Shown piece by piece: positions 1 to 64,000 of a stretch of DNA of 64,000 bases. Below the pieces are notes generated by a model. The model was not told the origin of the DNA, did not search any database, and saw only the letters and a program-made list of their open reading frames with translations. The translations under genes and the position numbers were made by a program. Source of the DNA: Lingula anatina (taxonomy: Eukaryota; Animalia; Brachiopoda); NCBI GenBank assembly GCA_051362555.1, contig CM120648.1, positions 18,658,587-18,722,586 on the forward strand. The letters are read 5' to 3'. The number at the start of each line of letters is the position of its first letter. Position 1 is the stretch's first letter.

Positions 1-1118
1 GCTCATGTACATGTTGCATTGCATCATTAAAAGTATGGAAATATTTTTCATGTCAGTGTTATCAACCAAAAGGAAAGGGACCCTGATAATCTGTCACTGA
101 ATTGTGCAACAATGTTTTGCATTTTATGTTTACTTTTATCCATACAAAATGTGCATTTTCCTATATTTTCAATCAAATAAATATCAATTCATGAACTGAC
201 TTGTTGTTATGTTACACTGAATGTCATAAGTTTGAAAAATACATTGCTTCTGTGAAGGTCTGGACTAATAATAAAATGCTAACAATGTTGCTACTGTGAA
301 TGGTTGAATTCATGGTAAAATATTGAACTCTCAAACAACAGTCATGTTACAAATACTTCCTAATGAACCAAAATGAAGCACAAGAATGCTGAAATAATTT
401 CTGACAGCTTCATATAATGTACAGTTAAATCATATCTGACAGCAATATTTCTTGTCACAACCCTGCATACTGTCTTCTTTGAGTCCATAAGGGTTGATCC
501 CGATGGTCAGCTCAAATTTCTCCTTATATCTATCCTTTATGCAAAAAGTTGCTTCTATGAAAGGTTGAACTTATGATTACACAGTAAACTCTCTAAAACT
601 ACAACTGTTATTACCCAATGAACAAGAAAAATAAAGTACAAGATAACTGAACTAGCTTTTGACAATTCCACGATGTTGGGATACAGGGGTAGGTCAGGTA
701 GGTATCAAGTCTTTGGACTGTCTTGAGTTTATATGGGTCGATCACGCTGATCAGCTGAAGTTTTCACATGTATATACTATTTTCCTTTTGGTGTACTTGA
801 TCACGATATGAAGATTATTTCATTTTATTTGGTTCACCTATATTTACGCTACTATTCCCCGTCGTTCTTTCCCTCCAGAATGGCCGCTGGACGAGTGTTA
901 CGGAGCAAATATGACGTCACTGTAATGGGTTAATTGAGGAGGAAACGCATCAGCGACATCATAACAGACAGTCGTACTGTACATATCAGTTGGATTACAC
1001 CTTTTCATAGATAGCTATGAACGTCAATTGAAGTCCGTTGTTTGCTTGCCTGTTTTCTGTTTCAATTTGACTAATATTTGTTGCAACTTTTCAGTTTTAC
1101 CAATTTCATACCTTTTAG

Positions 1119-2671
1119 ATTGAAAGAATTGTTGAGTCGGATGACGATACAAGCAGTCCGAGCAGCCCAGAACAAGAAGAACCTTCCAGGTAAGGATCTC
1201 CATTTTACTGTCAAATGTGATCAGTAGCCATCATTTTTACGCGTCATGTAGGCCCTAGCGTAACCTTACCTAGTATGCCATATATTTATAAATGACTTAG
1301 ACCTTAGTGCTTCTTAATCTTACTTTAACTGAAGACAAGCATGTTATTACTTCAATAGCATTTATTTATTTCCTTTCTTTCTTTCTTTTTAATTGTAAAG
1401 CAGTACCAGTTCAGGTGGTGTCAGCCAAAGAAAGCCAGAAAGACGAGAAGGAAGATCAGGGAGACCACCAACAAGATTAAGGGGGGTTGGTCGTGGTGCA
1501 GGCAGCAGAGCAGAGCCAGTGGCAGGTTCAAGCACCAGTGGTTTGAGGCAGGGAAGAGGCAGGAGATCAGGAGTAAGGGGCAGGACATCAGGAGGAAGAG
1601 GCAAGACATCAAGAGGAAGAGGCAGGAGATCAGGAGGAAGAGGAAGGGAATTTCGGTTGACTGAGGAACAAGAAGAAAGAATAAGAGATCTCCGAGAGGC
1701 CAGGCACAAAGAACTAGAGGTATGAATTATGTTGAAATCTACATTGGATATAAGAATTTTAGGTGTTGCCATATAACCATACACAGCTGCCATTGATATA
1801 TCCCTTTCTTTAGTGTTTAGTATTTATATATGTCTTTTTTTCCAAAAACTACTCTAATTATCTAATATCACTAGAAATGTCAGACCAAAAAGGCTAATAT
1901 TGACTTTTTATAAATTGACAGAGCATGTGTGATGGTGTGGACAAGGAGGCCCTAAAAGGTATAGTGGTGAAAGTGTGTGACCGGAATCCTGCCCTGGCAC
2001 TGGACATAAAGAAGATTTTGCAGGAAAACCTACCTGGTGGCAGTGACCCAGAACCTTTACCTCCACAGCCTGATTCACCAGATTGGTGCATGTGTGGTGC
2101 ATGTGTAGAAATGCCCACTGAAGCAGAGAGGCTGTGTTGTCAAAAGCCTCCTGCTGAGTGTAAAAGCAGAGACCCTGTAAGTGGCTAAGAATGTTTAAAA
2201 TGCAGGTGTAATGTTTACAATTTTTAAGAAGAAATGTTTCATTCGACATTTATTTGTAATATCTTCCTCATGTTGTATAATGACAAATTAAAATCAATTA
2301 AAAATGCAGTTATGATTAACATGTTTCTTTCTTACAATCATGAACTTAGTTTTTTTTTTTTTATTATTTTTTTGTTATTATTTTATTTGCAGGTAATGGA
2401 ATTAAATGTAACAGACGAATTTCATCTTGGGATTATGCGAGTAGCAAGGGGGGACATCCTGGGCTTCCAAAATGAAGATAGGCAGCCAGGAGAAGAGGAC
2501 AATGCTGCCATGCGGCACAATGCCTATCGTAGTTTCATAATGTGGCAATATAACAGGCTTACTCCTGGTGACCGCAGAGTAATTCCGTCCTGTTGTGTTT
2601 GGTTCATTAGGAATAAGTTCCCCTCTCCCACAGGTCAGTATAGGGGATTTGATCCAGGGCGTATAGTTTAG
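1119..2671 (+). CDS. Kolobok accessory (KolX-like) protein with an RG-rich N-terminus and a P2X7 C-terminal ballast/nanor-like Zn-Cys domain; spliced, start codon uncertain
   Basis: Phase-compatible exons ~1119-1189, ~1401-1719, ~1922-2176 and ~2393-2671 with AG/GT ends. Motifs WCMCGAC..MPTEAERLCC and MRHNAYRSFIMW..RRVIPSCCVWFIRNKFPSPTGQYRGF closely resemble the vertebrate P2RX7 C-terminus (RHCAYR..LPSCCRWRIRKEFP..GQYSGF). No channel domain is present. Confidence 0.85.
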
Positions 2672-3778
2672 AAGAGCAATGGACAGGGGATGGGAATGGG
2701 CCATCTCCCACTCATCCATTGGTGACTTGCTGCAGCAGTAAGGGGATGGGAATGGGCCATCTCCCACTCACCTGCTGTGTATGTCCACTGCATTTGTCTG
2801 CTAATAAGTTCAATAGATTTTTTATGATTAAAGAACAACAATTGTCACCAGGAGTTAGTCTGTTTACATGTCATTCTTTTCAAACATATAGTTTATTTTC
2901 TACATCATGTGTTATCAAACTCTCTGTGGATATCTGAGATTCAAATCTGGTTATCATTTCCTTATTGGTTTTAGTGTAGAAATTTGTATTTCAAGATGTC
3001 TTAGAAGATAAGATTGTGTACTTGTTGCACTTTTACTAGAAGTCATGCATTAATTGATATATAGTTATCAGTTTATCATGTGCGCCATTTTAAATCTGTT
3101 GTTGATTTAAGATATACTCATCATTCTTGTAATTTTGATTACATAAAAATGTCAGTGTCTAATCTTTTAAATGTTAAAAGTTTGTTTTTTGGTATGTGAC
3201 TCCATGTGTATATAACTTCATATTTTAAAAATGCCTTTCATGGCTTAGTATAGATAATTATTTATTTATAGTATAGATATTTATTACTTATTCAACATCA
3301 TCTTTCAAGATAAGTTTGTGTTGAGATATTGTATAAAAGAAACACATCAATTAATATAATGTTATCAGATTACCAAGAGGCCTGTTTTAAATCTGTTTAA
3401 ACAGTAAAGTAGAGATTATTATCATTTTTATTTATCAGTGTAATCAATGTTGGTTTATGATTAGGGAAGTAAGAAAAACAGCTATGGTAAAGTTACATTT
3501 ATTTTCTACATTTAAAACATTAAACTGTATGAAGTCTGCTCATACTTGTAACTGTTATCAATAATTGTCAAAAGCAAGATCTTGCAATGAATGAACATGC
3601 ATGCTGGCATTAAACTATTTTATCTAATTTATATGTTCATAAAGTGAGCATCTCTTGTAAATAATGGAGATTTACAGTGCTTATTCTTTTCTGCAGATCA
3701 CATTACTGAACATGAACTATATTCAATGTAATAACTGTATTCACTGCTGAGACTGATAAAAAAAAAATGTCACAAAAT

Positions 3779-6700
3779 TTACTTAAATCTGGACTTTCTG
3801 TCTCTGACTAGAACATCTTTGGGGGGTGCAGGGACTGGGGCTGTATTTGGCCCAAGGTTCCTTGGGTCCCATGGTTCCAACAGCACCCTAGCTGCTAAAG
3901 GCCGTGCACTTGTCATTCTCATGTCAAATGCCAGAGTTTGTAAGATGTGGATGTAGTCATAAGTCTTTCTAATGGCTTGAGGTTTCACTATCCATGATTT
4001 GGCATGTTTGCTGTAACACTTAGTATACCTGAAATAAAACAGTGGCAAGACTTTAATTCGTTTTCAAGAAAATGACTTTGCATGTAATAACCTTTAAAAT
4101 ATGAGTTTACAAGTGAAAATAACCATAGTAACAAGTTTTCTTTGGCACATAGACTTTAAAAACGGAATTATATATTAATTTTTGCTGTTTACCTTATTTC
4201 ACCGGATTCCAAGTCAACTGCAGCTCCTCTATCTTTATGGTTCTGATAATCCATGACTGCCAAGTAATTACGTGCCCTGTATCCAGGTGGCTTGTAGGAA
4301 TTTCTTTTTGAGCAATACATTAGAATGTGAGAGTTAATACTCTCAATGTGTCCCGTGTGTCTAAAAAAAAGAAAAACAAAAAAATTGAACATCCAGTTAT
4401 TTGTAATAAGCGGTGTTATTTATTGGTTTCTATCAATGGAGTCATATTTGGCATTGAAATAATACCCTTGCCTTGAATTGAAATAAAAAACTTTGCAATC
4501 AATTACAAATACCAACAAAAATAATTAACACCATTGTTAATTTTTGTTCTTTTCCACACCTGTTATTGACATAGTGTCCAATGTCCTTTTGGAATCTTTT
4601 GTTAAGTAGAATCTGCCCCAATGCAGCCAGTCCCTGTGAAGATGGTTCCAACCACTTCTTCATTCTCTCTTCATCAGGCGGTAGGGGGTTGTGTTCACAC
4701 TTGGCTGTCCAAAAACCATCACCTGATAACCATTCGTGCTCATTTTGCACATGGTGCATTGCACCTCTCCACTTTGACTAAATAAAAAATCAGAATTCAT
4801 TTAGTAAACAAGAAATGTGAAAAATTAAAAATGTCTATATAGGCAGTTCAAAAGAAACAATGAACATTTCTTGTCAATGATGTTAAAGGCAGGATCAAAC
4901 TCACCAGGAACTTTCCATGACTTCCCTCACAAGTCCTAGCACATTCCCAAAAATGGGTGCATAAGTCCTTGCTCCATGGGATAATATCGCGCGTAGCCTT
5001 TTTCTGTCCTGCCTGTGATTGTAAATAAGATGTCATTTTAAACATGGAAATATACCAATATGCAGCATTCAATGTTTTGTACAAGTATTTTATGTTTATA
5101 TTTTTAACAATGTTTTGGTTTATTTGTGAAAATAACTACCTGCCAGATAAGAATTATTTTCAGGAATTAATCAGCATCAAAATAACACATTCGTAAATTA
5201 AAATTCTATGGGTCACTGTTGGTCTTTATACAATTTGATCAAAATAAATAAATTTCAAAACTTACCGCAATAATTTTCTTTGCTAAGTTTTTGGTACCAT
5301 GCCACACATCCCAAGAATGTTTCATGCCAGGCTCGTTTTTCCCTAAAATTTCAGATATAAAAAATTATCATGTCACAACAGTGGCATTTTGTGTAAGGGG
5401 AAATCAAACTTGCTCTTTATTGTTAATTTGAACTTGGACAACAATTGAGGTTGCATTACTTGTTTGTCAATGTCATCACATAAAGATATGTTTGAACTTA
5501 CTTATATGTGCAGCAATGCTAACATGAGCATCCGTGACAATCTCCACTACATTGATACCCCTCTCTCTAAGGAACCTGAGTGACCTCAGCAAGCCCTCTT
5601 TCTCCATGGCATTGCTATTTAGTTGGGTTTCTTTCTTCTCTACAACTTGAATGTCCAGGACATCCCCTGTCTCATAATTTGTGACTACATAAGTACAGTA
5701 CTGGGCACTGTGTCCTGGACTATCCATCCTTCCATCACCTGAAAATATATACAGTTTTCCATCAAAAATCCATAACACTCATTTGAGGCAAAATATTTAT
5801 TTGTTATAAATACTTGAGACACTATTTTACCAATTTCTCTTGTCTTATTTTAATTGTTAAGTAATACATCAGAGATATCTTCATACCAGCAATAATCACT
5901 TCCTTATTTTGGCAAGAGGCAAGGATCTCATCTTGCATTTGTCGAAAATGGTGTTCTACAGCAGGTATGCCATAATCCCTCTGTATAGCATAATAGGTCT
6001 TCTCACTAACAAATCCACTGTTCATCCACTGGGACATAAACCGAACTTTCCTGTAATTGTTCCCACTAAACAGAAGACTAGTGGACCAGAAAAAATCCCC
6101 AGCCAACATGCCTAGGTTCAACTTGGGTTGAGAGCACCACTGACCACCTTCATGGCCATCTGGGCATGACTGAAAAAAAAAAAAGAAATATATTTCAATT
6201 TCTTATCAAGATATGCAAATGCCCACCTGAAAATTAATTATAAAAAATGTGTTAAAATTGTTTACATTTTGATCATATGAAAAAATGCTGTACATTAATG
6301 TTTCAAATGTGCATCTTAATGTGGTGTGTAAACATATTACAAAATTACATTAGTGTAATACATTTGACCGGTTTTCTGCATGAAAATATGATATATAAAA
6401 GAGAAGATTTTAGAAAAACTGTATTAATAATAATGGACATAAGCAGTGTATGTGTGACAAGATTATAGGCCCACTGTTTGAGGATACCAGCACATAGTCA
6501 TTGATAATAATCTTATTACATCTCACGTTTAATAAAAAATAAAACCTATATCCTACTTAGGGTAATGAGAGACTAAAACCTGTGATACTTCATTTAAATT
6601 CCTGAATGTTCTTTAAAATTATTACTTAATGGTAGAAGACTTGGTACAATTTACTAACCCCGTATTACAATGTAGTCACAAAGGTCTTTTACCTGAAATA

Positions 6701-9700
6701 GTGCCTTAATTTTATATTTATTAATTAAATATCCAGTGAGAGCAAGGGAGACCACCCCTCACCTCTGCAGCTTCAATATAGCTTGTAACTCAGTTGAACT
6801 CCCCGTATCAGAAAGACAGAGCACCATCGTAAATAATATCAGAAATACATTTATAAAGATTAACCCAAGAAATATTTTGGTTATAATCATAGATATTCTG
6901 AAATAAAGTGAAAAGGACAATGTAACCTACCCACTTCACATATGTTCCTGTGCCAGACTTCTGAAAGGACACCACATACTTTTTGCTGCAAGGGCAAGGT
7001 GGCAACAACTCTTCCAATAGCAGTCTAATAGATGATTCATAAGTCAGAAAACAACTTTGCCCCACAATTTCTTCAGCTGATGTCACTTTACTGAACAGCT
7101 TGCTGCCATCAGGAATAGGGCCTATCTCTACTTCCTCATCTCCAGGTAAAATATCATCATCTCCACACTAGTGGGCCTGATTTGATCTTAAAGTGCAATT
7201 TCAGTCTAACACTAGACTGAACCGGCCTTAAAAATTAAGGAAGGACTCTTAATTTAGTCTTAAGACTAAAAACAAACTTAAACTGCAGTGAGTAAGACTA
7301 TAATTGGTCTAAATTCAACTGAAGTGGCAAAGCAATTATCTCCCCACACACATTCAGACCAGACTTGGACTTACTATCTAGCCAGACAGGTGAAGATAGC
7401 AATCAAGTAGAGGGCCATTGTGTGAGTAGCAAAGGGTGGTCTCTTGGCAAGTAAGTGCTAATTGCCTAATTGATAAGGGTGATTCATATACTGTCTCAGA
7501 TAATTTCTAAAGCAAGGAAAGATTTGGTTGTGGAAGTACTAGTGCAGCATACTTTTAATGTTTTGACATAAGAGCTTAGGAATATAGTTTTGAAAGCATT
7601 AACAAACAAGGTACATTTATTTTAAAATTAGACATGACCTTTTATTTGTCACAAACAATTGAAAAGTCACTTCAATCTAACATAAAAATGTACAGTTTTA
7701 TTTAAAACCACATTATACCACAGGAATTTTATGTTAGAATTTGATATGCAAAACAATATACATGTATTTCTTGATTTTTGCCTCTGAAGGAAGTTTTTCT
7801 CTCTTTTTTCTTTCTTTGATTTTTCTGATCAAAACACATTTTATCAAACATTTATAAACCAAATAAAATCACCATCTATAGCTGTTACAAGGGGTTTGCT
7901 AATATCACTGAGTGGTACCATTTTGTTTCCCTGGAATTTATTTTTTGAAAAAAAGAAATCCAGTTCTTTCTGAGGTGGGAAAAAATATCTAACAAGACCC
8001 ACACTGTTTCACAATGCCTGTATAAGTCTGACAGCCTTCCAAAGTGAATTACTCCTCCTCTGCTGTAGCTATGTACAGTTGGAGTTCTTGTGTAAATACT
8101 AAATGTCAAAACCTTTTAATAAAGAAAAATTGTGAAAATGTATGCTACATTTCCCCTGCTTTAGAAATTATCTGAGATAGTATCTGATTCACCCTTTAGA
8201 TATAAATCAAAATCAAAGAAAGAGAAAAGAAAGAAAGAAAGGAAGACTTCCTTCAAAACAACATTAAAAGTATGCTGCACTAGTACTTCCATAACCAAAT
8301 CTTTCCTTGCTTTAGAAATTATCTGAGACAGTATCTGAATCACCCTTATCAATTAGGCAATTAGCACTTACTTGCCAAGAGACCACCCTTTGCTACTCAC
8401 ACAATGGCCTTCTACTTGATTGTTATCTTCACCTGTCTGGCTGGAGAGTAAGTCCAAGTTTGGTCTGAATGTGTGTGGGGAGATAATTGCTTTGCCACTT
8501 CAGTTGAATTTAGACCAATTATAGTCTTACTCACTGCAGTTTAAGTTTGTTTTTAGTCTTAAGACTAAATTAAGAGTCCCTCCTTAATTTTTAAGACCGG
8601 TTCAGTCTAGTGTTAGACTGAAATTGCACTTTAAGATCAAATCAGGCCCACTAGTGCCAGTGACTGTTGGCAGTTTCATCACCTCTTCAATATTGTTGTG
8701 TCTGGAATAAATATATACGTTTTATTTATTTTTTTTAAATACCTTTGTCACAAAATAGTATATATAGTAATTTCAAGTCTATTAATGGGAATTCATGTAC
8801 ATTTGCACATTGCATGTGTAATAACTTTGGAATTTTGATATGAAACTAATGAAATATCTCCACACATCCCCCCCCCCCCCCAAAAAAAAAAAAAAAAGGT
8901 ATTAAGTTAAAAATTATAATTATATCAAAACATATAGAGGAGATTGTAAAAAAAATATACGCACTGGAAAGATATGTCAGCTTTGTAATTTGGATAGGTA
9001 TCATCATCATTATCCTCATTATATTCATCTTCAATTTCTTCATATGTGAGATTAACACTGAAATGAAAAGAAAGTCCAGTTGGCAATGAGGATGTAACTA
9101 TACTACATATGTATTAAATGACAGGTGGAGTCATACCAGATTTCATAATACTTGACAAATACAAAAGTTAATGAAATAAACTATTTTTTCACAGTTATAA
9201 CTAAAAAGGAGGTAAACATACCTCATATCATTGGGATCAAACATGGAAACTTTGCTTTCCCTTGCAGCTGCTTCTGGTCCACTACCAGCACTTTCTACAC
9301 CTGACATGGGTGCACTGAATAAAGGAAATAAAAAAAAAAAATTAATATTTTTAGTAAAACACTTCACGTGCTATTGGATATAGCTCAAACTAACTGGTGG
9401 TATAAGTCCCATGGCAAAACAGCCATCGGACTTATAAAACTTGTAAAATAGTATCATATTAAAGGCTCCATTACCCATGGATGTCATCAGTCTTCACTGA
9501 TCATTGTAACTCAATATGTACTCTTCCTGAATACAGTTTCAGAAAAGCTGGTGATTATATGAGTATGTTGGAAACAAAAAGTGACAGTCATTCAGATTGC
9601 ACCAGAGAGAGTTCTTACAGAGGTGGCTCCATCTACACAGACCAATGGTATCTATGACAATGGGGTCAAATAATAACATGCATTACACTTGTTTCTATTG

Positions 9701-10608
9701 CAAGGTTTATAATGGATGGTGAAATAAACAGCTATTACAGGACTGGCAAGATTTTTTGTGAAAGCATGCGCTCTGGATAAGTAAAGTTTATGTGAAAAAA
9801 ATAAATTACAAGTAAAACATAGTCTAATGGAAATCAATTACTTAGTTCAGACCAGTATCAGATTGGGAGGACATGAAGATTTCTAATAATGCAGGTCCTC
9901 CAGACCGTCAGAGCCTAAAAATTTATCCTGATGGCTGTTAAGTTATCAAACACTTACTCTGACTCTGATTTTGACTCAATGTCACTCAACTGTATTGGGG
10001 GCAGTGGTTTTGAGCTGGCTGTGGGGGTACTGGTAGGCCTACTGGTAGATGTCCGCTGTGCATAATACCTGCAGGGTTTTAAAAAATTACCATGACGGCG
10101 TGAGTCATTATATCCCGGCATTAAACAATTCAAAACGTTTATGGCGAATAAAATTTAAATCATGGATGTTTACCTCGCTTACATACTCCAAAATTAATGT
10201 GCACACAATCTAAGATTGTAGGCTACTTGTAGTGGGGAGATAGAGTCAAGTAGGACATTACGTAAGAAAGTGAGAATCTAGCCGTTTTGATACAAACCTG
10301 CCCACACTTCTTCCCTAAATAAATATACTCAAAACATTCTACGTGCGACGCGGGTGCTCTGCCTAAAATGTATCGTGACATTTTCTACAATTCATTTGAG
10401 ATCGTACTAACCTGTCCAACAGAATTTTCGCAAGTCGCTCGTGTGTTAGTTTTAGTTCATTTTTTAGCTCAGTCCATCTAGTTGATTGGCTTCCCAGTGA
10501 GATCAACGTTCTCTGCTTTTCCCTTTCTCTTTTTCTCTCTTTTTTCACTGGCGTGGGGAGTTTTTTCCTCCCTCTTTTCAATCCACGTGTAGTCGGAGTA
10601 CCCTCCAT
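3779..10608 (-). pseudogene. Kolobok-type DDE transposase, 12 exons, disrupted by a CACTA insertion in exon 5
   Basis: Hand-spliced, phase-consistent exons: 10608-10412, 10068-~9958, 9315-9222, ~9057-8965, 8701-6931 (minus the insertion), 6169-5887, 5738-5502, 5342-5266, 5012-4905, 4777-4560, 4360-4193 and 4028-3779. Motifs are CPDGH..WCSQP, GDGRMDSPGHSAQYCTY (D1), IVTDAH (D2), WDVWH and HTGHIESINS..Y.SKR (E). Confidence 0.85.
7166..8656. mobile_element. Non-autonomous CACTA (EnSpm) element with ~400-bp terminal inverted repeats
   Basis: Starts CACTAGTGGGCCTGAT and ends ATCAGGCCCACTAGTG. Arms ~7166-7562 and ~8260-8656 are inverted with few mismatches. 3-bp TSD CCA at 7163-7165 and 8657-8659. 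Confidence 0.9.
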
Positions 10609-10917
10609 ATTGGATTACATTAACATCCGGGTCTTCGTCATACCGTAGTAAAAGTGCTAGTAGTATTCAGTCATATGCAAATTGAGGCACGTCCCAGAAT
10701 TCCACGCGTAGGGGAGTAATGGCGAGAAGTTTAGACGAAAAAAAAAATGCTGCGCTTTTTTTCTTTAAGTGATCTTAAAAACCTATACCTTGACCTTTAT
10801 TTTCTCAACGGTTCCGTGTGAGACATGCTTCAGGGTTCAGGATCAAATAGGTAAAGTTTCAGAGAAAGGCCTATTTAAGCGTCTACAGCGGAAAGACATC
10901 CTTTAATGTTTATATAC

Positions 10918-13900
10918 CTTGTGATGATGTATGCACCTTCTTCTTTCTACTGGATGAACCGGTTGCTGAAATCGGCATTTACATGTTAAAATTAGCTGAT
11001 ATAAATAATAATAATCAAAATGCATTTTGATCAAGTGATTATGTAATGTCCTAAATTCATGTGTTAAAATGGGTGATGTAATTATACATTAAAATATGCA
11101 AGTAATCAGAAGCAGTTAACACTGATTGGAAAACATAAAATAAATACATATATTTTAATAAAATCTAAAATTAAATATAATAAATACCTCTTCTTTTAAA
11201 TGGTACATGGCAGGAATGTTCATAGCTAACAAAGAAAATAGCAATACTATATATGAACATATGATGATTACCTTTCCCTGATGTTAACAAATAATATATC
11301 TGTATAAGGATGGGTCCCACTCTACAGTTACTCTTGTAAAGTGTAATCTGCATAACTGAATGACATGCCTCCTCCAGCGGCTACAGGGTACTGAACTTGC
11401 ATGTGTGCTCAGATTAATTACCTCCTAGGTGTTGAAGAAGGCAAGTCACACAGTAAAGGTATAAGGATCTCACACAGAGTTGTACCAACCCAACTTAATG
11501 TAATAGGCTGTGTTTCCCTGTATAAGGATCTAAGAGATTGCATTCTTTTAATTTTAATTTCAATATTTCTCTCAATATGATAATTTATATTGTTTTACTT
11601 ACAACTTTAAAACAGATGTATTAGAATATATATGCAATAAGCACCTGTTCTTAAGCCCGTTTCATGACTAGAATCTGTAGCTTGCACGTCTTCATGCCTA
11701 GTATAGATGGAGGTGGATTCTGCATTACTATCATTCCTAGGATAGATGGAGGTGGATTCTGCATTACTATCATTCCTAGTATAGATGGAGGTGGATTCTG
11801 CATTACTATCATTCCTAGTATTCATGGAGGTGGATTCTGCATTACTATCATTCCTAGTATTCATGGAGGTGGATTCTGCATTACTATCATTCCTAGTATA
11901 GATGGAGGTGGATTCTGCATTACTATCATTCGTAGTATTCATGGAGGTGGATTCTGCATTACTATCATTCCTAGTATAGATGGAGGTGGATTCTGCATTA
12001 CTATCATTCCTAGTATTCATGGAGGTGGATTCTGCATTACTATCATTCCTAGTATTCATGGAGGTGGATTCTGCATTACTATCATTCCTAGTATTCATGG
12101 AGGTGGATTCTGCATTACTATCATTCCTAGTATAGATGGAGGTGGATTCTGCATTACTATCATTCGTAGTATTCATGGAGGTGGATTCTGCATTACTATC
12201 ATTCCTAGTATAGATGGAGGTGGATTCTGCATTACTATCATTCCTAGTATTCATGGAGGTGGATTCTGCATTACTATCATTCCTAGTATTCATGGAGGTG
12301 GATTCTGCATTACTATCATTCCTAGTATAGATGGAGGTGGATTATGCATTACTATCATTCCTAGTATAGATGGAGGTGGATTATGCATTACTATCATTCC
12401 TAGTATGGATGGAGGTGGATTCTGCATTACTATCATTCCTAGTATAGATGGAGGTGGATTCTGCATTACTATCATTCCTAGTATTCATGGAGGTGGATTC
12501 TGCATTACTATCATTCCTAGTATTCATGGAGGTGGATTCTACATTACTATCATTCCTAGTATAGATGGAGGTGGATTCTGCATTACTATCATTCCTAGTA
12601 TTCATGGAGGTGGATTCTGCATTACTATCATTCCTAGTATAGATGGAGGTGGATTCTGCATTACTATCATTCCTAGTATTCATGGAGGTGGATTCTGCAT
12701 TACTATCATTCCTAGTATAGATGGAGGTGGATTCTGCATTACTATCATTCCTAGTATAGATGGAGGTGGATTCTGCATTACTATCATTCCTAGTATAGAT
12801 GGAGGTGGATTCTGCATTACTATCTTTCTTAGTATTCATGGAGGTGGATTCTGCATTACTATCATTCCTAGTATTCATGGAGGTGGATTCTGCATTACTA
12901 TCATTCCTAGTATTCATGGAGGTGGATTCTGCATTACTATCATTCCTAGTATTCATGGAGGTGGATTCTGCATTACTATCATTCCTAGTATAGATGGATG
13001 TGGATTCTGCATTACTATCATTCCTAGTATAGATGGAGGTGGATTCTGCATTACTATCATTCCTAGTATAGATGGAGGTGGATTCTGCATCACTATCATT
13101 CCTAGTATAGATGGAGGTGGATTCTGCATTACTATCATTCCTAGTATTCATGGAGGTGGATTCTGCATTACTATCATTCCTAGTATAGATGGAGGTGGAT
13201 TCTGCATTACTATCATTCCTAGTATAGATGGAGGTGGATTCTGCATTACTATCATTCCTAGTATTCATGGAGGTGGATTCTGCATTACTATCATTCCTAG
13301 TATTCATGGAGGTGGATTCTGCATTACTATCATTCCTAGTATTCATGGAGGTGGATTCTGCATTACTATCATTCCTAGTATTCATGGAGGTGGATTCTGC
13401 ATTACTATCATTCCTAGTATAGATGGAGGTGGATTCTGCATTACTATCATTCCTAGTATTCATGGAGGTGGATTCTGCATTACTATCATTCCTAGTATAG
13501 ATGGAGGTGGATTCTGCATTACTATCATTCCTAGTATTCATGGAGGTGGATTCTGCATTACTATCATTCCTAGTATTCATGGAGGTGGATTCTGCATTAC
13601 TATCATTCCTAGTATAGATGGAGGTGGATTCTGCATTACTATCATTCCTAGTATTCATGGAGGTGGATTCTGCATTACTATCATTCCTAGTATAGATGGA
13701 GGTGGATTCTGCATTACTATCATTCCTAGTATTCATGGAGGTGGATTCTGCATTACTATCATTCCTAGTATTCATGGAGGTGGATTCTGCATTACTATCA
13801 TTCCTAGTATAGATGGAGGTGGATTCTGCATTACTATCATTCCTAGTATTCATGGAGGTGGATTCTGCATTACTATCATTCCTAGTATAGATGGAGGTGG

Positions 13901-15979
13901 ATTCTGCATTACTATCATTCCTAGTATTCATGGAGGTGGATTCTGCATTACTATCATTCCTAGTATAGATGGAGGTGGATTCTGCATTACTATCATTCCT
14001 AGTATTCATGGAGGTGGATTCTGCATTACTATCATTCCTAGTATTCATTGAGGTGGATTCTGCATTACTATCATTCCTAGTATTCATGGAGGTGGATTCT
14101 GCATTACTATCATTCCTAGTATTCATGGAGGTGGATTCTGCATTACTATCATTCCTAGTATAGATGGAGGTGGATTCTGCATTACTATCATTCCTAGTAT
14201 TCATGGAGGTGGATTCTGCATTACTATCATTCCTAGTATAGATGGAGGTGGATTCTGCATTACTATCATTCCTAGTATAGATGGAGGTGGATTCTGCATT
14301 ACTATCATTCCTAGTATTCATGGAGGTGGATTCTGCATTACTATCATTCCTAGTATAGATGGAGGTGGATTCTGCATTACTATCATTCCTAGTATAGATG
14401 GAGGTGGATTCTGCATTACTATCATTCCTAGTATTCATGGAGGTGGATTCTGCATTACTATCATTCCTAGTATAGATGGAGGTGGATTCTGCATTACTAT
14501 CATTCCTAGTATTCATGGAGGTGGATTCTGCATTACTATCATTCCTAGTATAGATGGAGGTGGATTCTGCATTACTATCATTCCTAGTATTCATGGAGGT
14601 GGATTCTGCATTACTATCATTCCTAGTATTCATTGAGGTGGATTCTGCATTACTATCATTCCTAGTATTCATGGAGGTGGATTCTGCATTACTATCATTC
14701 CTAGTATTCATGGAGGTGGATTCTGCATTACTATCATTCCTAGTATAGATGGAGGTGGATTCTGCATTACTATCATTCCTAGTATTCATGGAGGTGGATT
14801 CTGCATTACTATCATTCCTAGTATAGATGGAGGTGGATTCTGCATTACTATCATTCCTAGTATAGATGGAGGTGGATTCTGCATTACTATCATTCCTAGT
14901 ATTCATGGAGGTGGATTCTGCATTACTATCATTCCTAGTATAGATGGAGGTGGATTCTGCATTACTATCATTCCTAGTATTCATGGAGGTGGATTCTGCA
15001 TTACTATCATCTACATAAGAACAAATACATGTACTTTATTACCAAACATTACATTTAAACCACTTTCATTATAATTAAATTTCATACCTATGAACAACTG
15101 GCTGTCGTTTCCAGCCAATTCTTTGATACCCTCTACTGCAGTTTCTCCAATTATCTCTATTACCTGATCAGTATAAACATACAGAGATATATGTATATAT
15201 AAAATATGCCTCCTGGTGATTGGACATTCCAATAGGGCATGTCTGTGAAACTCAGTGTCGACGTATTCATATTCACAGAGTCAGTCTAAGTTAATTACTC
15301 TACTTAATATCATCTTGATGTTCTTAAAGCAATTAAATATAAAACGAAGTTAGCCATTGTGCAATTTAATATACAAATTCATTTTTTTTAAATAAATAAC
15401 AAAATAACACCTTCTTCTTCCACTCTGACAGTGGACTGGGCCCCACACCACCACCTGTCTGCCGCATTGCTGCACGGCGTTTGGCCTCTTTGCGCTTAGT
15501 GCGAGACGTGAGGTCATGCCATTTTTTCCTGACCTCTCGGAAACTCCTCTTTATATGTGAAACACTGTTAACTCTAAAAGGAAAGCATTCATAATTTTGA
15601 TAAAAAAAATATATAAGAATCACCACTTTATTGCTTCATCATACTGTGCATGACCATGTCAAGATGTGTTAATAGAGAGCAATTACAATTACTTTTATTG
15701 AATAACTACAACAACATACCAAACTAAATCATCAATAAGCAATAATTAAATATAATGGATATAATTTTAACATGGCAAAACAGACTACGATTAACAGAAA
15801 AGGACTGTTAATCATAATTATTCAACTTACTTTTCGGCAACTTCAGCCCATTGTTTTTCTTTGGACTTTAGAGTCACGGTGTTGGTGAAGGGGCTAAATA
15901 CTGTAGGTCTACACGAGACCTCCTCCACCAACACCGCGAGCTCATCGGTTTTATAACGCTCCCTGCTGTGTTTCTCCAT
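10918..15979 (-). CDS. Myb/SANT-like DNA-binding protein (Harbinger accessory, MSANTD/NAIF1-like) with a giant repeat exon containing premature stops; 3' exons not in the window
   Basis: Exons 15979-15831, 15573-15411, 15163-15088, 15010-11645 and 10965-10918 splice in phase. Translation: MEKHSRERYKTDELAVLVEEV..KEKQWAEVAEKVNSVSHIKRSFREVRKKWHDL..RQTGGG..VIEIIGETAVEGI, a typical trihelix Myb_DNA-bind_5 pattern. In-frame TAA at ~12381 and ~12342. Confidence 0.8.
11697..15010. repeat. 39-bp minisatellite, ~85 near-identical copies, two main variants
   Basis: Unit ATGGAGGTGGATTCTGCATTACTATCATTCCTAGTA(TTC/TAG). The minus strand encodes NDSNAESTS(MN/IY)TR. Confidence 0.98.
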
Positions 15980-17188
15980 TTCACGTGCGATTTACTATCG
16001 TCCCTCAAAACAAAAAAGAACCGCTAGGCGTATGTATGCGTGTGTTCGAGACTATAATTGTACTTCCGGACAGGCATTTATTGCGTTGCGTTTGCTAAGG
16101 CTTCGAGATATCAGGTGGGTGCAATCGCACTAGCAAATAGCGCACGCTAGCTATGCTATAGCGCGTGCGCAACATAGCGATCCTTTCGAGATTCTGAGCC
16201 CAGCTCTCTCCAACACTACGGTCCTGGCAACAAACACAGCAGACACATCAAAGCCGAATACGTCCTCACCTGTCCCGATGGCAATCACAGTGCTATCCCC
16301 GGGACAAAGTCCAATCCGGAGACCAATCGCAACGAGCAAGGCTCACTCAAGACGATCGACACAAATGTCTCTCTAACGAAGCCTAATAAGCACTTTGTGT
16401 ATCTTTACGTACAGGTAACTATCAGTCGTTACGATGATAAATTGACGATTACTTTGAGATCTCACCTTGTAGAAGGGTGTGACTGGTTGAAAATCCGTTC
16501 CCTCCCATACGGTGGATGGAATGTGCTATTGTTCAACTGAGAAGTACAGTCACCGTTTGTTTGCTATCTACCCAAGATCTCCGTAAAGTTCAAAAGATCG
16601 TCAATATCGTTGAAAACAGGAAAAGCTGAATCCTGTCGACTGCGCCATTTGTAACCGAGTATCACAACAAACATCGACTGAATCTCAGAAGAATCAGCTT
16701 CTTTATTCCTGTACATACATACATGCCAACGTGACAGTGTGAGTAAAAATAACTCAAGAATACTGTTGAGCGGGTAATTTATATTTCCCGCTCACGTGAC
16801 TAACAAAGCACACGTGACCGCCAAAAGGGCAGTGTTGTAGATAAAGTAATAAAACTTGCTGGTTCAATTTTTTTTTATTATTATTTCACAGTTTTACATT
16901 ACTTCCACGTGTGTGTATCACAACTCCGCATGGATTTCCCTCTCTAACATGGAAAACACGTGTGCCAATAAACATGTTAGAACTCCGCATGGAGTACACA
17001 CTCTCCAACCTTTTAGAACTACTCACTTTTTTTACACTAGAGGGACCCACTGTATAGTCACCTCTAACACAATTGGTTTCACCATACAACAATATTTTAC
17101 AGGCGGGAATGCTTTCGTAATGTTTCACCCTATTACATGTGTACTGTGTACCTTGATAACCCTAGCTGTCTCTTCCATGTCTCCCAGC

Positions 17189-17228
<40 letters not shown>

Positions 17229-17234
17229 GTGTAC

Positions 17235-18343
17235 CTTGATAACTCTAGCTGTCTCCTCCATGTCTCTCAGATCAGCTACTGTGTACACATGGTTAGACTC
17301 AGGTGCCGGAGATAACTTGTTACACTCTGCGATGACCTGAAGCCGTTATTATGGCAAAAATGCAACAGACACTCAACTGTTCAAATTGCAATACCAATAA
17401 GTAAATTACAGAGCAGCTTTTGTAAAGGAAAATAAAACCGTTAATTTTTTAAACAATGTTTATTCGAAAGAAATGGAGGCAAAGCGCTAAAAGCATTAGA
17501 TTCAAAGATTCAGTATTGGAACAATACAAAATGCAATGCAAAATCGTTAATAAAGCATATTTTCTAAGATACGAAGTTCAAAGCTGTTATTTGAAGGTTG
17601 ACCTTCCCTCACGTGTCTTAATTTATTACCGGTAACTGACCTTTTTTAGGAGGTTTTCTCTGCGCGCCGTCAAAACAATGTTTGCTCCCATCTTGGCGAA
17701 ATGATACGCCACCTGTTCTCCAATTCCAGAGGACGCCCCGGTAATGAGCACTCTCTTGCCTCTCACCATGGCTGTGATAAAACCGATATGCTTATATCAG
17801 CCTATTATCATTTTGATTTCTGTTATAAATCTGGAAATTTAATAAAGCACTGGTATTTTTTTTTAATTCATGTGTAAAGGCAAAGTTTCATGTGGCTTTA
17901 TCTTGGGCAGACGAAGTAGATTGTGTTTATGATTTTGAAGGCAAGGAAAGAAATGGTACGAAATTCATGCGTTAGCACTCCTTTTTGCGGTTATAAATAT
18001 GTGTTTTCTGGTTGTGTTTACGTTATTTAGTGCAGAGAGAGAGAGAGAGAGAGAGAGAGTGGTGCACAAAATATGATCGACTTTAGTTTTTTCAGCATCA
18101 CCAAACTAAGTTGGTCTAACTAAAGTCATTAATCGTTTACGCACACACAGATTACAAATATCAGGCCCATTTCAACCGTGTAGAGTACAGTAGACTATAT
18201 GAACATGTACATCAGACTTAGATAAGGACCTGCAAAGACCGTTCATGCTCACCGGGATCAAAATCATCCACGTAGAGGGTGGCGATGTAGACGGCAGTCG
18301 CAGTGAGGAGGACAGCAACCAGTGTTTTTGTCTTGGAACCCAT
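17235..18343 (-). CDS. HSD11B1L: Short-chain dehydrogenase, 11-beta-hydroxysteroid dehydrogenase 1-like; first three coding exons only
   Basis: Exons 18343-18253, 17771-17641 and 17336-17235 give MGSKTKTLVAVLLTATAVYIATLYVDDFDPAMVRGKRVLITGASSGIGEQVAYHFAKMGANIVLTARRENLLKKVIAECNKLSPAPESNHVYTVADLRDMEETARVIK. This shows a signal anchor, DDFDP and the TGxxxGxG Rossmann motif. The catalytic YxxxK exons are not seen in the window. The ORF track misses this gene. Confidence 0.85.
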
Positions 18344-19495
18344 GTTGAATTATTTCTCACGTCCAGTTCTCAAACAAAGAGCATACCAGTACGCGATATT
18401 CTGCATCCCTGAGTGACCTTTTAACGGCCTACTCCCCGTTCTATCAGTAGCATTGAGACCTATCGTTATTAAACTGTGAACAGAGCATTATTTATCAGGT
18501 CAGGTTAGTACATAAGATAACAGGTACGTGTGAGGTACACTGGCTGGCAGGAGTCTAAAGTCGATAATACTGAGGGCTCGTACAATTGGGGGGGGATAAG
18601 ACAGGGTCTGCTGTGTTAAATCTTATATAAGCACATTCAACTGAAACATTTATCATACATATTATTTGGATATTTATATTTTTATAATGAATACTGCGGA
18701 TATTAAGAGGACACGAGACATTCACTTACACTTAACATTTAAAAGGTTAAATAAATAAGACTGAAGTAGCCTATACATGTGGCTAGAAACAAACGGTGGT
18801 ATGGAAGTGTTAGGTGATCATCATGTACGTGTTGCGTACACACACAGACACTTGTCTTGTGCGTTCTTGTTTATGTTTTCTGGTTCAGACAGGACAGGTG
18901 GTAATTAAGGGGATATGTATAGACAGTTCAAAATGAGAGAACGATGTTATACACAGTCTCCAAGCATTTGATTATGAAGAACTATAAACCTTTTTCAAAT
19001 TCATAATAGAAGTCGCATGATCTTATATACCATCAAATATAATGTTTATTTTTTACCGTCCCGAATCCAAAATCATCTCAGAATCCAATCCATCATTGTG
19101 ATTATATTGATTAACTTTTCTCCGAATATGTTCTGGCTGCGCAAAAAATAGATTTGAAGACCTTTTGGGACATGAGTTAACGCAGTATTTCACAATCAAT
19201 ATTATTTTAATAAAGTAGATGCCGATAATTCCCATTACTCTAGCTCTGTTACTAATGAGAAACTCCATTCTGAATTTGATAAAAATAATGGTTAACAGTA
19301 CCCCTCATAAGATAGGAGTAATTTACATTCAAAAATAAGCTGTTTAATAGATTCTACCGCTTTCATACAAAAGTTACACAATTTACTGCATTATATACAC
19401 GTCTTACTAACACCTGTACATATGATGGCCTTACTCAAAAAATCAACACAACAAATCACCGCTTCTTATTCACTGGTGACTGTTACTTACTAATA

Positions 19496-19868
19496 TTACA
19501 CACACACACACACACACACAGTACACACACACAGTACACACACACAGTACACACAAACACACACACAGTACACACACACACATACACACACACACAGTAC
19601 ACACACACAGTACACACAAACACACACACACACACAGTACACACAAACACACACACAGTACACACACACAGTACACACACACACACACACAGTACACACA
19701 CACAGTACACACAAACACACACACACACACACACACACACAGAACACACACAGAACACACAAACACACACACACACACACAGTACACACAAACACACACA
19801 CACACACAGTACACACACACACACTCTTTTATGTGTCCATCTGACAGCCGAAAAGCACTGTGTGTGTG

Positions 19869-19900
<32 letters not shown>
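19496..19900. repeat. Interrupted (CA)n compound microsatellite followed by a (TG)n tract
   Basis: CA runs punctuated by GTA/AAA at 19496-19822; TG run at ~19860-19900. Confidence 0.95.
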
Positions 19901-19902
<2 letters not shown>

Positions 19903-20999
19903 CGACAACATAGGTCACTTACGCTGTTGTGAATACAGTGTACTACTAGGAAATAATGGTGATGACGAAGGGGGGGGGGGCACTTATTCCAAGGATCAGC
20001 AAGTGATGACGATCTAGAGGATGAACATCAAGAAAAGCAGCATCATCTTGTAACAAAAAAGTGCTCAATTTGTAAAATAAAACTATAAACACATGTCGGG
20101 GTTCTTGAAGAGGCTGTTTAATATGTTTTGGCATTATGTCACACTGTAAGTAAGTTAAACAAAGTTAGGGTATAGTTTCAAATTCAGTACTTTTCGGTCA
20201 ATCATATTGGACACGTGTACTCAGTTCAGTTATGGACCAGGTGATGAATAGTTTGCTTCTTTCTCTCATTTTTAACAAAATTCAGGTCAAAACAAAGCTT
20301 CACAAATCATTGCGATATCATTTATTGTTACTAGTAACAAATACAGTCATTGGTTTCATGCGGGTGTCAATGTTGTACTTGTAGACCCGTGATTTGCTGA
20401 CTCAAGATCGTCATCATGATGAATTGCTGAAAAACAAGGAAAATGTACAGTATGAAATATTATGAATATATATATATTATGATAGCCATCTTGCTGTTTA
20501 GAAAAACTATTTAAAAGGATAGCACCAGTATTGAGAACACCAGTGGGATTGGTTAAGTGCAGTATTTCCTGTCAGCAATCAAATCCTCCGAAAGTAGAAA
20601 TGTTTCCTCAAATGCAAATTGAGGATGCAAAAATATTTTTTTGGTAGAAATATGAATCTTTTGAATAAATTCTCTCTCCATTCAATTCCAGATCAATCAT
20701 TTATGCGTTCTACTAAAACAATAAATATTCATCATAATCCCTGTGTTGATCTTTTTTTTAATTCTTAAATTAGGCTCAAATGCATTTATAACGATCAACT
20801 AAAATTACACATGTAGATATAAAACACCCACGCTTTCAGCAAAGCGCCTTTTCCAGGGACTGTTTAAGCATAATTTTAACATTAAAGCCACCTACAGTCA
20901 CAATCATCATCAAAATGGAAGGACCTCCTTATCTCTCGAGAATGCATAAATAAATATCCAAACAGCGCACCTGAAATTAAGAATACATAATTCGCATGT

Positions 21000-21175
21000 T
21001 AGCGACATTATGATAGGCTCCAACAAACATATGCTTGTGGCGTTATGATAGGCTCTTACAAATATATTAGCGGCATTATGATAGGCTCTTACAAATGTGT
21101 GAGCGACATTATAATAGGCTCTTATACACATGTTAAAGAAATTATGATAGGCTCTAAGAAACATTATAATAGACT
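21000..21175. repeat. Degenerate ~33-bp tandem repeat, ~5-6 copies
   Basis: Recurring CATTATGATAGGCTCTTA core. Confidence 0.75.
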
Positions 21176-22830
21176 TTAATGATCACTGGGAGGGTCTACA
21201 GTCTATCGGATATTTAGCTGCTATGCCCCGATATTCAACCAGATCCAAAAATAAAAACAAGGCAGCAAAGCTGTCCAATACACAGACAGAAATCAGAAAA
21301 TAATAATTCACAACATTTTAATTTTAACAATAAACTATATAATTTCCAGAAAAGTTGACAGGTTTTTCAATTGTAGCTGTATTTTAGTCCTATGTTACCT
21401 TTCTGTAAGTTTGAGAAGAGTAAGTGACATGGTTTTCCTTTAATGGTCACTATGGGGGCAGTGCCCACTTAATTTTTGATACAAAATTACATAATGCTTA
21501 ACAGCATACTGACCATCAATTTTAAATAATAAAATAAAAGTACATGAATATTCAGAAAATGGAAGTTCAGAGTCACACCTTGAAAATGCCAAAATGTAAA
21601 CTGTGATGAAATGAGTTTATTTCCATTTTCAACATCTTTTTACATAAAACAAAATAATTATTTTACTGTCATTTTTAAAAGATCATCTAAGAAAATTGTT
21701 GACATAGGGAAAATATCAATATTAAATGTCCATTGCTGCATTCTGAGATTCTGAAGGTAAATGATTGAATCTGACAAACTGCTATGATATGAGTTTATTT
21801 CCGTTTTTAACACTTTACTACACAATATACAATAACAGGTTTACCACCATTTTTATGTAATCAACTAACAATATTTTTAAGATGGAGAAAATATCAAAGG
21901 AACACTTGTGCATATCTAATTAGTTTAAAAAAATGAGACTGTTAACATGCCTAAGACTTAACTCTGAGGCAGAAAACACTCCTGTCAAATAAAAAAAAAA
22001 AAAAAAAAAAAAGGGCATAACTTCACCATAACTTTTTTTTTCAAACTGGATCTGTATTTCAGTATTTCAGTGAGATTGATTGATTGATGAGTTGTAAGAC
22101 AATAGGCTTTTCAGATTGCCTTGAAATGTGGTATCAGTGTTGCATATGTGCTGAAAAAAGAAATATATATATACATATAACTTTTGTAAAAATGGTTCGA
22201 TCAAGCTGATTTTAAAACTCCACCTGTATTTTAGTAAGATTGTTCACTCCTGCACTCCTGTGAATTTCACGACAATAAGCCAATTTAAAACCTTTGGACT
22301 GTGGAATTTATTTGAGTCATACAAGCTACTAGTAGCAGTGGTTTATATGCATTATTGGGAATCCACGCTTCACCAAAAAAATAAATCACTCCATCAACCA
22401 TAAAATAGCTTTAAACTACTCATTGCTTTAACTTTTCGGTCATAAATTTAACCTACTTGACAGTATCTGACCTAATTATCTACACTCTTCATATACAGCA
22501 GAGAAAGCTAGCAGCAAAATCTGTTCAAATATCATTTTTCGGTGAATATTAAGCAATGTCTTTTGGTAATTTTCTTGATTATACTATTTGACACTATCTG
22601 CTGGCATTAGGTTGGCTTTTGTGGCAAAAATTTACCTCGTATATGTATGCATATTTAAAAGTATTTGTCTTCCTATAAATTGTGATGGTGCTTTGTAAGT
22701 TAATGTTTCATGAAATCCTTCCTTAGATACTTTGTATTGTGGTTGAAGGAATCTGTGAAGGAACAGATTAATATAAACAATACATTTATATAATATTGTA
22801 TTTCTGGTCTTAAATTCCCCGTTGGTCTTC

Positions 22831-22861
<31 letters not shown>

Positions 22862-23206
22862 GATTTTCTTTCTGCATTCGTCATGATAGACGCAAACGTG
22901 GCGCTCTGTTCCTGCGCCAAACCTGATAACCTTCCCCTTTACCGGCACTACCAATGTTGTCTACCTATATTTTCCATTCAAGTTTCGATCTGCTGTCGGG
23001 ACCCACATCATGTTAAACCAGGCATGGTTCTTAGTAGTTCTATACATGTTTCCACATAACAAGGACTGAACACATGCTGATATACACTGTAGATCCTGTG
23101 GCACAACCATCTGTATACATGCATTTAGGCATATTTTTATGTAACTGGGTGTTTATGTGAATCACTATCATTCAGTTCATGTACACTTTGGGTTAAAACA
23201 CAAACT

Positions 23207-23232
23207 AATGCACACACGCACATACAAACACA

Positions 23233-23286
<54 letters not shown>

Positions 23287-23463
23287 GGGGAGTGAGAGAG
23301 AGAGCATTACAATCACCTGTCCTCTTCTTCACTGGAGCAGCTGGAAAAAATGTGATAAACATTTTATAAAACAAAATAACTGTTGAATCGCTTCAAGAGA
23401 TTCCAGTCGAAACTTTCTTTTTTTCTCTCTCTCTCTCCCTCCCTCTCTCTCTCTCTCTCCCTC

Positions 23464-23532
<69 letters not shown>
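23207..23532. repeat. Microsatellite cluster: (CA)n(GA)n ... (CT)n(GT)n
   Basis: Visible dinucleotide tracts at ~23210-23300 and ~23420-23532; the second is the reverse-complement arrangement of the first. Confidence 0.9.
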
Positions 23533-23534
<2 letters not shown>

Positions 23535-24593
23535 CACTTACCGGAAGATATCATAGCCAGGGTCAGGAGACAGGAGAGAATAATAACTGCAGTGACTTTC
23601 ATCTTTATCTGATATTCAGAGTGCTGCATATGGAAACGTGGTACAAGATAAAATACACATCAACGTTTGCGTTACAGGCGACAGATGCAAACGGATTAAA
23701 AAAAATGCTGGTGCACCTTAATGCAGTTTTCATGTCTCCATAGTGGTATATATTTGTCATTTGTTGGGAAGTTAGCTTCAGTATAGAATGTCTTGTATTG
23801 TAAATGTTTCTGTGGTCCTCCAATATCTACTGCATGTTGGCATAGTTGTGACACTACATTTTCAGTTGACTTTCACGGTCCACATTTCAGTCTGCTAAAA
23901 AACTGGTTTTATTATTACAATGTGACTGTACCAATTTTGACACCACAGCCCCTTACACCATAAACCATTTGGTCAAGAAGCAATCACTTTAAAAGGGAAT
24001 ATCAGTGAACAGTTCCACAGATTATCTATATTCCATAAACTCTATACTTATCTGGTGGCCGGCATGAAGAATGAATGTAATTTATAACGACAACAAAGAT
24101 TACTGACACTGAGATGAAAACCATTAAGTACCTGCATCAAAAATAATATAAATTTGATCATATATATCAAATATACATTATATATATATCATGTTTCTGA
24201 AAACCTACATATTTTCAGTTGAACACATTTGCTAATATTATATATCTTCATGACGCTATAAAATAACTGAATCTGATTTGCATCTCTTAAATAGAGATGT
24301 TTAAATTTAAGAGGGTTGATTTTTGTTTCAAAATAAATAGTTCCTGTTTTTATTACTCTAAAATATCTCAATGTTAGAGTAATAAAAATGAAAAACTTTA
24401 GAGAAAAATTCTTCTAGGCCTGTTGTCCAATTCATCCCATTGAATATTTCAGTCTATGTATAGATTATTCCTCATAAGGTCTGGTGAGTATATAACATTA
24501 CAGGCACGTGTTGGAGACAAAGATTACAATACTGATGGCCATGCAAGGGAGGGGACGCAAAATAACACACACAACAACACACAATAACACACA

Positions 24594-25507
24594 ACTCGAA
24601 AGCATCGCGAATTGCGACCGCACGCAAGTATAGCGATCAATTGCTATTTGCGACGGCGATTGTACTCGCCTGCCAACTCAAAGCCTTGGCAAACGCAACG
24701 CGATTATAGCCTCGAGCGCTACTAAAATTCTATTGTCGCATAAAGTGAAGACGTCATAACATAATTACACACAATGTAATTTTATTTCAGAATGATGCTT
24801 ATCAAGACATTGTTTTAATTCATAGGAATATCACAATTACAAATATTGATGTTTGAAGTGTTTGACACCAATAAAATATCAAAAACAATTCAATAAGCAA
24901 AGGGCACGTGTTTGGACTGATACAATTACTGATACATGGGTGAGTAGTGTTCAGTCTCACTTTAACAGACATTGAGGAAGGTCACGGTGTGATGGAATTC
25001 TTTGTTTCTGCTTTTTCATTTTGTGTAGCAAATGACATTTTTAAACTTATGGTTATTATCAATAGACTACTCAAATGAATATTCATCAGAAGATATAAAA
25101 TAATATATGAAATATTTAATTTTGAAAGAATATGCAGAATAAAACATGAATTTGGCATTCTTCACGTGAATATTTACCCAGGTTTTTTTTTTTTTTCTTT
25201 TTTCAGAAGTACAGAGTGACTCATTCTTTTATAAGCTCTCATGTTTTGTAATATGCTATTAAGACTGGCAACCCAAACTTGCCGCCATTATTAATTACAC
25301 TAAAGACTCTATAAAAGGGAAATGTATGCATGCGCAAAGGCCATCATACCTAATGGGATTTACTCGTCACAAATAATAGCCTGTAAACTAAGGTGATGTC
25401 GCTATTAGCGCTCGGTCATGATTTGCGATGCTTTCGAGTTAAGGGATAGCGACAATCACCATACTTGTGCTCGGTCGCAATTTGCGATGCTTTCCAGTTA
25501 CTGACCC
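24594..25507. mobile_element. Harbinger-like MITE, left end truncated
   Basis: AACTCGAAAGCATCGCGAATTGCGACCG at the left is inverted to CGGTCGCAATTTGCGATGCTTTCCAGTTACTGACCC at the right. Confidence 0.6.
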
Positions 25508-27509
25508 ATGATCTACAAAATTTCTAACAATTATCATTTATCAATTGTAATAAATACTACAAATATTAAGAGAGCATATGGTATTCACTTACAGAAGATA
25601 GAAACAATTGTTTCATTTGAAGAACTATAAACCTTGCTTAAATTCAAAACAGAAGTCTTATGATCATATACCACCAATTATTTTCCGTAAATCATCCAAA
25701 CGGATTACAATCTATCATTGGAATTAGATTTCTTAACATTTTTTTGAAAAGATACCATTTTTCAGATTACATTCTAACTCCGCACATATTAACCCTAGGT
25801 TCAAGATTTCAGTTTTGCCAACTCGATCTTGATTTCATATATAACCCATATCAGCAAACTGGCTCTAGCCACTACCGTCAACCTGGAGGCGTGTCCGGCA
25901 AAATTTTGCCTGGGGCGCTTCCATATTTGGAAGGCACAAGTCTCGTACGCCACAGTTGTATCCGCCTGGAGCTCCATATTTGGAAGTCATTAGTCTCTTA
26001 CGTCACAGCTTTGACCGGCTTGAGCTGCCTTTCCCGCCTTGCGCTGACGTTATATCGTGCAGACGAGAGAAGTAGCACAGTGGCTGGCACGGAGTTAGAA
26101 GTTTGAACTAAGGATATCTTGCACTGGAAGGTCAGTACCACAACACAAGCAACATTCTTTAAAAACTATTTTTTGGTGTAGCCATTGTGCAGTCCTTATA
26201 GTGGTATCGGGCATACAATGTAGCTGTCAAACATGGCACAACACGACAAGCACGTGTATTGTGTTTATATCTTCAGAAGCAAATGTTTTTTGATAAGCAA
26301 AAAATGCAAAAAACATCCGGTGTATCTTTTTCTTTTAAAATGCATTTATTTTTCAATTTACATCTTACATACAGTAAATGAAATTAAATAAAGCAAAATT
26401 AAATCTGATTTACGTTTCATATTGGACTATGTGTGTGTGTGTGTGTGCGTGTGTGTGTGTGTGCGTGTATGTGTGCACGAGAAAAAACAGAGATCTTGAA
26501 ATCATGAGCACATTTGAACTGGCCTTTACAAGGTGACAACAAGTTTGTAGAACACGACACGGAGGCTGCCCTAATCTTACACCTCTTGCCAGTATATACT
26601 GCCATGCATACGTTATTTTCTGGACCTCTTTTGCAATCCCCCCCTCCCCCCCCCCCCCCCCCCCCCCAGCTGTAAATTAATATTTTGAAATTTTGTTCAC
26701 TTTTAAAGCGGTTAAAAGGCATGCATAGTGATTTGAATGAAGCAAGTAGGAAATTTAAGAAATCATCACATGTATTCACATCAAACTGGCAAAGGGAAAT
26801 GTAGTTTTAAGTTTCAGCTTTCTTTCAAGTTTTTAGGTAGAAAGTACTTAATTTTCAAATAATAATAATAATAATAATAATAATATAGTCTGATTTTCAT
26901 GATTTTTAACAGGTCATTTGACCTTAATTGAACTACATTATTTTGTTATAATATGATCGATCTATCAACATAAAACGTGTCACATCAAACTAAACTCCTT
27001 ATTCAGGGAAAAATTAAAGTTAAAGCGTTGACAGCACGTCGTGTCCAGGTCCACTTCTGTATTTTCTTTTCCTGAGGACGCTCAGTGGCACTCCCAGAAC
27101 ACCCAGCTCTACTATCATTGCCGGACAATGGCGTCTCTTTGACCTATGTAAACATTATATTTGTAAGTTGGTGCGATACAACTGTTGCGTTTGCGAAATA
27201 TATTCTGGAATTTGCTTCTCCCTGTGGGTCAAAATTTAGATCACACTTATTACTCCATAAAATAAAACAATTATCATTTAAACTCACAAACTAGTGTTGT
27301 TTGGGTCATTTCATAAAATACTCCTCTGCAAGGAGAATTCTTTATCAAACAAAAAGCAAGGTAAATTAAATTACAGATGAGGCAAATAAAATCAAATAAT
27401 GCATGCGCAATGCTTTAGTAGACGCAGTAATTATGTCATAGTACTCAGGGATTTCCAAGGACTTCTCAGGAATCCAAGCACCCCTTGTGGTCTCTGCATT
27501 ACTTTAAAT

Positions 27510-27806
27510 GAAGTTATATTATGAAGATATAGATCTATGTGTATAAATTTATAAGTTATATTCTGAAGATATACATCTATGTGTATAAATTTATAAGTTA
27601 TGTTATGAAGATATACATCTATGTGTATAAATTTATAAGTTATGTTATGAAGATATACATCTATGTGTATTAATTTATAACTTATATTATGAAGATATAC
27701 ATCTATGTGTATTAATTTATAACTTATATTATGAAGATATACATCTATGTGTATAAATGTATAAGTTATTTTATGAAGATATACATCTATGTGTATTAAT
27801 TTATAA
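27510..27806. repeat. 42-bp AT-rich minisatellite, ~7 copies
   Basis: Unit AAGTTATATTATGAAGATATACATCTATGTGTATAAATTTAT. Confidence 0.92.
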
Positions 27807-28319
27807 GGCTGGATACATTGCCTTCAGTTCTTTTTTTATTATTTAATTAATTATTTTATTTCGCTGAAGTTCAGTGGTTAACAGTGTCTGTTTACATATA
27901 GGATAATGCTCTTCTGATACAAGTTGGGCCTTTGGGTTTTCTCTACACGATGATCACAGCGAAAGTATGCTAAGAAAAAGTCCTTACATGTAACAGCTCC
28001 TTGTACTTTATGTATCATTTGTCTGAAGGGAACCTCCACCTTTCGGGTCTCATTGACTTAATGGTATGATTCAATTACCCGTCATTATGTCAACCATATA
28101 TAAAATGGAGCGTGTGTATTGATTCCTGACCTTCATATAAGGGGTCTTTCAACCAATTTCATATCAGATACTGGTAGAGAAGAATGAGAAGACCTTTGGT
28201 GGAGGGTATAACCACTGCACATGCTTGACACGTTTACACTCACCACTAGAATAAAGCGCAGGGCGCTGCAACTCAAAAATGAATTAAAATATCCGACATT
28301 GACTGATGTTTGGGTAATA

Positions 28320-28538
28320 GGGCGCATTCCCATAGATTTTAGATCGATCTATCCCCGTGGGGAGTCTCACTAGATTACTGTCAGATAATCCGGCTTAAAT
28401 GTCCGTCCCGCCTACTACATGTACAAGATGTAAGGGGGTAATTAACTACCGTGCGCGCTCGGCTGACTGCAATATAGCGTGAACCCCCAGGCAGTTAGGT
28501 CGATCTAGTTGGATCGATCTGAATCTCTGGGAATGCCG
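28320..28538. mobile_element. ~220-bp Harbinger-like MITE (GATCGATCTA family)
   Basis: Imperfect TIRs CATTCCCA.AGATT..AGATCGATCTA / GATCGATCT..ATCTCTGGGAATG. Homologous copies at ~39640, 39916, 48130, 48360 and 48530. Confidence 0.7.
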
Positions 28539-29859
28539 TTATAGACGACGTGCAATAAGGTCGCGCGACAAGGTTATTTTCAGTTGCACTCTGGATTACG
28601 CACGCTTGCTCCGCAAGGTGTCGCCTGTGGAGGGGGGGCAGCTCAGCCCATGTGGTTACTGTGACGAAGGTGACAAGTACTTCCAAACATTTTTCATAAC
28701 TGTCATTATTCCTCATCCTATTCACAAATTTGATATTTACGGCAATGGAAAATGTGGCACTGGCAAAGGTGGGTCTTGGTGCGTTGACAGGCCGCACAGG
28801 TGTCCCCAATTAACCGCCGCAAGAGAAGAGACCCCAAGCATTAATCAACACGACCTGTAGATATTGGAAATTTGGCAAAAGTTAAGCAACTGAGGCTTTA
28901 TTAGATTTGGGCAGATATCGAGAGGAATGTCCAGTGACATGCCAAACCCCTAAGTTCAAGTCTTGGCCCTTGACACCAGTAACGCACCCCTTAGTCAAGA
29001 ATCTGAACAAATCAATGTTGGGCAGGTATGCTCTATTTTCTACAGGCGTTATGTGATTTTATCAACTTGATTGTCAAGTGCCAGACCTTTTGTCCCCAGG
29101 TACTAGTAGCAAACTTTATCAGATAACAATCTGACACTAACCAACAGCGCTGTAAACCCAGTTATCAATGCTGTCATCTTTACCTGTATCTTTACCTGTA
29201 TTATGCCAGTGGTACGTTTGCTACATTTGAGTAAGGAAATATGCTTTGATGCTTATATTTATTTGTAATACGTTAGCATCAACCTGTTAATAAAAACTTG
29301 GAAACTTTCAATGTTATTACACAATAACAGTATAATGATAGGAGATGTTATGATTAAATGCTTAGAAGAAATAATAAAAACAGATCGTGTGAAATATAAA
29401 ATGAATTCATTTTATTTGGGTTATTTATTTATTTATTTATTTATTTATTTCAAACCAATTAATTATCAAACATGAAGCTTATTTTTAGAAACATTAACAG
29501 ATATTACTGCAATATAACCCTGCTGGTACACAGATCTACAGTTCTAAAATGCAAATACCTTCCACACACCACTGATGAAATGTGAATAATCATATGTATA
29601 AAGCAGTAAAAATATCACAAAATGTGTGTAGGCAAGATACTTCTACAAGTAACCTCATTAATCAGTCAGGAAACTTCATAATGCATTCAATAAATGTAGA
29701 AATTTGAGCAAAAGAAATTCTACATACAAGCATGACAGATTTACCATATATTGCCACCAACTCTTAACTGAATGGGCATAGAAAGAACAAAGTGAGTCTC
29801 CCTCCCATTAAAAAGAATAATAAAAAAATTAATTAAAAACAGATACTGCCAGTCTTAAT

Positions 29860-31075
29860 ACTGAAAAACAATGGCACCTTGCAGACTTCACTGCCTCACT
29901 ATTTGCAGACAATGTTCTAGTCACTGTAACTGTGTACTTTTGATGAGGCATAGATGCAAGAATAACTGAAGTATATTGTGAGATGCAAGAATAACTGAAG
30001 TATATTGTGAAGGTCTCTTTTGTCATAAATCTGCCACGTATAACCTGAATGTACATATTGCAATTCACACCGCAGCAGCTTGTCTTAGTTAGGACTCAAC
30101 CAGCTGAAAACTTGAGGCACAGCTTCAGGGACAAGATCACACCATCTACCCTTGCTGTGATGATGGATCTACTAGTACATTATATATGTTTTGTCCTCCT
30201 AGTTTCTCTAATACCATTTCCCCTGATCTATGCACACATCAATCACTACAGCTTTACCAACAGCTACACAGTTTTTACATCTGAAAGTATAAAGCCAAAA
30301 TTGTAATAAAGCACTATCAATTTACTTGTTATATATTGATTTGAGGGCAAGAGAAAAAGGCAGGAACCTCGTATCATAATCAAGATAACTAAAAATCAAA
30401 TATGCATAATCAACTAGCTTCAATTGTATATACTACTGATGATTTTATGTTTTAAACTTCAGCATAAATTTTGACTTTCTCTTGTTAAAGCATAGCCACT
30501 TTATCAAAATGTGCTTGAACAAATAATAATAATAAACAACCTGCACACATGATGGAACATGGAGGTCAATTGCCACAAAATAAGTTGATTTGTACTTGGT
30601 AGCCTGAGAAAAAGTATCAGGTATTAATTTGTGCAGTAATTATACCACAGAGTTAACAACGACACAATTAAGCATATGGTGTAATGTAACAAAATTCATG
30701 CATTACTTGCTGTGGCAGTGTCCTCCTAAACCTATCGTGCACCGCAGGTTTTGATTTTCAATGTCATCAAAAATTTTTATTGCTGTTAGTTTGATCTATG
30801 TATCTGCTATTCAAATAATATCATTTGGAAAATAACTAACTGATTTAATTATGCTTTTGCAACATGAAATTATCATTAACTTTGCCGGTTCACGTGTACA
30901 CAGTACCTTGCTATCAGTGCTGCTCTTTTCTCCCCAACTCGCCACTGACAGGCTAACCACATCGTTTCAAAACACCGTTGGTATGCTCCTTTATTTTTGG
31001 TGTTGGCAGTTTCGCACTGAGGACATTGTTTTCGGTTAAAAACAACGTATCGTTTTCACCCATCTTTGCATTGCT
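29860..31075 (-). pseudogene. Decayed SAP + SWIM zinc-finger transposon accessory gene fragment
   Basis: Frameshifted SAP-like LSAKLPTPKIKEHTNGVLKR/WL..EKRAALIAR ending at a GT donor (~30906). The next exon reads CKNCVAVGKAVVIDVCIDQGKWY*, then ILASMPHQKYTVTV..SEAVKSARCHC, the start of a SWIM finger. Confidence 0.5.
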
Positions 31076-31439
31076 CCTGTACAAAATGTCCGCTTGCTGC
31101 CCCCCAAGGGAAAAATCGTAGCACGTGGGTAGTTACGCAAGACCTGTGACGTATAACGCGCGCGATCTTATTCTTCCTTTATGCAAGGTTAGGGAGACAA
31201 CAGGGATTTATGGTTACAAACTGAAATAACCTTGAAACTTATCTGAAAACTTAGAGCAAAGATGTATTCAGCCTGCACGTATGTGATATCTTCAAGATTA
31301 TAAATCCATTACTCAATAAAAACGCCGTTAAAATGAAAAGTATAATGGTAATATAATTAAAACGCCACACAGGTTACACAAAGTGACAAAGAATCTAATT
31401 CGTGGCAATAACTGATATCTATGAATCAAGTCACAGAAG

Positions 31440-31925
31440 TACAACGAGTTATTTCAATGACAGTATCCTCTCTCAGCAGCTACTGTGCTGGTAGGTACAC
31501 ATGTATGCTACTAGTACCTGTTATACAACGAGTTATTTCAATGACAGTATCCTCTCTCAGTAGCTACTGTGCTGGTAGGTAGACATGTATGCTAGTACCT
31601 GTTATACAACGAGTTATTTCAATGACAGTATCCTCTCTCAGTAGCTACTGTGCTGGTAGGTACACATGTATGCTAGTACCTGTTATACAACGAGTTATTT
31701 CAATGACAGTATCCTCTCTCAGTAGCTACTGTGCTGGTAGGTACACATGTATGCTAGTACCTGTTATACAACGAGTTATTTCAATGACAGTATCCTCTCT
31801 CAGCAGCTACTGTGCTGGTAGGTAGACATGTATGCTAGTACCTGTTATACAACGAGTTATTTCAATGACAGTATCCTCTCTCAGTAGCTACTGTGCTGAT
31901 AGGTACACATGTATGCTAGTACCTG
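31440..31925. repeat. 81-bp tandem repeat, 6 copies
   Basis: Unit TACAACGAGTTATTTCAATGACAGTATCCTCTCTCAGTAGCTACTGTGCTGGTAGGTACACATGTATGCTAGTACCTGTTA. Confidence 0.95.
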
Positions 31926-32752
31926 CTTTAAACACATATGACGTGGTTACTTGGATATTGAAAAAGGCCGGAACACATGGGACATCAGTAGAATTGAGAA
32001 AAAATGTGTGTAATCGTAAATCATAATTTTCAACAACATTTTCTATTATAACATGTGCAGGTAACTCAAGTCACCTTGTTAAGATAATGGCACACAAAGA
32101 GCCGGTTGCCCGCCATTTCTTAAAAAGGGGAATCCCCGCCCTAATGTTGTAGATTGATAGTTTTCTGGCCAATAGATGTGTTTGTAACACTACATCCCAG
32201 ACACATTTCCTGGCACATGTACCGTAGGTATGTGATTTTTTACTGGTCACAAATCCTCGAGCATCATCAAACCCCTTTAACCGTTTAACCCTGCAGGCAA
32301 ACATGCAGCAGTTTATCAGAGGAAGGATGCGACAGTTGCTAAGGATCATATTTACCTTATGTGGGGACGTTTGAGATAACGGACATAAATGCAGAAAGTC
32401 AAAAGTGTGAGTGTTATTTAAACTGTATTTACTCGACCACACAGAGCACTTGTACTCGCTGATTAATTTCAGTTACAAAGCAACAACTGCGGCTATCAAA
32501 ATAACCAGATGTAAGCCATATAGACAATCTGCGGGCTGTCATTCCTCGCTGAATCAGCGGCCTACTGGTCCTACAATAAATCTAAACCAGCTACGCCAAA
32601 TACTTTGATGTTGTCACTTGGATATCGGTCGTGCTTGTTTTGGCAGTTATTAGTTGCTCCCCTATGGTAAGTAAAACTCTCCTCTGATATTTTGCAGGTA
32701 GCTTTGATAGAGCTTTTTATCCAGTTTCACCTATATTATTGAGGACATTAAT

Positions 32753-32912
32753 CAGTGGCGGATTTAGGGGGTGTTAGGGGGATACTGACCCCCTTCTCTT
32801 TCGATTTCTGAAAAAAATCACAACAATGGTCCCCTCTTAAATTTAACCAAGGGGGGGGGGGGGGGAGGGGTCGCCTTTGCACCTCCTTCAAATAATCCTG
32901 GATCCATCCTTG
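32753..32912. mobile_element. Short hAT-like MITE, degenerate
   Basis: CAGTGGCGGATTTAGG ... CCTGGATCCATCCTTG imperfect TIRs; a related end lies at ~43423-43457. Confidence 0.5.
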
Positions 32913-34453
32913 ATTATGATGGAAATGATTGAAAACTCATTGATAGCTTCGATGAATCGAATTATGGAACAGAATCAGGAGCACAAAGGCACTGTAACGT
33001 GGGAGTATATGAAGTGATTTATAGTCATATAGTAGTTGGAATTGTTTTAAAAGAGTATTAATTTCAGTCTTTTTTTTTTTCAAGGCTATGCTTCACAAGA
33101 GTGTCCTTAACAGAAGGAAAATCAGTTTTTCACTGCTTTCTTGGACTTTACTCTGAAAAAAAGATCGCAAGATTGTCTAGATTTCCGTAGGGATAATTCT
33201 TGAAGCCGAGTCATAAAAAGAAAACATAATATAATTTACTGCCGTATTTCAAGTTCAGTGTTATTGTTCAGTATGTCAGCTCAGCGTAGCAAGGACTGCA
33301 TGTACATCGTGTGTACAAAGAAATAATTTTGGGTGACTATATTTAGAGAGCGCACATCGTAACCAACCGCTTATCGCAGGCAATACAAATAGTGATATCG
33401 ATTACCGTCATCACAACGTCAAAACTGTTTCTGCTGGCAGAAATAGAAATTAAAACTAAGATGTATCTTTGAGAGTTCTGTTGACAACTGAGATATCTCT
33501 GTCTGATACACAGTTGTCTAACATATTCTCTTTTGTTGTTCTAAACTAAGGTTTTGACTGTAATGGTATAGGTCTTATACATACATGTATATTCTTCCAT
33601 AATACTCCACCGTACCATTCCACTATAGTTCTGCCTAAGTAACTATAGATGGGAGTCATCTTCAGAGAATCCCATTTATGTAACCATCTATGTTACTCAG
33701 TGATTACTGCATGGAGAAATTGTATGCATGTGTCACACTGTCCCGAAATTGACACGGAATGGACACACGATCAATAAAAACTTCAAATAGGGTTCTGATC
33801 GTGAGAAAAATTGAAGAAAAGAAAAGGCACCACAAGCCGTTGACAAAAACATGTAATTCATTCAATGATAATTATAACATTCTGTTATGTGCATGTATAA
33901 AATACAATACAAAATGTTAAACAATAAAAAGATAAAAAAGGAGAATTTGGTCAGATGACCGAATGTAATACAATGGAACATATTTCAAAATATGAAAGCT
34001 ATGGGGAAAAATATATCGCCGTTTTTACCTTCAAAATAATAAATAAATAAAATAAATAAATAAATAACCAATTACAAATACAGAAACGACACGTTCAGCC
34101 GACGCTGAGGTTTCGTGCATTTTGTGCATGATAGCAAGTTTTCGTCCAAAAACGGCTCAAATTTTTAAGGAAAAGAAACCTGCTTGTCAGTAGACCAAAT
34201 AAAGACATGATTCATGATGTTAATGTCACATCACCATAACACGATATCAGTTGATTATGTAATAGATAGACCCCGAGTCAGCGAGGGGTCTATCTTAATT
34301 AGACCACGGTCCATTAACTTCAACAACAGTTCACGACATCACACTCACGCAACTTCCCCGCTATCTTCATTACCACACTATTCATCATGTTTGGAGCGGA
34401 GGAGGACGTCACCCTCTCTCAGCTAGATTTATTACCAACCCAATCGTTATAAA

Positions 34454-34727
34454 GTGGATATCGATGCAGAATCAAAGCGGTTCGAAGAGCCAGTACACTC
34501 CCCTGAATTTGAAAAAATGGTTGCAGACAGAATTCCAGCAAACACACAGAAAAATACGACCTGGGCATGTAATGTCTTTAAGGACTGGCGCACGTGGCGA
34601 GATTTTAGAACTGTCACTATGGCCGACCCTCACTGGCCTATATTCCAACCCTTGAGGGGGGAAATCTAGAGATTTTGGACTATTGGTTGGTTAATTAAGC
34701 GCCAAGATGGCAGTTCCTATCCGCCAG
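34454..34727 (+). pseudogene. Crypton-type tyrosine recombinase N-terminal remnant (ZMYM/QRICH1/DUF3504-associated region)
   Basis: KRF..EKMVADRIPANTQKNTTWACNVFKDW, then across a stop/frameshift LDYWL..KRQDGSSYPP followed by a GT donor. No catalytic region is seen. Confidence 0.7.
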
Positions 34728-35283
34728 GTGTGTTTAATTTTCTTATCATTCGTTATCTTTTAAGTCGCAGCAGCACCCGGCTTCCATAGTGTTAAGACAT
34801 TTCAAATAAATATGCAATATTCGTGAAACAACTATATTTTGAATTTCAAAAGCATCGTGCGCTTCAGTAACTTCATCTTCAACCCAGCCTGCAAGCTCTT
34901 TATCGGCACCTCCAATGAAGCAAAATACGGAAAAGGACGACAAAATTTTAACAATTGAAATACCTTCTGTTATTGAAAAAGTTCTAATAATATAAAAAAC
35001 GACAAAAGATCACTTTTGAAATATAATGCAGCTTGTTTTTTGTTCTTTTTTCATATGTGGTGATAAACGCTCAGTCCCTAATTAACTTGCTTTCAGGTGT
35101 GTTTATGGTTCTGTGCTTCGATGAGTAGTATGTGTGTGTTTTAGCGGGTTATAACGCATTCATGCGAGACGTGCGGTTATGCGAGTTACACCACGTCTGA
35201 GTCTTTTGTTCTACACTTCCACCGTGGTCTAAATTGACGTACTGCCAGAAAAATCCCCTCTGTTGTGCTCGACAGATGTATAT

Positions 35284-35830
35284 CAGGCCTACCCAACTAC
35301 CAGACTCGGCACATAAGGATCCTGAATTAACCGGAATATCGGACCACACTACCCGTTTTCAAGGTGTGTGTCAGATCGCATTTCGGAGTATCAGTCAGAA
35401 CACCGACAGGATGAGCCCACGCTCGGCTGTCACCTTGATTGGATAGTAAACGATTGTCGTAAAATCGCTATATGATTTTAAAACCGGGTGCATAAATTTG
35501 AAAGCCACCTAGATGAACCTTAGACTGCCACATTAATCTAATACAATGCAAAAAAGCCCTATCAAAAGTGGTTAAAGCATTCAAACCGAAAGTCGTAAAG
35601 TCCCCATATACCCCCATAGAGACAATAAAATAGAGTACTCTAAAGTAAGAGTACAGTTTAAGGTTGTTCAGCCGAGCGTGGATGAGCCCGCAGTCGTCCT
35701 ACAAAATTTGTTCTGGGGTATGATACTCCGAAATGCGATCTGACACACACCTTGAAAACGGGTAGTGTGGTCCGATATACCGGTTAATTCAGGATCCTTA
35801 TGTGCCGAGTCTGGTAGTTGGGTAGGCCTG
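35284..35830. mobile_element. MITE with ~115-bp TIRs and a 5-bp TSD (TATAT)
   Basis: CAGGCCTACCCAACTACCAGACTCGGCAC... / ...GTGCCGAGTCTGGTAGTTGGGTAGGCCTG, flanked by TATAT on both sides. Confidence 0.85.
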
Positions 35831-36190
35831 TATATCGTATCACTTATTACACAGTCCTGCGTCCTTGGCACTGGTTACACTAGAGTGCTGATTATATTGT
35901 CGTACTGTCAGAAAAATCCTCTCTGTTGAGCTCGGCAGCTGTATATAGTACCAGTTATCGTGCACCCTCTACTGCGTCCTTGCCAAACATATTTGATTAC
36001 ATTGCATTTCTTGTGAATATAATATGTAACGTTCACAGCGACTGATATCTATTATCCATCCCTTCTGTATACTGTTGCATCCTGTACGTGTTTTTAGCAA
36101 GGAAAAAAAAAAAACGTTTACATTCCGCCCAATAAGTCGTGAAAGACATTGGAAACTTAAACAATTCTGTTCGTCATAGTTCTCCTTTAT

Positions 36191-36873
36191 GCCCCTATTT
36201 CACACAGACCACGAATCCCACGAATGGCCATGAATTGACAAATTTCACGATTCGTAGTTGAATCGTAATTAGTTCGTGAAGATCTTAACAGATTCGTATA
36301 TATTCGTAGTCAGTTCTTGCACTTCTTGACCAGCAGGAATTGGTGGCAAAAACTTTGATGCCCCTATTTCACACAGACCACGAATCCCACGAATGGCCAA
36401 GAATGGAAAATTACAGGATTCGTGGATAAATCGTAATCAGTTCGTGAAGTTCTTAACAGATTCGTATATAATCGTAGTCAGTTCTTGCAATTCCTGATCA
36501 ATCGGGAATTCGTGGCTAAACATTTGACCTGTTCAAAGTCTTGGCCACAAACTCCCGATCCCAAAAAATCGTAGTGAATTTCTGGACACTATTCGTGCGA
36601 TTCCAGCCGAATCCCACGAATATTCGTAACTATCGCACCTGTATCGTAACTGAATCGTGAGCGTGTCGAATTAGACAAGAAAATTGGCAAAATCTCACGA
36701 TTCAAGCCGAGTCCCACGAATATTCGTAACACTATCGTACCTGTATCGTAACTGAATCGTGAGCGTGTCGAATTAGACCAGAAAATTGGCAGAATCTCAC
36801 GAATCCTCACGAATCCTGAAATTTGTCAATTCCTGGCGATTCGTGGGATTCGTGGTCTGTGTGAAATAGGGGC
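36191..36873. mobile_element. MITE with a duplicated left arm and an internal tandem repeat
   Basis: TIR GCCCCTATTTCACACAGACCACGAATCCCACGAAT occurs at 36191 and again at ~36360, with the inverted copy ending at 36873. Internal ~100-bp tandem pair at ~36610-36805. Confidence 0.8.
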
Positions 36874-38175
36874 CTTTCCTGAACACCCTCGAACACCGTT
36901 TTAACACCAATATACTGACACCATTTAGTACTCCAAAACCCTGTCAGCAATTTTTCTTAAATTTTCATTTCGGATACTATTGTTGCTAAAGCAAAATAGT
37001 GCCTTTGTTTAGTTAAGATCTGTAAATAAAGGATCGTAACTCTATAACAAAAGGATTAACCAAAATGTCGGCAAGCAATTGTAGCCCACTGGCTCGTGGT
37101 CAACTATGCCAATTTTCGTGATACAATCTTATTTGTGGATGAAATAACGCCCCAAACCGATTTCTATCCCACCGCAAAATAGAAAGGTGTTAAATTATAA
37201 GACTTTGAGCTGATTGCAACGAGAACTATAACGTCGATATTTTGTATTTTCGAGGGCATTTTTTTGTTTTAAATCAGCAAAGATAGATCCATTACTGAAT
37301 AATTAGATGCAGGAAAATATCATTTTCGGTATCTAGAGGATAACAAATGCTTTAAATACCCGTCAGCTTATTAATACCTAACAATCTGCACACAGCTTAT
37401 CAGGCTGAGTCCTTCAGTGACGTCACCACTTATTCAGCAAGCGGTGACTCCGCCTGACGCAACACCTGCCCTATTTAAAAAATCTCTGAAAATTTTTGTT
37501 AATTAGGTATGACTTCCTTTTTTTTCAGATAAGTTTAAAAAATACGGTTTTGGTAATTTCCCTTCTTATAATAAACAAGGAAAGGTGCTTCAAGGGGGGG
37601 GGGGGGGGGGAGGGGGCACAAGTTCAACGTTCACCATTTGTATGAATAGTGCTCTTGATGGCCAGCACCGCGCCGACTTTTTGGAAATTTAAAATAATGA
37701 GAGAACTCTTAACTTGCACGCCTTTCTAAAGCGCCAATGCATTTCAAAGTCATGTGTCTGTCTACATAAGTTTATAACCCTGAGCTACGCAAACTTAGTT
37801 GAAGTTATAACAACAGTTACATTATTTCCATCGATTGTTAACGCTGCATAGGGACTTCAGTGCTACAGAAAGGAAACTTTTACCGAAAAACGGGAAATTT
37901 GTCTTGAATAATTCGTCATTGTGTAAGTCAAGTTCAACAAGGTCGTTACAAATACAGTCTTCTCAAGGCAACTTCTCTACAGAGTATATTCAATGGACAC
38001 TAAATTTAATTGTATTTAACTGACCCTGTCACCTGTACGTAAAGATAGGCAGGCTATAATATCATTCTCTGTTGACCTGCAGACGGCCATATCAAGAACG
38101 TTAACCTCTATAACCAAGATAAACTGATCAGGGCATGGGAATTTATTGACATCAGAGCTGGGTGCTGAGATATAT

Positions 38176-38342
38176 CAGGCCCGTAGCCAGGGGGGTTCGG
38201 GGGGTTCGAAAGAACCACCCCTTTTGCTGGGAAAAGGTCCACTCTGGGTAAAATTTGATCTACGTACATGGAAGTTTTTATGGAAAAAGGTCCATTGTTC
38301 AGAAAAAAAACTCCCCTTATGAAATTGCTGGCTACGGGCCTG
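38176..38342. mobile_element. Short hAT-like MITE present only in copy A
   Basis: CAGGCCCGTAGCCAG ... CTGGCTACGGGCCTG; empty site at ~45570 in copy B. Confidence 0.85.
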
Positions 38343-39915
38343 GATATTACTGTTTGAAGAGATTAAATCTGTCTACTCTTGTGGACGCAGGCTGGTAGTG
38401 TGACAGTCACTGTATGTTTAAGAGAGAGATAAAACAATGTCACCCGAGCAAAATATACCAGAACACATTGAGCATCATAGATGTTTTGGCATTTATCTTG
38501 AGAGGGGGGCTGTGTATCCTGTCACATACATACAGAAATAATTTAGTTTTAGACGCAGTTAATCTACAAGAAAATGCCGACTTAATAAAAATAGACGTAA
38601 CTTCTACATACACACAAAGAAATGAATAAATGCATTTTTTTTTTCTTGCAGTAGACTCATTGTTTGTTGTGCAGCTGAGCACCTTCTTACTACCAGATAT
38701 AATCTTAGATGACATTTTGCAAGGTGAGTGTCCTAAAATAATCGTTGGATTATTCAGTTTACATGACAAGTGTCAAATCATTGAAATCAAGCCTGCATCG
38801 TTAACTTTCAAAAACTCGTATTAACACGAGTGACCGGCCTTTCTCAACACAGCTACAAACAATGCCATCCGATTACTTTGTCAGGCCTACCCAACTACCA
38901 GACGCGGCACCAAATGATCCAGAATTCACCGAAAAACGATCGCGCCTATTTGTTGCAGTAACATGTAATCACCTTTGTTTGTGTTTCCTGCTACATATCA
39001 TTGGTCCCCTAGTTTGTATCATTTGGCGAGGTCTCTGGGCAGAATTGCCGAACAAAACGGCAGAACGCTGACAATCCTATCGCGCCATCGGAAAATGTTA
39101 CCAAAAAACGATTTTTGACATCTCTAAGTCCTCAAAGATAGTAGACGATGAGCAAGGGTCCCATATGATCGCAAAACTGACAACAGGTATAACTCTCAGC
39201 TAAGTAATTGACCAGTATGCTCTGATTACCTGCCTGTGAACTTTTTTTGCCATTTTAACAGCTTTCTAGACTGCCGAGATAAGTGAATTTCTCCCCATCT
39301 AAAATATATATTCACATCGTACTAACTGGATCGATCTAACTTTGCGTGAGTTCTCGCTAAAATACTTTCGGTATAATCAGCTCAATCGTCTATATAGTGG
39401 CAAGTCCCGTTGGGTAACTATCAGTTTAATTAGGCGTGTCAACATTTAAGTCGCTTACACTGAATGATTTTTTTAAATAGCAAATTAGAACAGGGATATT
39501 AATATTGACTCTACACCACAAAAAATAAAGAAATTATTTGCATTGCTATTGCCAAATATATAATTTTCCAACGTCGACGATATTTTCAGAGTTACAGCAC
39601 CTTTTAAGACTATTCTTTGCTGTCAGGGGTCTCTAAGGGACCATTCCCACAGATATCGTACTAACTTTGGATCGATCTATGTTCAGGGGATTCTCACTAA
39701 ATTTCTATCAACTAAAGCGACTTAAATGCCTGTCACACCTACTAAAGATGTAAGGGGGTAATTAACTACCGGAGGTCGAGAGTTAATCACCACCTAGTTG
39801 ATTCGAAAGGCGTGACAGATATTTAAGCCACTTAAATTGATAGCAATTTAGCGTGATCCCCCGTGGAGTTAGACTGATCCTGTTGGATCGATCTAGGCAC
39901 GTGAACCCAGACTTA

Positions 39916-40388
39916 GGGCGTATTCCCAGACATTTAGGCTTCGTTCACATGCAATGTCTATTTTCTAAATTCTATTTTCTATTCGCGGCATGCGTTGTGA
40001 TCACCGTCTGTGCCCTGAATATCCCGCGGCGTAATTACTGGCAGCGCGAGCCAGTTACTATAAGTTACTATAGTAACTGGCTCGCGCTGCCGGTAATTAC
40101 GCGGCGGGATATTCAGGGCACAGACTGTGATCATAAGATAGCGCGAATAGAAAATAGAATTTAGAAAATAGACATTGCATGTGAACGAAGCCTTAGATCG
40201 ATCTATCCCCGTTTGGAGTCTCACTAGATTACTGTCAGATAATCCGGTTTAAATGTCCGTCCTGTATACTACAAGCTGTAAGGGGGTAATTAACTTTCGT
40301 GCCCGCTCGGCTGACAGCTATTTAGCGTGAACTCCCAGGGAGTTAGGTCGATCTAGTTTGGATCGATCTAATCTCTGGGAATCAGGCC
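39916..40388. mobile_element. Harbinger-like MITE (TTA TSD) hosting a nested palindromic MITE
   Basis: TTA at 39913-39915 and 40389-40391; the paralogous site in copy B (GAACCCAGTCTTACACAG, ~48810) has a single TTA. Confidence 0.8.
39937..40192. mobile_element. 256-bp almost fully palindromic MITE, TTA TSD
   Basis: TTA|GGCTTCGTTCACATGCAATG ... CATTGCATGTGAACGAAGCC|TTA; the arms pair almost to the centre (~40065). Confidence 0.9.
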
Positions 40389-41589
40389 TTACACAGTATT
40401 TAGGGAGTATTCAGATTCAAGTTATCATACCAGGAGGATGGCTTCATCTCTGTGAATGTAATCAGTTAAATAGTCTTACACGCCACCTCGAGAAGTTAAT
40501 AGCAAAGAAAAGTGATCACGCCAGCATGATGTAATGTCTATTTGTTCAACGTGTGAATGAAGCCGAACAATGTGAATGCAGCCGAATAGCAGCTACACTT
40601 TATCACCTATCTCATATGTGTGTAAATAAAGGCCGAGTGCCAGGTTGACACTTGAAGTTTGGGATTTGAACACAGCAGTCGTGTTTGTGTTTACACGTCA
40701 TGGCGGAGGGTAACCTTTGTGGATGTGATGAAATGCAAGTGGGAAGGTATAGTTTTATAGTACAATTTATTTATCTATTTTTTTTTTTGTATTCATTTTA
40801 TTAATCTAATTAATCTCATGGTCGAATCAGTGTTTTTATTGCACTTTGCCGCAGTACATCGCTTACGTTTTTCATCTCTTTAATGAGATATGAAAGACCC
40901 AACAGGAAAAAAAAAGTAAAACTTTGCATTCATTCATATTTCATACTGCTCAATATAATCTGTTCGCAAAATATCCTGTTTCGGTTTGGTAGCTTCAGTC
41001 CTCCTTGTGTTCGTCTGAAGAAGTGTGGACCAGTGGTGTAACAAATGGACAATGCTAATTTTAATTAAAATTACAAGAAAATAATATGTGAACATTACAG
41101 GCCCAAACATAAAGTGTATTTGTATTTGTGTACAAACATGTAGTATTTGTGTTTTGACGGTCACCATATAGAGTGGGTTGATAAGTATAAATAACTTAAG
41201 AATAATTTTAAGATTTTCAATATACTGCACAAAATCTGAATCTGCTACTTCCGCACAGGGTTTAATTATGACAAAATTTAAGAAATGATTAAATGGGATT
41301 GTACACATACCAAAAAAAAAAAAAAAATGGTTAATTAGCTGTGTGGCTCCAATTAAAGAGCATGGTACGGGGTGTTTGGGGATTTTTGGAAAATGAAAAC
41401 TGTGGAAATGTTATGTCTAAAGCTTTAATTAAGATACTATTTAGGGGTTTGCAGATATGCAGTTCCTGTATATATTCTTATCGTTCTGTCTGTTTGTGTC
41501 CGTCCGTTACGCAATTTTTGCGTGCATTTTGTTGATGATTTTTCCTTTTCGGTGTCTGTATATTTGCCAGTTTTTCTGTCTTGTTAATA

Positions 41590-41930
41590 ACTAAATTTAA
41601 CCTTTACCTAGAAACTGGACGTTACACAAACACGACCATTAATGAAATAATATGCGAACTATGCAAAAGGGAATTACAATATAAGAGTCATTTCTCTCTT
41701 CAGTGCACTGCTTTTATGGAGGAAAATAATACATTTTATGAAAAGTTGTGTATAGATAAGCAAATGACATAAATGAAAATTCTATAGAACGTTTATTGGA
41801 AAAATTGAGGCAATTAGCAAAATTGATTGTCAAGACTTTTGATCTAAGACAGAAAAAATGTATACAACAGTTTCTTTTAAGCCTGAAAGGCTAGGTGCTC
41901 AATGCCCATTTCAAGTAAATAAATGATTAT
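41590..41930 (+). mobile_element. 3' fragment of a non-LTR retrotransposon ORF2 (C-terminal CCHC region)
   Basis: LETGRY..EIICELC..SHFSLQCTAF, then an AATAAA-containing tail. Confidence 0.65.
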
Positions 41931-42366
41931 GTTGATATGATAAACGCTAGGGTTCAGTCATAGCTAATAATTAATAATAGCACGATAACCGATAACAACA
42001 CTGCTGCATTACTTATTAACTCGCGTCTTCTTCCAGTCATGTTGTACTTTGAACTTATCTGCTGACAAACACGTGATGGGGCTAGAAACAGTGACAAGTA
42101 GATTTAGTACAATAATAATTCTTCACTTTAATATCGTCATTGTACCTTGTATTACTTTCTTCTCTCCAGTTAATTATGGAACAAAGCAAAAAAATTTTAA
42201 AACATTTCTAACTCCCTCGTTTTCACAATGTGTGCAATTTAAACAAAATGACTGTGTGAATTACAGCAGATAACTTATTAAGACAAGAGAGAGGGAGAGA
42301 TATGGAAAGAGGTGAGACGCAGGGATTTGGGTTGCAATATATGCCTTACTGGGTAGGCTTTTATCT

Positions 42367-43360
42367 TCTGACAGTGCTGGCTTTCTATAATGACTTCTCT
42401 ATACAGCTGATAACAATTACCTCTGACAGTGCTGGCTTTCTATAATGACTTCTCTATACAGCTGATAACAATTACCTCTGACATTGCTGGCTTTCTATAA
42501 TGACTTCTCTATACAGCTGATAACAATTACCTCTGACAGTGCTGGCTTTCTATAATGACTTCTCTATACAGCTGATAACAATTACCTCTGACAGTGCTGG
42601 CTTTCTATAATGACTTCTCTATACAGCTGATAACAATTACCTCTGACATTGCTGGCTTTCTATAATGACTTCTCTATACAGCTGATAACAATTACCTCTG
42701 ACATTGCTGGCTTTCTATAATGACTTCTCTATACAGCTGATAACGATTACCTCTGACAGTGCTGGCTTTCTATAATGACTTCTCTATACAGCTGATAACG
42801 ATTACCTCTGACAGTGCTGGCTTTCTATAATGACTTCTCTATACAGCTGATAACAATTACCTCTGACAGTGCTGGCTTTCTATAATGACTTCTCTATACA
42901 GCTGATAACGATTACCTCTGACAGTGCTGACTTTCTATAATGACTTCTCTATACAGCTGATAACGATTACCTCTGACATTGCTGGCTTTCTATAATGACT
43001 TCTCTATACAGCTGATAACGATTACCTCTGACAGTGCTGACTTTCTATAATGACTTCTCTATACAGCTGATAACGATTACCTCTGACAGTGCTGACTTTC
43101 TATAATGACTTCTCTATACAGCTGATAACGATTACCTCTGACATTGCTGGCTTTCTATAATGACTTCTCTATACAGCTGATAACGATTACCTCTGACAGT
43201 GCTGGCTTTCTATAATGACTTCTCTATACAGCTGATAACAATTACCTCTGACATTGCTGGCTTTCTATAATGACTTCTCTATACAGCTGATAACAATTAC
43301 CTCTGACATTGCTGGCTTTCTATAATGACTTCTCTATACAGCTGATAACAATTACCTCTG
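42367..43360. repeat. 55-bp satellite, ~18 copies
   Basis: Unit CTCTGACAGTGCTGGCTTTCTATAATGACTTCTCTATACAGCTGATAACAATTAC. Confidence 0.97.
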
Positions 43361-44535
43361 GCAGAAAACGGCGCAATGGGCCAGGAAACTGGTCACCTTT
43401 ATGGTATTGATTTTTGTGTACACAGGGGCGGATCCAGGATTATTTGAAGGGGGAGGGTCTGCTGATCCAGAATTCACCGTTAAGAAATGACCCCTCCCAA
43501 AAAAGCCTTTTTTGTATCCTGTTTGAGCTCATTAACTTGTGGTCAACTATGCCATTTTTTTTGCGATACGATCTTGTTCAAGGATACAGGTTCGCCCCAA
43601 ACCGATTGCTCTCTTACCTCAAAATGCAAAAGTGTTAAACTGATAATAAAACCTATGAGTTGCCTATGCTTTTAAATTGCAACGAGAAATGTTACGGCGA
43701 TATTTTATATATTCAAGGGCATTTTATTGTTTTAAAACATCAAAGATAGACCCATTATTGAATAATTAGTTGCCAGAATAATCTTATTATCGGTATCTGG
43801 TTGTAACAAAGGCCTACAATAGCCCTAAGCTTAATCAGCTTATTTATCCCTAACAACCAGCACACAGCTTATCAGGCCGAGTCCTGTAGTGACGTCACCA
43901 CCTATTTAGCAAGCGGTGACCCCGCCTGGCGCAACACCTGCTCTATTAAAAAATTGTGAATTAGGTATGACTTCGTTTTTTTAGATAAGTTTTCAAATAA
44001 AAATAAAAAATGGTTATTTCCCTTCACATAAAAAAATGTGCTATTACGGTGGGGGGGGGGGGGGGGGGGTCACAAGTTAAAGATTCCTATTTGTATGAAT
44101 AGTGCTCTTGATGATCGGGACCTTGCCGACTTTGTGAAAATTTTTAATAATGAGAGAACTCTTAATTGCACACCTATCTAAAACGCCAATGTACTTTAAA
44201 GTCGTGCCTGTCTACACAAGTTTATAACTCCGAGCTACGCAATTTAAGTTGCAAATGTAACAACATTTACTTCATTTCCATCAATCGTTAATGATGCAGA
44301 GGGACTGCCGTGTTACAGAAAGGAAACTTGTACGAAAAAACAGGAACTTTGCCTTGAATAATTTGTCATTGTTAACTCAAGGTCAAAAAGGTCGTTGCGA
44401 AGGCAATCGATCTTCTCAAAACAACTTCTCTGCGGAGTATATTCAATGGACACTAAATTTAGTTTTATTTAACTGACCCTGTCACCTGTCGTAAATCATT
44501 ATATTGTTCTCCGTTTACCTGCAGAGGGCCATATC

Positions 44536-45501
44536 CAGGCCTTCCCAACTACCAGACTCGGCACCTACGGGTCCAGTATAAACCGGTTTATCAGACCACA
44601 CTACCCGTTTTCAAGGTGTGTGTCAGATCGCATTACAGAGTATCAGCCACCACACCGATTTTGCCTGGTGCGCGATGTGATAGCAATGATCCTAATCGGG
44701 GTTGGAAAGTAGTGCATCTCATCTAGATTCATGCGCTGCTGCAATTTTCTCTGTTTATGCTAAAATCTGACAGTACCGCAATTTTTAACATAAAATTTAG
44801 GTTCGGACATAGCCAATGATGTTTTGTAAATAAGAACGTTGCAAACTTATATATTAATTTAGAAAAGTAGACTTAATTTTGATAGCAGAAGCATATTCTG
44901 TCGGGGGTTAAATTATTTTCATGACTACCGGGATGGACGAGATTGAGGGCAGGGGTAATCCTAGAGAGGGGTGAGAAACGTCTATTGTTCTCGTCAGCGA
45001 GGCTGTCCTTTTTCAGGGTTTGTATGCACGGACAGAAAACTTAAGTATTGTGGGAACGTTACTAATGAAGCCACTGGTAGTACTAGTAGATATCAGCCTG
45101 TAGTCTTGAACAAGCGCCTCGATGACGAGTGAACAGTTGTCAAAAACAAAAGACCCAGGTGTGGTAGTTCAACTACTGTTCATGCGTGCCGCAACGACCA
45201 AACCTAATTGCTCCTCAAGGTCACAAAACAATAACCGGTACTGACGGCTAGGCTCGTCTTAATCATATAAGTAGCGCGTTTCCACCCCCTGATTGAGGGA
45301 GTCGTCTGTTCTATTCATACGACTCCTACTTGACGAAAACGAGGCGTGATACCCGGATGACAGGTAGGCTTACAGAATTTGTGATAGGGTATGATACTCT
45401 TTTATGCGATCTGACACACACCTTGAAAACGGGTAGTGTGGTCAGATATACCGGTTTATTCTGGACCCGTAGGTGCCGAGTCTGGTAGTTGGGAAGGCCT
45501 G
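44536..45501. mobile_element. Non-autonomous TIR element with a 5-bp TSD (ATATC), copy B only
   Basis: CAGGCCTTCCCAACTACCAGACTCGGCACC TIR of ~95 bp; ATATC on both sides; empty site GGCCATATCAAGAA at ~38085. Confidence 0.9.
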
Positions 45502-46102
45502 ATATCAAGAAGTTAACTTTTATAACTAAGATCAGGGCATGGGAATTTATTGACATCAGAGCTGGGTGCTGAGATATTACTGTTTGAAGAGATTAAATCT
45601 GTCTACTCTTGTGGACGCAGGCTGGCACTGTGATAGTAACTGTGTGTTTAAGAGAGAGATAAGACAATGTCACCCGAGCAAAATATACCAGAACACCTTG
45701 AGCATCAGAGATGTTTTGGCATTTATCTTGAGAGGGTGGCTGTGTATCGTGCCACATACATACAGAAATAATGTAGTTTTAGACACAGTTAATCTACAAG
45801 AAAATGCCGACTTAATAACATTTGACGTAACTTCTACATACACACAAAGAAATGAATAATTTTTTTGGCAATAGACTCATTGTTTGTTGTGCAGTTAAGC
45901 ACCTAGTTACTACCAGATATATTCTTAGATGGCATTTTGCAAGGAGAGTCTTCTAAAATAATCGCTGGATTATTCAGCTTACCTGACAAATGCCCAATCA
46001 TTGAAATAAATCCTGCATTGTTACCTCTCAAAAACTCGTATTAACACGAGTGAAGGGTACTTTTTCAACAAAGATACAAACAATGCCATCCGATTATTTT
46101 GT

Positions 46103-46546
46103 CAGGCCTACCCAACTACCAGACGCGGCACCAAATGATCCAGAATTCACCGAAAAACGGATCGCGCTACCGCTTTAGAAGTTGTGTATCTGTAAGCACT
46201 TTGAAGAACATGTATCAGACGCGGCACCCTCCTGTTAGGGGTTAAATAAGGTTTTCATGGCTACCGGAATGGACACATTTGACGGAGCAAGCATATATGA
46301 TGATAGTTTTCTGCTGGTGTTACAAGATTTTTTCACCGTCTACACCTGTCGCGCACATGACGAAAACGAGGCGCGATACCCAAATGAAAGGTACAGATCG
46401 CAGTCGTCGTACAAACTTTGTCCCGGGTTAGGATACTATGGAATGCGTACTGATACACACCTTGAAAACTGGTACCGCGATCCGATCTGATGGTGAAATC
46501 TGGATCCTTCGGTGCCGCATCTGGTAGTTAAGTAATAGTAGGCCTG
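46103..46546. mobile_element. Older MITE of the same CAGGCCTAC family; largely deleted paralog at ~38882-38945
   Basis: CAGGCCTACCCAACTACCAGACGCGGCACC ... GGTGCCGCATCTGGTAGTT..GTAGGCCTG. Confidence 0.75.
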
Positions 46547-48129
46547 TTGATTAATAACAGAGAAGGAATCTTTAAATGCAATCTGACGCCTATTTGTTGC
46601 AGTTACATGTAATCGCTTTTGTTTGTTTCTTGCTACATATCCTTGGTCCCCAAGTTTGTATCATTTGGCGAGGTCTTTGGGCAGAATTGCCGAACAAAAT
46701 GCTGAACGCTGACAATCCTATCGCGCCATCGGAAATGTTTCCAAAAAACGATTTTTGGCATCTCGTGCTACTCAAAGATAGTAGACGATGAGCAAGGGTT
46801 TCATATGATCGTAAAACTGTTCTGTTAACCTGCCTGTGATTTTTTTTTTTTTTATTTTAACATCTTTCTAGACTGCTGAGATAAATGAATTTCTCCCCAT
46901 CTAAAAGATATATTCTCATCGTACTAACTGGATCTAACTTTGCAGGTGTTCTTGCTAATATGACTTCGGTATAATCAGCTCAATTGTCTATATAGTGGCA
47001 AGTCCCGTTGGGTAACTAGCAGCTTAATTAGGCGTGTCAACATTTAAGTCGCTTACACTGAATGGAATTTAGCGAGAATCCCTGTAGAGTTAGAACTAAC
47101 CAGCAGTCACGGCTCCACTCCCGTGTACTTCCACCTAAAAATGAAAGCTTCACGTCTTACACAAAACAGATAAAACCATAGAAACACAACCCTGTTCTAA
47201 TATGCAGTTTGAAAAAAAAAAAAAAAAAAACTTCCCAAAATTAAACAGAGATGCGTTTTGTCCAACGGTCGACGCTGTAGCTCCATTTTGGGAAAATTTT
47301 CATTTTTGGTTTTAGGATTTTTTTAATATCGGAATTAAACTTATTTCAACGGCATCATTAAGCGGGATGAAAGATTTTTTTTTTCAAATGATACTGGGGA
47401 ACTTTCTTGTTCCCATAATCCTATCGAAATAGCTGGATCCATATAATTCCTCGGGTATTCTCACAAAATTGCATTCAGTTTAACTGCCTTAAATATCTGC
47501 CCCTCCCCCCTCGTAACTTGAAGTACTTGGAACAGTTTTAAACACCTTCCTTCTGATTTTATGGTCTTTTACGTTAAATTTATCTTTACTTCATTGACTT
47601 CATTGGGCTTTTAACCTTTAAATAAACAATTTCCTCCAAACGCCCTGATAACAATATGTAGGCCTAGTTCACATACTTCACAACAAGTTGCGTATTTTTG
47701 TAGGGATCAGTTCCTTATAGAGAGCTTTCCAACAGACGTTTTTCTTCTATTCTTTAAGGATTGAAAGAAGTGCAAAAGACTAGGACAAAGAAACCAAAGT
47801 CTGCCCTAGATTGATATGATCATACATGAGGCGTTTCAATATTTTAAGTCAGTTCGATAGCCGTCCTGGTATTAGAGAACATCCCAAAATCGAAAATGAT
47901 ATTTTTCTTCCCAAAATGTCCATAATTAATTGGTCTTTTCGGAAGTTTGTTTATTTTTAAAACAGCAAATTAGAACAGGGATATTAATATTGACTCTACA
48001 CCACAAAAAATAAAGAAATTATTCGCAATGCTATTGCCAAATTTATAATTTTCCGACGCCAACGATATTTTCAGATTATCCAGTTACAGCACATTTTAAA
48101 ACTATTTTTTGCTGTCAGGGATCTCTAAG

Positions 48130-48812
48130 AGACCATCCCCACAGATATTTAGATTGATCTAGCCGCCTGGGCAGTCTCACTAGATTGGTGTCAGCTTAAC
48201 CGGCTTAAATGTCCCGTCTACTGAAAGCTGTAAGGGGGTAAATGACTTTCGTGTGCGCTTGGTTCCTGGAAGCAGAAATTTAGCGTGTTATATAGCAATT
48301 TAGGGAGCAAGATCGATCCAGATGGATTGATCTAAATCTGTGGAAACCCAGTCTAAGACCCCATTCCCACAGATTTTAGATCGATCTATCCCCGTGGGGA
48401 GTCTCACTAGATTGGTGTCAGATAAGCTGGCTTCAATGTCTGACCAGCCTACTAAAAGTAAGGTAGGGTAATTAACTATAGTGCGGAATCCCCAGGGAGT
48501 TAGGTGGATCAATCTTAATCTGTGGGAACCATTCCCAGAGATATTGTACTAACTTTGGATCGATCTATCTCCAAGGGGATTCTCACTAAATTGCTATCAA
48601 CTTATGCGGCTAAAATGTCTGTTACACCTACTAAAGATGTTAGGGAATAATTAACTACCAGAGGGCGAGCGTGCACGAAAGTTAATTATTCCCTAGTTGA
48701 TTCGAAAGGCGTGACAGACATTTAAGCCTCTTAAGTTGATAGCAATTTAGCGTGAACCCCTTTGGAGTTAGACTGATCCTGTTGGGTCGATCTAGGCATG
48801 GGAACCCAGTCT
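48130..48812. mobile_element. Cluster of three related GATCGATCTA-family MITEs
   Basis: Three successive starts CCAT(T/C)CCCACAGAT at ~48133, 48361 and 48529, sharing an internal CTCACTA..GTAAGGGGGTAATTAACT core. Confidence 0.7.
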
Positions 48813-51800
48813 TACACAGTGTAATAAATTAGGGAGTATTCAGATTCAAGTTAACATACATCTATACATGGGAACCCAGTCTTACACAGTGTAATAAATT
48901 AGGGAGTATTCAGATTCAAGTTAACATACATCTAGACATGGGAACCCAGTCTTACACAGTGTAATAAATTAGGGAGTATTCAGATTCAAGTTAACATACA
49001 TCTAGACATGGGAACCCAGTCTTACACAGTGTAATAAATTAGGGAGTTTTCAGATTCAAGTTAACATACATCTAGGCATGGGAACCCAGTCTTACACAGT
49101 GTAATAAATTAGGGAGTATTCAGATTCAAGTTAACATACATCTAGACATGGGAACCCAGTCTTACACAGTGTAATAAATTAGGGAGTATTCAGATTCAAG
49201 TTAACATACATCTAGACATGGGAACCCAGTCTTACACAGTGTAAGAAATTAGGGAGTATTCAGATTCAAGTTAACATACATCTAGACATGGGAACCCAGT
49301 CTTACACAGTGTAATAAATTAGGGAGTATTCAGATTCAAGTTAACATACATCTAGACATGGGAACCCAGTCCTACACAGTGTAATAAATTAGGGAGTATT
49401 CAGATTCAAGTAAACATACATCTAGACATGGGAACCCAGTCTTACACAGTGTAATAAATTAGGGAGTATTCAGATTCAAGTTAACATACATCTAGGCATG
49501 TGAACCCAGTCATACACAGTGTAATAAATTAGGGAGTATTCAGATTCAAGTTAACATACATCTAGACATGGGAACCCAGTCTTACACAGTGTAATAAATT
49601 AGAGAGTATTCAGATTCAAGATAACATACATCTAGACATGTGAACCCAGTATTACACAGAGTAATAAATTAGGGAGTATTCAGATTCAAAATAACATACA
49701 TCTAGACATGTGAACCCAGTCTTACACAGTGTAATAGATTGGGGAGTATTCAGATTCAAGTTAACATACATCTAGACATGGGAACCCAGTCTTACACAGT
49801 GTAATAAATTAGGGAGTATTCAGATTCAAGTAAACATACATCTAGATATGGGAACCCGGTCTTACACAGTGTAATAAATTAGGGAGTATTCAGATTCAAG
49901 TTAACATACATCTAGACATGGGAACCCAGTCTTACACAGTGTAATAAATTAGGGAGTATTCAGATTCAAAATAACATACATCTAGACATGTGAACCCAGT
50001 CTTACACAGTGTAATAGATTGGGGAGTATTCAGATTCAAGTTAACATACATCTAGACATGGGAACCCAGTCTTACACAGTGTAATAAATTAGGGAGTATT
50101 CAGATTCAAGTAAACATACATCTAGATATGGGAACCCGGTCTTACACAGTGTAATAAATTAGGGAGTATTCAGATTCAAGTTAACATACATCTAGACATG
50201 GGAACCCAGTCTTACACAGTGTAATAAATTAGGGAGTATTCAGATTCAAGTTAACATACATCTAGGCATGTGAACCCAGTCATACACAGTGTAATAAATT
50301 AGGGAGTATTCAGATTCAAGTTAACATACATCTAGACATGGGAACCCAGTCTTACACAGTGTAATAAATTAGAGAGTATTCAGATTCAAGATAACATACA
50401 TCTAGACATGTGAACCCAGTATTACACAGAGTAATAAATTAGGGAGTATTCAGATTCAAAATAACATACATCTAGACATGTGAACCCAGTCTTACACAGT
50501 GTAATAGATTGGGGAGTATTCAGATTCAAGTTAACATACATCTAGACATGGGAACCCAGTATTACACAGTGTAATAAATTAGGGAGAATTCAGATTCAAG
50601 TTAACATACATCTAGACATGGGAACCCAGTCTTACACAGTGTAATAAATTAGGGAGTATTCAGATTCAAGATAACATACATCTAGACATGGGAACCCAGT
50701 CTTACACAGTGTAATAAATTAGGGAGTATTCAGATTCAAGTTAACATACATCTAGACATGGGAACCCAGTCTTACACAGTTAAATAAATTGGGGAGTATT
50801 CAGATTCAAGTTAACATACATCTAGGCATGGGAACCCAGTCTTACACAGTGTAATAAATTAGGGAGTATTCAGATTCAAGATAACATACATCTAGGCATG
50901 GGAACCCAGTCTTACACAGTGTAATAAATTAGGGATTATTCAGATTCAAGTTAACATACATCTAGACATGGGAACCCAGTCTTACACAGTGTAATAAATT
51001 GGGGAGTATTCAGATTCAAGTTAACATACATCTAGGCATGGGAACCCAGTCTTACACAGTGTAATAAATTGGGGAGTATTCAGATTCAAGTTAACATACA
51101 TCTAGACATGGGAACCCAGTCTTACACAGTGTAATAAATTAGGGAGTATTCAGATTCAAGATAACATACATCTAGACATGTGAACCCAGTATTACACAGA
51201 GTAATAAATTAGGGAGTATTCAGATTCAAAATAACATACATCTAGACATGTGAACCCAGTCTTACACAGTGTAATAGATTGGGGAGTATTCAGATTCAAG
51301 TTAACATACATCTAGACATGGGAACCCAGTATTACACAGTGTAATAAATTAGGGAGTATTCAGATTCAAGTTAACATACATCTAGACATGGGAACCCAGT
51401 CTTACACAGTGTAATAAATTAGAGAGTATTCAGATTCAAGATAACATACATCTAGACATGTGAACCCAGTATTACACAGAGTAATAAATTAGGGAGTATT
51501 CAGATTCAAAATAACATACATCTAGACATGTGAACCCAGTCTTACACAGTGTAATAGATTGGGGAGTATTCAGATTCAAGTTAACATACATCTAGACATG
51601 GGAACCCAGTCTTACACAGTGTAATAAATTAGGGAGTATTCAGATTCAAGTAAACATACATCTAGATATGGGAACCCGGTCTTACACAGTGTAATAAATT
51701 AGGGAGTATTCAGATTCAAGTTAACATACATCTAGACATGGGAACCCAGTCTTACACAGTGTAATAAATTAGGGAGTATTCAGATTCAAGTTAACATACA

Positions 51801-53532
51801 TCTAGGCATGTGAACCCAGTCATACACAGTGTAATAAATTAGGGAGTATTCAGATTCAAGTTAACATACATCTAGACATGGGAACCCAGTCTTACACAGT
51901 GTAATAAATTAGAGAGTATTCAGATTCAAGATAACATACATCTAGACATGTGAACCCAGTATTACACAGAGTAATAAATTAGGGAGTATTCAGATTCAAA
52001 ATAACATACATCTAGACATGTGAACCCAGTCTTACACAGTGTAATAGATTGGGGAGTATTCAGATTCAAGTTAACATACATCTAGACATGGGAACCCAGT
52101 ATTACACAGTGTAATAAATTAGGGAGTTTTCAGATTCAAGTTAACATACATCTAGACATGGGAACCCAGTCTTACACAGTGTAATAAATTAGGGAGTATT
52201 CAGATTCAAGATAACATACATCTAGACATGGGAACCCAGTCTTACACAGTGTAATAAATTAGGGAGTATTCAGATTCAAGTTAACATACATCTAGACATG
52301 GGAACCCAGTCTTACACAGTGTAATAAATTGGGGAGTATTCAGATTCAAGTTAACATACATCTAGGCATGGGAACCCAGTCTTACACAGTGTAATAAATT
52401 AGGGAGTATTCAGATTCAAGATAACATACATCTAGGCATGGGAACCCAGTCTTACACAGTGTAATAAATTAGGGATTATTCAGATTCAAGTTAACATACA
52501 TCTAGACATGGGAACCCAGTCTTACACAGTGTAATAAATTGGGGAGTATTCAGATTCAAGTTAACATACATCTAGGCATGGGAACCCAGTCTTACACAGT
52601 GTAATAAATTGGGGAGTATTCAGATTCAAGTTAACATACATCTAGACATGGGAACCCAGTCTTACACAGTGTAATAAATTAGGGAGTATTCAGATTCAAG
52701 ATAACATACATCTAGACATGTGAACCCAGTATTACACAGAGTAATAAATTAGGGAGTATTCAGATTCAAAATAACATACATCTAGACATGTGAACCCAGT
52801 CTTACACAGTGTAATAGATTGGGGAGTATTCAGATTCAAGTTAACATACATCTAGACATGGGAACCCAGTATTACACAGTGTAATAAATTAGGGAGTATT
52901 CAGATTCAAGTTAACATACATCTAGACATGGGAACCCAGTCTTACACAGTGTAATAAATTAGGGAGTATTCAGATTCAAGATAACATACATCTAGACATG
53001 GGAACCCAGTCTTACACAGTGTAATAAATTAGGGAGTATTCAGATTCAAGTTAACATACATCTAGACATGGGAACCCAGTCTTACACAGAGTAATAAATT
53101 GGGGAGTATTCAGATTCAAGTTAACATACATCTAGGCATGGGAACCCAGTCTTACACAGTGTAATAAATTAGGGAGTATTCAGATTCAAGATAACATACA
53201 TCTAGGCATGGGAACCCAGTCTTACACAGTGTAATAAATTAGGGATTATTCAGATTCAAGTTAACATACATCTAGACATGGGAACCCAGTCTTACACAGT
53301 GTAATAAATTGGGGAGTATTCAGATTCAAGTTAACATACATCTAGGCATGGGAACCCAGTCTTACACAGTGTAATAAATTGGGGAGTATTCAGATTCAAG
53401 TTAACATACATCTAGACATGGGAACCCAGTCTTACACAGTGTAATAAATTAGGGAGTATTCAGATTCAAGTTAACATACATCTAGACATGGGAACCCAGT
53501 CTTACACAGTGTAATATTCAAGTTAACATACC
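48790..53532. repeat. 70-bp satellite, ~67 copies, with higher-order structure
   Basis: Unit TCTAGACATGGGAACCCAGTCTTACACAGTGTAATAAATTAGGGAGTATTCAGATTCAAGTTAACATACA. Confidence 0.98.
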
Positions 53533-54529
53533 AGCAGGATACATTCATCTCTGTGGGGATTCTCGCTAAATTCCAGTCAATGTAATCAGTTAAATAGTCT
53601 TACACGCCACCTCGAGAAGTTAATAGGAAAAGAAAAGTGATCACGCCAGCATGATGTAATGTGTATTTGTCTTTAACGTGTGAATGCAGCTGAACAATGT
53701 GAATGCAGCCGAATATCACCTACACTTTATCACCTATCTTATATGTGTGTAAATAAAGGCCGAGTGCCAGGTTGACACTTGAAGTTTGGGATTTGAACAC
53801 AGCAGTCGTGTTTGTCTCTACATGTCATGGCGGAGGGTAATCTTTGTGGATGTGATTTTCTACAAGTAGGAAGGTACAGTTTTATAGTAGGGCAATTTTT
53901 TTGGTCTTCATTTCGTTAATTAAATTGATTGCATGGTCGAATCAGGGTTAATTATTGCACTTTGTCGCGGTGAATCGCTTACGTTTTTCATTGGAGTTAG
54001 TGACCATTGTAGGTTGCTAGCGTGCCTTTTTGCATTTTAGTGACCGTCTTTAAAGAAATAGGAAAAACCCAGCAGAAAAAAACATGAAAATAAAGCTTTC
54101 CATTCTGCTTGATGTAATCTGTTTACCAGATATCCTCTTTCGGTTTGGTAGCATTAGTCCTTCTTGTGTTCGTCTAAAGAAGAGTGGACCAGTGTTGTAA
54201 CAAATGGACAATGCTTATTAATTACAAGAAAACAATATGTGAACATTACAGGCCCAAAAATAAAGAACGTACTGCAGGTTTTGTATGTTTTGGTGGTCAC
54301 CATATAGAATGGGTTGATAAGTATAAATAGCTGGTGTCTTATGTAAATTTTTTTTTTTTTAATATACTGCAAAATTTCTATCTGAATCTGCTACTATAGC
54401 ACTGGGATTTGTTAAGGCAAAATGAAAAAAACTTGATCAAATGGGATTCTACACATGCCACAAATTGTTGAACAGCCGTGTGACTCCAATTAATTTTAGA
54501 GCATGGGTCGGGATATTTGGAAAATGAAA

Positions 54530-55465
54530 ACCAAGGAAATGTACTATATGACGACTCAGGTCGGATACCATTGAAAGTTGTCAAATGGCTGAACATACTC
54601 AGATTTGGAACAGTTTGTTACTCGTCCAAAATGAATTTAATGCCTGTGAAAAAATCTTGAAGATTATAAATTGGGGAAATGGTGTTCCAAAGTTAGATTC
54701 TCAGATTGTGTGGTATGAAAATTCTTTTCTTTTTTTTTTTTAACAAATCAGGGGTTGATACAGAAAACATTAAGCACTTCTTCTCTGAAAAATTCCTAAT
54801 TTATTTAAAAAAAGACATTTTGAAATTCCCTAAACCTCCGAACATATTTGACATTTAGAAAAAGAACTAAAAACTGAAAAGTGCATACATAGATTTAAAC
54901 AGGAAAGAAAAAAACACTATAATTGTCTGTATATATTCTGATCGGTCTCTCTGTCCGTGTCGTCGCTGTTGCTTACTGCCGCCGCCCCCCCCCCCCCCTC
55001 CTCCCTGGCATTTTGCTCAGGCTACGGCCCTGTTACGGTAATTATTTTTTTCACCATTTAGGTCACATTTGCCTCATATTTAAGTATTTTTGTTGATGTG
55101 TATTTTGTTGATGTTTCTTCTTTTTGCTGTCTGTATATTTACCAGCTTTAATGGTCTAGTTTATAACTTTTTGGGTTGGCACTTTACCTTTACCTAGAAA
55201 CTGTACGTTACACAGACACGACTATTAATGAAATAATATCCCAACTATACAAAAAAGAATTACAAGATGAGAGTCATTTCTTACTTCAGTGCACTGCTTA
55301 TATTGAGGAAAGATATAAATTTCATGAAAAAAATGGGTATCTAAACAAATGGTATGAATGAAATATTTAAGAAGGTTTAATTGGGGGAAAAATGTATACA
55401 ACAGGTGTCTTATAAACCCGAAGGGCTGGGTGGTCAATGCACATTACAAGTAAATAAATGATTAT
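54530..55465 (+). mobile_element. Decayed LINE ORF2 3' fragment, a longer paralog of 41590-41930, interrupted by a MITE end at ~54985-55032
   Basis: SGRIPLKVVKWLNILRF.. followed by LETVRY..LQDESHFLLQCTAYIEER. Confidence 0.6.
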
Positions 55466-56264
55466 GTTGATATGATAAACGCTAGGGTTCAGTCATAGCT
55501 AATAATTAATAATAACACGATAACCGTTAACAGCATTGCTACATTACTGATTAACTCCAGTCTTCTTCCAGTGATGTTGTACTTTGAACTTATCGCCTGA
55601 CAAACACGTGATGGGGCTAGAAACAGTGACAAGTAGATTTAGTACAATAATTATCCTTCACTTTGATATCATTTTTGTACCTTGTCTTACTTTATTCTAT
55701 CAAGAAAGGGTGACTCCCGATTAAGCCACACAGAATGATTATTGAACACAGCTAATAAATCTTTTATACAGTTCTAACTCCCTCAATTCACAACAGATAA
55801 CTTATTAAAACAATAGAGAGAGAGAGAGATGAGACGCTGGGGGGGGGGGGGGGATCAAGAAATATCCTACCTTACTGGGCATATCTTCTCACTGCGATGG
55901 CTTTCTATAATAACCTCTCTATACAGCTGATAGCAATTATCCCTGGCAGAAAACGGCACAACAGGTCAGGAAACTAGCCACCTTTATATTATTGATATTT
56001 CAAAAACTTTTACAAAGCTTTGCAAATTATCCTCCCCTATATTTGTATTTAATGTTCAACAGTTTTTCTTTTGTTTTGTTTATTATGTCGTTTATTGAGA
56101 AATATGTTTCAATGATTGCGTGAGTTAGAGCAGATACATTGATAAAAGAAGAGAGAGAGAGAGAGAGAGAGGGAGAGGGGAGGGGGAGAGAGAGAGAGAG
56201 AAAGGAGGAGGGTAGCTTTATATGCTGCCATGCGCACGCCTTGTCACTCTCCAGATCTTGTTTC

Positions 56265-56278
56265 CAGGGCCGTAGCCT

Positions 56279-56313
<35 letters not shown>

Positions 56314-56453
56314 GGGGGGGCAGCTGCCCCCCTGGAATTTGGAATTTTCCACACCGTGATAGGGGACACACACACCCCCTTGGGGGCTTCGCCCCCTCGT
56401 GTCCGCTTACTGCCCCCCCCCCCCCCTGGCATTTTGCTCAGGCTACGGCCTTG
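56265..56453. mobile_element. G/C-homopolymer-rich MITE with a 5-bp TSD (GTTTC)
   Basis: GTTTC|CAGGGCCGTAGCCT ... AGGCTACGGCCTTG|GTTTC. Confidence 0.85.
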
Positions 56454-57030
56454 GTTTCTATCAAGTTAGAGCAGGTACATTGATGAAAGAAGATACAAAG
56501 ACAGAGAGAGAGAGAGGGGGAGAGGGGAGGGGGAGAGAGAAAGAGAAGGGAGGAGGGAAGCCTTATATGTTGACATTCGCGCGCGCCTTGTCACTCTCTA
56601 GATCTTGTTGCTATCACGTTTACTCAGAGCTTTCAAGCAAAACGACAAGCGACACAGAAATCGGTTACCCTTTGTATCCCTTTTTACCTTTTACAAAAAA
56701 TAAAAAAACGGAACTTTTTCATAATGATCTGCTTATACAGATAATTCCAGAAACAGGCCTACGCTTATTATAAATTCAGGGTTGGTCTTAGATGCCATAG
56801 ATTCTATTATCCTTTCACCAGATTAAAAGAGAAGACTCTTTCCAGACCCCCCCCCCCCTCTCCAGTCTGATACTGAAAAGCTAATCATGGTTACCTTCGC
56901 CTTCCTGTGGGTAGGGAAGATCACGATTTCTTGAAATTATTTTTCTAAAAGCGTACAGATGATATTCTCCCCTCCCCAACATACTGTTGTACATGTACTG
57001 GTAGATTTGCAAAAATGACCCCGTAAAGAC

Positions 57031-57545
57031 CAGGGCCGTAGCCTCGGGGGGGGGGGGGGGTTTGAGGTGCAAAAAAATAATAATCGCAAAGGTAAAAAAA
57101 TAATTGCAAAGTTGGTATCAATTCTGTGAGAAAATGCACTCATGGCCACTAGACAATCATTCAACAATCTGTTTACAAAGGTGTACTGTTTACTTATGTG
57201 TACTTAGCGGATTGGCTCTCTTGCTTGTCCACAGAGGAAGTTACGTTATTCCTGATCCTGAGACAATCTACGAAATGAAGTCCAATTGGCGTGTTGTGTT
57301 GAAAAAATGACTGTACTTATAGCAAAATGAACCCACAATTTCTGACTTCTAATTGAGCAATAAATAACAGTTAAAATGCACCAGAATGCAGTAGGCCTAT
57401 TAGGGCCTATACAGTACATACAGTTTTTAAAAATTTTCCACACCGTGTATTATACATACAGTTTTTAAAATTTTTCCACACCGTGCTTCGCCCCCTCGTG
57501 TCCGCTTACTGCCCCCCCTGGCATTTTGCTCAGGCTACGGCCCTG
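57031..57545. mobile_element. MITE of the same family with a 5-bp TSD (AAGAC)
   Basis: AAGAC|CAGGGCCGTAGCCT ... AGGCTACGGCCCTG|AAGAC. Confidence 0.85.
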
Positions 57546-57714
57546 AAGACAGACGCGAATACCTTTAATCTTATGTCCCCTAGCCAGTTAGTCTGCAATC
57601 TCTAGATTATTATTATTATTATTATTTATATATTATATATATTTTATTTTATTTTTTATGTGATGATTCTTGTGACCTTTGGTAATTACTAAGATGCCGT
57701 AGTCATACCATGAC

Positions 57715-57746
<32 letters not shown>

Positions 57747-58134
57747 GAACAATCCTTATTCCTTGCAGATACCTGTTTTAAAATTGACATTCTACTGGCA
57801 CCTGAACTCGCTGTGTCATCTATTATCCACTGCTCTGTGATGCCGTTTTGTTTCTCGTGGCCTGTGATGCCGTTGCCGCCATTCTGTGTCCTGTCCTGGC
57901 CTTTCTCCTAAGCGAGTCAGTGCTGTACGTGATAAACAGGCGCCATTTTCTTCAACAGCCAGGAAGTAACAGGACGGAGATTGTGGGATAATGTTGAACA
58001 TATTTGACAAAGAAAGAGATATAATCTGACCGACTTGTAGGTATATGGAGCAAGTGTTTATGTTACTGTGATCTCCAAGCTGCAGCACCAGAAGTAAACA
58101 TAAAGTTTAGCAATCACTGACAGAAATATTACAG

Positions 58135-59090
58135 GATCTACTGTCGGAATGGAAGCCATGTTAGGGCAGTCTAGACGAGGTGTAAATCCAAGATCAGGAC
58201 AGGTGACAGTACAGACACAACCTCCATTAGCTGAACAGGAAACAAATACAACATCAGCTCCAAATCATCTTGTATTCTTAGACAAGGCAGAATGTGTGCG
58301 TTCCTTCAGTACTAAACTGGAAGATGATAGAGGAGGAATATACATATCTGGGTTAGCCATAGATAAGGAACACATGTTTGTTGTGAATGGAGGAAACAAC
58401 AGAACAAAAGTATTCACACATGAAGGACAATTTAAGTTTGACATTAAAGTAAACAGACCATTTGATGTGGCTGTGTCACAGACTGGTCACCTGTATATAA
58501 CATCACCAGATGACAGATGTGTCCAAGTGTACTCCACCAGAGGTCAGCAGGTGACAACCATGGGTCAGGGTCTACTGGAGTCACCATGGGGTATTACACT
58601 GAACAGACAAGGTCATGTGATGGTTTGTGACAGAGAAAAGAAGTCCATCTTGACATTCCATGCAGACAGTGGACAGCTCCTGAACACTATTCCACACAGT
58701 ATGTGTAGTGACCCAGTGTACATCACAGTGAACAGTGTGAATGATAACATTGTGATATCAGAGTTGGGATACTGTGTACATGTGCTGTCACCTACTGGTG
58801 ATCATCTGTACCAGTATGACTGCAGCAGAGAAGGCAGTGAACTGTGGTTACCACATGGAGTGTGCACAGACAGCTATGGTCACATCTTCATTGCTGACAG
58901 TGGTAACCGCAGGATAGTGGCACTGAGTCCACAGGGACAGTTTATTAGATACATTGTCACTAAGGATGATAGGTTGTGGTCTCCCAGTGCAGTAGTCATC
59001 AACCCTGCTACTGGTCAACTGGTGGTGGGAGGGATATGGTTTGGCAATGTTAAGACATTCCAGTACATTGAACTGAAACAAGGTGAGTAA
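58135..59090 (+). CDS. NHL-repeat six-bladed beta-propeller exon (TRIM2/3/71-like C-terminal domain)
   Basis: 313-aa open frame with blades ISGLAID, PFDVAVSQTGHLYIT, PWGITLNRQGHVMVCD, PVYITVN, PHGVCTDSYGHIFIADSGNRRI and PSAVVIN. In-frame AG acceptor at 58134; ends CAAG|GTGAGTAA, which could be a donor or a stop. Confidence 0.9.
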
Positions 59091-60045
59091 CATGTATTAA
59101 CTGTGGGTAGATATGATTATTATGTAAAATATTTGAAAGTTAGTTAGTCTTACAATGTTTTTATCCATAAATATGTTTGCCTTTATTTCAATAAAAAAAA
59201 AAAACTTTTAAAGCATATTTAAATTCAGTAAGCACACAGCTGTGCTTTAGTAAAAATGTATGTAGAGTGGAGACATTTTCTATAGTTAATACTTTATTGT
59301 TTCTGACCAATTTCCATTAGTGATTAGGATTTTGAATGATGATGAAGAACTCTTTTTAATGGAATTTATAGTATGCTTTATTTGTATTTTTATTAAGTCA
59401 CAAGAAAAGCATCTTACATTGTTTAATCCCTGAACTTCTTGTCCATTTGTCAGTGAAGAACAACTCAAATCTCACAACAGAACAGTCCAATTCTTCATAT
59501 TCTTCATCTTGTAGCTGTTCATGAAAGCTTAGATATACCTAAATTCTCAAATGTACTTTGTCAAGTTTCTCAATGTCTTACCACTTCTAGATTCAAAGAC
59601 ATTTCATCACCAGTTTGTTGTTAACACACACAAATAAATTAAATGTTGAAGTACTTTGGATGATACCTTATTTTCCTGACTTTGTGGATTGTTCTTTGCA
59701 AATAAAACTAGCAGACGACCATTTTTCATGAAATGGAACTACTTTTCACAGGAAGTAGTGTATTCATACACAACAGTGACCTTGGGTTTGGAATACAAAA
59801 AAATAGTACATGCATTCATACTGTCACAGCATGCAAATTATAATGAAATATACAAAACTAAACACATTTTTATGTAAAACAAAAAGTTAAATGCATTTTA
59901 TTTATTTATATATATTATATATATATATATATATATTATTATTATTATTATTATTATTATACTGGAAAAAAATGTTGATGAAATGGTTTTGACCACCTTT
60001 TTGGACTTTTTAAACTTCATGCTGATGGACCCACATATTTATGTC

Positions 60046-61548
60046 AAGGTCCCGGACCAAATCTAGTCCCATGCATAAAAAGCCCAGACCCCATGTTTAT
60101 TACGCCCTGGCTGGGCCCATTCTTTATGGTGTTTGTTTTGTTAACAGCATAATGGGCAAGTTAATTGACCAAGTTAATTGGCCAAGCTGCCAGTTTGTAT
60201 GGCATGTGCGGGGAATGTCTTATAGAATAATAAAATCAGACAGAATATGCTGTGATTACTAAATAAAATAGATGGGGGGGGGGGGGGGGGGGGGTAGGAG
60301 ACACCAAGGGGCTCATGATTATAAATACCATATAGCATTAACAGTGTTCATTCTAGGAATGTTTCAATGTGGGACAAAGGGCCCCCAACATTAAAAAAAG
60401 TGGGCCATTACATTTTAAAGTGGGCCCTTGTTCAAATCTTGAAATTACAATATGTAACGCATGTTGTTTTACTGCTGTGGTATTTATGTTCAGAGATGAA
60501 AAAAATTTATTATAAAAATATTTTGACTTATAGGTGATAACATTCAATAAGTAATCCCAATTTTCTAAAACAAAACCCTTGAGTTGACGCTCCAATTTTT
60601 TTAACAAGTATAAGATAACACTAAAATATGTTCACGTTTTATTCACCAATAACCAAGTTCTTTCTATAACGACATTTTAACCCCATTTTTGGCTTCAATT
60701 TATGAAAAATCCATTTAATTTTATCTCTTCTGTCCTCTGTCCCATTATCAATGACCCTTGACTAACTGGCATGCATTCATGACTTATGAAATTAATTGTC
60801 TCATCCCTGATAATGATAATTCATCGATAAAAAGCTACCAGATTGAGAATGATATCACACATATTTCGACAGCAGAGACATAGATCTTACTAAAAATCAC
60901 TTTAAGAATTGTTCCTTTTTTGATGTTGTTAATGAGATTGTCAATGAATTGACACTGTATTGCCTTGCACTGTTTCTCATAATTAGCACAAGTCACAAGG
61001 TGGTCCCTGGAGAATTTACGATGACCTTTTCTCCACTTTCAGGAGAAATTCTTCAATTTAGCTGCCAGGTATACCAGACAACATTTAAGTCCTTCTGAAC
61101 TTGTGAATTGCAATGCCTTCTTAAACAATCCAGTAAACTGATTTCCCCACTGCCATGATTGCTCCATCTTTACCTAGAAATGTTATAAAAGTTACAATTA
61201 AATTTGAATTTGGGCATAAAAACCTGCATAAAATGTTAAGTAGTGTTGAAGGTATCCACAAAGAATACTCCAGCACACTATCCCTTACTTTATTTTTCCC
61301 TTAATCACCATGAACTGAGACCAAATCTCTCAACACAATAAAATTATGAAAAATGAATTTGAAAAATTTTACCTATATATACAAAAAATAAGGTTCTGGG
61401 AAATAACATGAGCTTGACGCCCTATGTCAATGCGACGCAGCAAACACATTGTTTACATAGTTGTTCAGCATTGCGATATCCCAGAATGCACTGTCGAGAG
61501 TTCCTCAAACTGCACAAATATAATTACAACACGTGGGTCCGGGACCTT
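60046..61548. mobile_element. Possible non-autonomous TIR element
   Basis: 13-bp inverted termini AAGGTCCCGGACC / GGTCCGGGACCTT; no clear TSD. Confidence 0.35.
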
Positions 61549-61616
61549 CACGATAATCACTTTGATGTCTATTGCTCTGTGTTATAAATAAATATTGACA
61601 AAAAATAATATCTTAC

Positions 61617-62037
61617 CTTCTAAAGCTCTGCAAAAAACCTGTTTAGCTTGAGCTGCTTCCGACGTTTCTTGCATGGCAGCGGACGTCTCATGTCGCATAA
61701 GGGTACTCGTTCGAAATTTATTAGTTGAAAGAAGATATTGTCCTTTTTTTTCAATGCATAAGCTGCAATACACCAAGTTTGCGTTATCGTCGTGTACAAG
61801 CCACTTGTAAGTATTTCTCCACCATTTTTGAAATGACCTTGAAGTTGCATGGCTATTCGACGCGGTATCAGCAGCCGTGACGGCTGCACAAACTTTTGTT
61901 CTCTTTTCTGGTGGGAATGTCTGCGGTGCATGATCATGATCATCTCTGTCGCTACTGTTCTGAGCCGTTTTAGAGTGATATTCGGGATCGATTTTCTTTA
62001 AAAAACTTAAAATACCATTTCACTTCTCCGCCATCAT
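61617..62037 (-). pseudogene. hAT transposase N-terminal TTF-type zinc finger remnant (ZNF862-like)
   Basis: RSFQKWWRNTYKWLVHDDNANLVYCSLCIEKK..TNKFRTSTLMRHETS, ending at a G|GTAAG donor. An early in-frame TGA follows MMAEK. Confidence 0.7.
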
Positions 62038-64000
62038 GCACAATGTACGGGTTGATCAAATTGACCTACATGGACAATTAATCTCAGCCTATCAGGGATT
62101 CAAAAAAGGAGGGACGATCGCCAGTGATTTGCATAAAGCGCATGACGTCAGCATAAATTAAGATCTTTGTTAAAACTGCGACGAGTAAAGAATATCTTCG
62201 TTACGTTTAACATTAGATCTTGATGTCAAGAGAAGTCGAGTAAACAATCAAACTTCGGCCGTGAATTTTCTGAATTGGAGGGCGCGTTTAGAACACAAAA
62301 ATGCGCCGTTGTTAATTCTCTTGAATTTTGTTGGCGCAGCTCACTCTACGAATTGCGTCAACCACATTTTTTCTGCGTCAATGACGCAAGGGCGCATCCT
62401 AGAATGAACACTGACACCATAGAACACTGCATTAATAATGATGGTTACATCCCAGATATTTTGCTCCTATGAACAGTGTCTTTGATATCAGTCTATCGGC
62501 AATCTCCAATCATAAATTGTTAATTTATCAGACACTTGTAACATTAACCACATTTAATTGTTCACCCTGATTGTGAAACAGCCGTTTGCTCCAGATGTAC
62601 TTAGTCTTCTCCAAATTAAAAAAAAAAATATGGATGTTGATAAAATTTATTCTGAACAGTCTATAAGCCAGGCAGATTCAGTACAATGGCATAGGTATTT
62701 GTAGGTTGATAAGTTATTAAATAAAGAAAAAAAAAAAAAAAAACTTCATGTAATAATCATAATAGTGATACATAATACATGTATGATGATACATTTCACC
62801 ACATTTTGATGCAAACACCATCAAATGGAAACAAAAATAAACTTGTTATTAAACCAACTCAACAAATGTTTGTGCCAAGCAGATATTTAGCATTGTGTAA
62901 TGTACATGTATTTCAGGAACTGCTCAGAATTATGCTGATTGCCATTTCAATTCTAAATTAAACAAACATCAACGTTGCCTACAAAACTGATACAACTGCA
63001 CCAAATATCTCTTGCTATATGAAATACTTGTTGAAATGATGTTTTCAATAGAACTTATATTTTGTTTCATTTTTTTATTTAATCATGAGAAAAACATTCT
63101 AAAATGTTTAATCCCATTTCTTAGTATTATCATTATGCTTCACATATATATCAAGGCTGTTGCAATGTTTTTTTTTTTTTTTTAACTAGTAAGCAAAATC
63201 TCTTACACTGCTACAGCACATCATCTACTAGCTACAATTTTTACATCTGATGGTTTTTAGAAGTTACTGTCCCTGTGATTCATCAGCTGAGATTTTTTTT
63301 TTTTTTTGAATAAGTCATATTGTGTAATATTATTCTGTGTTGTTGTTAAAGGGATAACAACTGTTTGTATGATATCCATATTTACTAATAAATATATTGT
63401 AAACAACTCATAAAAATATAACAAATTATGTTTTACCACTAAAATGGCAGTCAACACATTTATTAGTACCACCAGCCTGTAAGCTGTTGGTACTCCTAAT
63501 TTTATTCCCGACCCGTCTCATACAGCTCCACTAGCTCCGCATTCTGGAGCTGGATACAAGTCACCATTCTCCTCCTAGACCCCAAGGACCCATGTCCCCA
63601 TCTCTTGGATTTAGGTCACATATTATCTCAATTTGAACCCTTTTTTTTGGCTCAGTTGGTGCATTATCCTGGGCATGACATTCGTTGAAACGCACCCTTG
63701 TCAAAATTTGTGAAAATTCGATGCCAAATATCTCTCAAACCAAAGGAATTATCGGAAAAATTACTATAGAATTTTGACGAAAGTCATATTTGTAGATTCC
63801 AGATATGCCCTTGGATTTGACAGTTGACCTTTATCTCAAGGTCAAACAGGCCAAAATCTCCTAAAAATGGGGATTAAAAAAAAATATGTTTGTGCCAATT
63901 TTTAGAAACTACACCGACCTAAGTGGGGGGATTACATTTTGGGACTTCATCTTCGGGAGTTTGGGGTCAATAGGTGCATTTTCACAGGAGAGGCAGCCGT

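Follow-up and report, generated by a model that had tools for sequence, protein, structure and literature searches.

A 64,000-nt stretch of Lingula anatina DNA (the window) was found to carry two spliced, convergent genes, one encoding a DDE transposase of 703 aa (minus strand) and the other a ballast-only protein (plus strand). These genes almost certainly represent a Kol0-type Kolobok DNA transposon with a convergent KolX gene, an assignment for which motifs were compared by eye. The explanation as a whole, in which the transposase of this Kol0 Kolobok has been broken by a nested CACTA-type element and KolX is likely a transposition helper, is one that we hold with considerable confidence. 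The element is an ordinary two-gene cut-and-paste transposon of known type, and there is no novelty in the link between KolX and the P2X7 ballast. With regard to a preliminary description of this DNA, the observations made there are partly confirmed and the interpretation is partly supported.

Table 1. Positions of the features found in the window.
Feature	Position	Strand	Remarks
KolX gene (ballast-fold accessory protein)	exons 1119-1189, 1401-1719, 1922-2176, 2393-2671	+	RefSeq comparison, Pfam, fold, spliced reads
21-bp tandem repeat, 4.6 copies	1552..1647	+	encodes part of KolX Arg-Gly-rich tract
Kolobok DDD/E transposase	3779..10608	-	12 exons, 11 GT-AG introns; RefSeq comparison, motifs, spliced reads
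Transposase exons 1-6	10608-10412, 10068-9958, 9314-9222, 9057-8965, 8701-6931 (interrupted), 6169-5887	-	
Transposase exons 7-12	5738-5502, 5342-5266, 5012-4905, 4777-4560, 4360-4193, 4028-3779	-	
Nested non-coding CACTA-type (EnSpm/CMC-like) element	7166..8656	.	1,491 bp, in transposase exon 5
Transposon terminus upstream of transposase (Kolobok RR end)	10888..10902	-	reads 5'-AG inward
TTAA flank, likely target-site duplication copy	10903..10906	.	one side only within window

The KolX coding exons are separated by three introns, all GT-AG, and leave 307 codons open, with 4 substitutions relative to the RefSeq protein XP_013383832.1 (P0001). The first six residues of the RefSeq protein were not found in positions 1-1118, even at 4 substitutions, and the start exon is either outside the window or lost. 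An ATG near 880 with a possible donor was considered as an alternative first exon and rejected, as no spliced read supports it. Five spliced reads (RNA run X12), attributable to the species and not to one copy, span the intron at 1720-1921; three transposase introns are also spanned by spliced reads (5+1+1, 3 and 4, not copy-specific) on the strand opposite to KolX. This RNA evidence consists of raw reads from the same species, the share examined being about 6% for three runs and 25% for another. The GT-AG exon structures and the spliced reads on opposite strands bear out the initial reading of two intron-rich, convergent genes.

From its acidic N-terminus, the KolX protein continues into an Arg-Gly tract, a three-helix region (residues 118-172) and a Zn-Cys ballast domain (residues 187-312). 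Residues 38-115 hold 25 Arg/Lys and 20 Gly, and the Arg-Gly-rich tract has low model confidence. P2RX7_C (PF20478) was the sole Pfam family above cut-off on the RefSeq protein (E 8.5e-27); the P2X channel domain (PF00864) was not found above cut-off in this protein, and the structure model is without a channel part. In a sequence search KolX matched P2X7 with an E value of 4e-20, and only 4 PDB sequences were matched, all of them P2X7. Moreover, all 14 Foldseek matches of the KolX model at E<=0.001 were P2X7, and superposition on the P2X7 ballast (PDB 6U9V) gave a Z score of 13.7 and an rmsd of 2.3 A over 118 residues with 34% identity, compared with a Z score of 4.0 for the next-best fold match among 48,161 chains. 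All seven zinc cysteines are kept (rat-aligned C477, 479, 482, 498, 499, 506 and 572), and all seven are present in 119 of the 137 homologues. The structural match to the P2X7 ballast and the zinc ligands that the preliminary description had anticipated were therefore found, and its claim of a stand-alone P2RX7 tail without an ion-channel part is borne out by Pfam, the open frame and the fold match.

Kojima and Bao 2022 (PMC9587614) had already assigned the ballast fold to KolX and considered that the P2X7 tail and nanor had probably arisen from it, nanor being taken to be domesticated. Figure S6 of that paper aligns KolX with P2X7 and nanor, and may already cover the GDP-site residues. The suggestion that such elements were the source of the P2X7 ballast and nanor agrees with this published conclusion and so is not new. 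The name Lingula is absent from all four supplements of that paper. Conservation among the KolX homologues is highest in the Zn/Arg ballast core, not in the Arg-Gly tract. A family glycine loop, GxLGxGxR, is present in 87 of 137 homologues, and Lingula KolX has Asn and Thr at G275 and G278. The KolX alignment yielded no usable pattern, and the viral contigs searched contained no relatives. One metagenome match (L001, E 2e-5) was set aside as weak, since it fell in a low-complexity part and was without a profile match.

When the nested element is set aside, the transposase gene comprises 703 codons, with 3 differences from RefSeq LOC106154126. It encodes D353, D421, the DxxH signature D442-V-W-H445, C519/H521 and E571. 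A 22-row alignment shows conservation of at least 90% for the acidic residues D353, D421, D442 and E571, and equally for H501, H506, C519 and H521, which belong to a zinc finger located between the DxxH motif and the final Glu. The DDE core that had been noticed in one of the genes is thus confirmed by the conserved D353, D421 and E571 and the DxxH signature. A Pfam match to 'Mutator' (PF20700, E 1.3e-6) was read as reflecting a shared DDE core, not MuDR membership, and the matches below cut-off to OrfB_IS605, Dppa2_A, HTH_32, Hydrolase and LTXXQ were rejected as noise. AlphaFold modelling of the transposase from its sequence alone gave no usable structure (mean pLDDT 36.8), the transposase profile had no PDB match at E values up to 10, an Atlas query with the transposase N-terminus returned unnamed clusters only, and a literature search for a link between ZNF653/ZNF692 and the transposase found nothing relevant.

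The transposase motifs agree with those of the Kol0 type member Kolobok_1_XT1p in Data S5, as compared by eye with P0006. All Kolobok lineages but Kolobok1 have a zinc finger in the interval from the DxxH motif to the final Glu. KolobokP, KolobokE, KolobokD and Kolobok5 are marked by a CCHC finger that follows the first Asp of the catalytic triad, and nuclease accessory proteins occur in P, E and D. The interval from D353 to D421 of the Lingula transposase contains one Cys only and hence no such CCHC finger, and the second gene of the element encodes a ballast-fold protein, unlike the nuclease accessory proteins of KolobokP/E/D. Although piggyBac elements also use TTAA, the Lingula end does not fit them, as it starts with AG and 5'-RR termini separate Kolobok from piggyBac (PMC9587614). 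The transposase motifs, the P2X7 sequence match and the ballast fold together support the proposal that this is a Kolobok element with KolX as its second gene.

The element end reads ACATCCT followed directly by TTAA, with its last letter at 10902. Its terminal 15-mer occurs once in the window, at 10888-10902, and a second TIR or TTAA is not visible there; the CCT/TTAA end reported initially is therefore present, but the element cannot be called bounded within the window. In RNA run X18, 56 reads agree with the window as far as 10906, the last letter of TTAA, and diverge from it beyond that point (consensus agreement 0.79), and the reads of this run cover 10703-10906, breaking off at both positions. 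Since they diverge just past TTAA, this border is common to related copies. Linkage of the two genes was counted in one assembly (G001) from one host sample, in which a convergent transposase lies within approximately 1.2 kb of 9 of the 14 KolX loci; of the other KolX loci, one runs off its contig and four have none listed. All 9 transposase loci that cover the catalytic or C-terminal part adjoin a convergent KolX, and the remaining 4 of 13 match profile positions 131-239 only and have no KolX. The expected co-occurrence of both genes in other copies was thus seen (9/9 in this assembly). A related locus (L002) is a complete element with the same layout, a 19-bp perfect TIR (AG...CT) and TTAA/TTGA flanks; no TIR pair was found around locus L003.

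The defining features of CACTA/EnSpm-type elements are ends reading CACTA...TAGTG, together with TIRs and a short duplication of the target. The insertion in the transposase gene has CACTA...TAGTG ends, 397-bp inverted repeats that are 98% alike and a 3-bp target duplication, CCA, at 7163-7165 and 8657-8659. Its longest stop-free stretch is only 76 codons, which indicates that the nested element is non-autonomous. At 7165, 39 reads with mixed loose flanks (agreement 0.56, RNA run X12) were found, pointing to many genomic copies of the nested element. This insertion was absent from the preliminary description. With the nested element retained, the transposase frame stops after residue 197, ahead of the catalytic core. 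As long as the insertion stays in place, the copy in the window cannot yield a full-length transposase, and it would therefore move only with transposase from another copy.

These observations also bear on whether the gene pair could be a domesticated, immobile host locus of Lingula, as nanor is in fish. Both genes have open frames and neighbouring ids in RefSeq, where each lies on a contig of 171,818 nt. Both also give spliced RNA, and the second end was not seen, all of which would fit such a locus. However, the terminus and TTAA are intact and common to other copies with a different flank, the catalytic residues are all kept, and the knock-out of the transposase by an insertion would be poorly tolerated in a needed host gene, so that domestication appears very improbable.

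It is likely that KolX serves the transposition of its own element. By what is known of Kolobok (PMC9587614) and of DDD/E transposases, the intact enzyme would bind the terminal repeats, cut the element out and insert it at TTAA, and the basic, ribbon-helix-helix-like segment at the transposase N-terminus is a likely candidate for binding the ends. KolX, which is likely to hold two zinc ions structurally, could grip phosphates of either transposon-end DNA or a nucleotide in a pocket formed by R262, H263 and R294, and might thereby contribute to building or directing the transpososome. A role as transposition helper is probable for KolX and is a reasonable reading given the tight linkage of the two genes, although linkage does not prove function. 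As several Kolobok lineages are without KolX, the chemistry of Kolobok elements as a whole does not depend on it. Co-folding of transposase residues 12-703 with KolX residues 110-313, run without alignments or control folds, gave a score of 0.00 twice, which has no bearing either way.

Tight linkage is also predicted if KolX stands outside the transposition machinery and protects the element, for example by countering host silencing or binding RNA via its Arg-Gly tract, or restrains the transposase. KolX forms a gene of its own, with a separate promoter at the opposite end of the element. Its low-confidence N-terminus is Arg-Gly-rich, and such a tract is also seen in 19 of the 38 homologues of sufficient length, a count that is biased because the search query contained the tract. 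Conservation that peaks in the ballast core rather than in the tract argues against a protecting or restraining role, and we regard this role as rather unlikely.

The helper role of KolX could involve a guanine nucleotide, as the preliminary description had suggested in pointing to an RH.AYR nucleotide pocket. R546, H547, Y550 and R578 of this pocket are kept, but R574 and K583 are absent, so that three of the five GDP-site residues of rat P2X7 are retained in KolX (R546, H547 and R578 as R262, H263 and R294), and V290 and S299 stand at R574 and K583. Among the 137 homologues, R574 is found in none and K583 in one, while R262 and R294 are both present in 124 and R262, H263 and R294 all three in 89. 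Judged from these residues, nucleotide regulation of KolX has partial support, and it seems unlikely that the pocket ligand is a free guanine nucleotide controlling transposition. KolX may more specifically be a guanine-nucleotide-binding subunit in trans, which brings GTP/GDP to the transpososome or switches it, as in the P element. The arginines and histidine are kept in a well-superposed fold, the P element transposase needs GTP according to the available part of one paper (PMC7776569), and the P element shares a C/DxxH signature with Kolobok (PMC9587614). On the other hand, R574 and K583 are missing in Lingula KolX and nearly all homologues, binding of DNA phosphates would explain the conserved arginines equally well, and, in the parts of the respective papers available, the P element GTP domain is the only known case among transposases (PMC7776569) and ballast domains from outside the mammals have yet to be shown to bind GDP (Rump et al. 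2020, PMC7016195). A nucleotide-carrying subunit is therefore improbable. If true, it would mean that a guanine-nucleotide cofactor like that of P elements had been invented independently a second time, and the unexplained GDP site of the P2X7 ballast, whose zinc and GDP sites have no known function according to the available text of two papers (PMC9859053, PMC8410900), would be inherited from a transposition switch.

As a discovery the Lingula element carries little weight, since both the connection of KolX with the ballast and the proposed derivation of the P2X7 tail and nanor are already in print (PMC9587614), and the copy is not only damaged but also incompletely contained in the window. 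No paper testing what KolX does was listed in the literature searches made. The Lingula RefSeq pair, with open frames and all catalytic and zinc residues, could provide one usable basis for transposition assays with and without KolX and for GDP-binding assays, for which many other Kol0 elements are equally suitable.

Compared with known systems, KolX is like the P2X7 ballast in its fold, its seven cysteines and R546, H547, Y550 and R578. It differs from P2X7 in having no channel, anchor or membrane helices and no R574 or K583, and from the ballast in the three-helix region and Arg-Gly tract added in front and in being encoded by a transposon. Zebrafish nanor and stand-alone ZCD proteins (PANTHER PTHR36981), as presented in the available part of Rump et al. 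2020 (PMC7016195), are also short and have the zinc cysteines, and nanor-like proteins likewise keep the R546/R578 pair and not R574/K583; this likeness is judged from the published description of nanor, and Lingula KolX, by contrast, is still inside a transposon. The GTP-binding insertion domain of the P element provides, by analogy only, a guanine-nucleotide precedent in a related C/DxxH superfamily. From the available text (PMC7776569), that domain is all-helical and lies inside the transposase, whereas KolX is a separate zinc protein, and it was not among the KolX fold matches listed. With Kol0 Kolobok (PMC9587614), the Lingula element shares the DDD/E transposase, the DxxH signature, the zinc finger before the last Glu, the separate KolX gene and, at the one end in the window, the 5'-RR terminus and TTAA flank. 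It departs from the Kol0 norm in the nested element that disrupts this copy and in a KolX without two family loop glycines; in architecture no difference was found, the host here being a brachiopod.

The first 11 kb of the window hold a KolX gene and a Kolobok transposase gene. Together they form a damaged copy of an element of known kind, one that is real and well supported. The two convergent, intron-rich genes of the preliminary description were recovered on opposite strands, with GT-AG introns, when the RefSeq KolX (P0001, 313 aa) and transposase (P0006, 703 aa) proteins of L. anatina were mapped back onto the window. The last plus-strand exon is identical to a stretch of RefSeq LOC106154127 (P0001) and a minus-strand exon matches LOC106154126 (P0006); these loci have neighbouring identifiers and are both listed on a 171,818-nt contig, and the window pair may be an allele of the RefSeq locus or a further copy of it. 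KolX exon 3 has tandem AG acceptors (1398-1403), which would explain RefSeq isoforms X1 and X2, of 313 and 312 residues. The first six KolX residues were not found encoded in 1-1118, with four substitutions allowed. This stretch, 5' of KolX exon 2, is repeat-like, with many 90-95% reads with loose ends and an internal duplication (284-406 and 545-664, 67%), and may represent insertions within KolX intron 1. An exact 30-bp direct repeat (2685-2714 and 2741-2770) lies right behind the KolX stop codon.

Features located in the window
Feature	Position	Strand	Details
KolX gene	1119-2671	+	four exons in window, GT-AG introns, four substitutions vs P0001
Transposase gene	10608-3779	-	12 exons, 11 GT-AG introns, three substitutions vs P0006
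Nested element	7166-8656		1,491 bp, CACTA...TAGTG ends, CCA duplication
Tandem array	11692-15010		39 bp x 85, 96%
Tandem array	42367-43364		55 bp x 18, 97%
Tandem array	48790-53516		70 bp x 67.5, 95%

Splicing of both genes was found in raw RNA reads from four runs of low depth, in which reads are not copy-specific. The KolX intron 1720-1921 was spliced in 5 reads of run X12, and three transposase introns were spliced as well, the first in 5 reads of X12 and one each of X15 and X16, the second and third in 3 and 4 reads of X12; the first mates of the spliced reads from one gene lay on the strand opposite to those from the other. No splice joint of either gene was among those listed for run X18.

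P2RX7_C was the sole Pfam family found in KolX, and its PDB sequence matches were exclusively to P2X7 (4 sequences). An AlphaFold model (138 rows; 146 residues with pLDDT >90) bears out the proposed structural match to the P2X7 ballast, since the predicted fold retrieved P2X7 in 14/14 Foldseek matches at E<=0.001 and, against 48,161 chains, at Z 13.7, the next best being 4.0. Besides the query, the alignment took in 134 sequences from the 149 further matches listed (1,257 in total; 15 long fused or partial matches were excluded) and three proteins from the search that retrieved P0001. All seven cysteines are kept in the window KolX and in 119/137 homologues, while a family Gly loop present in 87/137 is altered in the window copy. 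Five rat GDP-site residues are named by Rump et al. (PMC7016195); R546, H547 and R578 are kept in the window KolX and in 133/137, 97/137 and 127/137 homologues, and R574 and K583 are missing from it and present in 0/137 and 1/137. A free guanine nucleotide could be the controlling ligand of KolX, by analogy with P element transposase (PMC7776569), a reading that we regard as unlikely. Among five long KolX matches scanned, one was a genuine P2X7. Some long predicted proteins also combine a ballast domain with other domains, namely leucine-rich repeats in P0080 and reverse-transcriptase RNase H and DUF6729 in P0134; these combinations may be genuine fusions or artefacts of gene prediction.

In the transposase alignment (22 rows, the query and all 21 other search matches), D353, D421, D442 and E571 and the set H501/H506/C519/H521 are conserved at >=90%. 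By-eye comparison indicated the same motif order as in Kolobok_1_XT1p of Data S5 of Kojima and Bao, and the CCHC finger that this source gives as typical of KolobokP, E, D and 5 is missing. In an Atlas structure search, P0006 residues 24-75 (10412-10608, minus strand) resembled, below the bar for naming, bacterial ribbon-helix-helix proteins (TM 0.52-0.58) and unannotated N-termini of vertebrate ZNF692/ZNF653 clusters (TM 0.56-0.62 over 45-52 residues). This segment could be a second domain common to Kolobok and vertebrate genes, as a lead only; repeating the query with an oyster homologue added no information on it, and a literature search on it gave nothing relevant.

The transposase is broken in exon 5 by a nested element, which we take, from its terminal signatures, to be of the CACTA-type superfamily. 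It is bounded by a 397-bp inverted repeat pair (98%) and has no long frame; when it is retained the transposase frame stops after residue 197. P0006 is unbroken across the insertion point. At 7165, 39 RNA reads carry mixed loose flanks (agreement 0.56), which suggests a multi-copy family.

Of the CCT/TTAA-bounded element described earlier, one end stands and the second was not found in the window. The end 5' of the transposase gene reads CCT up to 10902, directly before TTAA, and its terminal 15-mer is unique in the window with three mismatches allowed. X18 reads 90-95% alike span 10703-10906 and break off at both limits (73 and 56 reads), as expected of related short copies with the same end at another TTAA site. 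In L002, a complete relative in assembly G001, KolX appears to begin near the terminus; by analogy, the second end would lie upstream of the missing KolX first exon. Transposase intron 2 contains a short repeat (9540-9577) that reads connect with a related stretch in inverted orientation at ~11340-11375, near 11.37 kb; the two look like degraded members of an abundant family of small repeats.

A prokaryote genome scan found two KolX-transposase loci in a single MAG, both with introns and repeats and with the genes tail-to-tail. L002 is a complete 5.4-kb element (8091-13503) with a 19-bp TIR and TTAA/TTGA flanks. Merging the match tables of G001 ourselves gave 14 KolX loci from 19 matches and 13 transposase loci from 30. 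Of the former, 9 have a convergent transposase within ~1.2 kb, 1 is truncated at the end of its contig and 4 have none listed; KolX adjoins 9/9 transposase loci covering the catalytic or C-terminal part and 0/4 matching the pre-catalytic stretch only. All these counts come from this one sample. G001 is a 10.4-Mb GTDB assembly titled Dehalococcoidia MAG with at least 9 Kolobok-KolX loci (contigs C28, C37, C45, C50, C66, C124 and C232); the two examined have intron-like breaks and repeat-rich flanks, and the loci very likely belong to an animal host whose DNA was wrongly binned with a bacterial genome.

Elsewhere in the window, the three tandem arrays are long and homogeneous, and the long stop-free frames of the 39-bp array are probably non-genes. 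A stop-free frame of 328 codons lies at 58104-59087 on the plus strand.

Given how consistently KolX travels with the transposase, it is most likely of benefit to the element, and a role in transposition is probable. In the mechanism proposed here at every step, the transposase would cut the element out and paste it into TTAA sites, as Kolobok generally does, and KolX would serve as a transpososome helper whose zinc-braced Arg/His pocket grips phosphates. The same companionship could reflect an anti-silencing or repressor role, which appears doubtful. Literature searches that paired Kolobok with P2X7, with KolX or with accessory proteins, with most subscription journals outside their scope, found no functional study of KolX. 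The Lingula family is possibly unnamed. Rump et al. report the stand-alone domain across animals and leave its GDP binding open. According to Kojima and Bao (PMC9587614), KolX has 7 cysteines and takes up the ballast fold, a P2X4-like gene fused with KolX to give rise to P2X7, and nanor is likely a domesticated KolX; the earlier suggestion that such elements gave rise to the vertebrate ballast and nanor therefore agrees with that published conclusion and is not new.
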